Sequence record: KX377933
DNA: 64,000 nucleotides
Reading direction: 5' to 3' (one strand)
DNA from: Escherichia phage vB_EcoM_Alf5
The translations under genes were made by a program, and so were the position numbers. The notes beneath the pieces are model-generated. The model was not told the DNA's origin, searched no databases, and worked only from the letters and a program-made list of their open reading frames with translations. Below are positions 1 to 64,000 of this stretch, piece after piece (the first letter of the stretch is position 1; each line of letters begins with the position of its first letter).

Positions 1-2367
1 ATGCGCATGGTAAACGACCACGCAGAAGTGATTAAGAGTTCAACTTCTTTGGAGACATCTCAAGCACAGATTACAATGACACCTGAAATGTTCAGCCTTT
101 TGAGTTCCGGTGTATACACATTTAAAGAAAGGGCAGTGATTCGTGAACTGTCGTGTAATGCAGTAGATGCTCAGAAAGAAGCTGGAAAAGAGAACATCCC
201 GTTCCATGTGCATTTACCTACTCGGTTTGAGCCTTACTTTGAAGTCCGTGACTTTGGAACTGGTTTAACCCATGACAAAGTAATGAGTTTGTATCTGAAC
301 TACGGAGCTTCTACGAAGAATGACTCTAATGACTACATTGGTGCAATGGGTATCGGCTCAAAGTCACCGTTTGCGATTGCTCAGTCATTCACAGTGTCTA
401 GCTATGTTGATGGTGTTGTTAATAAGTACTCTGTTTACCTTGAGAATGGTATCCCTCAAGTAACTAAGCTTACTACTAACCAAACAAATGAACCTAATGG
501 TTTAGCTGTACGTGTGGCAGTTGCTGACCACCGTATTTCAAAGTTCTTTGAAGAGGCTGGTCACGTATACTCATACTTTGCTGTAAAACCAGAAAGTAAC
601 ATTGTGTATGATGACGTGTTAGCAGATATGAACGTCATTGCCCGTGAAGAAGGTGTTTATGATGCTATGATTCATAAGCAAAGCTGGCGTTCTAGTGGCA
701 ACAGGACAGATTTTAATGTGGTAATGGGTAATATTGCCTACCCAGTTAATATGGAAGCATTACTTGGTGATGATTTCTTCAAAGTCTTGCCAGAATTTTT
801 CCGTAGGAGCGTAGACCTTGTAAACATCTACATGCCTATTGGTTCAGTGGCTATTGCAGCTTCTCGTGAAGCATTGCAGATGAATGATACGACAAAAAAT
901 GTCATCATTGAGGCTACCAAAAAGATAACTGAAGCAATTACAAGGTATGTTATTAAGGGGGTTAATAGCCAACCTACACTCATGGATGCTGCACAGGCTT
1001 ATGCAGAATTACGTTTGAACTCACGAGAAATGTTTAATGCTGTGTGTCCAAAGCTAGAGTGGGGAGGTGTTAAGCTTGATTCTCTGGAAGAAGAATTGCT
1101 AAACATTCGTCGTGGAATTATCTACGCAGAAGACGGCTCAGTCATCTATGAACGTGACGGCAAAGGCAATATTAAGGTTGACAGCAAAGGAAACAATATC
1201 CCTAAAGTTGACTACCTATACAATCCAGTTGCTTATGTTAAGTTTAACTCTTTAGAGAGTAAGATTCGTGCAACAGCACTTTCCTACACTCAAGAAGCAA
1301 GCATGTTCAATATCTTTGGTGCAATGCGTAAAAGTCAAATTGAACAGTTTTTGTTTGTTATTAATGACCGTCGCAATAAAAATGGTACTGAGAAGACTGT
1401 AGGCCGCAATCAGATTCTGCGTGGTGCATGTCGAGACTACGCCAACGAGTCAAGTTTGTTCCACAGATACAATGGTATTGTGTTTGTATTCTCGACTGAA
1501 AAAGAGTTAGATGATTTAATCAATCTACACAAACTTGATAAAAGCTTGTTAAAGATTGTGAAAATGTCTGATAAGGAGCACCATTACCAGCGCAAAGAAG
1601 CTGTAAGGGGTGTTGTAAAACTCTGGAAAGCTGTTCCAGCAGAAGGTGTAGCTTCCTATAAAGAGGTTTCAGAGGACTTAGACACAATTGAAGAACCTCG
1701 GCTTTACATTAAGGCAATTGGTGACACAGTTGATGGTGAATGTTTTTGCTCATCCCCAGAAGATGTAGCTAAGTCAGTTGCTAATGTTATTGGAAAGACA
1801 GTCTATGTTTTCCGAAAAGCAAATTGGAAAAAGATACCAGAAGACTGGATTGAAGTAGATGAGAAGCTCTTGAACGACAGCTTAACTGATGTTCATTGGA
1901 TTAATCATAACAGGTATATGACACGCATCTACATGAATGGTGTTCTTGACCTTACAAGTAGCTGGATTATTACCAGAAACTTTACGTTCAATAACAGGAA
2001 GATTTCTCGTGGCTATTGCTATTCACGAGACACAAACAAAACTATCTTCTTAGAAGGTAATGAAGATGCTGTTGAGGCAATGTTTGGTAAAATCCAATAC
2101 GTTGCTGCACCGTTTGCATACACTTACACTATCAGTGTTCTTCAGGATTTGAAGTCATGCCTTGACAATGATACAAAACTGTACAAAAAGATTAAGAAAG
2201 CGGGTGACCGCATGGTTATCAAACTGACAAACTATCTTTCAAAAAGAAAACAAGAAAACTTCTTGCTTTCTCATTTAGATTGGAATAAAGTGTCACCCAT
2301 CGAAGTGAGTAAGTTCTTAGGTTTTGATGTGAAGTGTGTTCCAGAAGGAACTACAATTTACGATTAA
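1..2367 (+). CDS. rIIA: rIIA-like protein with N-terminal GHKL-type ATPase fold
   Basis: 788-aa ORF; ELSCNAVDA, DFGTGL and GAMGIGSKS motifs resemble GHKL N/G1/G2 boxes; immediately followed by rIIB-like gene. Confidence 0.75.
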   Translation: MRMVNDHAEVIKSSTSLETSQAQITMTPEMFSLLSSGVYTFKERAVIRELSCNAVDAQKEAGKENIPFHVHLPTRFEPYFEVRDFGTGLTHDKVMSLYLNYGASTKNDSNDYIGAMGIGSKSPFAIAQSFTVSSYVDGVVNKYSVYLENGIPQVTKLTTNQTNEPNGLAVRVAVADHRISKFFEEAGHVYSYFAVKPESNIVYDDVLADMNVIAREEGVYDAMIHKQSWRSSGNRTDFNVVMGNIAYPVNMEALLGDDFFKVLPEFFRRSVDLVNIYMPIGSVAIAASREALQMNDTTKNVIIEATKKITEAITRYVIKGVNSQPTLMDAAQAYAELRLNSREMFNAVCPKLEWGGVKLDSLEEELLNIRRGIIYAEDGSVIYERDGKGNIKVDSKGNNIPKVDYLYNPVAYVKFNSLESKIRATALSYTQEASMFNIFGAMRKSQIEQFLFVINDRRNKNGTEKTVGRNQILRGACRDYANESSLFHRYNGIVFVFSTEKELDDLINLHKLDKSLLKIVKMSDKEHHYQRKEAVRGVVKLWKAVPAEGVASYKEVSEDLDTIEEPRLYIKAIGDTVDGECFCSSPEDVAKSVANVIGKTVYVFRKANWKKIPEDWIEVDEKLLNDSLTDVHWINHNRYMTRIYMNGVLDLTSSWIITRNFTFNNRKISRGYCYSRDTNKTIFLEGNEDAVEAMFGKIQYVAAPFAYTYTISVLQDLKSCLDNDTKLYKKIKKAGDRMVIKLTNYLSKRKQENFLLSHLDWNKVSPIEVSKFLGFDVKCVPEGTTIYD

Positions 2368-2446
2368 AGTGTTTGACAAGGGGCTTCGAAGCCCCTTAGA
2401 ATAGCCTTACAAAATGATTTATTAACTAACAAGAGAGAGTAATAAG

Positions 2447-3556
2447 ATGACTACTAAAACTAAAGCACAGATTGACGCAGAAATTTACGAACTGGTTAAA
2501 GAAGGTAAGCTGACTAAAACAGCTATTGCACAGAAGTTCAATACTTCAACCCGTTCAGTTGGTCGTGCTGTAGAGCGTCATGAAGCAACCTTAAAAGGTA
2601 AGAAAAAGGTAGCTTCTAAACCAGCTACGAAGACTTTGAAGCAAGTTGCTAAATCAGTTAAAAAGAAAGCTGACAAACCAGTTGAAAAGGTTGTTAAAGA
2701 GCCTGTACAGAAAGCTCCGGTAAATAAACTGCATGAAGCTATGCAGAATGGCAACCAGATTGAGTACATGATTACTGGCGACTCTGTTATCATGACTTTC
2801 GGTGCAGATTCTGAAATCGTTGAATCTACCCATCCGAACTACAAAGAAATCGTGATGGCTGTTGTATCAGGTGAGTATAAGAAAGCTTTCGAACTGATGA
2901 ACATTCGTAAGTCTATCGAAAACTTCACTCAGGGTGCTATCACCATCAAAGGTGACAAGTTATTCTACGGTGCTGTTGAGATGCGTTCTACTCTGGTTGA
3001 CCGTATTCTTCACATGATGAAGACTGGAGATAAGGGTTTTGAACGCCTTGTGATGTTCTTCGAAAAACTGATGGAAAACCCATCTAAAGATTCTGTAGAA
3101 CAACTTTGGGGATTCGTATCTCACCTTGATGTTGAAATTGATGAAGAAGGCTACATCATTGGTTGGAAGAAAGTCTCTACTCATGAAGGCAAGCTGGTTG
3201 ACTCCCACACCTACAGAGTACCTAATGATTTGGGTAACATTGTAGAAATGCCACGTTGGATGGTTGATAATAACCGTAACGTGACTTGCTCTCAGGGTCT
3301 TCACGTTGGTGCTTGGGATTATGTTCGTTGCTTCTCAGGTGATACAATCCTGAAGGTTCGTGTCCATCCACGAGATGTTGTATCTGTTCCAACTGATTAC
3401 AACGATATGAAGATGCGTTCGTCTCGTTATGAAGTTGCAGCAATCGTTGATAATCAACGTAAAGTGCTGAAAGAATGGGATGGCAAGACTGAAGCTTTGC
3501 ATGTCATCGTTGGCACTGCTGGTGAACTAATCTCCCAACGTAAACGTGAAATCTAA
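2447..3556 (+). CDS. rIIB: rIIB-like protein
   Basis: 369-aa ORF; C-terminal VHPRDVVSVPTDYNDMKMR and TCSQGLHVG segments match the rIIB pattern as I recall it; adjacent to rIIA. Confidence 0.7.
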   Translation: MTTKTKAQIDAEIYELVKEGKLTKTAIAQKFNTSTRSVGRAVERHEATLKGKKKVASKPATKTLKQVAKSVKKKADKPVEKVVKEPVQKAPVNKLHEAMQNGNQIEYMITGDSVIMTFGADSEIVESTHPNYKEIVMAVVSGEYKKAFELMNIRKSIENFTQGAITIKGDKLFYGAVEMRSTLVDRILHMMKTGDKGFERLVMFFEKLMENPSKDSVEQLWGFVSHLDVEIDEEGYIIGWKKVSTHEGKLVDSHTYRVPNDLGNIVEMPRWMVDNNRNVTCSQGLHVGAWDYVRCFSGDTILKVRVHPRDVVSVPTDYNDMKMRSSRYEVAAIVDNQRKVLKEWDGKTEALHVIVGTAGELISQRKREI

Positions 3557-3573
3557 TAAGTAATTTCTTAAAA

Positions 3574-3597
3574 GGCTGCTTCGGCGGCCTTTTTTAT
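3574..3597 (+). terminator. Rho-independent terminator after rIIB
   Basis: GGCTGC-TTCG-GCGGCC hairpin followed by TTTTTTATTT. Confidence 0.6.
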
Positions 3598-3656
3598 TTG
3601 TATTTTGTGCAGAGTGCTGTATAATTGTTGTCACGATAAACTAAACAGGAGAACCA

Positions 3657-4205
3657 ATGAAGAAATTGATTCTAGGTTTGTGCTTAATGTTTACAGCACA
3701 CTTATCTTATGCAGTTGACTGCCCAGAGCTATCAATTAGCCAAAAAGTAAACATGTTAAAAGCTTACCAGTATGGTGAGAATAACATGGGTAAAGGTTGG
3801 GGTATCACTCTAGCTGCTATAGCCTTACAAGAGTCAGAGTTAGGTCTGAAGGTAGAGAATAAAAAGACACATGATTATGGTATCTTCCAGAATCACTTGA
3901 AGACTGTTGTAAAGCGTAACAAAATCAGTCCTAATGTGGCTAAAAAGAAACTCTTAAAAGATTTTGACTATGCTGCAAAGGAAACACACAAAGAGCTTGA
4001 ATTTTGGACTAAGGTACACGGTCAACCAAAGTCAAAGAAGACTTTACAAAAAGTTTTAGCATCATATAATGCTGGGTATTCATACAAAATTCCTAAAGCT
4101 AAGAAATACTCTCAAGATGTCTATAACAATATGAAAGTCATCGCTCAATGTGAATTTGCAACAAACATTTCTAAGGTAAATCATGAAAAAATTAAGAAAG
4201 TTTGA
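3657..4205 (+). CDS. lytic transglycosylase (SLT domain) with signal peptide
   Basis: N-terminal hydrophobic signal; ES (ALQESELGL), GIFQ and AYNAG-like (ASYNAGYSY) motifs of family 1 transglycosylases. Confidence 0.55.
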   Translation: MKKLILGLCLMFTAHLSYAVDCPELSISQKVNMLKAYQYGENNMGKGWGITLAAIALQESELGLKVENKKTHDYGIFQNHLKTVVKRNKISPNVAKKKLLKDFDYAAKETHKELEFWTKVHGQPKSKKTLQKVLASYNAGYSYKIPKAKKYSQDVYNNMKVIAQCEFATNISKVNHEKIKKV

Positions 4206-4878
4206 TGAAGTATTGTGCCATGCTTATGACTTACATCCTCATGAGTTAGGTCTTGATTCCTGTGTATGGACTCCAGAACAGTGCAGGGATTTTGAAGACA
4301 CCGCAAGAGAAGTTGTATGTTCACTTGAAGAGTTCCACACATCAGAACCAATTGTGAACGTTGTGGACAAAGAGACTGGGCAATCCATAGGTGTAAAACG
4401 TGATAGTTTAGTCATAGTCAACAAAGACCTTGTAGAGAAAGGTAATCTTATCTTAGCAGATATTGATGGAGTTCTTACAAATTTTAATCACGAAGATTGT
4501 TCAACGGAATTGACTGATGGTTCATTTTCACAGTACACTAATCTTCTTGACTCTGTAAGAGCAAAACCAACGTATGTTTTCAATATCATTGATGCAATTG
4601 CTAATCATGCTGCCGTTGGACTCTTGACAGCGAGAGGCGAATCTCAGAGAATACCTACTGAGATGTTTTTAAGGCATAACACAGAGCATGATTATATGCT
4701 TTTTATGCGTGGTTTTGGAACTAACTCTATAAGTGCAGAAAGTTTGAAAGTGAGGATGATTCAGTCTTGCATTCTGCCTTACTTTAATATAGTATGTTTT
4801 ATAGAAGATACAGAGAAGAATGTGCAGAAGGTGAATAGAATCCTTCCACACATCAAAACCATGTTAGTTAAACATTGA
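4183..4878 (+). CDS. hypothetical protein, possible HAD-like hydrolase
   Basis: 231-aa ORF; LILADIDGVLT resembles HAD motif I but lies ~95 aa from N-terminus; weak. Confidence 0.4.
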   Translation: MKKLRKFDEVLCHAYDLHPHELGLDSCVWTPEQCRDFEDTAREVVCSLEEFHTSEPIVNVVDKETGQSIGVKRDSLVIVNKDLVEKGNLILADIDGVLTNFNHEDCSTELTDGSFSQYTNLLDSVRAKPTYVFNIIDAIANHAAVGLLTARGESQRIPTEMFLRHNTEHDYMLFMRGFGTNSISAESLKVRMIQSCILPYFNIVCFIEDTEKNVQKVNRILPHIKTMLVKH

Positions 4879-4888
4879 GAGAAAACTT

Positions 4889-5353
4889 ATGAACAATATC
4901 ATTACGGTAGCACTGGACGTTACGGCAAACAAATCTGAAGTAGTTCGTAACATTATCAAGAACAACTTTGAGGGTAAAATCTTTCGTGCTGTCAACGTAA
5001 AAGCAGACGGTAACATCAGAGAGTATCGTGCTCTTTTGAATGTTAAGAAACACGTCAAAGGTGCTGGTTCAACGACTGCACACAAAGAAAACCTGATGAC
5101 TATCTATGATATGGGTATGGCTTCAGAGTTAGGTGCTGAAGGTATCGTTAAAGAAGGTGCTCCGTATCGCTCTTTCAATCTGGAAACTGCTCTCATGCTT
5201 TCCTTTACAAGTGGTTCTAAAACAACTACTTATCTCTTTACTGATGCTGCAACGGTATCTGCTATCAAGGATAACGCTATCAAAGCTGGGGTAGCTGCTG
5301 CTGCAAAAGCTTCTTCGATGGCTGCAAATGTCCTTGCTAAAGTCCTCGGTTAA
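4889..5353 (+). CDS. hypothetical protein
   Basis: 154-aa ORF with RBS-like spacing, followed by terminator. Confidence 0.45.
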   Translation: MNNIITVALDVTANKSEVVRNIIKNNFEGKIFRAVNVKADGNIREYRALLNVKKHVKGAGSTTAHKENLMTIYDMGMASELGAEGIVKEGAPYRSFNLETALMLSFTSGSKTTTYLFTDAATVSAIKDNAIKAGVAAAAKASSMAANVLAKVLG

Positions 5354-5365
5354 GGTTAAGATACA

Positions 5366-5390
5366 GGCTCCTTCGGGAGCCTTTTTCATT
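5366..5390 (+). terminator. Rho-independent terminator
   Basis: GGCTCC-TTCG-GGAGCC hairpin followed by TTTTTCATTTT. Confidence 0.6.
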
Positions 5391-5405
5391 TTAGGAGATT
5401 GTTAA

Positions 5406-5753
5406 ATGACATTTAAAGAGTTCTGTCAAGCTACTTTCATAATTGTTTTCTTAGTTGGGGCAGGTGTCTGGGGAGGATATTCTTACAGAGACTATCAAGT
5501 TGCTGAAACTGAGCTAAACAATCAAAAGCTCATAAGTGTTGCTAAAGATGCTTATCAGGAAGGATTAGTCACACTGAGCACTAATTACAAAAATGATTTG
5601 AAAGATGTGCTTGCTAAGAATAAGCATACAAAAGAGGTGCTAACATATGAAAAAACTAAGCCAGAGTTTTATAATGTTTGTGTTACTGATAACTATGTCA
5701 GGGTGTTCAACGAACAAAGTGAACAGTACATTCAAAAACTCCCAAGTAAGTGA
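5406..5753 (+). CDS. i-spanin-like protein (N-terminal TM, periplasmic coiled region)
   Basis: 115-aa ORF with N-terminal hydrophobic helix FIIVFLVGAGVWGG; overlaps next ORF in another frame. Confidence 0.4.
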   Translation: MTFKEFCQATFIIVFLVGAGVWGGYSYRDYQVAETELNNQKLISVAKDAYQEGLVTLSTNYKNDLKDVLAKNKHTKEVLTYEKTKPEFYNVCVTDNYVRVFNEQSEQYIQKLPSK

Positions 5754-5916
5754 GAGTGATAAGTACACTCAAGAAGAATCACGGTATATTATCAAAGGTA
5801 ACACTGGCAGTGACGTAGCAGCAGCCCTTGAGTTCTATCGTGATGGCTTTTACCAGTGTACAATCAAAGCTAATAACCTTATTGATATGATTTTATTAGG
5901 GAATAAGCAGCAATGA
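5647..5916 (+). CDS. o-spanin-like lipoprotein (overlapped with i-spanin)
   Basis: 89-aa ORF; signal peptide with lipobox-like LITMSGC; starts inside the preceding ORF in a different frame. Confidence 0.4.
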   Translation: MKKLSQSFIMFVLLITMSGCSTNKVNSTFKNSQVSESDKYTQEESRYIIKGNTGSDVAAALEFYRDGFYQCTIKANNLIDMILLGNKQQ

Positions 5917-6182
5917 CAGAGAATGAAGATACTTTTTACGTAGAAGGTTACTTACTGTTACCACGACCAAAAGAAACTTATATGCGAATTGATTTCTTAC
6001 CAACCATTATGGATAATGTGATGTGCCATATCTTTATGCAAGGTGTCACATCACAACTTAAGCATGTTGGCAAAGAGTGCAAAATAAAGGTTGACACTCA
6101 TCCAGAAATCAAAGAAAATCACTACACATGGTTCTTACCAGACTCTAAAGAAATCTTAGCAGTTCTTAAAACGAGGAAGTAA
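5913..6182 (+). CDS. hypothetical protein
   Basis: 89-aa ORF, start overlaps stop of upstream gene (ATGA). Confidence 0.4.
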   Translation: MTENEDTFYVEGYLLLPRPKETYMRIDFLPTIMDNVMCHIFMQGVTSQLKHVGKECKIKVDTHPEIKENHYTWFLPDSKEILAVLKTRK

Positions 6183-6184
6183 CT

Positions 6185-6508
6185 ATGCAGATTAATGGAA
6201 GAGACTTTGTAGCCGTTTACTACGAGAAGGGTAAAGAGGTTGGTGTAGCACAAGTAACTTATGGTAATGGTAAGTGGTTATACGGAACAATAGCAGTAGT
6301 CGGAACAAGAAGTGATACAAAAACTTTTAAAGATTGTGTTGACCTTCTTGAAGAATCCATCCAGAATCATTGGTGTCTGATATGGATGACTGACGACGAA
6401 GTGAAGGAGCGTTTCAAAAAGATTGATATCAACATTGACAGTATTGAGCATGTTGATTTGTATGAACTAACCGAAAAGGTAAGCTATGAAAGCTCTAGAG
6501 GTAATTGA
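6185..6508 (+). CDS. hypothetical protein
   Basis: 107-aa ORF tightly packed in operon. Confidence 0.4.
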   Translation: MQINGRDFVAVYYEKGKEVGVAQVTYGNGKWLYGTIAVVGTRSDTKTFKDCVDLLEESIQNHWCLIWMTDDEVKERFKKIDINIDSIEHVDLYELTEKVSYESSRGN

Positions 6509-6713
6509 CAAAGATACTGGAGAAGTTACATCAGCATGTGTTTTCGTGAGCGATGACACAGTGATACCATTTTACAATCTTGATGGTTTTAGTTTTACAG
6601 GGATAACTCCAGAGGAATACTTTGAAGACCTCACCTTTGCCAGAATCTCTATAGACACATTCTATAAATGCTTCTATGATGAAGGTAAAGAATTACGAGA
6701 AACCGAACTATAA
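6486..6713 (+). CDS. hypothetical protein
   Basis: 75-aa ORF overlapping upstream stop. Confidence 0.35.
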   Translation: MKALEVIDKDTGEVTSACVFVSDDTVIPFYNLDGFSFTGITPEEYFEDLTFARISIDTFYKCFYDEGKELRETEL

Positions 6714-6724
6714 GGTGTATATTT

Positions 6725-6925
6725 ATGGCTGACTTCTGCAAAGACTGTGCTATCGAAATGTTCGGGCGTGATACAGGTGACTTAAAATGCCTTATCACTG
6801 AAGATGACTTCAAAGCTGGCTATGCAATGCCAGTAATCTGTGAAGGTTGTGGATGTATCTGGGTAGACCATGAAGGACAACGTGTAAAACCTTCAGAAGA
6901 TAAAGAATCTTGGGAGAGATGTTAA
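6725..6925 (+). CDS. Cys-rich zinc-ribbon protein
   Basis: 66 aa with CxxC...CxxCxC pattern (CKDC, CEGCGC). Confidence 0.4.
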   Translation: MADFCKDCAIEMFGRDTGDLKCLITEDDFKAGYAMPVICEGCGCIWVDHEGQRVKPSEDKESWERC

Positions 6926-7711
6926 ATGGGTATTGTAAAAATCATCAAAGGTGATATCTTTGACGCATTTGATAAAGGTAAATTTGATATCATTGGTCAT
7001 GGTTGCAACTGTATGAATTTCATGGGTGCAGGTATTGCAGCAACTATTTCTAAGCGTTATCCAAAAGTATATGATACTGATACAGAAGTTTACCTGTTTG
7101 CAGGTGGCATTCGCCACAAACCCTGTGAAAATTTACTAGGTAATTTTTCTGTAACACGTTTAAAGCAAGGTCGTATAGCTAACCTTTATACGCAACTTCA
7201 TACTGGTAAAGATGCCCGATACAGTGCTTTAGAGTCATCTTTGAAACAGCTTAACAGATACTGTGAAGTTAACCAGTTGAAGAAAGTTGGTCTACCTATG
7301 ATTGGTGCAGGTATCGGTGGACTCGACCCTCAAGCTGTCACAGTTATCATCAATCAGGTGATGAAGAGTGTAGATGTTTATCTTTATGTCTACGAAGCGG
7401 GAATGTACAATGAGTTACATTCAGGTTGGAAGAACTACTGTGAACCAGAATACTTTGCAGGCGTAGCTGTGTTCACAGACAATGCAGTTACCCTCTTCAG
7501 ACGAAGAAAAGGTAAGACACATCAAAGTAACCCTCCGGTTGAAAAGATGTCTCTGAGTAACGCTCTAGTTACCCACCTGTCGAAGAACAATCACAGGATT
7601 GCAGTGACATTTGGCAGTGATGCGGATACTTATATCTATGCAAGAACTGATGAGGATATCGAGTTAATCTTCTCTTCACCAGAGCTTACCTTCTTAGACG
7701 CAAAGAACTAA
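6926..7711 (+). CDS. macro-domain protein (TARG1/Poa1p-like ADP-ribose hydrolase fold) with C-terminal extension
   Basis: GDIFDAF...IIGHGCNCMNFMGAGIAATI and GLPMIGAGIGGLD match macro-domain signature segments. Confidence 0.6.
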   Translation: MGIVKIIKGDIFDAFDKGKFDIIGHGCNCMNFMGAGIAATISKRYPKVYDTDTEVYLFAGGIRHKPCENLLGNFSVTRLKQGRIANLYTQLHTGKDARYSALESSLKQLNRYCEVNQLKKVGLPMIGAGIGGLDPQAVTVIINQVMKSVDVYLYVYEAGMYNELHSGWKNYCEPEYFAGVAVFTDNAVTLFRRRKGKTHQSNPPVEKMSLSNALVTHLSKNNHRIAVTFGSDADTYIYARTDEDIELIFSSPELTFLDAKN

Positions 7712-7779
7712 GAAACTTCGTAGCATATTCACAATAGACTAAGCCTTTCTTATCTGGTAAATTTTTTCAGGTAAGGAGG

Positions 7780-7975
7780 GCTTTTTCATTTTAGAATTGT
7801 GCAGGTAGAGTTCTGTAGAGAAATCTGTAGAGAGGATTTTGAACTCCAAAGAGAAAATTCATTTTCAAACTGTGCAGGTAATCTCCAAAGAGCTTTTTCA
7901 TTTTCAAAACGTGCAGAGAAAAATCAGGTCGGGCAAGAAAAATCATTTGAGAATTGTGCAGGTAGGTGGGTGTAG
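7780..7975 (+). repeat. four direct copies of a ~24-bp motif TCATTTT-N6-TGTGCAGGTA
   Basis: ttcattttagaattgtgcaggtag, ttcattttcaaactgtgcaggtaat, ttcattttcaaaacgtgcagag, aatcatttgagaattgtgcaggtagg. Confidence 0.5.
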
Positions 7976-8143
7976 GTGGGGCTGTCGCCATTTCTCACAA
8001 GGCTACCACATCTGAAAATAAAAGTCAACATAAAAATTTGTAGCGGATTGAAAAATAATTCTTGATTGTAGTTCTGTTTTGTGGTAATCGCGCGCACACC
8101 CGTTTCATTACATTTTTGCCAAAAATATTTTTAAAAATTTTCA

Positions 8144-8172
8144 TTGACTCCTTGAACGGGTTTTTATAGTAT
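8144..8172 (+). promoter_or_regulatory. sigma70-like early promoter
   Basis: TTGACT, 17-bp spacer, TAGTAT; ~50 bp upstream of first cassette gene. Confidence 0.5.
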
Positions 8173-8225
8173 TTGCATCAGACAGGGCGACAAGCCCGAC
8201 AGCCTTAAACTAGGAGAACTTAAAA

Positions 8226-8432
8226 ATGCTATACGGTCGTGAATTGATGGTTACAACTAACGTTAACACAAAGGTAAAACGTTTTTACATGCAAATCTGT
8301 GGCGTATGGTCTAGAATATCAGAAGCTGACTATTGCAACTATGTAGAAACGGCAATCAACTCTGATTGCTACCTTACAAGAAATACAAGAAAGCACATAA
8401 GACAGATAGCAGTTTATTACTACGATATCTAA
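8226..8432 (+). CDS. hypothetical early protein
   Basis: 68-aa ORF preceded by conserved leader ccttaaactaggaga...aaaATG. Confidence 0.4.
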   Translation: MLYGRELMVTTNVNTKVKRFYMQICGVWSRISEADYCNYVETAINSDCYLTRNTRKHIRQIAVYYYDI

Positions 8433-8519
8433 TAAAGTACTTTACAGGGGGCTTAAAAGTTGATATCTTAAGCCCCAGATAAAGAGCTTTACCACTAAAT
8501 CCTAAATTGGAGAATCAAA

Positions 8520-8816
8520 ATGAAGTTATCGAATAAAGTTCGTGAAAATTTGAGCAAGTTACTTAATAAAATTGATTTCATTGAAACATCAAGAAATAGC
8601 CACGATGTTATGGAATGGCTACACGGAAAAATTAAAGGCCGTCGTGTAGTGATTTGCTTATGGAATAGTTGCAGGGAGTATAAAAACCCTGTATTGCAAG
8701 TCAATATTTACGATGATACTTCTAAAAGTCCAGTAAAGTCTAAAAGTGACTTATTAGAATCCTATGAGATAACTGTAAGCGGCAAAGTATCACGTAAAGA
8801 GGAAACACCATGTTAA
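8520..8816 (+). CDS. hypothetical early protein
   Basis: 98-aa ORF preceded by type-A hairpin-leader module. Confidence 0.4.
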   Translation: MKLSNKVRENLSKLLNKIDFIETSRNSHDVMEWLHGKIKGRRVVICLWNSCREYKNPVLQVNIYDDTSKSPVKSKSDLLESYEITVSGKVSRKEETPC

Positions 8817-9142
8817 TGACTGGCATCACTGCAATCATTGCCATTTTCGCGCTCTATAAGGCATATAAAGCCTATAATTTAGCAGATAAGGCAATCACAC
8901 AACAAGTCAGTAATGGACTTGTGAGGGGCTTTCTGGAGCGTTTAAGCGATGAGCAAATAAAGCGGTTAGAGATGAGCTTCAGATATAAAGCAAAAACCCA
9001 CCAGATAAGTGACATCTTTAAAGATGATTTTCAGTTAGTCGATGATTATAATTCTCTGATAAATGCTTTAAATATCAGTGACTTAAAAGACTACTACGCT
9101 GTAATTGTTCAAGAACTGAGCAAACGAAAAAATTTATCTTGA
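8810..9142 (+). CDS. hypothetical membrane protein
   Basis: 110-aa ORF, N-terminal hydrophobic helix, start overlaps upstream stop. Confidence 0.4.
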   Translation: MLMTGITAIIAIFALYKAYKAYNLADKAITQQVSNGLVRGFLERLSDEQIKRLEMSFRYKAKTHQISDIFKDDFQLVDDYNSLINALNISDLKDYYAVIVQELSKRKNLS

Positions 9143-9232
9143 TTTTGATTTTAAAAACAAGTAAATTACTAATCAACGGGGAGGGAATGACCTTCCCCAC
9201 TACATAAAGCCCTTAAACTAGGAGATTCTAAA

Positions 9233-9505
9233 ATGTATACTACTAACAACGGTCGCACCTTAAACGTAACCCTGCGCCACTATGTGAACGGCGTAATGCA
9301 CTTCGAGGATTTACAAGCTGAACAACATATTCTTGATTGGCAACTTGCAGGACTGCAAAAAACTGCTACAGGATACGGGAAAAAGATTCCAACCAGTTGG
9401 AAAGTATACTACGAAGGCCGTTTGCGTAGAATTTATCAAGATGTGCAAAGTAATAGCGCATCAAGTTACATCATAGTAAAAGGTAAAAAACTGCATTTAG
9501 TATAA
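9233..9505 (+). CDS. hypothetical early protein
   Basis: 90-aa ORF preceded by type-B hairpin (GGGGAGGG...CCCC) and leader with AGGAG RBS. Confidence 0.4.
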   Translation: MYTTNNGRTLNVTLRHYVNGVMHFEDLQAEQHILDWQLAGLQKTATGYGKKIPTSWKVYYEGRLRRIYQDVQSNSASSYIIVKGKKLHLV

Positions 9506-9592
9506 AAAGTACTTTACAGGGGGCTTATAGTTCGATAAAGTAAGCCCCAGATAAAGAGCTTTACCACTAAATCCTAAATTGGAGATTCAAAA

Positions 9593-9997
9593 ATGGCTAT
9601 TAATAACCGTGAGTTATCAATCTTAAAAGCACGTTTGACAGTTAACCGGATTAATGTTCTGACATCATCAGCACCTGATGAAACATTGCACAACATTATT
9701 GGGAAGATTCAAAGTGTTATCTTAGACGTTGAAAACGTGAAAAACTCATTAACTGACGTTGCAGCAGGTATCACGCTAGACGGTGCACAATATGAAATGG
9801 CTGACATGTTGGGCAAATCTAAGGTAATGAATAAAGAGCTTGATTTAAAAATGTTCAGATTCGCCGTAAAAGTATGGCTATCCGTCGAGTATGATGCTAA
9901 TTATGCAATCGCTGACTTTTTCGCCACTTGGTTGCAGCGTAATTTGTCAAATCACGACTTCCGTAATATCTGTGATGCAATTTATGCAGAACTTTAA
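9593..9997 (+). CDS. hypothetical early protein
   Basis: 134-aa ORF preceded by type-A hairpin-leader module. Confidence 0.4.
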   Translation: MAINNRELSILKARLTVNRINVLTSSAPDETLHNIIGKIQSVILDVENVKNSLTDVAAGITLDGAQYEMADMLGKSKVMNKELDLKMFRFAVKVWLSVEYDANYAIADFFATWLQRNLSNHDFRNICDAIYAEL

Positions 9998-10006
9998 AAA
10001 TTTTTG

Positions 10007-10036
10007 TTGACACTGGTTTTTATATATATATTAAAT
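10007..10036 (+). promoter_or_regulatory. sigma70-like promoter
   Basis: TTGACA followed by AT-rich TATATATATT -10 region. Confidence 0.4.
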
Positions 10037-10104
10037 TACACATCAACGGGGAGGGAATGACCATCCCCCCACTAAATAAAACCCTTAAACTAGGAGATTC
10101 AAAA

Positions 10105-10308
10105 ATGGCTATTATTAACGGCTTAACCATTGAAACCACACACATCAAAGACATTAAAGCCGGGGATGTAGTTCTTTTTCACGGCGTAGAAAAAACCGTC
10201 ACGGCGAAAGATATTACAGAGGACTCCTTCATGGGTCGGTCGCTCTTCGGTGATTCCTATTGCTTAGGTTACCGTGCTGTTTTAAAAGTTGTCAAAAATA
10301 ACCGATAA
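10105..10308 (+). CDS. hypothetical early protein
   Basis: ORF-track 10057 start lies inside the conserved leader; ATG at 10105 has AGGAG RBS. Confidence 0.4.
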   Translation: MAIINGLTIETTHIKDIKAGDVVLFHGVEKTVTAKDITEDSFMGRSLFGDSYCLGYRAVLKVVKNNR

Positions 10309-10393
10309 AGTAATTTACAGGGGGCTTAAAAGTTGATATCTTAAGCCCCAGATAAAGAGCTTTACCACTAAATCCTAGACTGGAGATTCAAAA

Positions 10394-10936
10394 ATGAAAT
10401 GCTTTCACGGTACTACTCAAGAAAACTTCCTCAACCTGATTAATAACGGCGATAAACCATCAGGCGCATGGAATTGTTCGGACATGGACGGTAATTTTTA
10501 CGTGTATCCAGAAAATAAAATCTATGGCGACGATGAAGAAGAGATGACAGCCGAAGGCATTCAGCAAGCATTAGGTAATGCCACTATTACGGCCGCTTTC
10601 CAGATGAAAACTCAAAATATTGTTATCTTGGAACTTGATATTCCAGAGGATGAGCTGAATGATGATTATTCTTGTGATAATATGTCTGGCGTGGCAAGTT
10701 TTACAGAGTACTTTGATGCAAGTTGGATTAAAAAGGTTTACGTAACCGAGTTTAATGCGATGTTTTCGCCTTTTTGTCTTCCTCCACTGGATAACCCAAA
10801 TTTAAACTATCTTGATGAGTCTCTGGAACTTCTTGCTAAAAGCGTTCAACAGTCGGACAGTATTCAGGTTTTTTGTGACATCATGGACACACTGACAGGA
10901 AACATCACAGAGAGAGATTTAAAGAGCTTTTTCTAA
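10394..10936 (+). CDS. strongly acidic hypothetical protein
   Basis: 180-aa ORF rich in D/E (DDEEEM, DIPEDELNDDY); type-A leader upstream. Confidence 0.45.
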   Translation: MKCFHGTTQENFLNLINNGDKPSGAWNCSDMDGNFYVYPENKIYGDDEEEMTAEGIQQALGNATITAAFQMKTQNIVILELDIPEDELNDDYSCDNMSGVASFTEYFDASWIKKVYVTEFNAMFSPFCLPPLDNPNLNYLDESLELLAKSVQQSDSIQVFCDIMDTLTGNITERDLKSFF

Positions 10937-10967
10937 AACCTATATAATCACCTTATAAACACTAATT

Positions 10968-10988
10968 AGCCCCTTGTAGGGGCTTTTA
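10968..10988 (+). terminator. Rho-independent terminator
   Basis: GCCCC-TTGTA-GGGGC hairpin followed by TTTT. Confidence 0.5.
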
Positions 10989-11001
10989 GAGGGCTTAAAT
11001 C

Positions 11002-11235
11002 ATGCTTACAACCATTTATCTCATCCTTTCCATCTGTAATGGTCATTCATGCGATTTTAAAGGGCTTGAGGAGTTTACAGGAAGTAAAGAAAATGCTATT
11101 CAAGTTTGCCAGATAGCAAGGCAAGACTACCCCGCAAGTGATGATATTCAATGCTACTTTAAGACAGAAGACGACGACGGCATTTATTTTGATAGTGTTG
11201 ATGGTCAATATGAAATTATCATTGAAAAAGACTAG
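11002..11235 (+). CDS. hypothetical protein
   Basis: 77-aa ORF. Confidence 0.35.
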   Translation: MLTTIYLILSICNGHSCDFKGLEEFTGSKENAIQVCQIARQDYPASDDIQCYFKTEDDDGIYFDSVDGQYEIIIEKD

Positions 11236-11326
11236 ACAAGCCTGATAAAAATCTGTAAATTGTCAATCAACGGGGAGGGAATGACCTCCCCCACTAAATA
11301 AAACCCTTAAACTAGGAGATTCAAAA

Positions 11327-11668
11327 ATGGCTCACGTAACTGTAATTACCAATAAACCGGATTCATCTTGGTCAACTCAAGTAAGTGATAAGATGACACC
11401 TATGCAGTGCCTAAAATACTTTGAGCAATGGAATAAAGGCGAGGATGTAAGCCCCTTCCAAGTAATGCAGATTATTCATGTAGACAATGAAGGGAAGAAA
11501 ACAACCCTGAGCAGCGAGTACTATGCAAACCGATTTGAAACGAGAAGTAAAGCAATGAAGCTTCTACGTGAATCAGGTTATGCTCATATTGCCGCACTAA
11601 TCTGGGATGACCTGCTAAAAATCCAACGTGCTAACTATGTAAAGCCTGAAAAAATATTCATCAGTTAA
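11327..11668 (+). CDS. hypothetical early protein
   Basis: 113-aa ORF preceded by type-B hairpin-leader. Confidence 0.4.
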   Translation: MAHVTVITNKPDSSWSTQVSDKMTPMQCLKYFEQWNKGEDVSPFQVMQIIHVDNEGKKTTLSSEYYANRFETRSKAMKLLRESGYAHIAALIWDDLLKIQRANYVKPEKIFIS

Positions 11669-11889
11669 TCAACAACTTACAAAAAACTTTCAAAAAAGTG
11701 TTGACAATACCCATTGACATTGGTAATGTTGTTCGAGGGGGGTTTATCTAAAAGGGATTCACTTAAAAGGTTCTTTATAGATAAGCTTAAAAAATTGCTT
11801 GCAATCAGCTATCAAAACAAGTAAATTACTAATCAACGGGAGGGATGACCTCCCCACTAAATAAAACCCTTAAACTAGGAGATTCAAAA

Positions 11890-12420
11890 ATGAACAAGTT
11901 CAAAGCCATCAACTATATTCGTTCAAATGCTGTAATGTCAAAGCCTGTCAAAGATACCTACGAATTTCGCTGCAATGGTGTACACTTCGCAACCATCACC
12001 AAATCAGAAAACGGGGCTTATTACGTCCATCGTCGTAATGTTGCAACCGTTGTAGTCTCTCACTTTATGCAAGCTGTAGCAGAATTATTACCGCTATTTT
12101 TAGGGATTTACTTGGATGAGTGTAAAAACGTTCATAGCCACGTTAAAAACCTTTTAAATAGCTATAAAATGGCTTATGAGCGTTCAATCAAGACCTTAAA
12201 CAAGTTTTATAAAGCCCCTGTAAATACTGTTTCAATGGCTTACGCTTCAAACGGTGAAAGAGTAAACTTATCCGATGTGGAAGATATCGAGCTTTACGAC
12301 CATCGACCTAACGGTTACGCTAAAACCATCGGTGAAGGTTTAACGTTCAATATCAAGAACTTAGAAAAAACTTTAAAAGATATTGAAAAAGATATTGACG
12401 AGACAATCAAAAATCTGTAA
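11890..12420 (+). CDS. hypothetical early protein
   Basis: ATG at 11890 follows the conserved AGGAGATTCAAAA leader; the track start 11845 lies in the hairpin. Confidence 0.4.
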   Translation: MNKFKAINYIRSNAVMSKPVKDTYEFRCNGVHFATITKSENGAYYVHRRNVATVVVSHFMQAVAELLPLFLGIYLDECKNVHSHVKNLLNSYKMAYERSIKTLNKFYKAPVNTVSMAYASNGERVNLSDVEDIELYDHRPNGYAKTIGEGLTFNIKNLEKTLKDIEKDIDETIKNL

Positions 12421-12489
12421 ATTGTCAATCAACGGGGAGGGAATGAACTTCCCCACTAAAATAAAACCCTTAAACTAGGAGATTCAAAA

Positions 12490-12738
12490 ATGGCAACTAT
12501 CCGCGCTACTGTAAATGCTTATGGCTGTTATACTCTGGACGTTAAATTTGATATCGGCGGAACTGATGAATGCTTTTCCTTAGTGAAGACAGTTATCAAG
12601 CAAGTTATCCCAGACTATAACCCTACTGATGACTTCTGGAAAGATGCCGTAAAAGAGGCCATAAACGATGAGCATCACTATCATTACTGGGGTGATTTGA
12701 TTGTCTCCCTGTACTACAGCAAACAAGGTTACAACTAA
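12490..12738 (+). CDS. hypothetical early protein
   Basis: 82-aa ORF preceded by type-B hairpin-leader. Confidence 0.4.
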   Translation: MATIRATVNAYGCYTLDVKFDIGGTDECFSLVKTVIKQVIPDYNPTDDFWKDAVKEAINDEHHYHYWGDLIVSLYYSKQGYN

Positions 12739-12758
12739 TCGACGCAACGGGGCTATTT

Positions 12759-12802
12759 AGCCCCAGATACCTGAACAGACCCTACTCAAAGGGGCTTTTT
12801 TA
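12759..12802 (+). terminator. terminator with alternative upstream hairpin
   Basis: AGCCCC...GGGGCT stem followed by TTTTTT; upstream GGGGCT could pair with the same AGCCCC instead. Confidence 0.4.
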
Positions 12803-14389
12803 CGTCTATCGAATCCTTATACAACCCCTTTCCCTTTCCTTTCCAGAATCTTACTAGACCTTAAAAAGCAATAACTCTACAGTCTACTCTATAACCTCTT
12901 ATCAAATCAACTTAAATATAAGCCCATAACCCGAAAGGGAAGGGCAACCCCTTAAACGCTCTATAACGCCCTATAACAGCCTTATCACCCTAACTTAAGC
13001 AATCATATTAACCCACCCTAAAAAGCCCTTTATAAAGCTTCTGAGAGCCTTAAAAGAATCTTATAAGGGTGTAAGCTTATAGGCTGGCTAGTATCTTGTG
13101 AATGATTAAACAAACCCCTTGATAGCTATTAAAAAGCATGTTATAGGGGTTATAAAGTTACTTTGAAGTAGCTTAAAAGTTACGTAAATGCTAGCCCCCT
13201 TAACAATTTCTTAACAATTTCTTAACAATTTCTTAACAAACCTACATAGTTATTCTTGTTAGCACCTTGTTAAATCTCTGTTAAGACCACGTAAAAACCT
13301 TGTAAGAACCTTTGGCATAGCCTTAAAAGCTCCTGTAAAGCCCTATAAAGAGCTATCCATACAGTTGATGGGTAAATACTAGGGAGGGACTTAAAAGAGC
13401 CTATAAAGAGCTTTTAAGAGCTTTTAAGAGGTATGTTTAAGAAGTCACTAAGAAAGGAAAGGGAACGATAAGAAAAGAGTAGTGACCATGTTAATAGCTT
13501 GTTAAAAAGATTAAACACTTGTTAGGAACTTGTTAATTATCTTAACAAAATAACTCTTTAAAATTAACTTGTTAGCTCTTGTTAGTCATCTGTTAAGATT
13601 CTGTAAAGCCTATTCAGCACTTGTTAAGAATCTGTTACAGCCTTGTTAGTTCTGTTAAGAAACTGTTAAGACCTTTGAAGAGTTGTTAAGAAGATGTGAG
13701 AACTGTTAAGAAACTGTTAATGATATTTTAAAATTCTGCAAAGTACTTGTAAGGGAGCTGTTAAGGGCTACCAAGCAGATATACATCTTCTACAGATATT
13801 TTTCAGTTCCTTCAAAGACCCTAAAAAAAAAAAATGACTTGATAGTCCTATTTTATAAAAATTTTAAAATTCTGAATAATTACCTATACAGTCTTTTAAA
13901 AATACAGGTAGAAACAGGCTTATAAGATACCTTGTTAGTACCGTGTTAGACCTTGTGAGATAAGGTCTGTGAAGATATTCCTGTTAAGTTTGTTAAAACA
14001 GTCTATATAGAGGCTTAGTAATACCTAGTGAACACCTATAGAGAGTGTCATAGCTAACCTAGAGATTAAGAGGTGTATGGGAGCTTCTAAGAGAGTATAG
14101 AGAGATGGTTAAGGTGATTGTATAGGTTGTTTAGAAGGCTTGTTAGAGGGCTTGTTAGAAGGGTTATACAGAGGGCTATTAAGACCACTAGATAGTTACT
14201 AAGATACTATATAGTACTATATAACTATATAGAGAGTAAGATTAAGAAGGCTGTTAAGAAGGATAGATATTTTATTCACATATGATGGTGACCCAGAGGT
14301 TGGGACAACCGATAAAATTTTATAAAAATATAAATTTCGTAAATTTTACTCAATAAAAAGCCCCCAATTAAGGAGGCTCTTAAGATATT
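12803..14389. repeat. ORF-free iteron-rich region
   Basis: more than 30 copies of YTGTTAR, many CTTWWAAG palindromes, poly-A and AT-rich tract near 13826-13880; lies between convergent gene blocks. Confidence 0.6.
13199..13240. repeat. tandem repeat, 11-bp unit TTAACAATTTC, about 3.7 copies
   Basis: cttaacaatttcttaacaatttcttaacaatttcttaacaaa read directly. Confidence 0.7.
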
Positions 14390-15013
14390 TTAAATCAGTG
14401 TTTCCAGAACTGTTTTCAATGATGACTTGGTTGTCTGATAAAAATGAGTAAATCCATTGTTATTATCGAATACCTGCATCATGATATCATCACCCTTGAT
14501 TGGGTAAACTCGGATATCATAGTGAAAACCATTAAAGACACAAGAGCCATTACAGAATGCACTAAAGTCATCAACTGAGATATACTCTTCATGTCCTGTG
14601 ATTTTTATACAAACGCCTTTACTCGGTCTCTTAGGGTTGATATCTTCCATCACAGACATACTCTGTCCACCAAGAGATACCATAGTGACCACTTTACGGT
14701 TCTTCTGTCTAAAGTACATTTTAACTTTCTGCAAAGTGTCTTCATAGAACGGATAAGACCTTTCTACAAAGATTCCTTCAAGTGGCTCTTTACCATTTTC
14801 AACTTCTCTGTTATGCCGTACTGCAAAGATAATTTGTTCGAACCAGTCAAGATTTTCTTCGGAGAGTGCTTCTCGAACATCACTCCAGTCAAGTACTAGA
14901 TAGTTACCTTCAACATCTTTTAAGTTATCTTTTTCCATATCTATCACACCATTATCGTAAAACTTGATATTCTGGTACTGCGAATTTATTACTATTGTTC
15001 TTGATGAGGTCAT
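14390..15013 (-). CDS. hypothetical protein
   Basis: 207-aa ORF; in-frame Met at 14938 would avoid overlap with the upstream gene. Confidence 0.45.
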   Translation of the reverse strand: MTSSRTIVINSQYQNIKFYDNGVIDMEKDNLKDVEGNYLVLDWSDVREALSEENLDWFEQIIFAVRHNREVENGKEPLEGIFVERSYPFYEDTLQKVKMYFRQKNRKVVTMVSLGGQSMSVMEDINPKRPSKGVCIKITGHEEYISVDDFSAFCNGSCVFNGFHYDIRVYPIKGDDIMMQVFDNNNGFTHFYQTTKSSLKTVLETLI

Positions 15014-15416
15014 CTTCTGAAACTAAAAATGTAATCCCACATAAGTGTCTGTAACGACTATCATACTCGAATATCTTAAACAGATATTTACCATCATGAT
15101 AAACCTGTTGCACTTCACCTTCTGCAACAATCTCGCCTGTAATAAAATTTTTTAGTTTATACACATTACCAACTTTAGGTACTGTTTTCATCTCAGGCTC
15201 TTTTAGTGCTACACCTATTTTTGCATCACCGAGTAAATGAGAACTCTCAAAAGCTACGTGTTTCATATAAGCTTCTGAACATTCCCAAATAAAACAATGT
15301 ACAAGAATCTTAGCAGCATGTCTTGAACAGTTCAACTTATCACAGATTTCTGTGTACATCTCATCTTTAGTCGAGTTGTCAAGCATTGCTCTTTGTACTA
15401 TCTCTTTAACCTTCAT
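14952..15416 (-). CDS. hypothetical protein
   Basis: 154-aa ORF in co-directional block. Confidence 0.45.
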   Translation of the reverse strand: MKVKEIVQRAMLDNSTKDEMYTEICDKLNCSRHAAKILVHCFIWECSEAYMKHVAFESSHLLGDAKIGVALKEPEMKTVPKVGNVYKLKNFITGEIVAEGEVQQVYHDGKYLFKIFEYDSRYRHLCGITFLVSEDDLIKNNSNKFAVPEYQVLR

Positions 15417-15828
15417 AAGCTCTCCGAATAACCCTATTAAGCATCTCTAAAGTCAGCTTTCCAGATTCTAAATGCGGCATAACAAGCTTTAAAGCTTTTT
15501 CAACATCATGCACAATATCAATTATACCTTCTTCATAGGCTTCTACGAGGATATCTTTTACACCGATATAGCCTTCATTGATAATGATTTGCATATCAAA
15601 ATCTTCTGATTGCTTGTTTAACTTACCTCTCCAATACCCATCAGCATTAAAAGATATCACTTCACACTCTTTAAAATCCATATCATCTGCATTGAATGGA
15701 GTAATTATTGTGCATTGGATTGGATACTCTACACCAGTGGTGTCAACATCAAAAACCTTCACAGAAGTGAGTGGTTTCTTTGTTTTAGAGCAGTAAACTG
15801 TCAATCTTTTACCAATAAGCTCTTTCAT
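15406..15828 (-). CDS. hypothetical protein
   Basis: 140-aa ORF. Confidence 0.45.
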   Translation of the reverse strand: MKELIGKRLTVYCSKTKKPLTSVKVFDVDTTGVEYPIQCTIITPFNADDMDFKECEVISFNADGYWRGKLNKQSEDFDMQIIINEGYIGVKDILVEAYEEGIIDIVHDVEKALKLVMPHLESGKLTLEMLNRVIRRAYEG

Positions 15829-15881
15829 TTCGCTACCTTCTAAGTTTCTACAAAGGGGCTATCAAGTAACCCCTCAAGTTA

Positions 15882-16106
15882 CTACTCAGACTTTTCAGTC
15901 TTCTTATCGGATTTCTTACTAGTCTTCTTCTCAGCTTTCTGTTCAGGCTCCTTCTCAGAAGTTGCCTTAATAACCATATCAAGAAGCTCTGATAAGTCAC
16001 TCTTCAGCAAAGTAACAGGCTGCTCGTTGTAGAAGTTTTTGTCAAGATAAACTTTGAACTCTTCTATAGAAGGAAATCCAAAAATTGGTACAGGTGTCTT
16101 AATCAT
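15882..16106 (-). CDS. hypothetical lysine-rich protein
   Basis: 74-aa ORF with K/E-rich C-terminus. Confidence 0.35.
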   Translation of the reverse strand: MIKTPVPIFGFPSIEEFKVYLDKNFYNEQPVTLLKSDLSELLDMVIKATSEKEPEQKAEKKTSKKSDKKTEKSE

Positions 16107-16182
16107 TACTTAGTCTCTCCATAGGCATCTTTTAAGATTGCCTTGTTAATCATTTCAGCGATTGCAAAACGAACACATACAG

Positions 16183-16716
16183 CTATAATTGTAGGTTGCA
16201 TTCTTTACTTACCTCTTCAAGTTTAACCTCAGAATCCTTAAGTCGTTTCTTATGAACTCTGAACCTCATTAGTGAGATGATGATACCAGCTAAAGGAACA
16301 GTATACAAGTACCAGATATCATGTACCTTTGCAGTAATCTGTGTAATTGTCAAATCTTGAGCTATGCAGCTAATTGCTGATACTACCAGTAACATTGCTA
16401 AGAAGAACGCCAATACCATAACAACACTTAGGCATCCTCTGGCATGGTGTTCATGCTTAATACACTTGTTCTTTTCGTCAACAACCCTATTGTAGTCGTT
16501 TGTAAAGTCTCTGTAGAAAGCTTTCAAGTATTCTTGACTGTAGCCTTCAAAGCAACCTGTACCGTACCAGTAATCACCACCAAAATGTGCTATGATACCG
16601 GTATCTCCATTTGGTTTTGTTACTCTTAGGGAGACATGATGACCAGTCTTCTGGTAATCTATTTTGTATCTTTCTTCGTAAATCATTTCCCAACCCCTCT
16701 CAATCGTTTGTTCCAT
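16183..16716 (-). CDS. hypothetical membrane protein
   Basis: 177-aa ORF with hydrophobic helices near C-terminus (LSVVMVLAFFLAMLLVV). Confidence 0.45.
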   Translation of the reverse strand: MEQTIERGWEMIYEERYKIDYQKTGHHVSLRVTKPNGDTGIIAHFGGDYWYGTGCFEGYSQEYLKAFYRDFTNDYNRVVDEKNKCIKHEHHARGCLSVVMVLAFFLAMLLVVSAISCIAQDLTITQITAKVHDIWYLYTVPLAGIIISLMRFRVHKKRLKDSEVKLEEVSKECNLQL

Positions 16717-16901
16717 TCAAGGTTAACAAATCTTTGCAGAACTTTCCCTCTAGGTGTTACGCCTTTTAAACCTGCATCATAGCAATGGTAAAAATCGCCT
16801 TCAGCGTACTTACCATAACATTTTCTGATATTATGGCTTCTGCGATACTGTTCTAACAGGGAAAGTTTGTAGTAATCTTCAACTGTAGTTAACTTTTTCA
16901 T
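16683..16901 (-). CDS. hypothetical protein
   Basis: 72-aa ORF overlapping downstream gene start. Confidence 0.3.
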   Translation of the reverse strand: MKKLTTVEDYYKLSLLEQYRRSHNIRKCYGKYAEGDFYHCYDAGLKGVTPRGKVLQRFVNLEWNKRLRGVGK

Positions 16902-16984
16902 TCTTTTACCATGTCTCTTCTCTAGAAACTAAAAAGGGAACTACCTCTCGATAGCTCCCATCATAATTAGTTTTGTATACTCGG

Positions 16985-17566
16985 TCAAGAGTATTTTTTA
17001 GGCAGTAACGCACTACGCTTGTTACTCTCTTCACTCAATAGTGCAATGAAATCATCACTTTTACCTTTCCACGGGCTGAACGAAGGGATATGTTCGCGGA
17101 TAGCCTCAATCACTGTTTTAAGTGCTGTGTTCTTCATCCACCAATCAGAATCTGCTGATGCTACCACGTAGTATCCACCGTCATCAGTTAAAATTGGCTC
17201 TGAAATACATGGTGAAATCAAAGTGGTGATGATTGAACCATTGTTCATGTAATATGTGCGCTTAATAACCTTTTCAAGAAGCTTGTGAAGGTCACCAAAC
17301 AGTGTTACAAGTTCTTTGTGGTCGATGTCTTTTTCTAGGTTTGCTCGGTACTTCAATAGTGCAGCGTCAACCTCTCTGTCATTAAACTTGAAATATTGAA
17401 CTTCATCAACAAGGCAAACACTGATGTTGTTAACATTCATAGTCAGCTTGCAAACTTTTGCAGGAGAGTTGATGCTTGGTTGAAAAAGTGCAACACACCC
17501 TTCAATATTTCCAAAGTGTTGTACAAGTGTTACTTGTGGAATGATATCCTGTTGCTCTTCGGACAT
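16985..17566 (-). CDS. hypothetical protein
   Basis: 193-aa ORF. Confidence 0.45.
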   Translation of the reverse strand: MSEEQQDIIPQVTLVQHFGNIEGCVALFQPSINSPAKVCKLTMNVNNISVCLVDEVQYFKFNDREVDAALLKYRANLEKDIDHKELVTLFGDLHKLLEKVIKRTYYMNNGSIITTLISPCISEPILTDDGGYYVVASADSDWWMKNTALKTVIEAIREHIPSFSPWKGKSDDFIALLSEESNKRSALLPKKYS

Positions 17567-17910
17567 TACAGTTTCCTCATTAAATACTTTTTAAGTTGTG
17601 TGTTAGGTTTCTCAAAAACTTCTATAGAAGATATCTTGACAGATTCACCACGCATACCAGTATGTTTGAATATGTAATACTCTAACATCCCTATGTACTT
17701 TGCTGGTAAGTCATATTTGACATACACCGTCACAGAATCTTCAAATTCAACAACCTTTGTACCATCTTTGTAGTTAAACTCTTTAGGATGGTTGTAGTTA
17801 TCTATGTCGTACATTAAAAAGAGTCTTTTACGTTGTAAGTCAAGCTTATTTGTTAAAGACTCTTTGATATCTGAGAAGTTTTTGTAAACTGTGACATGGA
17901 GCTTACTCAT
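17566..17910 (-). CDS. hypothetical protein
   Basis: 114-aa ORF, start/stop coupled to neighbours. Confidence 0.4.
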   Translation of the reverse strand: MSKLHVTVYKNFSDIKESLTNKLDLQRKRLFLMYDIDNYNHPKEFNYKDGTKVVEFEDSVTVYVKYDLPAKYIGMLEYYIFKHTGMRGESVKISSIEVFEKPNTQLKKYLMRKL

Positions 17911-18115
17911 CGTTAAACTCTCTGACGAAGAAATAGTTGACTTTGTTATTGCCTACCATAAGGTCAAAGCAGGTATTCTCAAAAGGTTTGTTGTAGGCAT
18001 CATAGGTAGTGTCTACAACAGACCAGATAATTTCGTCAGTAATTTCTTCGTACAGGTCAAGTTCACGCTCTAGTGAGAAGTCACAAATAGGGAAAACAAC
18101 CTGTACTTTACTCAT
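17903..18115 (-). CDS. hypothetical protein
   Basis: 70-aa ORF. Confidence 0.35.
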   Translation of the reverse strand: MSKVQVVFPICDFSLERELDLYEEITDEIIWSVVDTTYDAYNKPFENTCFDLMVGNNKVNYFFVREFNDE

Positions 18116-18510
18116 TAACGAATAACCTGTGAGACTTGAATTGCTTCAGTTACTGACAAGTCACCTACTTTCTCTTCTTTGATAAAAGTGAAGGTGAGTT
18201 CAACAGGTTCTTGCTCTTCTTGCTCAACTGGAACACCATTAAGCTCATCAAAGATTGACTGCGTTGTCCAGTCTTCCCCACCATCTGGATAGTGGATTGC
18301 ATAAAGAGGAAACTCTAAATTATACCAAGCAAAAACAGGACAACCATCTACATCATCTCGACATCTGTGTAGATATGTGTTTGTACCTTCAAAATGTAAA
18401 TGCAGATTGCCATTCTTCTCATAGAGAATCGCATCTCGCAGGTCTAATTCTTCATCTCCACTGTAACGGCTAACATCGACTTTAACTTTAATCTGACTGA
18501 TATTATTCAT
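18115..18510 (-). CDS. hypothetical protein
   Basis: 131-aa ORF. Confidence 0.4.
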   Translation of the reverse strand: MNNISQIKVKVDVSRYSGDEELDLRDAILYEKNGNLHLHFEGTNTYLHRCRDDVDGCPVFAWYNLEFPLYAIHYPDGGEDWTTQSIFDELNGVPVEQEEQEPVELTFTFIKEEKVGDLSVTEAIQVSQVIR

Positions 18511-18901
18511 AAAAACCTCTCTCTGCTTGTTCGATTTTTGCTCTTAAAACTTCACAACGTTCTATGTGATATCTGGCCTCATGCTCATGTGTTGCCAAAG
18601 TCCTTTCAAGAACGGTTTTATAGTAACTCGCAAGCTGCTCTCTTGTCAAGGGGTGTTCTGAAATAATATCAAGGCCACTTTCACCTAGAGTGTTAAACTG
18701 TCCGTGTTCATTTACATGGTAAGTCTCAAACTTGAACAGACCGTTGTTAGCAGACTCAATAGGTGAGAGTTCAGCCAACTCAACAGTAAACATTGTGTGT
18801 ACCCTATCACCAACTGTAACAATGTTACTACCAATGATTCTCACCATTGAGCCATTGCGAGTGTACTTAAAAGTTCCAAAGTCACTAGCCCAAAGTTTCA
18901 T
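18503..18901 (-). CDS. hypothetical protein
   Basis: 132-aa ORF. Confidence 0.4.
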   Translation of the reverse strand: MKLWASDFGTFKYTRNGSMVRIIGSNIVTVGDRVHTMFTVELAELSPIESANNGLFKFETYHVNEHGQFNTLGESGLDIISEHPLTREQLASYYKTVLERTLATHEHEARYHIERCEVLRAKIEQAERGFYE

Positions 18902-18916
18902 AGTTTTCTCCTTAGA

Positions 18917-18943
18917 AAATAAAAAAGGCTCCCGAAGGAGCCT
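18917..18943 (-). terminator. Rho-independent terminator (minus strand) downstream of lysozyme
   Basis: GGCTCC-CGAA-GGAGCC hairpin with A-run on plus strand, i.e. U-run on the minus transcript. Confidence 0.5.
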
Positions 18944-18952
18944 ATGAAGATA

Positions 18953-19417
18953 TTACTTTGGATATACACTGTCAAGATAAATGTCAGTTTCCATTCTACG
19001 TCTGTTTTTCAGGCCGTTTGAAGTGACCTTCTTACCTTTGACTGTAACCTTGTTCCACCACTGCATAGCTTCTGCACAACCTACCTTGTCACCAGCATTA
19101 TGTCGCTTGATAAATGTAGAATCCTGCATAGCTGTGATACCGATGTTGTATGTTTCACTTACAAGTGCATCGAACTCATTCTGAGATGTTGGAACCTTGA
19201 TAGCTTTATTCACTGCTGCAACGAACTTCTCAACATCTGCAAGAAGATACTGTTCAGCCTGCTCAGCAGCAATTTTCATACCCATCTTAACAGGTTTTCC
19301 GTCAATACGGATTGTACCATACCCGATTGTTGGGATTCCGGCAGAGTCTTCGTAAGCCTCTAACTTCAGACCTTCAAAGAACTTAATAGCATCTAAGCCT
19401 TTTCTTGAGAGTTGCAT
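18953..19417 (-). CDS. T4-type lysozyme (glycoside hydrolase family 24)
   Basis: FEGLKLEAYEDSAGIPTIGYGT matches catalytic Glu/Asp/Thr region of GH24 lysozymes. Confidence 0.8.
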   Translation of the reverse strand: MQLSRKGLDAIKFFEGLKLEAYEDSAGIPTIGYGTIRIDGKPVKMGMKIAAEQAEQYLLADVEKFVAAVNKAIKVPTSQNEFDALVSETYNIGITAMQDSTFIKRHNAGDKVGCAEAMQWWNKVTVKGKKVTSNGLKNRRRMETDIYLDSVYPK

Positions 19418-20550
19418 TATGCCTCCCCTGCTGGGTTAACAGTAACTGTTGCTGCATTAGATGTTACAGAGCCACCTGCACCAGTAACTACACAGGCGTA
19501 GCTTCCTGCATCAGCAGTGGTTGCACCTTCTTTGGTGTAAGTTGCAGTAGTTGCATCGAGGATGTCTTCCTCCCCTTTCTTCCACTGATAACCTGTCGCA
19601 CCTGTTGCCGCAACATTCAGCGTTAAGGTCTCACCTTCATTAATTTCTTGATTGGTTGGCTGTTGAGTAATTACTGGAAGTGCGTTCACAGTTACTACAG
19701 CAGCATTAGATGTCACTGCACCACCCGCACCTGTTACAACGCAAGTATATGAACCTGCATCTGCTGGAAGCGCACCAGACTTGCTATAGGTAGCTTCTGT
19801 AGCCGAAGGAATGTCAGAACCATCTTTCTTCCACTGGTAACCTGTCGCACCTGTTGCAGTCACTTCCAAGTTAATGCTTCCACCCTCATTGACAGTCTGA
19901 CCAGAAGGCTGCTGTGTAATCACAGGCAGTGCATTAACAGTAACTGTTGCCACATCTGAGGTGACACTTGTTCCAGCCTCTCCAGATACAACACAAGTGT
20001 ATGAACCTGCATCAGAAGGTAATACAGACTGTTTTGTGTAGGTTGCAGAGGTGGCACTAGTGATATCCTCACCATCCTTTTTCCATTGATATCCAGTGGC
20101 ATTCGTTGCAACAACACTTAGGGTAAGCGTACCACCTTCATTTACTGTTTGATTGGTTGGCTGCTGAGTGATTGCTGGTGGCTTGATAGCATCCTTCAAC
20201 TTAGCATTCAACATTGAGAACGGCTTAACCCTTGCCAGCCATTCACAATAAATTGTATCAACGTCTTTACCATTGATAATTGCATATTGTAAGTCCATGA
20301 AGAAGTCAGAAGTTCTCATTTGAGCACCGATGCTGTAAAGCAACTCATCACTAAATGGAACTTTGTAGTCTGGTTTGTAGTCAAACTCCTCAACTTCTGC
20401 AATATCAGCTTCAGGCCAATACGAACTATAGGTAAGCGGTAAAATAGCCTCTTGATATGTTCTAAAATCATATCTCTTACCAGCTTTTACGTTTGCAATG
20501 AAGCCCTTCACAAACTCTTTGAAGTCTGGGTAAGTCTTTGCTTTAATCAT
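19417..20550 (-). CDS. protein with N-terminal domain plus three tandem Ig-like repeats
   Basis: three ~90-aa repeats of PVITQQP..QTVNEGG..TGYQWKKDG..DAGSYTCVV..VTVNA; stop overlaps lysozyme start. Confidence 0.6.
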   Translation of the reverse strand: MIKAKTYPDFKEFVKGFIANVKAGKRYDFRTYQEAILPLTYSSYWPEADIAEVEEFDYKPDYKVPFSDELLYSIGAQMRTSDFFMDLQYAIINGKDVDTIYCEWLARVKPFSMLNAKLKDAIKPPAITQQPTNQTVNEGGTLTLSVVATNATGYQWKKDGEDITSATSATYTKQSVLPSDAGSYTCVVSGEAGTSVTSDVATVTVNALPVITQQPSGQTVNEGGSINLEVTATGATGYQWKKDGSDIPSATEATYSKSGALPADAGSYTCVVTGAGGAVTSNAAVVTVNALPVITQQPTNQEINEGETLTLNVAATGATGYQWKKGEEDILDATTATYTKEGATTADAGSYACVVTGAGGSVTSNAATVTVNPAGEA

Positions 20551-20918
20551 TTCTTTTTAGCCTCTAAATGTGCGTTTAGTCTAAAATAACCTTTGTGATG
20601 TGGAGATACGTCACCAACAACAATACCTTTAACCTTATAACCTTTACCAATTACATACTGGATATCCATAAGGAATCTTCCAAGACCAACAATATGGAAC
20701 ATTGGATATAGTAGATTCTCAGAATCTGGAATATTTATTTCAGGTTTGTAGGTGCGTTGTTCACTTGTTGGTGTAATATCTTCTTCAGGCCATTTGCTGA
20801 GTCTCCATGTCAAAGGTGTTGGGATAACATCATTAAGGTTGTACCTTTCACCATTTTGCACGGAATTGATATAGGATTGTAGGAAGCAATAAAAGTCTTT
20901 TGCACTCTTAGCCTTCAT
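20547..20918 (-). CDS. paralog of the N-terminal domain of the Ig-repeat protein
   Basis: 123 aa aligning with residues 1-120 of the downstream 377-aa protein (KxxFxxFxxxYIxxVxxGxRY...FLMDIQY). Confidence 0.5.
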   Translation of the reverse strand: MKAKSAKDFYCFLQSYINSVQNGERYNLNDVIPTPLTWRLSKWPEEDITPTSEQRTYKPEINIPDSENLLYPMFHIVGLGRFLMDIQYVIGKGYKVKGIVVGDVSPHHKGYFRLNAHLEAKKK

Positions 20919-20929
20919 TAAATATCCTT

Positions 20930-20957
20930 ATAAATAATTAAAGGGGCATCAGCCCCT
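20930..20957 (-). terminator. possible terminator (minus strand)
   Basis: GGGGC-ATCA-GCCCC hairpin flanked by AT-rich run. Confidence 0.35.
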
Positions 20958-20965
20958 ATTCACAC

Positions 20966-21556
20966 TTAAGCTTTGGTCTTAAGTAGGTTCTTAAGTTTTT
21001 TAAGATTCATACTCTCATCAAACTTAAAACCAAATCCATTGACATAATCAATGAACTCGGATTTCTTACTGAGTGACAATGCGTAACTCATATCAAAGTT
21101 CTTACTTGTTTCTGCGTCTGGACTAGAGTTCACATCAAATGAAATTTCTGTAGGCTCTTGCTTACTTTTTCTCATATTATCAGTCAATAAACATGTATAG
21201 TTTGCTGGATAGAAGTTTACACTACCATCAACGTAGCTGTACTTATTATTATGAATAAGGTTGGAAAATACCTTAAGGAATGTTTCTGAGTCGTGGCAAA
21301 CAAGTTTGAATTGGCTGGACTCTCCAAGCGCAACTAATGAGTACGGACTTTCACTATCAAAGTCATATTTTGGATTCGATGCCGTCACTGTTACACGCAT
21401 CAAGTTATTAGCAATAGTCTTCTGTTTAAAAGAATTTTGAACATAGTGAAGACCCCTCTCACACTGATTGACTAGCTCTTTAAGTAGGTCATTTGCATAA
21501 GGTGAGTTAATTGATACAGAGCCATCACTATTGTAATTAAAACTTACTGTTAGCAT
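20966..21556 (-). CDS. hypothetical protein
   Basis: 196-aa ORF. Confidence 0.45.
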   Translation of the reverse strand: MLTVSFNYNSDGSVSINSPYANDLLKELVNQCERGLHYVQNSFKQKTIANNLMRVTVTASNPKYDFDSESPYSLVALGESSQFKLVCHDSETFLKVFSNLIHNNKYSYVDGSVNFYPANYTCLLTDNMRKSKQEPTEISFDVNSSPDAETSKNFDMSYALSLSKKSEFIDYVNGFGFKFDESMNLKKLKNLLKTKA

Positions 21557-21783
21557 TTTTCAGTTCTCCTGCGATTTATAATTTTGCTGCAATAGAGAAA
21601 CGAAGTAAACTCACTGGAAGAAACCACTAAGTGTTGTTCACTAGATTGAGCCATTGCCCTGAAATACATTCCAGTCAAAGCATCATAGTGACTATTCTTT
21701 CCAATTGAGGTTATATAGCCATGACTCTTTGCAGTTTGATATAAATCTATAATATCTGCGATTTCTAATTGGGAACTACACAT
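21550..21783 (-). CDS. hypothetical protein
   Basis: 77-aa ORF. Confidence 0.35.
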   Translation of the reverse strand: MCSSQLEIADIIDLYQTAKSHGYITSIGKNSHYDALTGMYFRAMAQSSEQHLVVSSSEFTSFLYCSKIINRRRTEKC

Positions 21784-22021
21784 AGATAATCCTCTTGTCT
21801 TCTGTAATTTTGAAAGAACAGGTACAGACCAATTTCAGAGGATGAATAGTAGATTAATTCTACCCTTTTTGATTCCTTACAGTGATTGGTATTCTTACCT
21901 TTCTTCGGTTTATTTGATTTTCTCATTAAGTCTCCTTTGTAGAACAAGGCAGACCTACAGCTTTAAGTAAGATGGTACAGTAATCCATACAACAAGTCAA
22001 GAACTATTGCAAGTTAAAAAA

Positions 22022-22060
22022 GTTGTTGACAAAGTACTTGACAAGGTATAGGCTTATAAA
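22022..22060 (+). promoter_or_regulatory. sigma70-like promoter
   Basis: aaaaagTTGTTGACA with downstream TATAGG/TATAAAT in divergent intergenic region. Confidence 0.4.
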
Positions 22061-22175
22061 TACTTAGAAGATAACTTAAAAGGTTCCTCTAAAAAGGCTA
22101 TTTAAACAGATATCTTTCTGGATATCTATCTTTTATCTTAAAAGCCTTTTAAGAGGTCTTATAAGAGGCATACCA

Positions 22176-22547
22176 ATGAAAAACAGAACAAACAAAGGCC
22201 AGTTTAAAAAAGGCCAGTCTGGAAACCCATCTGGAAGACCAAAAGGCTCTCGTAACAAAAGCTCACTCGTAAAAGCTCAACTGACCATTGATAATTCTGC
22301 TGAGTTTGCTGCAAAATTGTTTGAGGCGATTGTTACAAGGGACGCTGCTAAGCTTGCAGAGTTCGGTTTGACGACTGACGATGTAAACCTGAAGTCGATG
22401 ATGGAAGCTGGTAAAACTATCATGACCCACTCAGCAGGTGAGATGAAAGCGATTGCAGCAGACACTAAGAAGACCCCTGATAATGGTGGTCAAACCCAGA
22501 CAGATAACAAACCAACGTTTTCTGCTGTAGCGACTCTCAAAAAATAA
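22176..22547 (+). CDS. hypothetical protein with N-terminal KKGQSGNPSGRPKG motif
   Basis: 123-aa ORF; Gly/Pro/basic N-terminal motif, Ala-rich helical middle. Confidence 0.45.
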   Translation: MKNRTNKGQFKKGQSGNPSGRPKGSRNKSSLVKAQLTIDNSAEFAAKLFEAIVTRDAAKLAEFGLTTDDVNLKSMMEAGKTIMTHSAGEMKAIAADTKKTPDNGGQTQTDNKPTFSAVATLKK

Positions 22548-22626
22548 TTTTAAAAGGTGTTGACAGACTCTACAAAGTTGCTCTAAAGTCTGTCACATCA
22601 AACAACAATGAGAGAAGAGAGTAAAT

Positions 22627-24042
22627 ATGAGCGAGTTATTTAAACATGCACACCTTCATGCAGGTCGGACTGAAAATGGTGCTGTAAACCATACTTCATC
22701 AATGTCTGCTCTGGTAGACTTTTACAAAGCCGCTGGCTCAAGCCGTAGCAATGTAGAAATCTTACCAGACCTGTTCTACAAAGCTTTGCATGAGGATGTT
22801 GATGTTGCAGTTCGTATTTTACTGCATATGCGAGATGTACGAGAAGGTATGGGTGAGCGTAAAGCTTTCCGAACTGTTTTACTTCAAGCAATTGAAGATA
22901 AAGTTTTAGAGCCTACACAGGTTCTTCGCATTATGGATAAGATTGCAGAACTTGGTCGTTTTGATGACTTCAAAATCTTCGTAGGTACTCGTTTCGAGAC
23001 GGATGCCTTCAAACATTTAGAGGCAGCATTACTAGACCCTGCAACAGCAGGTTTGGCAGCTAAGTGGTTACCACGAGTCAAACCACGTCATAAGCAGTTT
23101 GTAAAACGTTTCTGCAAGTTTGCCAACTTGAGTGAGAAAGAGTACCGCACACTGTTATCTGCACTGTCTGATACGGTTGAGCAAAAAATCTCTGCTAATG
23201 AGTTTGGTAAGATTGACTACAGCAAGATTCCTTCACTCGCTGCTGCACGTTACCAAAAGCTCTTTAACCGCAAAGATGGAGAACGTTACAAAGCTTACAT
23301 CGAATCACTCTCAAAGGGTGAGTCTAAGATTAACGCTGGTGCTGTTTATCCATACGATGTGATTAAGTCTATCAAGCATGGTAATGCAGATGTTGCCAAT
23401 GAGCAGTGGAAAGCACTACCAAACTGGATGGCAGAAGGTGAGAACATCTTGTGTATGACTGATGTTTCAAGCTCAATGTCTTGGGTGAATCTTGGTTCAA
23501 TCACTGCCCTTGATATTGGTGTATCACTTGCCTTGTATGTAGCAGAACGCAATACAGGTTGCTTTAAGGATGAGTTGATGGTTTATTCAACAAACCCTCA
23601 CTTCATTGAACTGAGTGGTGATTTACGAAACCGTCATCGTCAGGTGATGCGACACGTTGAATATGGCTCAACTAACTTACAGGCAGCTTTTGACCGCATT
23701 CTTGAGGTAGGTAAAAGAAACAACTTGACTCAGAAAGATATGCCAAGTAAGCTTATCATCTTCTCTGATATGGAGTTCAATCAGGTTGATGGAGCTAATG
23801 GTCGTACAAACTTTGAAGCAATTCAGAGTAAGTACAAAAAAGCTGGATATGAGATGCCACAACTGGTATTCTGGTACTTAGCAAACCGTAATGGTACTTG
23901 CGAAGTGTCTGTTAAGGATAACGGTGTAGCAATGGTATCTGGTTTCTCTCCAGCCACTTTAAAAGCTTTGCTTGGTGGTGAGAAGTTTGACCCAATCAGT
24001 GTAATGCTCAAAGCAGTAATGATTGACCGTTACATCTGGTAA
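22627..24042 (+). CDS. Ro60/Rsr-like protein (TROVE-like N-terminal region plus vWA domain with MIDAS)
   Basis: 471 aa; LCMTDVSSSM (DxSxS), downstream GSTNL and IIFSDMEF fit a vWA MIDAS; ERKAFRTVL resembles Ro60 TROVE as recalled. Confidence 0.55.
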   Translation: MSELFKHAHLHAGRTENGAVNHTSSMSALVDFYKAAGSSRSNVEILPDLFYKALHEDVDVAVRILLHMRDVREGMGERKAFRTVLLQAIEDKVLEPTQVLRIMDKIAELGRFDDFKIFVGTRFETDAFKHLEAALLDPATAGLAAKWLPRVKPRHKQFVKRFCKFANLSEKEYRTLLSALSDTVEQKISANEFGKIDYSKIPSLAAARYQKLFNRKDGERYKAYIESLSKGESKINAGAVYPYDVIKSIKHGNADVANEQWKALPNWMAEGENILCMTDVSSSMSWVNLGSITALDIGVSLALYVAERNTGCFKDELMVYSTNPHFIELSGDLRNRHRQVMRHVEYGSTNLQAAFDRILEVGKRNNLTQKDMPSKLIIFSDMEFNQVDGANGRTNFEAIQSKYKKAGYEMPQLVFWYLANRNGTCEVSVKDNGVAMVSGFSPATLKALLGGEKFDPISVMLKAVMIDRYIW

Positions 24043-24056
24043 AAAGTTTTAAAAAG

Positions 24057-24095
24057 GGTATTGACAATGTGTTTGATACCCTTTAATATGTTCTA
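24057..24095 (+). promoter_or_regulatory. sigma70-like promoter upstream of tRNA island
   Basis: TTGACA, 17-bp spacer, TAATAT. Confidence 0.45.
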
Positions 24096-24207
24096 CATAG
24101 AAACGAAATGAGAGCTTTTCTAAGATACTGAAAAATATTTTAAAAAAGTTCTTGACAATCACTAAAAAATAATGTTAAAGTGGTTACATAGAGTTTGAAA
24201 AGTTTAT

Positions 24208-24284
24208 CTCTGTTTAGCTCAGCTTGGTAGAGCGTTCCGTTTGGGGCGGTAAGGCCGGAGGTTCAAGTCCTCCAACAGAGACCA
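24208..24284 (+). tRNA. tRNA, anticodon TGG (Pro)
   Basis: 7-bp acceptor ctctgtt/aacagag, D-stem gctc/gagc, T-arm ggagg-ttcaagt-cctcc, encoded CCA. Confidence 0.55.
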
Positions 24285-24291
24285 AATTAAT

Positions 24292-24369
24292 GTTCCAGTA
24301 GACAAAATGGTAAAGTCACCACTCTTTCAAAGTGGATATTTGAGGGTTCAAATCCCTTCTGGAACGCCA
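24292..24369 (+). tRNA. tRNA, anticodon TTC (Glu)
   Basis: acceptor gttccag/ctggaac, anticodon arm ccact-ctttcaa-agtgg, T-loop ttcaaat, CCA. Confidence 0.6.
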
Positions 24370-24375
24370 GTTTTG

Positions 24376-24452
24376 ACAGAAGACCAATTACAGCAAACTT
24401 AATCTACTCATCTGACACGAAATCGGACAAAGAAGATATTTGGTCTGGTCAT
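24376..24452 (+). ncRNA. repeat module A: conserved stem-forming motif pair
   Basis: agaccaa (24381-87) pairs with ttggtct (24440-46); shared flanks acagaagacc and ggtctggt. Confidence 0.35.
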
Positions 24453-24459
24453 TAAGAAT

Positions 24460-24536
24460 TGCGGGTATAGAGAAAGGGCGTCTCACATGTCTCATTAGCA
24501 TGGTATCGGCAGGTTCGACTCCTGCACCCGCCTCCA
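24460..24536 (+). tRNA. tRNA, anticodon CAT (Met)
   Basis: D-stem gaga/tctc, anticodon arm catgt-ctcatta-gcatg, T-arm gcagg-ttcgact-cctgc; 1:72 appears unpaired. Confidence 0.5.
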
Positions 24537-24541
24537 AATTT

Positions 24542-24610
24542 ACAGAAGACCGTTTACAGCAATATTTATTAAATTTTTAGCGGAAAAATTGAAAGATACG
24601 GTCTGGTAAT
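24542..24610 (+). ncRNA. repeat module B
   Basis: agaccgt (24547-53) pairs with acggtct (24598-604); same acagaagacc...ttacagcaa / ggtctggt flanks. Confidence 0.35.
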
Positions 24611-24619
24611 ACTAAACAT

Positions 24620-24696
24620 GGTTAGGAAGCACATAAGGTATGTGCGGTCGCCTGTTAAGCGAATGGCACAGGGTTCGAATCCCTGACTAACCGCCA
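24620..24696 (+). tRNA. tRNA, anticodon GTT (Asn)
   Basis: D-stem gcac/gtgc, anticodon loop ctgttaa, T-arm caggg-ttcgaat-ccctg, CCA. Confidence 0.55.
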
Positions 24697-24765
24697 AATT
24701 TAGGAGAGAAGCGATTGCTCACCGATTTGTAAGGTGCAAGTCCTTAGCCTGAATAGAAATTAAAT

Positions 24766-24853
24766 GTGTCGTTATCCCGTAGATGGTAGCGGTGGGGACT
24801 GTAAATCCCTTGTCATTGAGACTCGGTAGGTTCGACTCCTACACGGCACACCA
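24766..24853 (+). tRNA. tRNA, anticodon GTA (Tyr), long variable arm
   Basis: acceptor gtgtcgt/acggcac, anticodon loop ctgtaaa, 15-nt variable arm, T-arm gtagg-ttcgact-cctac. Confidence 0.6.
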
Positions 24854-24858
24854 ATAAA

Positions 24859-24936
24859 GGTTATGTAGTTTAATTTGGTTAAAATACTCCCCTGTCACGG
24901 GAGATGATGAGGGTTCAAATCCCTTCGTAGCCGCCA
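24859..24936 (+). tRNA. tRNA, anticodon GTC (Asp)
   Basis: anticodon arm ctccc-ctgtcac-gggag, T-loop ttcaaat, CCA. Confidence 0.6.
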
Positions 24937-24963
24937 ATTTTGAGAGGACTATTTAGCCCCTCC

Positions 24964-24995
24964 CTTAAAGAGTTCTTACGAGTATTCTTTAAAGG
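24964..24995 (+). promoter_or_regulatory. hairpin with conserved loop GTTCTTACGAGTAT
   Basis: cttaaagag-gttcttacgagtat-tctttaaag; a second copy with the same loop occurs at 28346-28377. Confidence 0.4.
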
Positions 24996-24996
24996 A

Positions 24997-25072
24997 GCAG
25001 AAGACCAAATTCAGCAAGAACGTATGAAATTTCAAGCCAATTTAATTTTGAAAATTTAAACTTGGTCTGGCT
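24997..25072 (+). ncRNA. repeat module C
   Basis: agaccaa (25002-08) pairs with ttggtct (25062-68); degenerate copy of modules A/B. Confidence 0.3.
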
Positions 25073-25081
25073 CAACAAATT

Positions 25082-25218
25082 TACAGAAGACCGTTTACAG
25101 CAAAACTTAAACAATCTATTTCTCCGGTAAAGAAAAGGCGAAGGTTCGATTCCTTCACTCGGCAGATGTCGAGTTGGTGTAATGGTAGCACTTAAGATGA
25201 TAAACAACGGTCTGGTAA
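25082..25218 (+). ncRNA. candidate Y RNA-like ncRNA with permuted tRNA-like domain
   Basis: 8-bp stem agaccgtt (25088-95) / aacggtct (25206-13) encloses T-arm gaagg-ttcgatt-ccttc, hairpin actcggc-agat-gtcgagt and D-arm gtgt-aatggta-gcac. Confidence 0.45.
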
Positions 25219-25358
25219 TTATCTTTGTAGATAAGTTATTAAGCTTACCTGTGAGTATGCGACCACAAAGGGTGAAAGGGTAAATTCTAGATTTAAACCC
25301 AAAAAGGCACATCGCTACAGACCTTAAGCAAGTCTGGGTAGCTTATCTACAAAGATAA
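25219..25358 (+). repeat. 17-bp perfect inverted repeat enclosing ~105 nt
   Basis: ttatctttgtagataag (25219-35) and cttatctacaaagataa (25342-58) are exact reverse complements. Confidence 0.6.
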
Positions 25359-25364
25359 TTTAAT

Positions 25365-25440
25365 GGAAGTGTAGCAGAATGGTGATGCGGCAGACTTTTA
25401 ATCTGACAGGCGATGGGTTCGAATCCCTCCACTTCTACCA
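25365..25440 (+). tRNA. tRNA, anticodon TTT (Lys)
   Basis: acceptor ggaagtg/cacttct, anticodon arm (g)caga-cttttaa-tctg, T-loop ttcgaat, CCA. Confidence 0.5.
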
Positions 25441-25444
25441 ATAT

Positions 25445-25521
25445 GGTTCAGTCGCAGATAAGGTAATGCAAGGGTCTCATAAGCCCTATGAATGTGGGTT
25501 CGATTCCCATCTGAACCTCCA
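25445..25521 (+). tRNA. tRNA, anticodon CAT (Met or Ile2)
   Basis: acceptor ggttcag/ctgaacc, anticodon arm agggt-ctcataa-gccct, T-loop ttcgatt, CCA. Confidence 0.5.
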
Positions 25522-25598
25522 AGCTGGTATAGTTAAGAAGGTTATAACACTCCCCTGATAAGGGAACATCGGTGGTTCGATTCCACCTACCAGTACCA
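25522..25598 (+). tRNA. tRNA, anticodon GAT (Ile)
   Basis: D-stem gtta/taac, anticodon loop ctgataa, T-arm ggtgg-ttcgatt-ccacc, CCA. Confidence 0.55.
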
Positions 25599-25606
25599 AT
25601 TTCAAT

Positions 25607-25645
25607 AAAGTTGTTGACATTGAGATGTGACTACTTTATAGTAAC
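25607..25645 (+). promoter_or_regulatory. sigma70-like promoter inside tRNA island
   Basis: aaagTTGTTGACA, 17-bp spacer, TATAGT. Confidence 0.45.
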
Positions 25646-25846
25646 CTTAGTTTTCGTTGCGTAGCGTCTATTTTGCAAATTTAAAATAAATGCAAACGAC
25701 AATGTTTTTCTGGCAGTAGCTTGATAGGCTAAACACCAGTGAGGTCTTCCAATCCCTCATCAAAGAATTTGGCGTACTAGCCCACGGTATGATTAATAAG
25801 GTGGGCATCTTTAAGGGCTTTCTAAGAGAGTCTTTAAAGATAATTA

Positions 25847-25928
25847 CGGGGCGTATCTCAGCGGTCTTCTAAACCGCCGTTAACCGAGTAAGTGGAGTAT
25901 GCGGGTTCGAGTCCTGCCGCCTCGACCA
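25847..25928 (+). tRNA. atypical tRNA-like element, anticodon-like loop TCT (Arg?)
   Basis: 7-bp acceptor cggggcg/cgcctcg and T-arm present, perfect hairpin gcggt-cttctaa-accgc, but no canonical D-arm; 23 nt before T-arm. Confidence 0.3.
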
Positions 25929-25942
25929 ATTTTGGAGAAATC

Positions 25943-26290
25943 ATGAAAACTTGTATTAGGTGCAAACTTAGCAAGGATGAAAATGATTTCTACATGAAAG
26001 ATGGTAGGAGGACTCATTCATACTGTAAAAAGTGTGTTAATGAGCAAACCATAGAAAGACAAAGAGCACTTAAACTCTCAGCTATTGAGTACAAAGGTGG
26101 GGTTTGTCATGATTGTGGTAAAAAGTATCATCCAGCAGTGTATGACTTCCATCATTTGAATCCTTCAGATAAAGATTTTAACATTGGTCATAGGAAAAGC
26201 CTTAAGTTCTCTCAAGAACTAAAAGATGAACTTGACAAATGTGTTTTGCTATGTTCAAATTGCCATAGGGTAAGACATGCAAAGTATTAG
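25943..26290 (+). CDS. HNH homing endonuclease
   Basis: CxxC...HHLNPSDKDFNIGH...CSNCH motifs; ATG at 25943 with GGAG RBS; track start 25892 lies inside the tRNA-like element. Confidence 0.65.
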   Translation: MKTCIRCKLSKDENDFYMKDGRRTHSYCKKCVNEQTIERQRALKLSAIEYKGGVCHDCGKKYHPAVYDFHHLNPSDKDFNIGHRKSLKFSQELKDELDKCVLLCSNCHRVRHAKY

Positions 26291-26427
26291 TTAGCAGATT
26301 ACTTAGACGACCTTAGCGGGTCTTCCTGTAGGGAGGTGGTCTGTATCTCATGTTTTCCAGAACATGTAAATAATCTGAGAAGGGGCTTTACAGTGTTGAG
26401 ATAATACGGTAAGCTTCGAATTATAGT

Positions 26428-26510
26428 ATGGGACGATGTTAAGACTCTAAGGCATGAGCAACGGCCTCCAAAACCGTTTCAAAGGGGTTCAACTCCTCCG
26501 TCCCATGCCA
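26428..26510 (+). tRNA. atypical tRNA, anticodon CCA (Trp?) with ~7 extra nt between acceptor and D-arm
   Basis: perfect acceptor atgggac/gtcccat, anticodon arm acggc-ctccaaa-accgt, T-loop ttcaact, CCA. Confidence 0.4.
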
Positions 26511-26523
26511 AAGTCTTATTAGG

Positions 26524-26611
26524 GGTAGGTAGCGGCTAATGGTAGCCAAACTGTCTTGAAAACAGTTGCCACTGTAGAGATACGGTGAGGGTTCGACTCC
26601 TTTACTTACCG
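26524..26611 (+). tRNA. tRNA, anticodon TGA (Ser), long variable arm
   Basis: anticodon arm actgt-cttgaaa-acagt, ~20-nt variable arm, T-arm gaggg-ttcgact-ccttt; no encoded CCA. Confidence 0.55.
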
Positions 26612-26868
26612 CCTAATAAGATTTAAAGCCAAGCTTCATTCGGATGTCGCTTTGGTATCCCGCGTGTATTGTCGTACACACTGATAAAACACCTAGTAGG
26701 TGTCACGGAGAAGAGATAATATCAAGCTCTCCAAAGGTTCTAGTCACCGGATTAAACAAGACTATGCAAAGACCTTTTTAGGTCTTTTTAGAGGGCTTCT
26801 AAGGTTATTACAGCTTGTTGTGGAACCTTGTTGCTTAGGTTCTTAGAAGTTCTCTAAAAAGATTTAAT

Positions 26869-26946
26869 GGGAGATTGACGGTAATTGGTAAACCTACCAT
26901 CCTTAGAAGTTGGTGTTTGAGGGTTCGAATCCCTTGTCTCCTACCA
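26869..26946 (+). tRNA. class-I tRNA, anticodon TAG (Leu by anticodon)
   Basis: acceptor gggagat/gtctcct, anticodon arm ccatc-cttagaa-gttgg, 5-nt variable loop, T-loop ttcgaat, A73, CCA. Confidence 0.45.
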
Positions 26947-26953
26947 AATTAAT

Positions 26954-27029
26954 GCAGGTGTAGCAAAATGGTTATGCGGCTGACTCTTAATCAGTAAGAC
27001 GACGGGTTCAATTCCCTCCACCTGTACCA
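26954..27029 (+). tRNA. tRNA, anticodon CTT (Lys)
   Basis: anticodon arm (g)ctga-ctcttaa-tcag(t), T-loop ttcaatt, CCA. Confidence 0.5.
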
Positions 27030-27034
27030 AAAAT

Positions 27035-27110
27035 GGGGTCATAGTTTATATGGTTAAAATTCGAGTTTTGCAAACTTGGGAACTGAGTTCAATTCTCAGT
27101 GACTCCACCA
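27035..27110 (+). tRNA. tRNA, anticodon TGC (Ala)
   Basis: acceptor ggggtca/tgactcc, anticodon arm cgagt-tttgcaa-acttg, T-arm ctgag-ttcaatt-ctcag, CCA. Confidence 0.6.
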
Positions 27111-27116
27111 ATTAGT

Positions 27117-27191
27117 GCATCCATAGTTTAAACGGGAAAATTACAGTCTTCCAAACTGAGGTTGAGGGTTCGATTCCCTCTGGATGCTCCA
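27117..27191 (+). tRNA. tRNA, anticodon TCC (Gly)
   Basis: perfect acceptor gcatcca/tggatgc, anticodon loop cttccaa, T-arm gaggg-ttcgatt-ccctc, CCA. Confidence 0.55.
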
Positions 27192-27197
27192 AATTAA

Positions 27198-27274
27198 TGC
27201 TCCTATCGTATAATCGGCTATTACGGTTGCCTTGTAAGCAACTTATCAGGGTTCGAATCCTTGTGGGAGCACCA
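27198..27274 (+). tRNA. tRNA, anticodon TGT (Thr)
   Basis: anticodon arm gttgc-cttgtaa-gcaac, T-loop ttcgaat, CCA. Confidence 0.6.
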
Positions 27275-27275
27275 A

Positions 27276-27368
27276 TTCAGAGGTCAAGTGAAAGACCGCT
27301 GGTGTCAACTGAAGACCGTAACAAATTCCACGGAGTTGAGTTAGCGGCACAACTTCAGACCTCTTTCA
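27276..27368 (+). ncRNA. structured non-tRNA spacer with paired repeat segments
   Basis: agaggtc/gacctct and ctgaag/cttcag complementarities; two GAAGACCG motifs. Confidence 0.3.
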
Positions 27369-27369
27369 C

Positions 27370-27444
27370 ACTCGCTTAGTTTATATGGTAAAACATCACC
27401 CTTACAAGATGAAGAAAAAGGTTCAAGTCCTTTAGTGAGTACCA
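27370..27444 (+). tRNA. tRNA, anticodon TAC (Val)
   Basis: D-stem gttt/aaac, anticodon arm tcacc-cttacaa-gatga (one mismatch), T-arm aaagg-ttcaagt-ccttt, CCA. Confidence 0.55.
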
Positions 27445-27445
27445 T

Positions 27446-27523
27446 GTTCCAGTATCCCAATTGGCAGAGGATGCAAGCTCAAACCTTGTATTAGTGACGG
27501 TTCGAATCCGTCTTGGAACACCA
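27446..27523 (+). tRNA. class-I tRNA, anticodon CAA (Leu by anticodon)
   Basis: acceptor gttccag/ttggaac, anticodon arm gcaag-ctcaaac-cttgt, short variable loop, T-arm gacgg-ttcgaat-ccgtc, A73, CCA. Confidence 0.5.
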
Positions 27524-27541
27524 ATTTAAAGAGGCTATTTA

Positions 27542-28099
27542 ATGAGATATTTGAAGTACGCTTCATGGATTTTCTTAGCTTTACTAGACCCAATTGCAGC
27601 AATCCTAGCAGTTATTTTAGCACCTTTCGTAGTTCCATTCTACAGTGAGAAGAAAGGACATCTACCTTTTGGATTCAGATGGATGGAGACATATGACAAC
27701 CCAATTGATGGTGATGAAGGTCACGTTAAAAGATGGGCTAAGATTAGAAAGATTGGTAAGCTGGGTGTCTACATGCAGAGAGTCGGATGGCTCTGGAGAA
27801 ACAAAGCTTATAACTTCTCTTACCATGTATTAGGAAGAGATGTAAAAGATGTTACTAAGTGGAAAGGTAATATCAACGTAAGTTCTGACCCCGAAGATAA
27901 TCAGACAGGTTATCTCCTAATGTGGAACAACAATGCTTGGGGATTATTCGCTTTTATTCCGTCAATTAAAGTCTTTGGTAAACAGTTTTACTGGAGAATT
28001 TATGTTGGATGGAAACTAAAAAGTGTTGTCCCAGAAGAAAGAGCATTCTCAAGGGAAAGAGTTATGTTGGCATTCTTTATTCATCCACTGAGAAAGTAA
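27542..28099 (+). CDS. hypothetical membrane protein inside tRNA island
   Basis: 185-aa ORF; N-terminal hydrophobic segment IFLALLDPIAAILAVILAPFVVPF; Trp-rich; AGAGG RBS. Confidence 0.5.
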   Translation: MRYLKYASWIFLALLDPIAAILAVILAPFVVPFYSEKKGHLPFGFRWMETYDNPIDGDEGHVKRWAKIRKIGKLGVYMQRVGWLWRNKAYNFSYHVLGRDVKDVTKWKGNINVSSDPEDNQTGYLLMWNNNAWGLFAFIPSIKVFGKQFYWRIYVGWKLKSVVPEERAFSRERVMLAFFIHPLRK

Positions 28100-28107
28100 A
28101 GATTTAA

Positions 28108-28183
28108 AGGGGATTAGTTTACAAGGTTAAAACCTCGGTCTTTGAAATCGAAGAAGTTGGTTCAATTCCAACATCCCCCGCCA
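28108..28183 (+). tRNA. tRNA, anticodon TTG (Gln)
   Basis: D-stem gttt/aaac, anticodon arm tcggt-ctttgaa-atcga, T-arm gttgg-ttcaatt-ccaac, CCA; 1:72 A-C mismatch. Confidence 0.55.
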
Positions 28184-28185
28184 AT

Positions 28186-28264
28186 GCTCCATTACTCCAA
28201 TTGGCAGAGAGGCCAGACTTAAAATCTGTGTTATGTATCGGTTCGAATCCGATATGGAGTACCA
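28186..28264 (+). tRNA. class-I tRNA, anticodon TAA (Leu by anticodon)
   Basis: acceptor gctccat/atggagt, anticodon arm (c)caga-cttaaaa-tctg, T-arm atcgg-ttcgaat-ccgat, A73, CCA. Confidence 0.45.
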
Positions 28265-28269
28265 ATTTT

Positions 28270-28345
28270 AGCGGTATAGCATAACTGGCAATGCAGCAGT
28301 CTCTGAAGCTGTCCTATTAAGGTTCAAATCCTTATGCCGCTGCCA
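28270..28345 (+). tRNA. tRNA, anticodon CTG (Gln)
   Basis: D-stem gcat/atgc, anticodon arm gcagt-ctctgaa-gctgt, T-arm taagg-ttcaaat-cctta, CCA. Confidence 0.55.
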
Positions 28346-28377
28346 CTTCTAAGGGTTCTTACGAGAATCCTTAAATG
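28346..28377 (+). promoter_or_regulatory. second copy of hairpin with loop GTTCTTACGAGAAT
   Basis: ctaagg-gttcttacgagaat-ccttaa directly after tRNA 3' end. Confidence 0.4.
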
Positions 28378-28452
28378 TGGCCTTATCATAAATGGTAATG
28401 ACCCATGCTGTGAACATGGTCTATACGGGTTCGACTCCCGTAGGTCACCCCA
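28377..28452 (+). tRNA. tRNA, anticodon GTG (His)
   Basis: anticodon arm ccatg-ctgtgaa-catgg, T-arm acggg-ttcgact-cccgt, C73, CCA. Confidence 0.6.
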
Positions 28453-28457
28453 ATTTA

Positions 28458-28534
28458 TAGTCCAAGTAGCTTATATGGTTAAAGCGCGTGTCTGAAAAAC
28501 ATGAGAAGAGGGTTCAAATCCCACTGGACTACCA
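28458..28534 (+). tRNA. tRNA, anticodon GAA (Phe)
   Basis: D-stem gctt/aagc, anticodon arm cgtgt-ctgaaaa-acatg, T-loop ttcaaat; acceptor register ambiguous by 2 nt. Confidence 0.5.
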
Positions 28535-28550
28535 ATTTCAAAGGTGCTTA

Positions 28551-29285
28551 ATGAAAGAGATGACAGAACAAGGTAAGGAGATTTTTAATCTCTTAAAAAC
28601 CGGTAAAGGGTTTTCTAACCCACTTATTACTGGTGCAGCAGTTCTCGGTGGAACCGTAGCTGCCTCTACATCACTTGTAAGCTCTATTAGCTCTGTAACA
28701 GACCCTACAATGAAGGAGAAGCTTGTTGCTGCTGGACTTACAACAGTCCTTCTAAACAGCTTTACAACAAGCCTGACAAGCACTACAGCAACTACTAAGA
28801 CCCTAACAGACTATGGTCAAAAGTCTATTGATGAGTTTTCATCACGTATGCAGGTAGCAAAGGGTTATTCCAATGTTATGGGTGCAGCAGGAGAACAAGT
28901 TGGTTGTACACCATTCAGTGGTATTATGGGTGTTGCTACAGAGTATGGTCAAAAAGCTATTGACATGATTAACAGCACACTAGACAGTGTTAACGGTGTG
29001 TTAAGTGACTTACAAGACGCTATTGATAAGGGTCTTGATACTGTTTCTGATTTAGCTAATCAGGCTGTTAGTAAGATTAATGAAGGTATCTCAAAGATTA
29101 CAGCTTATGCAGATGAAGTTGTGCAGATGATTGAAGAAGAAGCTGCCCTTATTACAGAGTACCTTAAAACTAATATCAATGGGTTCTTAGCAGGTATCTT
29201 ACCAGACTGGTTTGATGATGCTTGTAAAACTGGTGTGATTGATACTATTGCAACACCAGAAATGAAGAGCGCATTACAGAAATAA
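28551..29285 (+). CDS. hypothetical Ser/Thr-rich protein inside tRNA island
   Basis: ATG at 28551 after AAAGG RBS; track start 28488 lies inside the preceding tRNA. Confidence 0.5.
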   Translation: MKEMTEQGKEIFNLLKTGKGFSNPLITGAAVLGGTVAASTSLVSSISSVTDPTMKEKLVAAGLTTVLLNSFTTSLTSTTATTKTLTDYGQKSIDEFSSRMQVAKGYSNVMGAAGEQVGCTPFSGIMGVATEYGQKAIDMINSTLDSVNGVLSDLQDAIDKGLDTVSDLANQAVSKINEGISKITAYADEVVQMIEEEAALITEYLKTNINGFLAGILPDWFDDACKTGVIDTIATPEMKSALQK

Positions 29286-29286
29286 C

Positions 29287-29379
29287 GGAAGATTAACCCT
29301 AAAAGGTAAGGGAGCAGTTTGCTAAACTGCCAGTAGCTGAGAAATCGGTGTACCAGTTCAAGTCTGGTATCTTCCTCCA
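29287..29379 (+). tRNA. tRNA, anticodon GCT (Ser), long variable arm
   Basis: perfect acceptor ggaagat/atcttcc, anticodon arm gcagt-ttgctaa-actgc, ~21-nt variable arm, T-arm accag-ttcaagt-ctggt, CCA. Confidence 0.6.
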
Positions 29380-29383
29380 ATTT

Positions 29384-29459
29384 GAATCCGTGACAGAAAT
29401 GGATATGTGCCTGTCTGCAAAACAGGTTTATAAGGGTTCAAGTCCCTTCGGATTCTCCA
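29384..29459 (+). tRNA. tRNA, anticodon GCA (Cys)
   Basis: perfect acceptor gaatccg/cggattc, anticodon arm cctgt-ctgcaaa-acagg, T-arm aaggg-ttcaagt-ccctt, CCA. Confidence 0.6.
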
Positions 29460-29496
29460 AGTTATTTTACTCTCTCTCAATTAAAATAATAATAAT

Positions 29497-29557
29497 GCCC
29501 TGCTATAAGTATTCTTCCTTTCGCTACCGAAGAGTATTTTTAGACAGGGCTTTTTTA
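29497..29557 (+). terminator. terminator closing tRNA island
   Basis: GCCCTG...CAGGGC stem followed by TTTTTT. Confidence 0.45.
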
Positions 29558-29622
29558 CAGAGTCATACTTTATAGGAAGACTTATACAGTATGTCTCTGA
29601 CGTACATTGTGGTTTCTCCTTG

Positions 29623-29646
29623 ACGGTCTCTGTGCCGTCTTTTTTA
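29623..29646 (+). terminator. Rho-independent terminator
   Basis: GACGG-tctctgtg-CCGTC hairpin followed by TTTTTT. Confidence 0.5.
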
Positions 29647-29681
29647 AGGGGAAACATGGTTAATTATTTGGAGAAAACATA

Positions 29682-29882
29682 ATGAGTGAGACCGTTTATA
29701 AAGAACTTTATGAAGCTAACAAGAAGTTAGAGTTTATGCAGAATACTATCATGGCAATTGCAGACAGACTATCTGTAGCAACAGGTATTGATATTAAAGA
29801 AGCATCTATGGATGCACTTCTTGATGCTGTTGATGCAAAGTTCGAAGTTAAGAAAGAAGAGACTGCTACAGACTCTGAATAA
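29682..29882 (+). CDS. small hypothetical protein upstream of terminase
   Basis: 66-aa ORF with GGAG RBS; too small to call small terminase confidently. Confidence 0.35.
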   Translation: MSETVYKELYEANKKLEFMQNTIMAIADRLSVATGIDIKEASMDALLDAVDAKFEVKKEETATDSE

Positions 29883-29903
29883 TTCTATTTGCGGAGGCGC
29901 TTA

Positions 29904-31505
29904 ATGGACTTAAATGCTGTTAAGCAGAAGCGAGTGGAAGATGTTAGGAAAGTCCTAGCTGGAGAGTTGGGGCTTTCTGATGAAGTAAAAGAAATTATTA
30001 AATCATTCGGTAAAGACCCCTCTAAATTCCTTCCAACTCAAATTCTGACTTTATTAAGATACACACCAGACCAAGTTCGCCTCATCTTTAAATTGATGAC
30101 TGATAAGAACTATGTAGCACCTCAACCGGGTTCTCAAGAGGTCTTTTTAAATACTAATGCTGACTTGGTTCTCTATGGTGGTGCTGCTGGTGCTGGTAAA
30201 ACTGCCGCATTGTTAATGGACTCTTTAAGATTTATTGAAGACCCTAACTATAATGCTGTATATTTCCGTCGAAATACAACACAGTTACAAGGTGGTTTAT
30301 GGCCTGCTGCAAAGAAACTATTTGGTAAGTTTGGTGGGATTCCTCACGAGCAGAAAATGACTATCACATTCCCTTCTGGGGCGACTATCAAGTTTACCTA
30401 TCTAGAACTTGAAAAGCACGCTGAAGGTCATCAGGGTATTGAATACTCAGCTATTTACTTTGACGAAGGTACACACTTCTCTGCTTCACAGATTTCATAC
30501 CTACAAACTCGTCTACGTTCTGGTGCTGAAGGTGATTCATACATGAAGATTTCCATGAACCCAGATAGAGACCACTTTATTTACGATTGGGTAGAACCAT
30601 TCTTAGATGAAGAAGGTTACCCAGACCCTGAAAAGTGTGGTCGTATTCGTTGGTATGTAATGAATGATGGTGTGATGGTTTCTGATTGGGAGAGAGACAA
30701 GATTCTTGAAATGTTCCCTCTTGAGATTCCTCAAACATACACCTTCATCTCTGGTACGATTGATGATAACCCAATTCTTGACTTCTTAGAGCCAAAGTAT
30801 CGCGGTAAGCTTGAAAACAACACTCCTGTAAACGTTGCAAGACTTCGTTTCGGTAACTGGAAGGCTCGTGCAGAAGGTTCAAACTATTGGCAAAGACAAT
30901 GGTGTGAGATTGTTGATTCACTCCCAGAAGATGTATTTGATGTTAGAGCATGGGACTTAGCAGCAACTTTACCATCTGAGGTTAACCCTAATCCAGACTG
31001 GACAGCAGGTGTTAAGATGGGTAAATCTAAAAAAGACGGTTGCTATTATATCATTGATGTAGTAAGATTTAGAGATAGACCCTCTGGAGTCGAAACACAA
31101 ATTAATTTGACTGCTGAAAGTGACGGTAAGCGAACTGGTATTTTTATCCCTCAAGACCCAGGCGCTGCTGGTAAATCCTACGCAACATCCCTCATCAGGA
31201 AACTTGCCGAGAAAGGCTATCGTGCAAGAGCTAAACCAACAAATAAAGATAAAGTTACCCGCTTTGCGGGATTTTCTGCTGCTTCTGAAGCTGGACTTGT
31301 AAAAGTCTTGAGAGGTAGTTGGAATGAAGCTTACTTTCAAGAGCTTGAAGGCTTTTGTGGTGATGGCAAAACTAAAGATGACCAAGTGGATGCTACCAGT
31401 GATGCTTTCAACAGTCTTAACGAAGTTAAATTATTCAAGCCACCATCAATGGGTGCTCACACAGACTTAGTGAGAGGAAATCCATATGAGGGGCTTAGAC
31501 GTTGA
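29904..31505 (+). CDS. terminase large subunit
   Basis: Walker A LYGGAAGAGKT; ATG at 29904 after GGAGG RBS (track start 29889 is a TTG). Confidence 0.85.
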   Translation: MDLNAVKQKRVEDVRKVLAGELGLSDEVKEIIKSFGKDPSKFLPTQILTLLRYTPDQVRLIFKLMTDKNYVAPQPGSQEVFLNTNADLVLYGGAAGAGKTAALLMDSLRFIEDPNYNAVYFRRNTTQLQGGLWPAAKKLFGKFGGIPHEQKMTITFPSGATIKFTYLELEKHAEGHQGIEYSAIYFDEGTHFSASQISYLQTRLRSGAEGDSYMKISMNPDRDHFIYDWVEPFLDEEGYPDPEKCGRIRWYVMNDGVMVSDWERDKILEMFPLEIPQTYTFISGTIDDNPILDFLEPKYRGKLENNTPVNVARLRFGNWKARAEGSNYWQRQWCEIVDSLPEDVFDVRAWDLAATLPSEVNPNPDWTAGVKMGKSKKDGCYYIIDVVRFRDRPSGVETQINLTAESDGKRTGIFIPQDPGAAGKSYATSLIRKLAEKGYRARAKPTNKDKVTRFAGFSAASEAGLVKVLRGSWNEAYFQELEGFCGDGKTKDDQVDATSDAFNSLNEVKLFKPPSMGAHTDLVRGNPYEGLRR

Positions 31506-31512
31506 TAGCTAG

Positions 31513-32988
31513 GTGAGAAGAATGGCAGATATTACAGAAACACAAGAAAGCTTACCACCATTTAGAATGGGTGAAGTAGGTTCTTTGGGTCTGAAGGTTA
31601 AGAATGGAAGAATCTATGAAGAACCTCGTCAGGCACTAAGGTTCCCTGAAAGTATTAAAACTTTCCAATTAATGATGCGTGACCCTGCTGTAGCAGCATC
31701 TGTAAATATTATTAAGATGTTTGTCAGAAAAGTCAACTGGAGATTCGTACCTCCAAAGGGAAAAGAGCAAGACCCTAAAATGCTTGAAAGAGCAGACTTC
31801 TTTAATTCTTTAATGGATGACATGGAGCATGATTGGGCAGATTTTATTAATTCTGTAATGTCATTCTGCACTTATGGGTTCTGTGTTAACGAGAAAGTTT
31901 ATAAGAAGCGACAGGGTAAAAAAGGAAAGTACCAGTCAAAATTTGATGATGGTCTAATTGGATGGGCTAAATTACCAATCAGAAACCAATCAACACTTGA
32001 TAAGTGGTATTTTGATGAAGACTTTAGAAAAGTTACTGGTGTCAGACAAAATCTGAGAAATGTTTCACATATTGCTGGAGCAATTAATCTTGGAGAGAGA
32101 CCATTAACAAGAAAACTTCCACGAGCTAAATTCATGCTGTTTAAGTATGATGATGAATATGGAAACCCAGAAGGTCGTTCACCATTACTTAATGCTTATG
32201 TACCGTGGAAATATAAAGTACAAATTGAAGAGTATGAAGCTGTTGGTGTTTCAAGAGACTTGGTAGGTATGCCAAAGATTGGTTTACCACCTGACTATCT
32301 GGATGAAAATGCAGAACCTGAAAAGAAAGCTTTCGTACAATACTGCAAAACTGTTGTTAACGATATGATTGCTAATGACAGAGCAGGTTTAATCTGGCCT
32401 AGATATATCGACCCAGATACTAAAGAGGATATTTTTGAGTTCTCATTAGTTTCTAGACAGGGTGCTAAAGCATATGACACAGGTTCTATTATTGACAGAT
32501 ACTCCAAGCAGATTATGATGGCATTCATGTCAGATATTCTTGCTATGGGTCAGTCAAAATACGGTTCATTCTCTCTTGCAGATTCTAAGACAAGCTTATT
32601 GGCGATGTCAGTAGATATCCTGCTGAAGCAAATTAAGAACGTAATTAACCGTGATTTAGTTGCACAGACTTATGCTCTTAATATGTGGGACGATGAAGAA
32701 CATGTGCAAATCACATATGATGATATCGAAACTCCAGACCTTGAAGCAATTGGTTCTTATATTCAAAAGACTGTTGCAGTAGGTGCTTTGGAAGTTGACA
32801 AAGAGCTATCTAACAAGCTTAGAGAGCATATTGGTCTTCCTCCTGCTGATGAGTCTCAACCAGTATCTGAAAAGCTTTCTCCAAATAGCCAAAGCCGCTC
32901 AGGAGATGGTTATAAGACCGCTGGAGAAGGTACTGCAAAGACACCTTCAGCGAAAGACCCAAGCACAGCAAATAAGGCAAATAAATAA
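31513..32988 (+). CDS. portal protein
   Basis: 491-aa ORF immediately downstream of terminase; assigned by position and size. Confidence 0.65.
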   Translation: MRRMADITETQESLPPFRMGEVGSLGLKVKNGRIYEEPRQALRFPESIKTFQLMMRDPAVAASVNIIKMFVRKVNWRFVPPKGKEQDPKMLERADFFNSLMDDMEHDWADFINSVMSFCTYGFCVNEKVYKKRQGKKGKYQSKFDDGLIGWAKLPIRNQSTLDKWYFDEDFRKVTGVRQNLRNVSHIAGAINLGERPLTRKLPRAKFMLFKYDDEYGNPEGRSPLLNAYVPWKYKVQIEEYEAVGVSRDLVGMPKIGLPPDYLDENAEPEKKAFVQYCKTVVNDMIANDRAGLIWPRYIDPDTKEDIFEFSLVSRQGAKAYDTGSIIDRYSKQIMMAFMSDILAMGQSKYGSFSLADSKTSLLAMSVDILLKQIKNVINRDLVAQTYALNMWDDEEHVQITYDDIETPDLEAIGSYIQKTVAVGALEVDKELSNKLREHIGLPPADESQPVSEKLSPNSQSRSGDGYKTAGEGTAKTPSAKDPSTANKANK

Positions 32989-33488
32989 TGGCTGAAGTTA
33001 TCTCTATTTCAAATGCTACACGAGTGCATTCGTATAGAGGTGTTCTTATTATCACTGACAAATTATCTGTAGAGGCTGGCTCAAGGGTCAGCCTTTCAGG
33101 TTATGTAAGTGATGGTGGAGCCTCTGACGTTTTCACTATTTGCAGGTTACTTGATGCTCCAATGAGTGGAAAACCGTTTATTTCAGGAAATTGTAGTGAA
33201 ATTGTTAAAATTCCATTTGACAGTTCATGCCTTTTGGGTGTAAAGTTATATAACTGCGAGAATAAACGTATCAATGTTAATAGCATTGAAGCCGCTTTCA
33301 TTACCCTCGACACTGCATTTCAATCTCCAATGACAGTTAATAAAGAAACAAACAGACTTGAGTACATTTTTTCACAAAATGATTACAAAGTACTTGTCAA
33401 AGGTAAAGTATATGATATGATTGTAAATGTGGTAGATGAATCTGGTAACCATTCAACAGTCCTTAAACAAAAAGTAAGGTTTAATTAA
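32988..33488 (+). CDS. hypothetical head-module protein
   Basis: 166-aa ORF coupled to portal stop. Confidence 0.4.
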   Translation: MAEVISISNATRVHSYRGVLIITDKLSVEAGSRVSLSGYVSDGGASDVFTICRLLDAPMSGKPFISGNCSEIVKIPFDSSCLLGVKLYNCENKRINVNSIEAAFITLDTAFQSPMTVNKETNRLEYIFSQNDYKVLVKGKVYDMIVNVVDESGNHSTVLKQKVRFN

Positions 33489-33820
33489 TGGGAACATTAA
33501 CTATTGATGGTAAGAATAAAATCCTCGCCACGCTAACCCCAACGACTATTATTTTACACAATGTAGACCCAACGGCAGACCCTACAGCAAATAAGGTTAC
33601 TCAGCCAGTGGCTATTTATTTTTCTGAACCGGATAATGGCTTAATTGCCTCAGAAGACACAGTTAATATTACTGTTCCAGCTTCTGCAACGGTCTCACAC
33701 TATAGCTTGTGGGATGCTAACGATAAATGCGTGGCAACTGGTGCTCTTAGCAAACCTCAATTCTTTGCTGAAGAAGGTATCTATGTTATCTCTTCAGTCT
33801 CTGTAGATTTAAACAAATAG
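33488..33820 (+). CDS. hypothetical head-module protein
   Basis: 110-aa ORF. Confidence 0.4.
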   Translation: MGTLTIDGKNKILATLTPTTIILHNVDPTADPTANKVTQPVAIYFSEPDNGLIASEDTVNITVPASATVSHYSLWDANDKCVATGALSKPQFFAEEGIYVISSVSVDLNK

Positions 33821-33831
33821 GGTGAGTAAAA

Positions 33832-35178
33832 ATGAGTTCGAATATCTTCAGACTTGCTGATAGATTATTCAACCAACCTTTACTAGCCACTGAATCATTA
33901 GCTCACTCAGCAGCAACTTATGTAAATAACAGATTGCTGGGTGATGTCCAAGCAGCAGTAAACTTTGATAAACCCAAAGGTGAAGCAAGAAGTCTTTTAA
34001 AAGTGAAAGATGACATTGCTATTATCCCTATTATGGGCGGTTTAACCCATCGTATGACATTCATTGATGCAATGTGTACAGGTGGATTAAGCTCTTATGA
34101 AGGTTTGCGTAGAGGCTTTGACGAAGCTTTAGCAGATGAGTCAATCAAGACTATTGTTCTGCACATTGATTCTGGTGGCGGTGAAGCTTCAGGTTGCTTT
34201 GAATTAGCACGTCACATTATGGCTTCAAGAGGCCAAAAGAAAATTATTGCTTATGTGGATGAGTTCGCTTGTTCCGCTGCATACGCTCTTGCATCTTCTG
34301 CTGAAGAAATTATTGCATCACCAGATGCAGATGTTGGTTCTATTGGTGTAATTATGGTTCATCAGGAATTAACTAAAGCATTTGAAAAGAATGGCGTAAC
34401 AATTAACGTCATCAAGGCTGGTGAGTTTAAAGGTATGGGTTCACCATTCCAAGCACTTTCAGAAGAAAGCAAAGAAAGACTTCAAAAGAGAATTAATGAT
34501 ACCTACGCAACCTTTACAGGTTTTGTAGCTGAATCTCGTAATCTCTCTGAAGAAGCTGTAAAGAATACTGAGGCGAATGTTTATTCTGCTCAGGAAGCTC
34601 TTGAACTTGGTTTAATTAACTCAATCATGTCTCAAGATGATTTCTTAAATTACTTACAAGGTTCTGAAGAGGCTCCTGTAAGTTTAAACGTTAACAATTC
34701 AGGTGAAGAAATGACTGAACAAGAAAAGCAAGAACTAGAAGCTTTGCGTCTTCAGGTTGCTCAAATGAAAGCTAAAGAACAGGAAGCTGCTTTGTCAGAT
34801 TTGACTAATAAGATTTCTGCTTCTGCTGAAGCTTTTGGATTTGATGCAAAAGAAGCTGCAACGACTATTTTAGGTGCTGGTCTTGATAACCCTCTGAGTG
34901 TTCTGTTTATGAATGCTATGGAAGGTGCTAACCAGAAACTTAATGAAACTATCGCGTCCCATGCTTCTGCAATGGAAGAAAAAGAATCAGAAATCACCAA
35001 GCTGAAAGAAACCGCTGGTGCTGTTCTTGAACATTCCAACGCTATGGAAGAAGTGGGTAATGACGGCGAAGCTGATTTGGTTGAAGAAGAAAAAGAACCA
35101 GCTAAGAATGCTTCCGAAGACACCGCTGAACAACGCAAACTGGCTCTCCAGAATGCTCTAAAATCTCTTATCAAATAA
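33832..35178 (+). CDS. prohead protease (S49/ClpP-like) fused to acidic coiled-coil scaffold-like C-terminus
   Basis: LHIDSGGGEASG and SAAYALASSAEE resemble S49 peptidase core; C-terminal 150 aa E/K/A-rich. Confidence 0.65.
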   Translation: MSSNIFRLADRLFNQPLLATESLAHSAATYVNNRLLGDVQAAVNFDKPKGEARSLLKVKDDIAIIPIMGGLTHRMTFIDAMCTGGLSSYEGLRRGFDEALADESIKTIVLHIDSGGGEASGCFELARHIMASRGQKKIIAYVDEFACSAAYALASSAEEIIASPDADVGSIGVIMVHQELTKAFEKNGVTINVIKAGEFKGMGSPFQALSEESKERLQKRINDTYATFTGFVAESRNLSEEAVKNTEANVYSAQEALELGLINSIMSQDDFLNYLQGSEEAPVSLNVNNSGEEMTEQEKQELEALRLQVAQMKAKEQEAALSDLTNKISASAEAFGFDAKEAATTILGAGLDNPLSVLFMNAMEGANQKLNETIASHASAMEEKESEITKLKETAGAVLEHSNAMEEVGNDGEADLVEEEKEPAKNASEDTAEQRKLALQNALKSLIK

Positions 35179-35189
35179 GGAACACAATA

Positions 35190-35567
35190 ATGGCATATCA
35201 AGGTTTTACTAAGTTAGGTAACAGAGAACCTCTGAATGATATCATTCTTTGGGAACAGATTACCCCAACAGGCCACTCTCGTAAAGAGTACACTCCGGTT
35301 GCTTCAACAGAATACCGTGTAGGTGAAGTTCTGAAAGCAGACGGTACTAAGGTACAAGCTGGAGAAGAAGCCCAAGCAGACTCTGTATGTATCGTTAATT
35401 TCTACGCAGACCTGCAATTGTCTTATCATGGTCAGTTGAAAGTGGTAGGTATCCACCGTGATGCAGAACTAAAAGACCTGCTGACTCTTGAATCAAGCGT
35501 TAATGCTGCTGAAGTCAAGAAAGCTCTGGCTGCTAAAGGTATTGATTTCGTACCAACTGGCCTGTAA
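35190..35567 (+). CDS. hypothetical protein between protease and capsid
   Basis: 125-aa ORF. Confidence 0.4.
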   Translation: MAYQGFTKLGNREPLNDIILWEQITPTGHSRKEYTPVASTEYRVGEVLKADGTKVQAGEEAQADSVCIVNFYADLQLSYHGQLKVVGIHRDAELKDLLTLESSVNAAEVKKALAAKGIDFVPTGL

Positions 35568-35600
35568 TAACAATAATAAGACATTCTGGAGAATTTTACA

Positions 35601-36710
35601 ATGTTGACTAATTCTGAAAAAAGCAGATTTTTACTTGCTGACCTGACTCGTGAAGTCCAGTCTATCCCAAACACTTATGGGTATATTTCCAACTTAGGTC
35701 TGTTCCGTTCAGCACCACAAACTCAGACAACCTTCCTGATGGACTTGACAGATTGGGATATCAGCTTGCTTGATGCTGTAGACCGCACTAGCCGTAAAGC
35801 TGAAACAAGTGCTCCTGAGCGTGTTCGTCAAATCAGCTTCCCAATGCTGTACTTCAAGGAAGTTGAAAGCATTACTCCTGATGAGATTCAGGGTGTACGT
35901 CAGCCAGGTACTGCAAATGAACTAACCACTGAAGCCATCGTTCGTGCTAAGAAGCTGATGAAGATTCGCACCAAGTTCGATATTACTCGTGAGTTCTTGT
36001 TCATGCAAGCTCTGAAGGGTAAAGTTATCGACGCTAATGGTGTTCTGTACGCAGACCTGTACAAACAGTTCGATGTAACTAAGAAGACTATCTACTTCGA
36101 CCTTGACAATCCGAACTCTGATATTGATGCTCACATCGAAGACCTACGTATGCACATGGAAGACGAAGCTAAGACTGGTACTGTAATCAACGGTGAAGAG
36201 ATTCACGTAGTTGTTGACAGAACTTTCTTCAGTAAACTTACCAAGCATCCGAAGATTCGTGACGCATACCTTGCACAGCAGACTCCGCTGGCATGGCAAC
36301 AGATTACTGGCTCTCTGAGAACTGGTGGTTCTGATGGTGTTCAGGCTCATATGAACACGTTCTACTACGGTGGTGTTAAGTTTGTCCAGTACAACGGTAA
36401 GTTCAAAGACAAGCGCGGCAAGACCCATACTCTGGTTAGCATCGATGGTGTTACTCAGGATGGAACTGTAGGTGTAGGGCACGCTTTCCCTAACGTTTCT
36501 ATGCTTGGTGAAGCAAACAACATCTTTGAAGTAGCTTACGCTCCATGTCCGAAGATGGGCTACGCAAATACTCTGGGTCAGGAGTTGTACGTATTTGAAT
36601 ACGAAAAAGACCGTGATGAAGGTATTGACTTTGAAGCTCACTCTTACATGCTGCCATACTGCACACGTCCTCAGTTGCTGGTAGATGTTCGTTCTGACGC
36701 TCAAGAATAA
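35601..36710 (+). CDS. major capsid protein
   Basis: 369-aa ORF after protease/scaffold; position and size typical; lambda E-like family suspected. Confidence 0.65.
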   Translation: MLTNSEKSRFLLADLTREVQSIPNTYGYISNLGLFRSAPQTQTTFLMDLTDWDISLLDAVDRTSRKAETSAPERVRQISFPMLYFKEVESITPDEIQGVRQPGTANELTTEAIVRAKKLMKIRTKFDITREFLFMQALKGKVIDANGVLYADLYKQFDVTKKTIYFDLDNPNSDIDAHIEDLRMHMEDEAKTGTVINGEEIHVVVDRTFFSKLTKHPKIRDAYLAQQTPLAWQQITGSLRTGGSDGVQAHMNTFYYGGVKFVQYNGKFKDKRGKTHTLVSIDGVTQDGTVGVGHAFPNVSMLGEANNIFEVAYAPCPKMGYANTLGQELYVFEYEKDRDEGIDFEAHSYMLPYCTRPQLLVDVRSDAQE

Positions 36711-36731
36711 TATTCTTAAGGAGGGTTATGA

Positions 36732-37181
36732 ATGTGTTATACAGGCGACCCAGCCAATAACCCTCTTGATAGAGTAAGAATCCTCTGCACAGACACTAAT
36801 AATGATGAAATTCTTATTGAGCAGTCTGTGCTAGAGTGGTTCTATCTAGAATCTGGAAAGGATGAAAAGAAAGCAGCCATCAAAGCTCTTAAATATTTAC
36901 TCTTTCAAGTAGCCAAGATGGGAGATGAGAAGGTTGGTGGTGTTTACTTACGTAACTCTTCCAGATTCAAGTCTCTGAAAGCTGTTTATGACGACCTTGT
37001 TAAAAGCTCTGTTTCAGGACTACCCTATGCAGGTGGTATTAATCAGTGTGATATTGACATGCGTCGTCAGAATCCTTGCTCTGTCAAGAAATACACAGAA
37101 TATGGTGATGCTGCCAGATACGAAGGCAGAGATTACTGCAACCGTGTTAATGGCGTATTTATTATCGAGCGAGATGAATAA
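36732..37181 (+). CDS. hypothetical head-tail joining protein
   Basis: 149-aa ORF in structural operon. Confidence 0.4.
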   Translation: MCYTGDPANNPLDRVRILCTDTNNDEILIEQSVLEWFYLESGKDEKKAAIKALKYLLFQVAKMGDEKVGGVYLRNSSRFKSLKAVYDDLVKSSVSGLPYAGGINQCDIDMRRQNPCSVKKYTEYGDAARYEGRDYCNRVNGVFIIERDE

Positions 37182-37663
37182 TGGTTAAAAGGGTTATTCA
37201 CCCCGCTAGAGCAAAATTAGTCGGGGCTATGAAGAACTTGCAAACGGCTAATGCTCAAGTTGGGTATTTTCAAGAACAAGGTCAACATAGCTCTGGTTTT
37301 TCTTATCCTGCTTTAATGTATTTACAAGAAGTTATTGGTGTTCCTTCAGCTTCTGGTAAAGTATATCGTAGGTTGTTTGAAATCACTATGATGCTAAACA
37401 AACAGACCTTGTTAGAGCAGACTAAGAAGAATCTATATAAGCAACTTAGCAGTCTCAACACAGACACTTCAAATACCTTAGAAGCATTTGCAAAGAATGC
37501 TCAAAAGGCAATTAAAAGAGGTTTTGGTAATTCTGCTATCCTCCCTCCTAACGCACCTTCCACAGTCAAGAAAAAAGGCTTTAACGCACCTCTTGTTGAG
37601 ACAGGTGACTTAAGAGATAACCTTGCTTATAAAATTTCTACTAAGAAGGGTATTAAGAAATGA
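37181..37663 (+). CDS. hypothetical head-tail joining protein
   Basis: 160-aa ORF. Confidence 0.4.
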   Translation: MVKRVIHPARAKLVGAMKNLQTANAQVGYFQEQGQHSSGFSYPALMYLQEVIGVPSASGKVYRRLFEITMMLNKQTLLEQTKKNLYKQLSSLNTDTSNTLEAFAKNAQKAIKRGFGNSAILPPNAPSTVKKKGFNAPLVETGDLRDNLAYKISTKKGIKK

Positions 37664-38061
37664 GACTCTTAAACAGACACAGCTTTGTAGTAAAGCGTAA
37701 AGTCTCTGAAGACGGTTATTATAATGATGATGGTGATTGGGTAGCTTCACAAGATATTGTAGAGGTTAACTGCAAAGGTAATATCCAGCCATATATCAAA
37801 GGTTCTGTAAAGAATGGTACACAGATTGCTTTACCGGAAGGTATCAGGCTTACCGATACAAGAATCCTGTATACCACATATAGACTTAGAACTTCAGATG
37901 ATGTAGAGTGGAATGAGTCTGATATTGTTATGATTGATGGTCATGAGTATGAAGTATTTATGACTATGGATTGGTCACAGCAATTAGCCCATACATCCCA
38001 TTATGAATATATCATTATTAGAAGGGATAAAATGAATGCAGTTAGAAACAGCAGAACTTGA
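37660..38061 (+). CDS. hypothetical structural protein
   Basis: 133-aa ORF. Confidence 0.4.
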   Translation: MRLLNRHSFVVKRKVSEDGYYNDDGDWVASQDIVEVNCKGNIQPYIKGSVKNGTQIALPEGIRLTDTRILYTTYRLRTSDDVEWNESDIVMIDGHEYEVFMTMDWSQQLAHTSHYEYIIIRRDKMNAVRNSRT

Positions 38062-38635
38062 AAAAGGTCTAGTTAGAACCTTAGTGGGTGTTATTGGTCA
38101 CAGACTAGCTCGTGATAAAAATAATAGACCAAATGTAATTAGAGCTTACCCTTCTGATAACTCAAATGACAAAGGTTTAAAACCTGACCAGCCATTTATT
38201 ACCGTATATTGTCAAGATGCTGCAACACCTTATGGTTGGGTTCTTGATAAGTTTGTTGAGGATGATGTAGTTTGCTACAGAATTGCTTTTCAGATTCCAG
38301 TATTAATTACGGTGAATGGTAAAGGTGCTCACAGTATTATGCTTGAGCTTAAACAACGATTAGAGATGAGTTCAGTCAGAGATTTAATCCTTGAAGAAAC
38401 AGGAGCTACAGTACTAGACACTGGAGCTATCCCGAATGACTATACTTATCTCAATACAGATTTCGAAAATTCTGCACCTCTTGTTGTAACTCTTGTAAAA
38501 AACTCAGTCCTGAAGGATGAACGTGGAAGTATTATTGAGCGTGTCATTGTTGATGGTGAGTTGGTTTATGAAGAAGGACAAGAGCCACCAGAATATACTA
38601 TCCATCTAGATGTAGACTCCAAAGGGGTAAAATAA
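38036..38635 (+). CDS. hypothetical structural protein
   Basis: 199-aa ORF. Confidence 0.4.
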   Translation: MQLETAELEKGLVRTLVGVIGHRLARDKNNRPNVIRAYPSDNSNDKGLKPDQPFITVYCQDAATPYGWVLDKFVEDDVVCYRIAFQIPVLITVNGKGAHSIMLELKQRLEMSSVRDLILEETGATVLDTGAIPNDYTYLNTDFENSAPLVVTLVKNSVLKDERGSIIERVIVDGELVYEEGQEPPEYTIHLDVDSKGVK

Positions 38636-39988
38636 ATGTGGAATCCAATTGTTAATGTAGATATTACATTGAACACCGCAGGAACTACAAGAGAAGGTTT
38701 TGGTTTGCCACTATTCTTAGCTTCAACAGATAACTTTGAAGAAAGAGTACGTGGTTACACTTCCTTAACTGAAGTTGCTGAAGATTTCGATGAGAATACT
38801 GCTGCATATAAGGCTGCTAAACAACTTTGGAGTCAGACTCCTAAAGTAACTCAGCTTTATATCGGTAGACGCGCTATGCAGTACACTGTATCAATTCCTG
38901 ATGCCGTTACCGAAAGTACAGACTACTCAATTACTGTAGCTGTTGGCGGTGGAATTTCTCAACCATACCAGTACACAGCACAAGATTCAGACACTGCTGA
39001 GGTAGTGTTGCAACAGTTTAAAACACAGATTGAAGCTGACCCAACAATCAAAGATAAGGTTTCTGTGAATGTAACTGGTAGCAATGGCTCTGCCACAATG
39101 ATTATTACCAAAGCTGGTGATAATGACTTTGTGAAAGTAACAACCACAGCACAGACTGTATATATTGCAAGTACAACTGCTGATACAGCAGCAACTGCTC
39201 TGGCAGCTATCGAAGCTTACTCTACTGACTGGTATTTCATTGCAGCAGAAGACAGAACTCAACAGTTTGTCTTAGCAATGGCTTCTGAGATTCAGGCTCG
39301 TAAGAAAATCTTCTTTACGGCTAACTCCGATGTAACAGCCCTACAAGGTACAGAATTAGCCAGTGCAAATGATGTTCCAGCACAGCTTGCTAAGAATATG
39401 TACACTCGTACAGTTTGCTTGTGGCATCACGCAGCAGCAGAAGATTATCCAGAGATGGCATACATTGCTTATGGTGCTCCATATGATGCAGGTTCAATTG
39501 CTTGGGGTAATGCTCAGTTAACTGGTGTAGCAGCTTCTCTACAACCATCTAATCAGAGACCTCTGACAAGTATTCAGAAGTCTGCTTTAGATGTACGTCA
39601 CTGTAACTTTATTGACCTTGATGGCGGTGTTCCAGTGGTTCGTAGAGGGATTACTTCTGGTGGGGAATGGATTGATATCGTCCGTGGTGTTGACTGGTTA
39701 GAATCAGACCTGAAAACTTCTCTGAGAGACTTGCTAATTAACCAGAAGGGTGGTAAGATTACTTATGATGATACTGGTATTACCCGTATTCGTCAAGTCA
39801 TTGAAACCTCTCTGCAAAGAGCAGTCAACAGAAACTTCCTGTCATCTTACACAGTTAATGTTCCTAAAGCCTCTCAAGTTGCTTTAGCAGACAAGAAAGC
39901 GCGTATCCTGAAAGACGTTACCTTCGCAGGTATCTTAGCAGGGGCTATCTTGGATGTTGACTTGAAAGGTACAGTGGCTTACGAATAA
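38636..39988 (+). CDS. tail sheath protein
   Basis: 450-aa ORF immediately upstream of tube-sized ORF, chaperones and tape measure. Confidence 0.65.
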   Translation: MWNPIVNVDITLNTAGTTREGFGLPLFLASTDNFEERVRGYTSLTEVAEDFDENTAAYKAAKQLWSQTPKVTQLYIGRRAMQYTVSIPDAVTESTDYSITVAVGGGISQPYQYTAQDSDTAEVVLQQFKTQIEADPTIKDKVSVNVTGSNGSATMIITKAGDNDFVKVTTTAQTVYIASTTADTAATALAAIEAYSTDWYFIAAEDRTQQFVLAMASEIQARKKIFFTANSDVTALQGTELASANDVPAQLAKNMYTRTVCLWHHAAAEDYPEMAYIAYGAPYDAGSIAWGNAQLTGVAASLQPSNQRPLTSIQKSALDVRHCNFIDLDGGVPVVRRGITSGGEWIDIVRGVDWLESDLKTSLRDLLINQKGGKITYDDTGITRIRQVIETSLQRAVNRNFLSSYTVNVPKASQVALADKKARILKDVTFAGILAGAILDVDLKGTVAYE

Positions 39989-40003
39989 TAGAGGTAAATT
40001 GGA

Positions 40004-40450
40004 ATGGCTATGTATCAGCAATATTCCCCTAAAGACGTTGTATGTAGCTGGAACGGCATTGCTATTGAAGGCTTTGCTCCAGACTCATTCTTGCGTCTAC
40101 AGAGAACATCACCACTTGTGACACCAGTTGTTGGTGCAGGTGGTCAGGTTGCTCTGACACGAAATGCAGACAAGACAGGTACTATTGAGATTGAGTTAAT
40201 GCAGACTTCTCTCTCTAACCAGATGCTTTCTGCAATTCAAGCTAAACAAGACAATATGGAACTTGAAGAAGATATCTCTTCTAACTTCGTAATCTACGAC
40301 CCATCAGGCTCTGTTCTGGCAACTGGTATCAACGCTTGGTTGCAGGAGTTACCACAGATTGAACTTGGTCGTGACCAGAACTCTAAAACTTGGATTTTTG
40401 GTTGTGAGAAGCTAGACTACACTTCTACAATTCCAGCGTCAAGTGTTTAA
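40004..40450 (+). CDS. tail tube protein
   Basis: 148-aa ORF after sheath, followed by terminator. Confidence 0.6.
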   Translation: MAMYQQYSPKDVVCSWNGIAIEGFAPDSFLRLQRTSPLVTPVVGAGGQVALTRNADKTGTIEIELMQTSLSNQMLSAIQAKQDNMELEEDISSNFVIYDPSGSVLATGINAWLQELPQIELGRDQNSKTWIFGCEKLDYTSTIPASSV

Positions 40451-40462
40451 TAAATCCTATAA

Positions 40463-40496
40463 GGGGGAGACTTTAAAAGGTCTTCCCCTTTTTTGT
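40463..40496 (+). terminator. Rho-independent terminator after tail tube
   Basis: GGGGAGAC...GTCTTCCCC hairpin followed by TTTTTTG. Confidence 0.55.
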
Positions 40497-40523
40497 TTCT
40501 TTTAAAAGTATTAAGGAATCACA

Positions 40524-40922
40524 ATGAAAACAGAATCTAGAGTAATTAATGGTAAGAAAGTAAATATCGTTCTGCTTGGGGCAAGAGATGGTATTAAGAT
40601 GTCTATGAAGTTGGGTAAGATTGTTGTCCCAACCTTTGCACAGATGCTATCAAGTCTGACTGACAAGGGTAAGAAAGAAGCTCCAATGGTTCCATTTAAA
40701 GAACTTGTTGAAGCTTGTTTTGACAGAATTGAAGAAATTAACCTTGAAGAGATGGCTACCCTGCTGTTTCAAGGGGCAACTGTTGATGACTTCCCACTTA
40801 ATATTGATACGTACTTCCAAGCAAACTACGGTGAGTTTATTGATTACTTAGCATTTGCGCTGGAGGCAAACTTCGGAAGTTTTTTCGAAGCAAGCATTTT
40901 CAAAAGCCTAACTTCTCAGTAA
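40524..40922 (+). CDS. tail assembly chaperone
   Basis: 132-aa ORF directly upstream of tape measure; slippery TTTTTTC near 3' end. Confidence 0.45.
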   Translation: MKTESRVINGKKVNIVLLGARDGIKMSMKLGKIVVPTFAQMLSSLTDKGKKEAPMVPFKELVEACFDRIEEINLEEMATLLFQGATVDDFPLNIDTYFQANYGEFIDYLAFALEANFGSFFEASIFKSLTSQ

Positions 40923-40924
40923 AC

Positions 40925-41163
40925 ATGGGTAACACTCTACAGACACCACTAACTGATGCTGCTGTAGAGGCAACCTATGAAGAAGCAGACGAGATGAAAT
41001 TTGTGCTTGCTATTTATGGTATGGAAGGGTGTAAAGAAACACTTGACCAACTCTTTGCTATGACATTCTCTGATTTATTATCATTGAGACAATTTCTTGA
41101 GATTCAGAGGTCGTATAAAGAGGAAATTGCTTACAACGAACTTAGAAGAGCAGGAAAAATGTA

Positions 41164-41164
<1 letters not shown>
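40925..41164 (+). CDS. tail assembly chaperone, -1 frame partner
   Basis: 79-aa ORF in the -1 frame relative to 40524-40922; -1 frame open from 40844. Confidence 0.4.
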
Positions 41165-49165
<8,001 letters not shown>

Positions 49166-49167
49166 TA

Positions 49168-50316
49168 ATGGCAGTAGGTGAAATTCAAATTAGTGCCTTG
49201 CCTCAAGCAGCCTTACCAATTGACCTTAGTGATATCTTCCATCTTAAACAGGGTATCGAGGATAAGAGATGTACTCTTGAGCAATTACTTGCTCCACACT
49301 CAAGCCTAAGAAATAACCCACATGGTGTTACTAAGACACAAATTGGTTTAGATAACGTTATTAATGCTCTCCAGTTAGTTGCTGAAAATAACTTATCAGA
49401 TATTGTTAATGTAGCTGAGGCAAGAGCAAATCTACAGATTATGTCTTCAGAAGAGGTTAATAATCTTATTCAACAGCATATTGATGATAAGAGCAACCCA
49501 CACAATACTACTAAGGCACAGGTTGGGTTAAGCAATGTTCAGAACTGGGTGACATCTAACCTTTATAATGAGGATGCAGATAAGTATGCTACAGCAAGAG
49601 CAGTAAATAACTTGTACAAGGCTGTTCAGGCTTCTTATCCAGTAGGTACTATCCATCTCTCTATGAATCCTGCAAACCCTTCTACATATTTAATTTGTGG
49701 AGGTACTTGGGAGTTAGTTTCAAAAGGAAGAGCACTTGTAGGTTATGATAGTGCTTCTAGGCCAGTTGGTTCAACGTTTGGTTCGCAGACTACTGCACTG
49801 ACAGTTAACAACATTCCTGCACATACTCACTCAGTATACGTCACTGGTGGTGGTCACACACACGGTGCAACGGCCTCTATCAGTGCTTTTGACTACGGTA
49901 CTAAAGGGACTACAACGTTTGACTATGGAACAAAGACTGTATCTACTTATGACTATGGTAACAGAACAACCAGTGCTGCTGGTTTAACACAAACAACATT
50001 CATTAATCGTGGTTATGCTGATGGTGGTTGGAGAGGTTTATCAGTTGAGGGGGCAAGCTATGACCCAAGAGCTACGCTGACAACAGCTAACAACCACACT
50101 CACTCTGTAGCAATTGGTGCGCATAATCACACAGTGGGGATTGGTGCTCACAGCCATTCTGTTGCAATTGGTTCCCACAACCACTCAGCAACAGTAACAG
50201 TAACCGGAGCAGGTGAGCATTCGCACTCTGGCACAACTGGCACAACTGGTTCTGGTCAAGCGTTTAGCGTTGAACAGCCATCCTTCGTATTGTATGTATG
50301 GCAGAGAACAGCTTAA
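49168..50316 (+). CDS. tail fiber protein with His-box tip
   Basis: NPHGVTKTQIGLDNV fiber repeats; C-terminal HTHS/HNHT/HSHS repeats and FDYGTK motifs. Confidence 0.65.
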   Translation: MAVGEIQISALPQAALPIDLSDIFHLKQGIEDKRCTLEQLLAPHSSLRNNPHGVTKTQIGLDNVINALQLVAENNLSDIVNVAEARANLQIMSSEEVNNLIQQHIDDKSNPHNTTKAQVGLSNVQNWVTSNLYNEDADKYATARAVNNLYKAVQASYPVGTIHLSMNPANPSTYLICGGTWELVSKGRALVGYDSASRPVGSTFGSQTTALTVNNIPAHTHSVYVTGGGHTHGATASISAFDYGTKGTTTFDYGTKTVSTYDYGNRTTSAAGLTQTTFINRGYADGGWRGLSVEGASYDPRATLTTANNHTHSVAIGAHNHTVGIGAHSHSVAIGSHNHSATVTVTGAGEHSHSGTTGTTGSGQAFSVEQPSFVLYVWQRTA

Positions 50317-50326
50317 TTTCTTTACA

Positions 50327-50346
50327 GGGGCTGTATAGCCCCTTTT
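50327..50346 (+). terminator. Rho-independent terminator between fiber genes
   Basis: GGGGCT-gtat-AGCCCC hairpin followed by TTTT. Confidence 0.5.
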
Positions 50347-50362
50347 AAGAGGAAAATTTATA

Positions 50363-52696
50363 ATGGCAGATTACAAGTTGAGTGAATTAAACTCAATTGA
50401 TACAATTCGTTCAGACGACCTCCTTCATGTCAGGGTTAAAAAGAGACCTGAAATGCTGGGTGATGAAGACCGTCGAATGACCTATCAAGACTTCTTAGCG
50501 TCTTTTAAACTAGAAAGATTTGTTCAGATTGCTGGTAGCACTATGACGGGTGACTTAGGGATTGTTAAGTTACTTTATGGTGGTAAGGCAGTCTTTGACC
50601 CTACAGGCTCTTCTGAGATTACTATGGGGGATGTTTTAAAGACTTTTAAAATTAATGCAAATGGTCTTAAACTAACTATTGCAGATGCTTCAAGGTCTGC
50701 AACTGTTTATCATACTCTTAATAAGCCAAGCCCTAATGAACTTGGGATGAGAACTAATGCTGAGAATGATGCTAGATATGCTAGATTAGAAGTACTAAAT
50801 ACTTTTAAGTCTAGGCAGACAATTGTAGCAGATGGTCAAGCACTGTTGTTAAGAAGTGCAACTGATAGCCCTTCTCTCTATGTTAGAGGTCAAGACCCAT
50901 CTGGAACTAATAAATGGTATGTTGGATTTAATACTTCAAATGTTCTTGGATTATCAAATGAAGCCTCTGGCACGACATTGACATTGGATTCAGCAGGTAT
51001 TAATTCTAATAAGAATTTAAATATCACTGGTCAGGTTAAACCTTCAGACTGGTCTAACCTAGATGATAGATACTTTACCCAAACATTGGCTAATCAAAGA
51101 TTTGCACAGTTGGCTGGTAATAACACTTTTAACGGCACTAATACATTCAACCAACTGAGTGTTTTCAAAAAAGATGGTGAAGCAATTAGGCTACAGAATG
51201 CCAATGCTGCACAACCATTGTACATTAAAGCAATTGATAGCACAGGTGTCAACAGATGGTACATTGGTAATAGTAACGAAGGTGATAACGTAGCTCTAGA
51301 AAACTACAAAACTAGTGGCAAGATTACTGTAGGGACAAGTGTTAATATCAATAAAACACTAACTGTAACTGGTCAAGTTCAACCTTCAGATTGGACTAAC
51401 ATTGACTCTAGATATATTCCGGCAGCAACATTAAGCACTCTTGCAAAAATTAATGCTAAGAATACTTTTTCTCAAGGTCAGATTATTAAGGCTGATGGAG
51501 AGGGTATTAGGCTTCAAGGGGTAAATGATACTGGTGGTTTGTTCTTGCAAGGTTATACTTCTGATGGTGCTAAAAAGTGGTTTATGGGTACTAATGCTTC
51601 AGGAAACTTTACTATCAGGGAGATGGTGTTAGGTACTGAACTGTCTCTTAGAGAGAACTATATCCAGTTTAATAAGAATGTAACAATCACTGGGCAGGTT
51701 CAACCATCAGACTGGACTAACCTAGATAAAAGGTACTATACCGGTTCAGCATCAAACGCCAGATACATGTATGCAGGAAAAACTGGTGAAGGTGATAATG
51801 ATGCTGCTATTGCTTGGGATGCTAAGACAGGGCTGTATAATGTCAAGACTGGAGCTACATCATCAAATCTTTTACTTCAGTTATATCAGGGGTCTGAGTC
51901 ATCTACACCGTCTGCGCAGCTAAGATTTAAATGGGCGAATGGTGGTATGTGGTATAGGACATCAAGAGATGGTGTTGGCTTTGAGAAAAGTTGGGCTATG
52001 GTGTACACAACTGCACAGAAGCCAACCCCTTCAGATATTGGTGCATACACTAAAGCAGAAACTGACCAGAAGATTGCACAGGCAGTAAGTGATTCAACAG
52101 ACCTTAATAAAATCTACCCTGTTGGTATTGTAACGTGGTTTAACAGTAACGTTAACCCTAATACAGCACTGCCTGGTCTAACTTGGACGTACCTTAACAA
52201 TGGTGTAGGTAGAACAATCAGGATTGCAGCAGCTAACGGTTCAGATGTTGCTACAACTGGTGGTTCAGATTCTGTAACGTTATCTGTTGGTAACTTACCT
52301 TCACACACACACAGTTTTTCTGCTACTACTTCGTCTTTTGACTACGGAACAAAAAACACTAACACGACTGGTGCTCACACACACTCTGTAAGTGGTTCTA
52401 CTTCATCTGCTGGTAACCACAGCCACTCTATTTCGTGGATTGGTCAGAACTCACAGCACTATTCCGGTGGTGGTGGTGGTTACATTGGTACAGGGCCGGG
52501 TTACACCGATGCTAACGGTGCTCACACCCACTCTGTAAGTGGTACTGCCGCTTCTGCTGGTAACCATGCTCACAGTGTTGGTATTGGTGCTCACAGTCAT
52601 ACAGTTAGTGGTAACACTGGTGGTACAGGTTCTGGTTCAGCATTTAGTGTTACTAACCAGTTCTATAAGTTAATGGCTTGGGTGAGGACTGCTTAA
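50363..52696 (+). CDS. long tail fiber protein with His-box tip
   Basis: 777 aa; repeated [12 protein letters not shown] modules; C-terminus with HTHS repeats homologous to the 382-aa fiber. Confidence 0.7.
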
Positions 52697-52775
52697 TCCC
52701 TTATTGACTGATTGTTAAGATGGTGTTAATATTCTTTATAAGTATTCTCACCATCTTGGCTGATGAGGTGATTAA

Positions 52776-52970
52776 ATGCCTACAATCCTAGCAATTCTCC
52801 TAAAAAATCTAGGTAGTTTCTTCTGGAAACTCATTTTATCTCTTCTAAGTGAATACATGATTGAGAAAGTGTTCTTTAAGCTTGCAAGATACCTTGCGGG
52901 TAAGACAGACACGCCTATTGATGATGAATTCGTAGATAACTTAGAAAAAGCTTTTAAGGGGGAGAAATAA
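52776..52970 (+). CDS. small membrane protein (holin-like?)
   Basis: 64-aa ORF with N-terminal hydrophobic helix. Confidence 0.35.
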   Translation: MPTILAILLKNLGSFFWKLILSLLSEYMIEKVFFKLARYLAGKTDTPIDDEFVDNLEKAFKGEK

Positions 52971-53342
52971 ATGAAGTGGATAGAGGAAGCTTTTAAAAAT
53001 AATATTGGTGCAATTGTTGTTGGTATTTTTAGTGTTATTGGGATGTATACCACGAAGCAAGTTTCAAGTGGTAAGCAAGAGGTGTCTGTCACAACAAAAT
53101 TACAGCAGCTAGATAATTATAGCAAATCTAATTACTCAGCTATTCGTGATTTACAGTCTGACATAAGACTTATTCAGTTAGGGATGGAGAACCAGAAAGT
53201 TCAGTTAGAGAATGTTAAGGGTGAGAATGCAAAACTTACCAAAACTCTTGATAAATTCTCTGACAGTGTGAATAATCTGGCTCAATCAGTATCAGCCCTC
53301 CAAGCTATTACTGAAAAGAACACAAAGAATACTGAAAAATAA
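52971..53342 (+). CDS. membrane-anchored coiled-coil protein
   Basis: 123-aa ORF; N-terminal TM IGAIVVGIFSVIGMY then heptad-like region. Confidence 0.4.
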   Translation: MKWIEEAFKNNIGAIVVGIFSVIGMYTTKQVSSGKQEVSVTTKLQQLDNYSKSNYSAIRDLQSDIRLIQLGMENQKVQLENVKGENAKLTKTLDKFSDSVNNLAQSVSALQAITEKNTKNTEK

Positions 53343-53349
53343 AATTTAA

Positions 53350-53383
53350 GGCTCCTTTTTACGGGAGCCTTTTTTTTTTTTTT
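53350..53383. terminator. bidirectional terminator between convergent blocks
   Basis: GGCTCC...GGAGCC hairpin flanked by A-run upstream and 14-nt T-run downstream. Confidence 0.6.
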
Positions 53384-53386
53384 GTT

Positions 53387-54286
53387 TTACTTACCTACTG
53401 ACAGAGGTGCTTCAATCTTTCCTGCATGTTGGTAGTTGCTAATACCACCAATAAAATCACTTGCGGTAAGGTGTTTTAGGTCACTTATCGTGTTAAGCTG
53501 CACACCAATCTCAAAAGTAGGCGCATGGAACTCTTTATTGTTCATCAGTTCATAAACCTGCTTCATATGGTTCTGATAAATCTGAGTATCCCCAAAGACA
53601 CCTATCAAGTACCGTGGAGTATATCCAGTCATCTTGCAAAGTACTTCCAGAATAAAACCATAAGATGCAATGTTAAATGGAAGACCTAAAAAGGTGTCTA
53701 CAGAACGTTGATACCATTGTAAGTCAACTTCACCCTCGTTAGTGATATAAATCTGAAACAGAACATGACAAGGTGCTAAAGCCATCGAGTTGGCTGCAAT
53801 ATCTGCTGCATTCCAAGCATTAACAAGCATGTAACGGTCTGTGATATCACCTTTCATCTTCGTTACTAAGGTCTCTAACTGGTCTACAACACAACCGTTA
53901 TGACCTTCAAAGTTTCTCCACTGAACCCCGTAGATTCTACCACCTGCATCTTCTAACCAGTCTTGTTCAGAAGAATAGTTAGAGCTTAACCAACGTTTAA
54001 AATCATCTGACCAGATAGTCCAGCGTTCCCCATCATTTTCACCCCAAGTACGGTAGCGGAGTTCACCAAGTTTATTCTCACCATTCAGGAACCATAAAGC
54101 CTCCCCAATGACTTGCCGCGTAAACACCTGTTTAGATGTTAAGAGTGGGAAACCAGTTCTCATATCAAAACGAAATTGTGGTGGAGCAAATGCAGAGATA
54201 ACATCTCCAGTTCGTGTAGTACGCAGTTCACCAACTGATAAAACATGGTTCAGGATATTTTTGTAGCTTGTATCTGCTTGTGACAT
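53387..54286 (-). CDS. thyA: thymidylate synthase
   Basis: LAPCHVLFQIY and WYQRSVDTFLGLPFNIASYG match ThyA active-site and folate-binding motifs. Confidence 0.85.
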   Translation of the reverse strand: MSQADTSYKNILNHVLSVGELRTTRTGDVISAFAPPQFRFDMRTGFPLLTSKQVFTRQVIGEALWFLNGENKLGELRYRTWGENDGERWTIWSDDFKRWLSSNYSSEQDWLEDAGGRIYGVQWRNFEGHNGCVVDQLETLVTKMKGDITDRYMLVNAWNAADIAANSMALAPCHVLFQIYITNEGEVDLQWYQRSVDTFLGLPFNIASYGFILEVLCKMTGYTPRYLIGVFGDTQIYQNHMKQVYELMNNKEFHAPTFEIGVQLNTISDLKHLTASDFIGGISNYQHAGKIEAPLSVGK

Positions 54287-54287
54287 A

Positions 54288-54833
54288 TTAAAAGTGCCCT
54301 TTTACTTGTGGAACATAGATTTCAAAAGTTGCTTTACCATCCTCTGATGGTTTTGACTGTACCTTTGTAAACACACGGTTATCATACAGCTTCTCAAAGA
54401 AGTTTTCAAAAGGTAAATGCACAGTGGCCTCTTCAGTAACTTTATGGAAAACAGTATGGAACACCACACTAGCATACGGTAAAGCATTGACAAGGATACC
54501 TGCACCACCAATTACAAAGACATCTTCATCAATAGAGCTATCAAGATACTTCAAAAATGCTCCAAATGACTCTTTACTGGCTTTAGCATACATTACATCA
54601 TCTTTGCCAAAGTCTATGCCTAAGTATGGTACAGAATTTGTTAAGATGAGGTTTGCACGTTCTGGTAAAGGTTTACTACCCAGAGTCTTAAAAGTCTTAT
54701 TACCCATGACTACTAAGTTATTTTTAGTGAGTCTCTTAAACTCTTGCATGTCCTGTTTATGTCGAGGCCACGGCATACCAGTCGGTGTACCAAATTCACC
54801 GTTTTCACCACTTGCAAATATTAGTTTAATCAT
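54288..54833 (-). CDS. frd: dihydrofolate reductase
   Basis: MIKLIFA..GEFG..GMPW and VVMGNKTF motifs typical of DHFR; adjacent to thyA. Confidence 0.8.
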   Translation of the reverse strand: MIKLIFASGENGEFGTPTGMPWPRHKQDMQEFKRLTKNNLVVMGNKTFKTLGSKPLPERANLILTNSVPYLGIDFGKDDVMYAKASKESFGAFLKYLDSSIDEDVFVIGGAGILVNALPYASVVFHTVFHKVTEEATVHLPFENFFEKLYDNRVFTKVQSKPSEDGKATFEIYVPQVKGHF

Positions 54834-55090
54834 TTTGTAAACCCTTTCTTAATGAACCAGTTGATGACACTCTTCACAAATTTACTACGATGGTAGATAA
54901 AATGTGGAGAGGGTTGGTATGAACCATAAGCCCAGAAAGCGATAATTTCATTACACCCTGTGCATCGGGTACTTTCTTCAGCAATATGACCGTTGACTAT
55001 TTCACTTACCTCACCTTGTAAGTCTGTACACCCACAATGTGGACATCGGATAGGTGTTCCATCAGACTCATAGCAGTGTTCAATTTTCAT
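54830..55090 (-). CDS. zinc-ribbon protein
   Basis: 86 aa with CPHCGC and CTGC pairs. Confidence 0.4.
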   Translation of the reverse strand: MKIEHCYESDGTPIRCPHCGCTDLQGEVSEIVNGHIAEESTRCTGCNEIIAFWAYGSYQPSPHFIYHRSKFVKSVINWFIKKGFTK

Positions 55091-55606
55091 TTATTTAACC
55101 TCAAAAACTGGCTCAAGAACCAATATAAAGTCTACACAGTCATCTTCTTCATCCAGAATACCATCAAAGTTCTTAGGAACGAAGTCGAAGAGGCTCATAA
55201 CAAAGCAGTCAGAAGTGACCTTGATAGTTCCTCCCATGTTCTCTACAGTCAACACTGTACGACTTTCTTTTACCTCCCTCAGAAGATTACCCACAAAGTC
55301 GTCTAAGAAGTACTTCATCAGTGACTTGAAACCTTTAGGGTAATCTGTACCAGAGTATGTTTCAATCTGAGGAACAAGCTTAACATTTATACTAGTCTTT
55401 GTTAAGAACGTTTTAGAGAACATACTATCAGGTAACTTACAAACAGTCTTTCCAGTACCTTCATGCTCAATCTCAACAAAACCAGCTTCGTCGCCACATG
55501 TAACTATTTTAAAAGATGCTTCATTCTCATACTGTGAAGCCATAAACTTTTTAAGCATCTCTTTAAGGAAGTCTGCATGAGCATCTTGTAAGAAGATATC
55601 AATCAT
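55091..55606 (-). CDS. hypothetical protein
   Basis: 171-aa ORF. Confidence 0.45.
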   Translation of the reverse strand: MIDIFLQDAHADFLKEMLKKFMASQYENEASFKIVTCGDEAGFVEIEHEGTGKTVCKLPDSMFSKTFLTKTSINVKLVPQIETYSGTDYPKGFKSLMKYFLDDFVGNLLREVKESRTVLTVENMGGTIKVTSDCFVMSLFDFVPKNFDGILDEEDDCVDFILVLEPVFEVK

Positions 55607-55619
55607 AGTTAATCACCTA

Positions 55620-55979
55620 TTATGGGAACAAACACTTAATGTCATCGTTTTTGAAAACAAAACTTGTGTAATTATGACCATCAACATCCAGCCAAACAGC
55701 CTGAACATCTACACCATCAAGATTTTGGTAAAGCTCTTTGATGAAGTGGTCTTTTACAATCTGACTGCTAGTTGTTTCCAACTTAATGTTCGAGATTGCT
55801 GAACCTACAGCCATATAGCCCATGACACGTTTCTTCTCAGTATGCTTAATCTTACCATCTTTGTAAGCCATAATGAGATTGGAAAGAATCTTTACACCGT
55901 AATACTTTTCAAGGTGAGTAGGTACACCATAAAAGCCTAATGCGAAGTTTTCAGAGTGGATAATGTTTTCACGTTTCAT
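55620..55979 (-). CDS. hypothetical protein
   Basis: 119-aa ORF. Confidence 0.4.
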   Translation of the reverse strand: MKRENIIHSENFALGFYGVPTHLEKYYGVKILSNLIMAYKDGKIKHTEKKRVMGYMAVGSAISNIKLETTSSQIVKDHFIKELYQNLDGVDVQAVWLDVDGHNYTSFVFKNDDIKCLFP

Positions 55980-55980
55980 A

Positions 55981-56310
55981 CTAGTCTGCCAACCTTAAAT
56001 TGAAATTAACACCAAATTTTTCACATACTTCCAACATATACTCAAGGGAAACATTACCAGTGAGGTGGATTATGTTGGATACACGAGCCTGAGAGATACC
56101 ACAAATTTTAGCAACTTGCTCTTGAGAAAGACCTCTTGATTTAATCTCTCTCTTAAAACGATGTGCAACGAAGTCTCTCATTTCATCTACATCCATTGGA
56201 CAAATATAACTCTCCATTTCAGCCTCTCTATCAGCCTCCCAATCATCTTGTGGGGCATAAGGGTCAAAAACCTCATTCATCTTTCTTCTTCCGTTTGCGT
56301 GAAGTGTCAA
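55981..56310 (-). CDS. helix-turn-helix DNA-binding protein
   Basis: GLSQEQVAKICGISQARVSNI fits XRE-type HTH. Confidence 0.5.
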   Translation of the reverse strand: MTLHANGRRKMNEVFDPYAPQDDWEADREAEMESYICPMDVDEMRDFVAHRFKREIKSRGLSQEQVAKICGISQARVSNIIHLTGNVSLEYMLEVCEKFGVNFNLRLAD

Positions 56311-56485
56311 TCAATGAATCTATGTTTGTAGCCCTAACCTTTTCACGTTCATCATTAAGATAATCGTCAAGAGCCTTTTCAATCTGTGAATCATCTTGAC
56401 AGATGACTGTAAAGACTGTAAAGCCGTCTGTATCGTCAATTATCTTACCATAACCGCTTCTGGGATGTAACTTTTTAAGAGCCAT
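56273..56485 (-). CDS. hypothetical protein
   Basis: 70-aa ORF. Confidence 0.35.
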   Translation of the reverse strand: MALKKLHPRSGYGKIIDDTDGFTVFTVICQDDSQIEKALDDYLNDEREKVRATNIDSLIDTSRKRKKKDE

Positions 56486-56486
56486 A

Positions 56487-56870
56487 TTAGATACCTGTGC
56501 AGCTTCTGTTTTCTAAGAAATACTCAACACCATACATAGCTTTTTGCATCAAATCTTCTTTAAACTGGATACGATGGTTGAGCATAGCCTGTACATCAAT
56601 ATCATCATGGTGCTTCTCTTTAATATTTGCAGATTGCAGGAAATACTCTGCAAGAACGCGATACTGGTAGTCAGTTACCTTATCAGTCATCTCTGTCAAA
56701 GACTCTTCAGAGATTGGTTTAAGTAGCTCACCATTAGCTAGAGCAACACCTTTTACAATCTGGCAAGTATCCTCTGGAACACCTGATAAGTCCACATTTG
56801 GAAGTTCTGTTGCATTGACTGGTAAATTCATTGCCATAACCATTGCAGCAGCTAATAAAATCTTTTTCAT
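56487..56870 (-). CDS. secreted hypothetical protein
   Basis: signal peptide MKKILLAAAMVMAMNLPVNA. Confidence 0.45.
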   Translation of the reverse strand: MKKILLAAAMVMAMNLPVNATELPNVDLSGVPEDTCQIVKGVALANGELLKPISEESLTEMTDKVTDYQYRVLAEYFLQSANIKEKHHDDIDVQAMLNHRIQFKEDLMQKAMYGVEYFLENRSCTGI

Positions 56871-57055
56871 AATGACCTCAAAGTTATATTAAATTTTGTA
56901 TTACATTGAGTATAAAAATAAGCTATAACACCTGACTTGTCAACAGATTTTATAGCTTATTTGGCAGATTTTTTATAAGGCTACTGCCATCCTTCCATAC
57001 CTTACCTTACCACACCTAACCATACCTAACCAAACTACACCATACAATACCTTGT

Positions 57056-57123
57056 TAAAAGACCCTCTTAAAGACCTTTTAAAAAGGTAAGTCTCATTTT
57101 AATGTAGCTGAGACTAACTACCC
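57056..57123 (-). repeat. direct repeat R1 (~68 bp) containing a minus-strand terminator-like hairpin
   Basis: near-identical to 58466-58535; AGTCTCA...TGAGACT hairpin followed by T-run on minus strand. Confidence 0.6.
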
Positions 57124-57206
57124 GCACCTTACATCGCCATACCCAACCAAACCCAACCAGACCGCACCTTACAGCGCCTAACCTTACCTGACCGAACCAT
57201 ACCTTA

Positions 57207-57262
57207 TTAAAAGACCCTCTTAAAGACCTTTTAAAAAGGAGCCTCCGAAGAGGCTGCCTAGT
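57207..57262 (-). terminator. partial R repeat fused to minus-strand terminator
   Basis: first 33 nt of R then AGCCTC-CGAA-GAGGCT hairpin with T-run on minus strand, after the 57267 stop. Confidence 0.5.
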
Positions 57263-57266
57263 CAAC

Positions 57267-57707
57267 TTAGAAAGGTTTTCTACGTTGCTTGTTAATGTTA
57301 GCCTTCATAGCAGCTAAATGGTTTTGCTGTTCAATCAGTCGTGAACGTTCTTGATGGCTAAGTGCCATAGTGTTCACATTCTCAATCGCTTGAGTGGCTT
57401 GCTTTAAAGCTCGACCAATCTTACCAGACATTTTACGTTTTGCAATAGTTGCTTGATGCTTAGGTTCAACCACACGATAACCAACACCCATTGAAGCAAC
57501 CAGATAAATCTTCTCTTCTTTAAGAAGCTTCTCAATAAACTTCTCAAGTCGGTTTAGACGTGTAAGCGCATAAGCCTTCATTTCATCTTCGTACTTAACA
57601 ATGTCACCTTGATAAGTTGGCTTCACAATACCTAAGAAGGTGTCCATCTCAGAATGTGATACAGTGTCACCGTAACTAAACTTTGCTGCTAATGCTTTCG
57701 TATTCAT
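57267..57707 (-). CDS. hypothetical protein (repeat-flanked cassette gene 2)
   Basis: 146-aa ORF. Confidence 0.45.
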   Translation of the reverse strand: MNTKALAAKFSYGDTVSHSEMDTFLGIVKPTYQGDIVKYEDEMKAYALTRLNRLEKFIEKLLKEEKIYLVASMGVGYRVVEPKHQATIAKRKMSGKIGRALKQATQAIENVNTMALSHQERSRLIEQQNHLAAMKANINKQRRKPF

Positions 57708-57709
57708 AA

Positions 57710-58315
<606 letters not shown>

Positions 58316-58465
58316 TTAGTTGATTGTTAAGTTGTTTGTAAAGAACCCTCAACAGAAGACTCTTTAGAAACTTGGTAGATTTTTAACGTGGCTACTACCA
58401 TCCACCCATACCAGACCTAACCCGACCGCACCGAACCTGACCAGACCTCACAGCGCCACACCTCA

Positions 58466-58535
58466 TTAAAAGACCCTGTTTAAAGACCTTTTAAAAAGGT
58501 AAGTCTCATTTTAATGTAGCTGAGACTAACTACCC
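58466..58535 (-). repeat. direct repeat R2
   Basis: ttaaaagaccctgtttaaagaccttttaaaaaggtaagtctcattttaatgtagctgagactaactaccc, matches R1 except one small indel. Confidence 0.6.
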
Positions 58536-58843
58536 ATACCAAACAGCACCGCACTATGCCTTACCCCACCTCACCGAGCCTCGCCCCACATCACTTAAAA
58601 AACCCTTTTCAAAGACTCTTAAGTGATGTTGGTGAGTACCCGTTGGTTTATGCTGCTCAGTATACTCACCAAATTTTCTATGTCAACAACTTTTTATAAA
58701 AAAGTTCTGATAGCTATATGTGTCACGAAACAAAAGATTGTAAACAAGACACCCATTGCAAAAGATGTGTCCAAAAGCTTACTTGCAACGTATGACAATA
58801 CAAAGACAACCAGTATAAACAGAATGACTGTACTGAACATAGT

Positions 58844-59980
58844 TTATTCATAATCCCTAATAACTAGCCCTACAGGGAACTGTAAAGACCCCTTACGAGT
58901 CATCTTCTGGAACTGAACCGTTAAAGGTTTCCCGATAAACTCTTCAGGGTGTTCAGCAAGATACTGTTTCTTCTCGTGAGTAGTCTTCCATGAAACATCT
59001 ACAAAGACGTTAGGAAGAGTCTCTACAACGAACTTACCATGACCACGCTTATCGGTCTTGACACCAGTCACTTTAAACTCTTCAGTGTGCATCTTCTTGT
59101 GCTTAATCAAGAAGTATGAACGGTGACAACACTCATAGAAGGAGTCTTCAGAGATTGAACGGTACATTGCACCTTCAAACTTAGCTTCAACCCACTTATC
59201 ATGAGCTTCATCAAACTCTTCCCAAGAATTTACACGGATAGTCTGTACAGGAACAACTCTACAGGTATCCCCAAGCTCAACAATAGGTGAGTTATCAATA
59301 ACTTCACGACGTTCAGGCCAAGATTTTGAATTGTCGCAGATATCATACCAGTAGAATTTAAGAAGGTGACGGTCTGGATTGTCAGCATTCTTAATCATAG
59401 ACACAATGTCTTCTAAGTCCCAACCATGAGCATAAATCTCGCCATCAAAGTCTTCAACTTGTGGATGTAATTTAAGCAACAAAAGCAAATCTGGGATTAG
59501 TTCTTCTGGAACGTTGTAAACAGTATTCTCACGAGAATAAGCCGTGAAACTAACTGAATCATCATCTCTTGAAATTCTACAACGAACACCATCAAGTTTT
59601 GGTTGAGCATCAGCAGGGAACTTCAGGTACTTCGCATGACTAACCTTTGCAGCATCATGAGCAAGCTGTACACCTACCTTCTCAGTATTCTGTGCAGACT
59701 CTTTTGTGTAAGCATAACCTTTACGGTCAACTTGCTTTTTATACTTAGCAGCAACTTCAAAGAGAGCTTGCTGTTCAGCGTTACGCTCATTCTTTTTACC
59801 GATGTTTTTAGGTTCTGCTGTATACTCTTCAAACATCATCTTGCCATTTTCTTTACCATAGGTTGTAATAACTTTGTCACCTACAGCAACGCATGACCAG
59901 ACGTTGAAAGAGCCATCTTTATTTTGTTTGTATAGGATTGTCATTTTATTCCTCTGAGTGATACCAAGTGTTGCAAGCAT
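58844..59980 (-). CDS. ATP-dependent DNA ligase
   Basis: KLDGVRC adenylation motif (KxDG) and downstream ligase-like motifs. Confidence 0.8.
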   Translation of the reverse strand: MLATLGITQRNKMTILYKQNKDGSFNVWSCVAVGDKVITTYGKENGKMMFEEYTAEPKNIGKKNERNAEQQALFEVAAKYKKQVDRKGYAYTKESAQNTEKVGVQLAHDAAKVSHAKYLKFPADAQPKLDGVRCRISRDDDSVSFTAYSRENTVYNVPEELIPDLLLLLKLHPQVEDFDGEIYAHGWDLEDIVSMIKNADNPDRHLLKFYWYDICDNSKSWPERREVIDNSPIVELGDTCRVVPVQTIRVNSWEEFDEAHDKWVEAKFEGAMYRSISEDSFYECCHRSYFLIKHKKMHTEEFKVTGVKTDKRGHGKFVVETLPNVFVDVSWKTTHEKKQYLAEHPEEFIGKPLTVQFQKMTRKGSLQFPVGLVIRDYE

Positions 59981-60137
59981 TACATGCGTAAATCTCTAAG
60001 TCATTTTTATCCGGTTTATGAAAACAGTTTGCTCCGCAGTGGCAACGAAATGGCTTTCCACCAACTGTCAGGACGAAGGACTGAATCTTTCCATCAGGAG
60101 TTCGTACAGCATTTTTATGCTTATCTTCTTTGTTCAT
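59946..60137 (-). CDS. zinc-finger protein
   Basis: 63 aa with CHCGANC and CNACNTWY cysteine pairs. Confidence 0.35.
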   Translation of the reverse strand: MNKEDKHKNAVRTPDGKIQSFVLTVGGKPFRCHCGANCFHKPDKNDLEIYACNACNTWYHSEE

Positions 60138-60439
60138 TTCCTCTTGCCACCAATTTCTACGTCAATAACTTGAACATCACCAGCAACATCAAACTTATGA
60201 ATGATGCTTTCCACAGTGTAAGTCCAATCCTCAATGCGAACCAACTCACCTTCTCGTGGGACGATTGGATTACGTTGAGCTACCGTTGTAGTGGAGTGAA
60301 CAACATCATAACGATAGATATAGTTTACTAATACTTCCATCGTTAAAACCTCACTCAATAACCGTAGTATGTGATTGACCATTTTTGCCATAGCTATAAG
60401 ATGTTGTTGTTTGAGAGTTTGGGCATCTGACAACAACAA
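60134..60439 (-). CDS. hypothetical protein
   Basis: 101-aa ORF. Confidence 0.4.
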   Translation of the reverse strand: MLLSDAQTLKQQHLIAMAKMVNHILRLLSEVLTMEVLVNYIYRYDVVHSTTTVAQRNPIVPREGELVRIEDWTYTVESIIHKFDVAGDVQVIDVEIGGKRK

Positions 60440-60608
60440 TATCTCTGCTTATAGCATCACCATTGAGTTTGTAGATTTTGCAGTCTTGCATCTCTGGAGG
60501 GAGGCTGTAAGAAGCATCTTTGTTTTCATAAGATGGGTTGCAGCCAGCCAGAAAAATTACTCCAAGTGCAACCATTGCTTTCACACAACTCTTAACCTTA
60601 TTGTTCAC
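60351..60608 (-). CDS. putative lipoprotein
   Basis: signal peptide with lipobox LAGC; overlaps downstream ORF, so one of the two may be spurious. Confidence 0.35.
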   Translation of the reverse strand: MNNKVKSCVKAMVALGVIFLAGCNPSYENKDASYSLPPEMQDCKIYKLNGDAISRDIVVVRCPNSQTTTSYSYGKNGQSHTTVIE

Positions 60609-60740
60609 GATAGTCTACCTCTCTGTATGTTTTTAAATAGTGAGTGATGAGTTCTGGTAATTCACTACGTTTAACGTTTGAACGAAGAAGTGTCCAGTCA
60701 AAACCTTTACCAACCCTTCCCCAGAGACTGTACATTTTCT

Positions 60741-60974
60741 TCATAGCAACTCCAGAATATCAATACGTTCGCCTTTGAGTACTCCAGTACGGTCTTTTGC
60801 AATCTTACCGTCAACGATAAGGATGTGTGTAGACCTTAAAGCATCGTTGTTAAAGGTTTTTACGAACTTGCTAGGCATGACTACAATGGACATCTCCTGA
60901 ATTAACTCTGGAGTGTAGCAGTTATCATGAAGTTGCTGAATAACGTCTGCAAGTGTCATTTTTGATGTCTCCAA
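60741..60974 (-). CDS. hypothetical protein
   Basis: 77-aa ORF. Confidence 0.35.
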   Translation of the reverse strand: METSKMTLADVIQQLHDNCYTPELIQEMSIVVMPSKFVKTFNNDALRSTHILIVDGKIAKDRTGVLKGERIDILELL

Positions 60975-61165
60975 TACTCAATGTCAATAAGTTCTTGTGC
61001 AATGCTTTTTAGATTACCTTTCAAGAAAACCTTCTCAGAACCTGAAAGAGATGAATTGTCAATTAACCTGTTCATTCTCTCAAACAACTTCTGCTTACGG
61101 TTCTTGATAGTTTCCTTTGAAGCACCTTTCATCATTGCTGCATGGGTTCTTCCACGGTGGCTCAT
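60956..61165 (-). CDS. hypothetical protein
   Basis: 69-aa ORF. Confidence 0.35.
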   Translation of the reverse strand: MSHRGRTHAAMMKGASKETIKNRKQKLFERMNRLIDNSSLSGSEKVFLKGNLKSIAQELIDIEYWRHQK

Positions 61166-61216
61166 AAGCCCTCCTATATAAGATATAGTATAAGGTACTC
61201 TTCCATGAGCACCTTG

Positions 61217-61768
61217 TCAAGATAGTTTTGCAAACTCTCCGTGGAGCTTAATAGCAGCTTCACAGTAAGCTTTATGGGCTTCTTCTGGTGTGTCAAACAT
61301 ACCAAGATGATAGTTTTTACCTTGTAAACGTATCATTGCTCGAAACATTTTACTTATCTTCTGTACACCTTTTGGCAACCCAGATGGGGACTCTCTTGAC
61401 CGATTGCAAGAGTTTTGTGAAGCTGTACAAACCCTTAAATTCAAGTACCTATTGTCCCAACCGTCCCCATTCTTATGGTCAACCTGTAAGGTTTTATCAG
61501 GTAGATATCCATCCATATACAAGATAACTAAACGATTTGCTTGGTAACCCCTTCCATCAATCAGCAACTGAACTGACTTGTGTCCATCAGTATTTGTTCT
61601 GTAGTTTCCAGCCCTCTTACCTCCAAATCTAGAGTTAAAGTTTGCATTACCTTCTCTAAACTTCCAAGTAAAGACCCCTGTTTCGGGGTCGTAGTCCAAT
61701 AGCTCCTTAAGACGAATTTCTGTAATCATTTCAACACCATCAATGCACTTCCAACCAGCTCTTACCAA
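61217..61768 (-). CDS. HNH homing endonuclease with AP2-like DNA-binding domain
   Basis: VDHKNGDGWDNRYLNLRVCTASQN (HNH) and C-terminal AP2-like KNYHLGMFDTPEEAHKAY; overlaps 3' end of polymerase gene. Confidence 0.7.
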   Translation of the reverse strand: MVRAGWKCIDGVEMITEIRLKELLDYDPETGVFTWKFREGNANFNSRFGGKRAGNYRTNTDGHKSVQLLIDGRGYQANRLVILYMDGYLPDKTLQVDHKNGDGWDNRYLNLRVCTASQNSCNRSRESPSGLPKGVQKISKMFRAMIRLQGKNYHLGMFDTPEEAHKAYCEAAIKLHGEFAKLS

Positions 61769-63968
61769 CCTTACCTGTGCCAGTTACAAGCGTCTCACTC
61801 TTCAAACCTAAATTCTTAGATGCCTGACCATACATCCAGTCAGTTATGGCTTTAACTTCTTGAGTCATACTTTCTGGGCACTCCCAACTGTTTTCATCGT
61901 GGTATGCCAGCAAAAGCCTAGCACCAATTGCTGGTTTTCGTCCATTTAATTTTGTCAACCCTTCTTCACATGCTCTTCTACAAGCAAGGTTAATTGCCTC
62001 ATTTTGAATCTGAGCCTCTGAACCCATCAAAAGATAGTTCAATAATTTGTGTGGAGATTTACACCACAACCAAGCTCCTGCAACCTTTACAAAACCTCCT
62101 TTAGAGATTGCAGCAGTCTTACCAAACACCTCTTCAAGTGCCTTTTTAGTTGCTTTGTAGTCAGCTTCCAAGTCATCTAGCAGCTTCTTAATTTTAGGCA
62201 AACGAATAAAGTAAGTCTGTTTAGTCAGTGCTCCTTCCTGAGTAGTTGCAGCTTTAATCGTCTTAGCAAACTTCTCATCACCTGCACCGAACAGCAGTGC
62301 ATAGATACCATTCTTAGCTTTCTTACGACCTTTGCTAATCTCATGAAGAAGATTCTCATCCTGAGTAGCTCGACAAGTCAAGATATCCTGCTCATCATTC
62401 AAGCTAAAGTAAATACTGTTCAGTGTATGTGCATCAGTCCCTGAATAGACAACGTACAGGTCATTCTCAGAGTCATAGCGAAGGTACTTATCAATTTCTG
62501 GGTTGAGATACTCATCAAAATGTTTGCAGTAATAGCGTCCATCTTCTTGACGAATGAACTCAATCTCTTCTTTACCTTGCGTTACCGCTTTGGTGAAGTC
62601 TTTGTCACCCATAAAGTTACAAAGAAGAACTAGCTGGGCTGAGTTCATGTCTACAGAGACAACGTTAGTCCCTTCCTCACAAATCCACACTGCCCTCATT
62701 GGTTCCCCATAGACAGCAGCACCAGACGGTACGTTTACAATACCATATTGTGTCATACGTCCAGTTGAAGTACCAAACACCATTGCACCAGCACTAAGGC
62801 GACCATCAGGACGAATCTGGTTCAACCAACCTTTTTCATCATCTTTTGAGTTCTCAATAGTTCTGCGTCGGTGCATTAAAGTATAGTACTTAGCAATCTT
62901 CTGTCCAAGCTCACCTTCAATCGTATCATAAGATGATTCAGTAAGTTTTGGTGAAGTACGGATTAAGCAAGGCTCAAGCAAATCTGTGTACTTCTTCACA
63001 GACCAGTTATGCTCAATGTACTGTACACCTTCGTGCTCAACATAGCTCAAACCACACCGCTCAACCATTTCCTGCCACTTAGGATGTTTTGTAATCATCT
63101 TTTTATTGTCTTTGAAACGACAAACTTTGACAGGGCGACCGTCTGAGTCTTTCTTGTAGTTCCAGTCATCTGGAATCCAACCAACTGATTTCAAGTAGTC
63201 TTTAACAACTGCTACCTGAGTCATACGAGAAACTTCAAACTCAATTGGTGTATATGGTGCATCAATCAAACCTGTGTAGCGACTTGACTCAAGTTCAAAG
63301 TGGTTAACAACGTGGCTGTTATAGTACTTCACAGTTTTGACTGTTTTTACTGGCTTCCAGTCTTTGCATTTCTTACCAATCTTTGCATTCAACTCATTGC
63401 AAATTGCACGAGCATCCTTCATTGCTACAAAACCTTCCTTGTACTCTTCACCAGTTACAGAGTTGGTTGGTGTATAGCAATTCCTTTTTTCAATGTTAAA
63501 AATCTTTGTAGTTGGCTTACCAAATGGTTTGATTTCATAAGTCTGCATCTCACCATTACGTACCTGCTGACGGTACTTTGTCTTAGGGTACTTGGTAATT
63601 CTCTTCAGTCCATCTGCATGACCAAATGTTTCAACATACTCATTCCAAGCCCTTGCAAACTCTTCTCCAGTGACTTTACCTTTGGTCTTAATAGTTGGAG
63701 GAAGATGTGGTTCAACCTCTGAAGCAAGCTCATTAGTCAACTTGTCAAGTTCCTTTACATGGAACTCCATAAGCTCTTTATCAGCTTTCCAACCATTGAT
63801 AGCTTGCTGGCTCATCCAGAAAGATGTCTCTTTAGCTCGCATGTAAGTCTCATAAGTGTCTATACCACACTTCTTAAGCTTGAGATACTCGTTATCAAGT
63901 GCCCGTTTAGTTTTGGCATTAATACGGATATCTTCTACAACACGAGTGAAGATTTCTGCATTCCACAC
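61740..63968 (-). CDS. DNA polymerase, family A
   Basis: motif A VDMNSAQLVLL, motif B KAKNGIYALLFGAG, motif C YHDE; N-terminus near window edge and may extend further. Confidence 0.8.
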   Translation of the reverse strand: MWNAEIFTRVVEDIRINAKTKRALDNEYLKLKKCGIDTYETYMRAKETSFWMSQQAINGWKADKELMEFHVKELDKLTNELASEVEPHLPPTIKTKGKVTGEEFARAWNEYVETFGHADGLKRITKYPKTKYRQQVRNGEMQTYEIKPFGKPTTKIFNIEKRNCYTPTNSVTGEEYKEGFVAMKDARAICNELNAKIGKKCKDWKPVKTVKTVKYYNSHVVNHFELESSRYTGLIDAPYTPIEFEVSRMTQVAVVKDYLKSVGWIPDDWNYKKDSDGRPVKVCRFKDNKKMITKHPKWQEMVERCGLSYVEHEGVQYIEHNWSVKKYTDLLEPCLIRTSPKLTESSYDTIEGELGQKIAKYYTLMHRRRTIENSKDDEKGWLNQIRPDGRLSAGAMVFGTSTGRMTQYGIVNVPSGAAVYGEPMRAVWICEEGTNVVSVDMNSAQLVLLCNFMGDKDFTKAVTQGKEEIEFIRQEDGRYYCKHFDEYLNPEIDKYLRYDSENDLYVVYSGTDAHTLNSIYFSLNDEQDILTCRATQDENLLHEISKGRKKAKNGIYALLFGAGDEKFAKTIKAATTQEGALTKQTYFIRLPKIKKLLDDLEADYKATKKALEEVFGKTAAISKGGFVKVAGAWLWCKSPHKLLNYLLMGSEAQIQNEAINLACRRACEEGLTKLNGRKPAIGARLLLAYHDENSWECPESMTQEVKAITDWMYGQASKNLGLKSETLVTGTGKVGKSWLEVH

Positions 63969-64000
63969 ACCCCAATGTTCAATCTCTGGTTTACGGACAC

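Follow-up and report, generated by a model that had tools for sequence, protein, structure and literature searches.

Two RNA genes missed by standard annotation in Escherichia phage vB_EcoM_Alf5, designated here as element 1 (25847..25928) and element 2 (26428..26510), are probably (at odds of roughly two in three) working tRNAs with non-standard cores, which would supply the arginine (AGA/AGG) and tryptophan (UGG) specificities absent from the 24 ordinary tRNAs found beside them. This reading was reached by comparative sequence analysis of a window of 64,000 nucleotides (the whole stretch of DNA analysed, record KX377933), to which all coordinates refer; all features described lie on the + strand. 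The window derives from a Felix O1-like phage (98.8% identity to Escherichia phage warpig, 95% to Felix O1) and carries, according to ARAGORN, 24 tRNAs covering 18 amino acids. Arg and Trp are absent, and these are the specificities of the anticodons of element 1 (TCT) and element 2 (CCA). The canonical tRNA-Arg(ACG) carried by relatives was not found in this window, where AGA is the commonest Arg codon (41.6%, with AGG at 11.3%) and element 1 is the sole RNA with an Arg anticodon.

Element 1 is an 82-nt tRNA-Arg(UCU)-like gene with an encoded CCA, recognised by the family model R1 and, with the D-arm deleted, by the Rfam model RF00005. The acceptor stem (CGGGGCG/CGCCTCG; 5' strand 25847..25853, partner 25918-25924) comprises 7 pairs, one of them G-T, and is followed by the discriminator A (25925) and CCA (25926-25928). 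Only 7 nt (TATCTCA) lie between the acceptor stem and the anticodon hairpin: a connector UAU (25854..25856), invariant in the 55-sequence alignment described below and TAT in 65/67 full-length family members, then the 5' strand of a replacement helix (25857..25860), in which CUC pairs with GAG at 25886-25888 and A25860 stands opposite C25885 as a fourth layer, usually A.C. The anticodon arm (25861..25877) has the stem GCGGU/ACCGC and the loop CUUCUAA, with the anticodon UCU at 25868-25870. It is separated from the T-arm by 23 nt, CGTTAACCGAGTAAGTGGAGTAT, which include a conserved bulge CGUUAAC(C) (25878..25885) leading from the anticodon stem to the 3' strand of the replacement helix (GAG, 25886..25888), and a D-loop-like joining strand UAAGUGGAGUAU (25889..25900) with an invariant GG and then A. 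The T-arm (25901..25917; GCGGG, UUCGAGU, CCUGC) has a canonical TTCRA loop. The acceptor, the T-arm, the hairpin loop cttctaa, the missing D-arm and the 23 nt before the T-arm had all been described in an earlier sequence-only reading, and were confirmed in the sequence. Judged against the cloverleaf, element 1 has a 7-bp acceptor, a 5-bp T-stem, a 5-bp anticodon stem and a 7-nt loop with U before the anticodon (family loops such as CTTCTAA and CTTCTAC carry T at their second position); a canonical D-arm is lacking, with 7 nt between stems and a 5' strand whose partner lies 3' of the anticodon hairpin. An intron-bearing or split gene was considered and rejected, as the segments give a canonical tRNA in no order, and as family members align co-linearly without gaps.

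The element 1 family comprises at least 67 distinct sequences from unrelated phages. Copies 83-90% identical to element 1 were found in Demerecviridae, Vequintavirinae, Stephanstirmvirinae, Asteriusvirus, Kolesnikvirus and Streptomyces phages, and its motif occurs on 74 IMG/VR contigs and four MAG contigs. A motif scan of genome contigs returned 18 matches; the 4 on the MAG contigs are real copies, and the other 14 fall by chance within coding sequence; no match was found among 5,426 E. coli genomes. Two alignments were used, A3 (55 sequences) and A7 (70 sequences), and anticodons were counted on 67 full-length members.

In A3, 94.6% of cells were paired, as compared with 64% in shuffled and 33-47% in slid controls, and double changes were found in 19/21 pairs. 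In A7, 97.6% of cells were paired, with double changes in 19/20 pairs and invariant loops; much of the family was gathered by sequence patterns, so the apparent invariance of motifs is inflated, and variants did turn up in relaxed scans. Scans leaving the joining-strand half free recovered UGGAG, CGGAG and UGGCG, and a scan with the bulge half unconstrained gave the bulge consensus C-R-U-Y-A-A. Covariation supports the standard parts of element 1, namely the acceptor stem (7 bp; two-sided changes in 7/7 pairs, 99% of cells paired in the 55 sequences), the T-arm (5 bp and a normal loop; 99% paired, 4/5 pairs doubly changed, the equivalent of G53-C61 being GC in 54/55) and the anticodon arm (5 bp and a 7-nt loop; 5/5 stem pairs covary). 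Element 1 is not of the 8/4 or 9/3 type, since each of its 7 + 5 pairs is supported. The replacement helix was 98.6% paired in A7, with double changes in 3/3 pairs; it comprises 3 reliable pairs only. Element 1 is most likely not a broken gene and, as judged from sequence comparison, a member of a tRNA-Arg class that phages carry widely and whose layout is rewired.

Standard tools fold neither element as a canonical tRNA: ARAGORN called neither in standard, relaxed (-ps) or intron mode, and Rfam at the gathering threshold reported neither across the whole window. Element 1 was not recovered in any ARAGORN mode, -mt included, and reached 31.7 bits against RF00005 (cut-off 29) in a sensitive scan of 1.3 kb only, in an alignment that deletes the D-arm (4 nt against the model's 15) and inserts 20 nt in the variable region. 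With R1, whose training sequences include element 1 itself, it scored 100.3 bits, as compared with at most 36.9 for the canonical tRNAs of the window. Element 2 was called Trp-cca by the mitochondrial mode (-mt) alone among ARAGORN modes, and scored 23 bits against the tRNA-Sec model in the sensitive Rfam scan. Calls made by ARAGORN with -ps80 were spurious, and weak Rfam matches in the spacers (tmRNA-like at 15 bits, miRNA-like hairpins) were treated as noise or simple hairpins. Elsewhere in the element 1 family, tRNA-Arg calls by ARAGORN overlap the copies only sometimes, and some GenBank records list copies as tRNA-OTHER. Since both genes are missed by standard annotation, published counts of phage tRNAs and of the amino acids that they cover are too low. 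For instance, phage Sf14 was described with 26 tRNAs for 19 amino acids, Trp not among them (PMC12482277), yet a homologue of element 2 is present in its genus; if both elements are tRNAs, these "19 amino acids" and the Felix O1-type annotations without Arg and Trp would be undercounts.

All anticodons of the 67 full-length members of the element 1 family specify arginine (TCT 62, TCG 2, CCT 1, ACG 1, GCG 1). Identity of tRNA-Arg for E. coli ArgRS relies on C35 with U36 or G36, on A20 in the D-loop and on A73 or G73. The C35 and U36/G36 rule holds for 67/67 anticodons (NCT or NCG), the discriminator is G or A in 59/67 and U in 7/67, and CCA is encoded in 48/67. The base following the invariant GG of the joining strand is A in 65/67 (GGA) and C in 2/67 (GGC); by analogy, GG-A may stand in for G18, G19 and A20. 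Two or three isoacceptors with this architecture occur on single contigs (L277, L086, L049, L058). In Mooglevirus phages Sf16 and ESh22 a canonical tRNA-Arg(TCT) is found where element 1 would be, sharing its flanks and followed by the same HNH gene, and in Pectobacterium phages a canonical tRNA-Arg(TCT) follows tRNA-Ile with no HNH gene annotated there. At tRNA-rich loci with element 1 family members, the canonical Arg tRNAs are ACG, CCG, TCG, GCG or CCT; a canonical tRNA-Arg(TCT) occurs together with an element 1-type RNA in L045 alone, so the two types are not strictly exclusive.

Element 2 (83 nt, CCA encoded), recognised by ARAGORN -mt and by conservation, is an atypical tRNA-Trp(CCA)-like gene known from 12 distinct sequences, confined to Ounavirinae and conserved across that subfamily. 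Its acceptor stem is ATGGGAC/GTCCCAT (3' strand 26500..26506), with the discriminator G at 26507 and CCA at 26508-26510. The anticodon stem lies 26 nt from the acceptor instead of the usual 19, which bears out the anticodon CCA and the approximately 7 extra nucleotides already noticed from the sequence. This distance includes an extended connector GAUGUUAAGA (26435..26444), invariant in the 12 sequences, in place of the two bases (8 and 9) of a normal tRNA; the connector is counted as 8-10 nt, or as an invariant 8 nt (GAUGUUAA) ahead of a D-stem of 3 bp. In the D-arm (26445..26458; stem CUC/GAG, loop UAAGGCAU) the middle pair shows a compensatory switch (UA 7, AU 5), the one compensatory pair on which the pairing of this region rests. 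An alternative D-stem, AUG/CAU, is compatible with the data and was set aside, its support consisting of one-sided wobble changes only. The anticodon arm (26460..26478; stem AACGG/CCGUU, anticodon CCA at 26468-26470) has doubly changed pairs at 4/5 positions and a 9-nt loop CCUCCAAAA or, if a C.A mismatch is taken as the closing pair, a loop of 7 nt. The T-arm (26484..26498; GGGG, UUCAACU, CCUC) shows GC 10 and UA 2 at pair 59-73. Compensatory changes thus occur in three stems (anticodon, D and T), out to Pectobacterium phages at 76% identity. A weak promoter-like site (TTGAGA, 17 nt, AATTAT; 26396..26424), identified by consensus match only (9/12), lies just upstream.

Recognition by E. coli TrpRS depends on the anticodon CCA, G73 and A1-U72. 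In element 2, CCA and G73 are invariant, and pair 1-72 is A-U in 8/12, G-U in 3/12 and G-C in 1/12 sequences. From the sequence comparison, it is most likely an Ounavirinae-specific tRNA-Trp in which an invariant 8-nt connector leads to a D-stem of 3 bp, positions 26 and 44 form a Watson-Crick pair and positions 31 and 39 are mismatched. It is possible, though this is not the assignment that we favour, that element 2 has an 8/4 branch as in allo-tRNAs, with a G26435-C26499 pair and a 4-bp T-stem, rather than a 7/5 branch with a long connector. The G and C of that pair are invariant in the 12 sequences, the minimum-free-energy fold has an 8-bp acceptor, the apparent 49.65 A.C mismatch disappears, and 8/4 tRNA-Ser and tRNA-His are known from phages (PMC5389517); however, this G8-C65 pair never varies and so provides no covariation evidence, and the hallmarks of allo-tRNAs (a long V-arm, a long D-stem with a tetraloop) are absent. 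A metagenome scan for element 2 (GGGACGATGTTAAG) gave at least 120 chance matches, with no homologue among the matches listed. Viral genes resembling element 2 with other anticodons were discarded as candidates, GATGTTAAGG being an ordinary D-stem and D-loop in some unrelated tRNA-Lys-like genes with no shared insertion.

The gene between the two elements (25944..26290, 115 aa) probably encodes a divergent member of the HNH family. It matched Pfam PF01844 over the whole 47-position profile at 17.6 bits (E = 0.0045), below the cut-off of 21.4, and its homologue is annotated as an HNH endonuclease in the records of relatives. The ATG at 25944, preceded by GGAG, lies 15 nt past the CCA of element 1, as the sequence-only reading had stated. 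This free-standing cassette is bounded by ...CCAATTT and AGTTAGCAG..., with clean junctions outside both RNAs, and is present or absent among close relatives. HNH genes lie just downstream of element 1 in 7/54 distinct copies, from seven lineages; the association is a real one of recurrent neighbourhood, and not of disruption. The HNH gene is most likely an independent mobile cassette in the spacer, for which the conserved tRNA gene is probably a landing site. A search for another conserved partner protein was unproductive: the largest "cluster" consisted of antisense pseudo-ORFs over the RNA, others reflected lineage-specific synteny, and only HNH genes recur.

The conservation and pairing signals of both elements are far beyond chance. 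In element 1, the strand corresponding to the start of a D-stem (C-N-N and the usual A.C fourth layer) runs straight into the anticodon stem and, as the covariation shows, pairs 3' of the anticodon hairpin, across the conserved 7-nt bulge (C-R-U-Y-A-A-N). If element 1 is a working tRNA, this rewiring would stack about nine layers into a single extended arm, near the length of a D-stem stacked on an anticodon stem. The 12-nt strand before the T-stem (U-A-A-n-Y-G-G-A-G-U-A-U) would act like a D-loop, its GG probably making the elbow by contact with the T-loop, while the A after it might serve as the ArgRS identity element A20. RNase P and 3' processing would release element 1 from the transcript of the cluster, and it would be charged by the host ArgRS via C35, U36 or G36, and A73 or G73, and then used by the ribosome.

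Three other explanations of the data were weighed. Both elements had been suspected of being tRNAs disrupted by homing-endonuclease activity, and they might accordingly be decaying pseudogenes, left from tRNA-Arg and tRNA-Trp genes that indels had damaged (perhaps through HNH-mediated repair), whose conservation is only apparent and due to close phage kinship or to travel with the HNH cassette. The rejection of both by standard finders, the recurrence of HNH genes directly downstream of element 1, the tRNA-OTHER labels and two disrupted copies in the family (L087:1458-1536, L274) would fit such decay. It is nevertheless highly improbable, being already contradicted by the covariation: the 67 distinct sequences of element 1 are spread over unrelated phage families, with 19/20 pairs doubly substituted, 97.6% of cells paired, loops invariant and anticodons exclusively for Arg, and element 2 has its compensatory changes in three stems out to Pectobacterium phages. 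The HNH gene lies outside both RNAs, both are under structural constraint, and the aligned HNH-free relatives (e.g. Salmonella phage DaR-2019a, L004) keep both, element 1 being unchanged and element 2 differing by two anticodon-loop substitutions only. The suggestion of disruption was therefore dropped, and the other half of the same proposal, that these are unusual functional tRNAs, gains comparative support from conservation and compensatory substitutions, from which function is deduced. It is also very unlikely that element 1 is a mitochondrial-type tRNA that simply lacks the D-arm, with its 23 nt forming an unstructured long variable loop, the helix between connector and insert unformed and the covariation otherwise caused. 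In favour of such a type, the Rfam alignment takes the 23 nt as an insertion, RNAalifold unaided predicts three classical helices and no replacement helix, and the single-sequence fold, no more stable than shuffles (z = 0.04), has the same three helices only. Against it, pairs 12-41 (UA36/AU9/GC9/CG1) and 13-40 (CG46/GC6/UA3) take four and three Watson-Crick types in the 55 sequences of A3 with no unpaired cell, where slid controls are 33-47% paired; the outer pair (CG69/GC1 in A7) is reversed to G-C in one divergent member; the fourth layer alternates between A.C, C.A, A-U, C-G and U.G; and the mitochondrial mode of ARAGORN does not call element 1.

Somewhat less improbable, but still unlikely, is that element 1 is a non-translating decoy or antidote, which would soak up a tRNA-Arg-directed nuclease of the host or of a rival phage, or another tRNA-binding defence protein, and which its altered core would spare from consumption or from entry into the ribosome. 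This core is unlike that of any translating bacterial tRNA in a 2020 review (PMC7609411), the anticodon loop CUUCUAA hardly varies across the family, and phage tRNAs acting against tRNA-cleaving defences are documented (PMC10264068, PMC11555353, PMC11464382). On the other hand, five Arg anticodons with two or three isoacceptors per contig fit decoding and not the mimicry of one target. Element 1 also sits in the slot of the canonical tRNA-Arg(TCT) of sister genera, alone has an Arg anticodon in this phage, where AGA is the top Arg codon, and keeps its 7/5 acceptor and T branch, discriminator and CCA, all of which speaks against a decoy.

To our knowledge, translating tRNAs outside organelles have a common cloverleaf core, and in the exceptions that we know of (tRNA-Sec, allo-tRNAs) arm lengths are altered and strand order is kept. 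The element 1 family ranges over phages of enterobacteria and Streptomyces and over MAG contigs from other phyla. More speculatively, and with less chance of being right than wrong by a good way, element 1 could represent a distinct structural class of tRNA-Arg that evolved and is spreading in phages, in which the D-stem 3' strand and the D-loop-like strand were moved past the anticodon arm. Its L-shape would be accepted by ArgRS, EF-Tu and the ribosome and unseen by host factors that read the D-arm or elbow (tRNA-cleaving immune nucleases, quality-control and modification enzymes), and HNH homing endonucleases landing there would aid its spread between unrelated phages. If element 1 does stand for a conserved tRNA-Arg class with a re-ordered D region, the L-shape could be built with another strand topology, and the family would offer a natural test case for work on ArgRS, RNase P, EF-Tu and the ribosome, and a further scaffold on which orthogonal tRNAs could be engineered; it would also bear on the reasons why phages carry tRNAs, such as escape from tRNA-directed immunity.

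The literature searched contained no account of the architecture of element 1. A possible counterpart is DNAVirus_2961, a candidate structured, covarying RNA from IMG/VR described by Fremin et al. 2023 (PMC10690425); like the element 1 family, it coincides only sometimes with tRNA-Arg calls made by ARAGORN. The likeness is one of description, and neither an architecture nor an anticodon analysis or a proposed function is given by those authors. The HNH cassette resembles T4 SegB, a free-standing endonuclease gene in a tRNA cluster, present or absent among close relatives, which according to PMC2330249 is expected to drag flanking tRNA genes along; SegB is a GIY-YIG enzyme, whereas the genes near the element 1 family are HNH and HNH_3, with homing putative here. 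Allo-tRNAs and other 8/4 or 9/3 tRNAs were mined from genomes and metagenomes, some in phage tRNA clusters, and are functional in E. coli translation (PMC5389517, Mukai et al. 2017). What sets them apart is the acceptor/T branch, accompanied by a long V-arm and D-stem, whereas element 1 has a 7/5 branch and a rewired D region; for element 2 the 8/4 branch may fit, the other allo-tRNA features being absent. Mitochondrial tRNAs lacking a D-arm (metazoan and nematode mt-tRNA-Ser) share with element 1 the absence of a conventional D-arm and a short 5' connector to the anticodon arm, but they are shortened, flexible and organellar, often with reduced T-arms (PMC7609411). Element 1 falls outside that class, as at 82 nt it exceeds the length of a normal tRNA, comes from bacteriophages and has a full canonical T-arm, a covarying replacement helix and a conserved 23-nt segment. 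The canonical tRNA-Arg(UCU) (Shigella phage Sf16, L002:576-651; E. coli argU) shares with element 1 the loop CUUCUAA, the 7-bp acceptor, the 5-bp T-arm with its TTCGA loop, a discriminator A or G and CCA, and in the sister genus also the genomic slot from tRNA-Ile to the HNH gene. Element 1 differs from it in that its acceptor stem is not followed by a D-arm before the anticodon stem, that the 5-nt variable loop gives way to 23 nt, and that the 3' partner of its D-stem-like strand, together with the D-loop-like strand, lies after the anticodon hairpin.

The two atypical elements of the Alf5 tRNA cluster, a tRNA-Arg(UCU)-like gene at 25847-25928 (+ strand; element 1) and a tRNA-Trp(CCA)-like gene at 26428-26510 (+ strand; element 2), are best explained as working tRNAs with non-standard cores (probability about 0.68). 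Identity of the surrounding region reaches 98.8% with Escherichia phage warpig and about 95% with Salmonella phage Felix O1, and the window was therefore assigned to Felixounavirus. The cluster (about 24.2-29.5 kb, + strand) contains 24 tRNAs according to ARAGORN and 22 according to Rfam at the gathering threshold. The 24 ARAGORN tRNAs cover 18 amino acids; Arg and Trp are absent, and these are exactly the specificities of the anticodon-like loops of element 1 (TCT) and element 2 (CCA). AGA is the commonest Arg codon of the window (41.6%; AGG, 11.3%), and since the window lacks the canonical tRNA-Arg(ACG) that some relatives carry, element 1 is the sole RNA of the cluster with an Arg anticodon.

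Other features were recorded in the same cluster. In relatives such as L042 and L060, tRNA-Arg(ACG) and about 250 nt directly follow tRNA-Leu(CAA); this segment of about 330 nt is missing from the window, where the alignment skips from 27527 to 27542. An ORF of 185 aa with a hydrophobic N-terminus (27543-28099) lies inside the cluster (region 27524-28107). A long near-perfect hairpin between tRNA-Ser(TGA) and tRNA-Leu(TAG) (26774-26873), with microRNA-precursor-like Rfam matches under the cut-off (32.7 bits), may serve in processing or termination. A strong promoter-like site (25614-25642; TTGACA, 17 nt, TATAGT; 11/12 matches) is separated from element 1 by about 200 nt that hold no convincing ORF and are kept in relatives.

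Element 1 consists, on the + strand, of the acceptor 5' strand CGGGGCG followed by TATCTCA, the anticodon hairpin GCGGT-CTTCTAA-ACCGC, the 23-nt segment CGTTAACCGAGTAAGTGGAGTAT, the T-arm GCGGG-TTCGAGT-CCTGC, and the acceptor 3' strand CGCCTCG followed by A and CCA, which confirms the layout without D-arm described in the sequence-only reading. Element 2 has the acceptor ATGGGAC/GTCCCAT, anticodon CCA, discriminator G and a CCA end, with 26 nt before the anticodon stem instead of the usual 19, as the earlier count of about 7 surplus nt had indicated. Neither element was called by ARAGORN in standard, relaxed or intron modes; the mitochondrial mode called element 2 as Trp-cca and did not call element 1. 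In sensitive scans, element 1 matched the Rfam general tRNA model (31.7 bits) only with the D-arm deleted and 20 nt inserted, and element 2 matched the tRNA-Sec model (23 bits), so that these tools folded neither as a canonical tRNA with a normal D-arm.

It had been proposed that both are either tRNAs disrupted by a homing endonuclease or unusual functional tRNAs. The ORF lying between them (25944-26290, + strand) starts, as previously noted, 15 nt 3' of the CCA of element 1 (ATG at 25944); its match to Pfam HNH is weak and under the cut-off (17.6 bits), and its homologues are annotated as HNH endonucleases in relatives. About one quarter of the query is absent from close relatives such as Mushroom, humlepung and DaR-2019a. 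In HNH-free relatives element 1 is unchanged and element 2 differs by only two anticodon-loop substitutions, and the junctions of the cassette, between ...CCAATTT and AGTTAGCAG..., are clean; neither RNA was thus damaged by the HNH gene, which speaks against disruption and leaves the functional reading as the supported one, although charging and use in translation are so far deduced from sequence. HNH genes, belonging to two families (the window type, and HNH_3 with or without NUMOD4), were found 10-100 nt downstream of 7/54 distinct copies of element 1, versus 2/53 upstream. T4 SegB provides a precedent for a homing endonuclease gene that lies in a phage tRNA cluster and carries flanking tRNA genes along (PMC2330249). 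Together these suggest that the conserved element 1 gene is a landing site for HNH genes, and homing may help to spread it. Escherichia phage VpaE1_ev78 has a second HNH-family gene (134 aa; L001:1135-1624) 15 nt after its element 2 homologue, hence such cassettes can follow both atypical tRNAs.

Element 1 belongs to a family that was matched by BLAST in 276 GenBank phage records (96-nt query region), with copies 83-90% identical, mostly unannotated, in unrelated phage groups: Demerecviridae (Sugarlandvirus, a Serratia phage), Vequintavirinae (Mydovirus, W70), Justusliebigvirus, the jumbo Asteriusvirus PBECO4, Erwinia Kolesnikvirus and Streptomyces phages. Several GenBank records whose labels name a Campylobacter or Listeria phage (MG065664, MG065656, OK283618) have near-identical Felix O1-like or rV5-like copies, and their host labels look doubtful. 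A scan for the 23-nt motif retrieved 74 IMG/VR contigs and, among MAG contigs, four real copies, one disrupted (labels Neisseriaceae, Gammaproteobacteria, Saprospiraceae and Culicoidibacterales); the remaining genome matches were rejected as chance matches inside coding sequence. The first scan held the motif fixed, and rescans freeing each insert half in turn added members; their first-half variants were CATTAA, CATCAA and CGTCAA, and their second-half variants CGGAG and TGGCG. With the family covariance model, the window copy, itself one training sequence, scored 100.3 bits versus 36.9 bits for the best ordinary tRNA of the window. A search of 5,426 complete E. coli genomes found no copy. 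The Neisseriaceae-labelled contig holds a true pseudogene whose T-arm is replaced by unrelated sequence (L087, 1458-1536) and, 600 nt downstream, an intact divergent copy (2103-2182).

The structure was counted on 55 distinct sequences, considering the three classical helices and a connector-insert helix. Paired cells amounted to 94.6%, versus 64% after shuffling and 33-47% with partners slid, and 19 of the 21 pairs showed double-sided changes. In the connector-insert helix, C11-G42 is invariant, while pairs 12-41 (UA 36, AU 9, GC 9, CG 1) and 13-40 (CG 46, GC 6, UA 3) have zero unpaired cells; the fourth layer, 14-39, is mostly A.C or C.A, at times A-U, C-G or U.G. In a larger alignment of 70 sequences, fitted to the model and so biased towards the structure, this helix is 98.6% paired and its outer pair is flipped to G-C once. 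This short helix, not predicted by RNAalifold or single-sequence folding, draws its support from covariation. From 5' to 3', element 1 thus comprises a 7-bp acceptor, UAU, the 5' strand of the 3-4 layer helix running straight into the anticodon arm (5-bp stem, 7-nt loop), a conserved bulge of 7 nt (C-R-U-Y-A-A-N), the helix's 3' strand, a 12-nt strand U-A-A-n-Y-G-G-A-G-U-A-U, a canonical T-arm and the acceptor 3' strand. The long arm would comprise about nine stacked layers, similar in length to the combined stack of D-stem and anticodon stem in a normal tRNA. In the 12-nt strand, GG is invariant and the next base is A in 65/67 members; the strand would dock on the T-loop in place of a D-loop, and this A may be the counterpart of A20, which E. 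coli ArgRS uses as an identity element.

All anticodons of the 67 full-length distinct members are those of arginine (TCT 62, TCG 2, CCT 1, ACG 1, GCG 1), a specificity demanded of divergent members neither by the collection patterns nor by the model. G or A stands at the discriminator position of 59/67 members, and CCA is encoded in 48/67. Several rewired isoacceptors can occur on one contig (TCT+GCG+TCG in L277, TCT+ACG in L086, TCG+TCT in L049, CCT+TCT in L058). The three of L277, an IMG/VR contig, lie at 478-558, 3326-3405 and 3407-3496; a longer insert brings the third to 90 nt in total, so the architecture tolerates expansion. Mooglevirus, a sister genus, has in Sf16 and ESh22 a canonical 76-nt tRNA-Arg(TCT) in the slot of element 1, between homologous flanks and followed by a homologous HNH gene; Pectobacterium phages also have a canonical tRNA-Arg(TCT) after tRNA-Ile, with no HNH gene annotated there. 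In tRNA-rich carrier loci the canonical Arg tRNAs are ACG, CCG, TCG, GCG or CCT, and a canonical TCT accompanies element 1 only in L045. Sequence comparison shows, with high confidence, that the family exists, is conserved, has this structure and is specific for arginine; an adaptive benefit of the rewiring is a matter of speculation.

Homologues of element 2 were found in no group other than Ounavirinae, where they occur in Felixounavirus, Mooglevirus, Suspvirus and, with about 76% identity, the Pectobacterium phages Arno162 and Wc4-1. Across 12 distinct sequences the anticodon CCA is invariant, the anticodon stem shows double changes in 4/5 pairs (AACGG/CCGTT, GTAAG/CTTAC, GTAGG/CCTAC), one T-stem pair switches from G-C to U-A, and the middle pair of the D-stem CUC/GAG is U-A in 7 and A-U in 5; an alternative AUG/CAU pairing shows one-sided wobble changes only. 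The five covarying anticodon-stem pairs are shifted outward by one step (26-44 is Watson-Crick, 31.39 is C.A or C.C), hence the loop has either 9 nt or, if a mismatch closes it, 7 nt. A1-U72, G73 and CCA agree with the identity elements of E. coli TrpRS. What is truly anomalous in element 2 is its connector, GAUGUUAA(G)A without variation, versus two bases in a normal tRNA. A pair G26435-C26499, which never varies in the alignment, could give an 8/4 branch, as described for some phage tRNAs (PMC5389517). For the relative Sf14, a published count gives 26 tRNAs for 19 amino acids, Trp missing (PMC12482277), which fits element 2 being the overlooked twentieth specificity. The extra-connector string recurs in tRNA-Lys(CTT)-like genes of three unrelated viral contigs (L238, L250, L262), as the D-arm GATG-TTAAGGCAG-CATG, and there are hints of an origin of the insertion by, for example, partial D-arm duplication. 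Three short motifs (GUUAA, a CUC/GAG helix and UAAG(U)GG..AU) recur in both elements, though differently ordered (25878-25900, 26437-26458), which may be coincidence or a common tertiary motif or binding factor.

These findings are of high interest to tRNA biology and phage annotation. No description of the element 1 architecture was found in a full-text literature search, and a review of non-canonical tRNAs from 2020 leaves phages unmentioned and reports loss of the D-arm in mitochondria only (PMC7609411). Motif DNAVirus_2961, listed without analysis in a catalogue of structured RNAs of phages from 2023, at times overlaps ARAGORN tRNA-Arg calls and may be the same RNA as the element 1 family. 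An allo-tRNA was rejected as the identity of element 1, which is 7/5, and so was a D-armless tRNA of mitochondrial type, since element 1 is not shortened and has a full T-arm and a replacement helix. Element 1 resembles tRNA-Arg(UCU) in apparent function, but lacks the D-arm that defines the cloverleaf.

Follow-up and report, generated by a model that had tools for sequence, protein, structure and literature searches.

Type I leucine tRNAs in the tRNA gene cluster of a Felix O1-like phage are probable substrates of the host leucyl-tRNA synthetase

Introduction

Type I tRNA-Leu, which has a short variable loop, has already been described in animal mitochondria and in Streptomyces coelicolor (Fan et al. 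2019, PMC6614811), the latter case being presented as a rare bacterial exception (PMC6614811). The S. coelicolor type I tRNA-Leu(CAA), with a variable loop of 5 nt and C48, is leucylated by the S. coelicolor LeuRS and by the human mitochondrial LeuRS (Fan et al. 2019, PMC6614811). With 1 nM E. coli LeuRS, zero leucylation of its transcript was obtained in vitro, and the authors present the E. coli enzyme as charging type II tRNA-Leu only (PMC6614811); according to their earlier work, the leucine-specific domain of E. coli LeuRS favours a large variable loop. The leucine identity set of E. coli comprises A73, A14, A15-U48, G18G19 and A20a and excludes the long arm (Giege and Eriani review, PMC9976931), and charging persists in a truncated tRNA-Leu from which the variable and anticodon arms are missing (PMC9976931). 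[quoted passage not shown]

Here we analyse three leucine tRNA genes in a 64,000-nt stretch (the window) of Escherichia phage vB_EcoM_Alf5 (KX377933), a Felix O1-like phage (Ounavirinae) infecting E. coli and Salmonella. A search of the literature for short-armed tRNA-Leu in phages found no paper describing them.

Results

Three leucine tRNAs with stemless variable regions

Among the 24 tRNAs called by ARAGORN, leucine anticodons (tag, caa and taa) occur on three only (Table 1), each inside a 7-nt anticodon loop (NAG or YAA). The original prediction had placed the same anticodons at the same positions, and automated folding assigned no others. It had also given variable regions of 5-7 nt, A73 in all three tRNAs and long arms in the Tyr and Ser tRNAs, all of which the ARAGORN bracket structures bear out, the variable region being read as positions 44-48. 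These regions are stemless in the three Leu tRNAs, as in type I, and none has the long variable arm (>10 nt with a stem) of canonical bacterial type II tRNA-Leu. A73 is followed by an encoded CCA in all three, and the full CCA is encoded by 23 of the 24 genes of the cluster. Scores against the Rfam tRNA model are 40 bits for Leu(UAG), 44 for Leu(CAA) and 47.5 for Leu(UAA), the lowest among the short-variable-loop tRNAs that ARAGORN called in the cluster, yet clearly those of tRNAs (gathering score 29). The same cluster is present in Felix O1, where three tRNA-Leu are annotated. Elsewhere in the cluster, the discriminators of Cys (U73), Gly (U73), His (C73) and Gln (G73) match the E. coli identity rules, as do those of most isotypes; tRNA-Ser(GCU), with U73, departs from them.

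Table 1. Leucine tRNA genes of the window, the cluster that holds them and the long-armed tRNAs used for comparison.
Feature	Position	Strand	Details
Phage tRNA gene cluster	24208..29459	+	24 tRNAs, three Leu genes among them
tRNA-Tyr(GUA), class II, internal comparator	24766..24853	+	variable arm 15 nt
tRNA-Ser(UGA), class II, internal comparator	26524..26613	+	variable arm 20 nt
tRNA-Leu(UAG), type I	26869..26946	+	78 nt incl. CCA; variable loop UGUUU (5 nt); ARAGORN
tRNA-Leu(CAA), type I	27446..27523	+	78 nt incl. CCA; variable loop AUUAGU (6 nt); ARAGORN
tRNA-Leu(UAA), type I	28186..28264	+	79 nt incl. CCA; variable loop GUUAUGU (7 nt); ARAGORN
tRNA-Ser(GCU), class II, internal comparator	29287..29379	+	variable arm 21 nt

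Comparison with chromosomal and organellar tRNA-Leu

The E. coli K-12 genes leuW (UAG), leuX (CAA) and leuZ (UAA) are 85, 85 and 87 nt long, with stemmed variable arms of 13, 13 and 15 nt. They share with the phage genes the anticodons, A73, U48, G18G19 and A20a and, for two of the three phage tRNAs, a 3-bp D-stem with an 11-nt D-loop RAAUYGGUAGA; leuZ also has the G1-U72 pair found in phage Leu(UAG) and Leu(UAA). The E. coli tRNAs have R13 and, for CAA and UAA, G9, whereas phage Leu(CAA) and Leu(UAA) have C13 and A9. Type I tRNA-Leu(CAA) of S. coelicolor and the chromosomal type I genes of Actinomycetota resemble the phage genes in a variable loop of the 5-nt class, in A73 and U8-A14, and in a common D-arm (GCCCAAUUGGCAGAGGC versus UCCCAAUUGGCAGAGGA), the C13 hallmark included, and the CAA, UAA and UAG anticodons occur on both sides. 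In contrast to these genes, those of the phage form part of a viral cluster of 24 tRNA genes and have variable loops of 5-7 nt ending in U48, where the S. coelicolor tRNA has C48. The contention that the phage fold is unlike bacterial tRNA-Leu holds for leuW, leuX and leuZ, but its premise was too strong in view of the type I tRNA-Leu of Streptomyces and other Actinomycetota. Animal mitochondrial tRNA-Leu, likened to the phage tRNAs here by description rather than by sequence, differs in its organellar origin and relaxed structure and in having a mitochondrial LeuRS dedicated to it.

Two lineages of type I tRNA-Leu

Pattern scans of genome and viral collections, which returned at least 120 matches each and do not give frequencies by phylum or host, show type I tRNA-Leu as an ordinary lone chromosomal gene throughout Actinomycetota and as common in phages of E. 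coli, Erwinia, Vibrio, Aeromonas, Lactobacillus and Prochlorococcus and in IMG/VR contigs (among the matches listed). The first viral pattern also matches many non-Leu tRNAs, which provided a sample less biased towards Leu: in viral loci not picked via a Leu tRNA, 16 of the 58 Leu tRNAs among the matches listed are type I. A 5-nt variable loop is usual in both the viral and the genomic type I sets, and 6-7 nt occasional, among the matches listed. C13 was found in 133/138 genomic and 37/53 viral type I Leu tRNAs and in 0/40 viral type II Leu tRNAs, again among the matches listed.

Both Leu(CAA) and Leu(UAA) carry C13 and belong to the C13-marked type I lineage that is also present on Actinomycetota chromosomes. 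The D-arm of Leu(CAA), with a 3-bp D-stem and an 11-nt D-loop (CAAUUGGCAGA), is of this lineage, and that of Leu(UAA) is the same. Leu(UAG) has G13, the minority state, and belongs to a second lineage common to tRNAs of other coliphages and of vibriophages. Type I tRNA-Leu also occurs in 4MG, River4 and 4_4572, unrelated phages whose hosts are E. coli or another gammaproteobacterium; 4MG, an E. coli phage unrelated to that of the window, has two such genes. The tRNA-Leu of T5 is type II, with a 13-nt variable arm.

Two simpler accounts of origin were rejected. Recent derivation by deletion from an enterobacterial tRNA-Leu is at odds with C13 and the variable-loop motifs, which tie the CAA and UAA genes to an old type I lineage, and blastn of phage Leu(CAA) against 5,426 E. 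coli genomes found nothing similar. An oddity specific to Felix O1 is contradicted by the type I genes of Actinomycetota, of other viral loci and of 4MG, River4 and 4_4572.

Selection on the cloverleaf

BLAST against phages finds Leu(CAA) unchanged (100% identity) in 158 phage records, and its match in Erwinia phage phiEa21-4 has 84% identity over 57 nt; this search gave no matches beyond the Ounavirinae, the wider distribution having come from the pattern scans, with individual phages confirmed from their own records. Between the window and phiEa21-4, the acceptor, anticodon and T stems of the Leu tRNAs diverge while pairing, the D-arm, A73 and CCA are kept. Across the Ounavirinae genera compared, all of which infect Enterobacterales, stem substitutions are compensatory, and A73, CCA, U48 and the D-loop are fixed. 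In an alignment of 59 viral type I Leu tRNAs that includes the three of the window, 96.9% of cells are paired versus 57.8% in shuffles, both sides have changed in 19 of 20 pairs, and the covariation score is 1.02, compared with 0.24 when shuffled and at most 0.19 when the partners are slid. Purifying selection maintains the full cloverleaf of phage type I tRNA-Leu.

Irregularities of Leu(UAG)

The D-arm of Leu(UAG) is a degenerate member of the G13 lineage: in the 59-tRNA alignment, TGACGGTAATTGGTAAACCT falls opposite the TGACGGAATTGGTATACGT found in 4MG, River4 and 4_4572, from which it differs by one additional base and a C11-C24 mismatch. ARAGORN draws a GGT/ACC D-stem instead. The D-loop motif AAUUGGUAAA is present on this irregular stem, the anticodon stem contains a U-U mismatch, and position 37 is A, versus G37 in E. 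coli leuW. The Si3 homologue carries 6 substitutions, all within three anticodon-stem pairs, with pairing kept or improved. In the RefSeq annotation, this homologue is entered as 'tRNA-OTHER, pseudo'.

Codons and isotype

The anticodons of the three genes read sense codons, CUA/CUG and UUA/UUG. Of the leucine codons of the phage (n=1305), whose G+C is 39%, TTA makes up 27.4%, TTG 13.9% and CTA 10.7%, together 52%, with similar proportions in the structural genes. The codons matched by the phage Leu anticodons (UUA, UUG and CUA/CUG) are frequent in the phage and rare in E. coli and Salmonella. When the terminase is compared with its phiEa21-4 orthologue, TTA/TTG/CTA codons align with Leu in 15/25 cases and with Ile/Met/Val in 8/25. 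None of the three genes has the stop-reading anticodon or the other-isotype body of a suppressor or recoding tRNA, the body being Leu-like. Isotype HMMs were built from 966 viral tRNAs after masking the anticodon, cutting out the variable region and leaving aside all short-arm Leu tRNAs, so that the Leu model is long-arm only. Leu is the best model for Leu(CAA) and Leu(UAA), and for Leu(UAG) Gly scores 26.3 bits and Leu 24.8; because the classifier is right on only 10/24 of the window tRNAs, this gives weak support, and the Gly call counts little.

Identity elements for the host LeuRS

The published E. coli LeuRS identity set (A73; U8-A14; A15-U48; G18G19; A20a) is complete in all three phage tRNAs, although carrying them does not in itself prove charging. 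The Leu-type D-arm (3-bp stem, 10-11-nt loop, A14 A15 N N G18 G19 N A20a) is clean in Leu(CAA) and Leu(UAA). Since the long arm is no part of the E. coli set, we infer that the host LeuRS would accept phage type I tRNA-Leu. Position 48 is C in the type I tRNA-Leu(CAA) of S. coelicolor and U in phage and E. coli tRNA-Leu, a difference that may be the reason why E. coli LeuRS failed on the Streptomyces tRNA.

The long arm is used by SerRS and bacterial TyrRS. The Ser and Tyr tRNAs are long-armed in the window and, with few exceptions, in the viral clusters sampled, and the loss of the arm in Leu only would follow from this dependence and from an E. coli LeuRS identity that does without it.

Discussion

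The genes are genuine type I Leu tRNAs, probably leucylated by the host LeuRS and used to read UUA/UUG and CUA/CUG. The three tRNAs would be transcribed from the phage cluster with CCA already encoded and be charged by the host's own LeuRS; those with anticodons UAA and CAA would then read UUA/UUG, and that with UAG would read CUA/CUG. That the tRNAs may be charged with Leu despite their fold had been put forward originally, and, given the retained identity elements, it is the best-supported reading. Against it stand the reported failure of E. coli LeuRS on the Streptomyces type I tRNA, the irregular D-arm, U-U mismatch, lowest Rfam score and A37 of Leu(UAG), and the 'pseudo' label on its Si3 homologue.

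A rather unlikely extension, which would add to this reading and not replace it, is that the tRNAs work in leucine decoding and that armlessness is an adaptation, by which they would escape host defence nucleases or toxins, such as nucleotidyltransferase toxins, that recognise type II tRNAs or cut them at the arm, so that leucine decoding survives an attack on host tRNA-Leu. Precedents come from large coliphage clusters carrying tRNAs of type II families: E. coli Septu and Retron-Eco7 (PtuAB) cut host tRNA-Tyr within the long variable loop, and variable-loop changes decide the resistance of phage tRNA-Tyr to the host nuclease in T5 and SP15 (against Retron-Eco7) and in T6 (against Septu), the T5/SP15 tRNA resisting owing to its different variable loop. 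These phage tRNAs keep a long, altered arm, unlike those described here, and the nuclease target is tRNA-Tyr, no nuclease being known to act against tRNA-Leu; our literature search found no defence system cutting tRNA-Leu in the variable arm. Among toxins, MenT3 depends on a long loop in tRNA-Ser, MenT1 acts on a tRNA-Leu of type II, and AbiEii apparently favours class II tRNAs. The share of type I in viral loci not picked via Leu (16/58 among the matches listed) is consistent with such an adaptation, as is the contrast with the host, where no Leu(CAA)-like sequence was found by blastn in the 5,426 E. coli genomes and the three K-12 Leu tRNAs checked are long-armed. However, the tRNA-Leu retained by T5 is type II, and type I tRNA-Leu is an ordinary gene on Actinomycetota chromosomes, so an arms race is not needed to explain its existence. 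Were arm evasion true, a corollary would be that enterobacterial LeuRS charges type I tRNA-Leu, against the generalisation drawn from the Streptomyces substrate.

It is unlikely that the tRNAs are transcribed but left uncharged, or barely charged, by enterobacterial LeuRS, whether as baggage inherited from a tRNA-array lineage that evolved alongside a LeuRS capable of charging type I, or as decoys binding host factors. The uncharged S. coelicolor transcript (PMC6614811), the close resemblance of Leu(CAA) and Leu(UAA), in D-arm and variable loop, to actinobacterial chromosomal type I genes and the structural defects of Leu(UAG) point in that direction. Against it are the compensatory stem changes across Ounavirinae genera with A73, CCA, U48 and the D-loop fixed, the identity of Leu(CAA) in all 158 records and the retention of two such genes by the unrelated E. 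coli phage 4MG; moreover, a decoy would not require its acceptor end to be intact, its identity elements to be complete and its anticodon to match.

The original prediction had offered recoding as well as decoy tRNAs as alternatives, and both go unsupported in the face of sense-codon anticodons, Leu-aligned terminase codons and selection for the full cloverleaf. Recoding, by which tRNAs of another isotype with a changed anticodon would place some residue other than leucine at Leu codons, is highly improbable: the short variable loop is typical of non-Leu tRNAs, and the crude isotype HMM puts Gly slightly over Leu for Leu(UAG), but the Leu-type D-arm (A14A15..G18G19.A20a), A73 and U48 are also found in the type II Leu tRNAs of E. 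coli and of viruses, none of the three has a G3-U70 pair, the anticodons mismatch those of anticodon-dependent synthetases (established identity rules, partly PMC9976931), and the terminase TTA/TTG/CTA codons align with Leu in the orthologue.

Two unrelated groups of E. coli phages carry type I tRNA-Leu, the LeuRS of their host reportedly failing on the Streptomyces one. The arm-evasion hypothesis would join tRNA architecture to the recently discovered defence systems whose target is the variable loop. Annotation pipelines sometimes label such genes 'tRNA-OTHER' or 'pseudo', and phage tRNA repertoires are therefore under-read. The three Leu tRNAs of the window are of a rare, already described type, whose commonness in phages emerges from the present scans: armless tRNA-Leu is routine both on Actinomycetota chromosomes, where the genes stand alone, and in the tRNA clusters of phages whose hosts span many phyla.

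Three short-armed leucine tRNAs in the cluster

The tRNA cluster (24208-29459, plus strand) contains 24 tRNA genes called by ARAGORN, only three of which have leucine anticodons. ARAGORN and Rfam confirm the original prediction on the coordinates, anticodons and short variable regions of these genes, and on the long arms of the Tyr and Ser tRNAs. All three carry the predicted A73 discriminator together with an encoded CCA and score 40, 44 and 47.5 bits on the general Rfam tRNA model (gathering score 29); the feature is real and was correctly described. Salmonella phage Felix O1 and over 200 Felixounavirus genomes match the 2.2-kb region spanning the three genes at 97-98% identity, and their records mostly label the genes 'tRNA-Leu (x3)'.

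Coordinates and dimensions of the tRNAs and neighboring features
Feature	Position	Strand	Length (nt)	Variable region (nt)	Remarks
tRNA-Leu(UAG), window	26869-26946	+	78	5	ARAGORN, anticodon tag
tRNA-Leu(CAA), window	27446-27523	+	78	6	ARAGORN, anticodon caa
tRNA-Leu(UAA), window	28186-28264	+	79	7	ARAGORN, anticodon taa
E. coli leuW (UAG)			85	13	
E. coli leuX (CAA)			85	13	
E. coli leuZ (UAA)			87	15	
tRNA-Tyr, window	24766-24853	+		15	
tRNA-Ser(UGA), window	26524-26613	+		20	G73
tRNA-Ser(GCU), window	29287-29379	+		21	U73
tRNA-Ser(GCU), phiEa21-4 locus L001	5940-6032				U73
tRNA-Ser(GCU), Si3 locus L002	6103-6195				U73
tRNA-Glu(UUC), window	24292-24369				
Hybrid tRNA-Leu, Si3 locus L002	5001-5079				
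tRNA-like element 1, window	25847-25925	+			
tRNA-like element 2, window	26430-26504	+			just 5' of tRNA-Ser(UGA)
tmRNA-model matches, window	25540-25845				immediately 5' of element 1
HNH-like ORF, window	25943-26290				weak
DUF2828/DUF7788 protein, window	22627-24042	+			471 aa, directly 5' of cluster
Felix O1 ORF4 counterpart, window	4183-4878	+			
Felix O1 tRNA region, locus L247	25030-28243				
Escherichia phage 4MG (Vequintavirinae)			78, 77		two short-armed Leu
Vibrio phage River4			77		one short-armed Leu
Aeromonas phage 4_4572					one short-armed, one long-armed Leu
Prochlorococcus phage P-SSM7			73		short-armed Leu
Lactobacillus phage Bromius			74 annotated, 76 by ARAGORN		short-armed Leu
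T5			85		long-armed Leu

In the E. coli tRNAs with the same anticodons, leuW, leuX and leuZ, the D-arm consists of a 3-bp stem and an 11-nt loop (RAAUYGGUAGA), and residues 48 and 73 are U and A. Phage Leu(CAA) and Leu(UAA) resemble them in D-arm architecture, with the 3-bp D-stem, U48 and A73, and their D-loop CAAUUGGCAGA holds A14, A15, G18G19 and A20a, but the long variable arm is missing. In phage Leu(UAG), the D-loop motif, U48 and A73 are present, the D-stem is irregular, and the anticodon stem contains a U-U mismatch. At residue 37, this tRNA has A where leuW has G (the m1G37 site), and at residue 38, Leu(CAA) has C where leuX has A, breaking the A36A37A38 motif, a determinant for MiaA. 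The motif is also a determinant for TrmL (PMC9976931). Given A37 and C38, these two phage tRNAs may carry a modification set differing from that of the host. The 5' acceptor strand GTTCCAG is common to Leu(CAA) and tRNA-Glu(UUC), which are also alike in their 3-bp D-stem and 11-nt D-loop.

Selection on the short-armed cloverleaf

All three Leu tRNAs (caa, aag, taa; 77-78 nt) of Erwinia phage phiEa21-4, which belongs to the same subfamily but a different genus, are short-armed; relative to the window, paired substitutions occur in the acceptor, anticodon and T stems, and the D-arm, A73 and CCA are conserved. Between Salmonella phage Si3 and the window, Leu(UAG) differs by six substitutions, all within three anticodon-stem pairs, with pairing kept or restored in all. 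In an alignment of 59 short-armed viral Leu tRNAs (phages and viral contigs, the window's three among them) on a cloverleaf with a 3-bp D-stem, 96.9% of cells were paired versus 57.8% after shuffling, both sides had changed in 19 of 20 pairs, and the covariation score was 1.02, versus 0.24 shuffled and at most 0.19 with partners slid.

Si3 also contains a natural hybrid that joins a 5' Leu(CAA) part to a 3' Leu(UAA) part at the shared D-loop and evidently arose by recombination between these paralogues. The event removed the intervening DUF7338 ORF and tRNA-Gln(UUG); the hybrid's acceptor stem is mostly still paired.

Distribution in viruses and cells

A D-loop/T-loop pattern with class I spacing matched at least 120 IMG/VR stretches. 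Among those listed, ARAGORN called 966 tRNAs, including 60 short-armed (5-7 nt) and 50 long-armed Leu; Ser was long-armed in 61/61 and Tyr in 32/35. The 90 listed loci whose pattern match was not Leu are a less biased sample for the short-arm share, and there 16 of 58 Leu tRNAs were short-armed. The 60 short-armed viral Leu tRNAs listed have A73 (53), U48 (59) and the Leu D-loop motif (53), in loci with a G+C content of 32 to 68%. Together with the cultured phages, checked one by one on fetched sequences (table), this is the picture of a tRNA common in phages. The Felix O1-like tRNA region also occurs in GU169904.1 (Staphylococcus phage SA1; 98.6% identity) and in five 'Campylobacter' phage records, all probably contaminated or mislabelled.

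A stricter pattern, with a Leu-specific D-loop register and a NAR anticodon as further conditions, matched short-armed Leu alone in a test set and gave at least 120 matches in a species-representative genome collection. All 120 listed are tRNA-Leu with a 5-6-nt loop (anticodons taa 61, caa 28, tag 22, cag 5, gag 4); 117 have A73, and 96 are the lone tRNA of their locus (up to 8 kb). Actinomycetota account for 64 of the 80 titles listed, including Mycobacterium, Nocardia, Rhodococcus, Corynebacterium, Arthrobacter and Bifidobacterium; the others lie mostly in multi-tRNA arrays. The listed genomic tRNAs have the D-arm GCCCAAUUGGCAGAGGC, almost the one seen in phage Leu(CAA) and Leu(UAA). Among the matches listed, C13 marks short-armed Leu (133/138 genomic, 37/53 viral) and occurs in 0/40 long-armed viral Leu; phage Leu(UAG) belongs to a G13 minority lineage with 4MG, River4 and 4_4572. 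None of 5,426 complete E. coli genomes gave a blastn match to the window's Leu(CAA).

Charging by the host synthetase

Loss of the arm in Leu and its retention in Ser and Tyr fit the needs of the host synthetases, as SerRS and bacterial TyrRS use the long arm. For Leu, the pattern is supported by the E. coli identity set, which comprises A73, A14, A15-U48, G18G19 and A20a and not the long arm; removing the variable and anticodon arms does not abolish charging of tRNA-Leu (PMC9976931). Judged from sequence, the phage Leu tRNAs are probably functional and leucylated by the host's LeuRS, and would then decode TTA, TTG and CTA, which account for 27.4%, 13.9% and 10.7% of the 1305 Leu codons in the window. 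A serious caveat against host charging comes from Fan et al. 2019 (PMC6614811): E. coli LeuRS did not charge the type I tRNA-Leu(CAA) of S. coelicolor, a tRNA that the human mitochondrial enzyme and the organism's only LeuRS both leucylate. Residue 48 is C in the Streptomyces tRNA and U in the phage tRNAs, and E. coli identity asks for A15-U48; C48 is a candidate reason for that failure. The isotype classifier used here was only 42% accurate.

As a more speculative extension, loss of the arm might protect against defences that target long variable arms. This arm is where Septu and Retron-Eco7 cleave tRNA-Tyr, and MenT/AbiE toxins make use of it; the principle has precedent, though none for tRNA-Leu. 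The recoding role raised in the original prediction is unlikely because the 25 terminase TTA/TTG/CTA codons align in phiEa21-4 mainly with Leu (15) or Ile/Met/Val (8).

Other elements of the cluster

Discriminators elsewhere in the cluster include U73 (Cys, Gly), C73 (His) and G73 (Gln). Those of most isotypes fit the E. coli identity rules; the U73 of tRNA-Ser(GCU), kept in phiEa21-4 and Si3, does not, E. coli tRNA-Ser having G73.

Element 1 scores 31.7 bits on the Rfam tRNA model (gathering score 29) and received no ARAGORN call; its acceptor stem (CGGGGCG/CGCCTCG) and T-arm are good and its D/anticodon region is aberrant. Candidate identities are a decayed tRNA and some other structured RNA. 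The sequence 5' of it weakly matches 'tmRNA_permuted' and 'tmRNA'. The anticodon loop of element 2 (acceptor GGGACG.../...CGTCCC, T-arm GGGGTTCAACTCC) is oversized, and the element has an ARAGORN call only at the 75% threshold, with a 4-base anticodon, and a weak Rfam tRNA-Sec match (23 bits).

The cluster is a hotspot of homing-endonuclease gain and loss. Felix O1 has HNH endonuclease ORFs between its tRNA genes, none of them in the window, where one weak HNH-like ORF is the only one of the cluster; the tRNA-Arg following Leu(CAA) in Felix O1 is also absent from the window. The DUF2828/DUF7788 protein, labelled 'RNA-binding protein' by RefSeq in Felix O1 and Si3, keeps its position in relatives and is a possible candidate for a functional tie to the tRNAs. 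The counterpart of Felix O1 ORF4 (RefSeq 'polynucleotide kinase') had no Pfam match at E<=0.01; if a real kinase, it could be part of a tRNA repair pathway.

Significance

Fan et al. 2019 (PMC6614811), where phages are unmentioned, describes nearly all tRNA-Leu of prokaryotes as type II, and a 2023 review has Leu and Ser tRNAs long-armed everywhere except in animal mitochondria (PMC9976931). One genomics paper remarks in passing on a cluster-encoded short-loop tRNA-Leu in one Mycobacterium; our literature searches gave no description from phages. The window's Leu tRNAs belong to a known but obscure kind, present here in phages whose host appears to be without such tRNAs and in conflict with the published limit of E. 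coli LeuRS.
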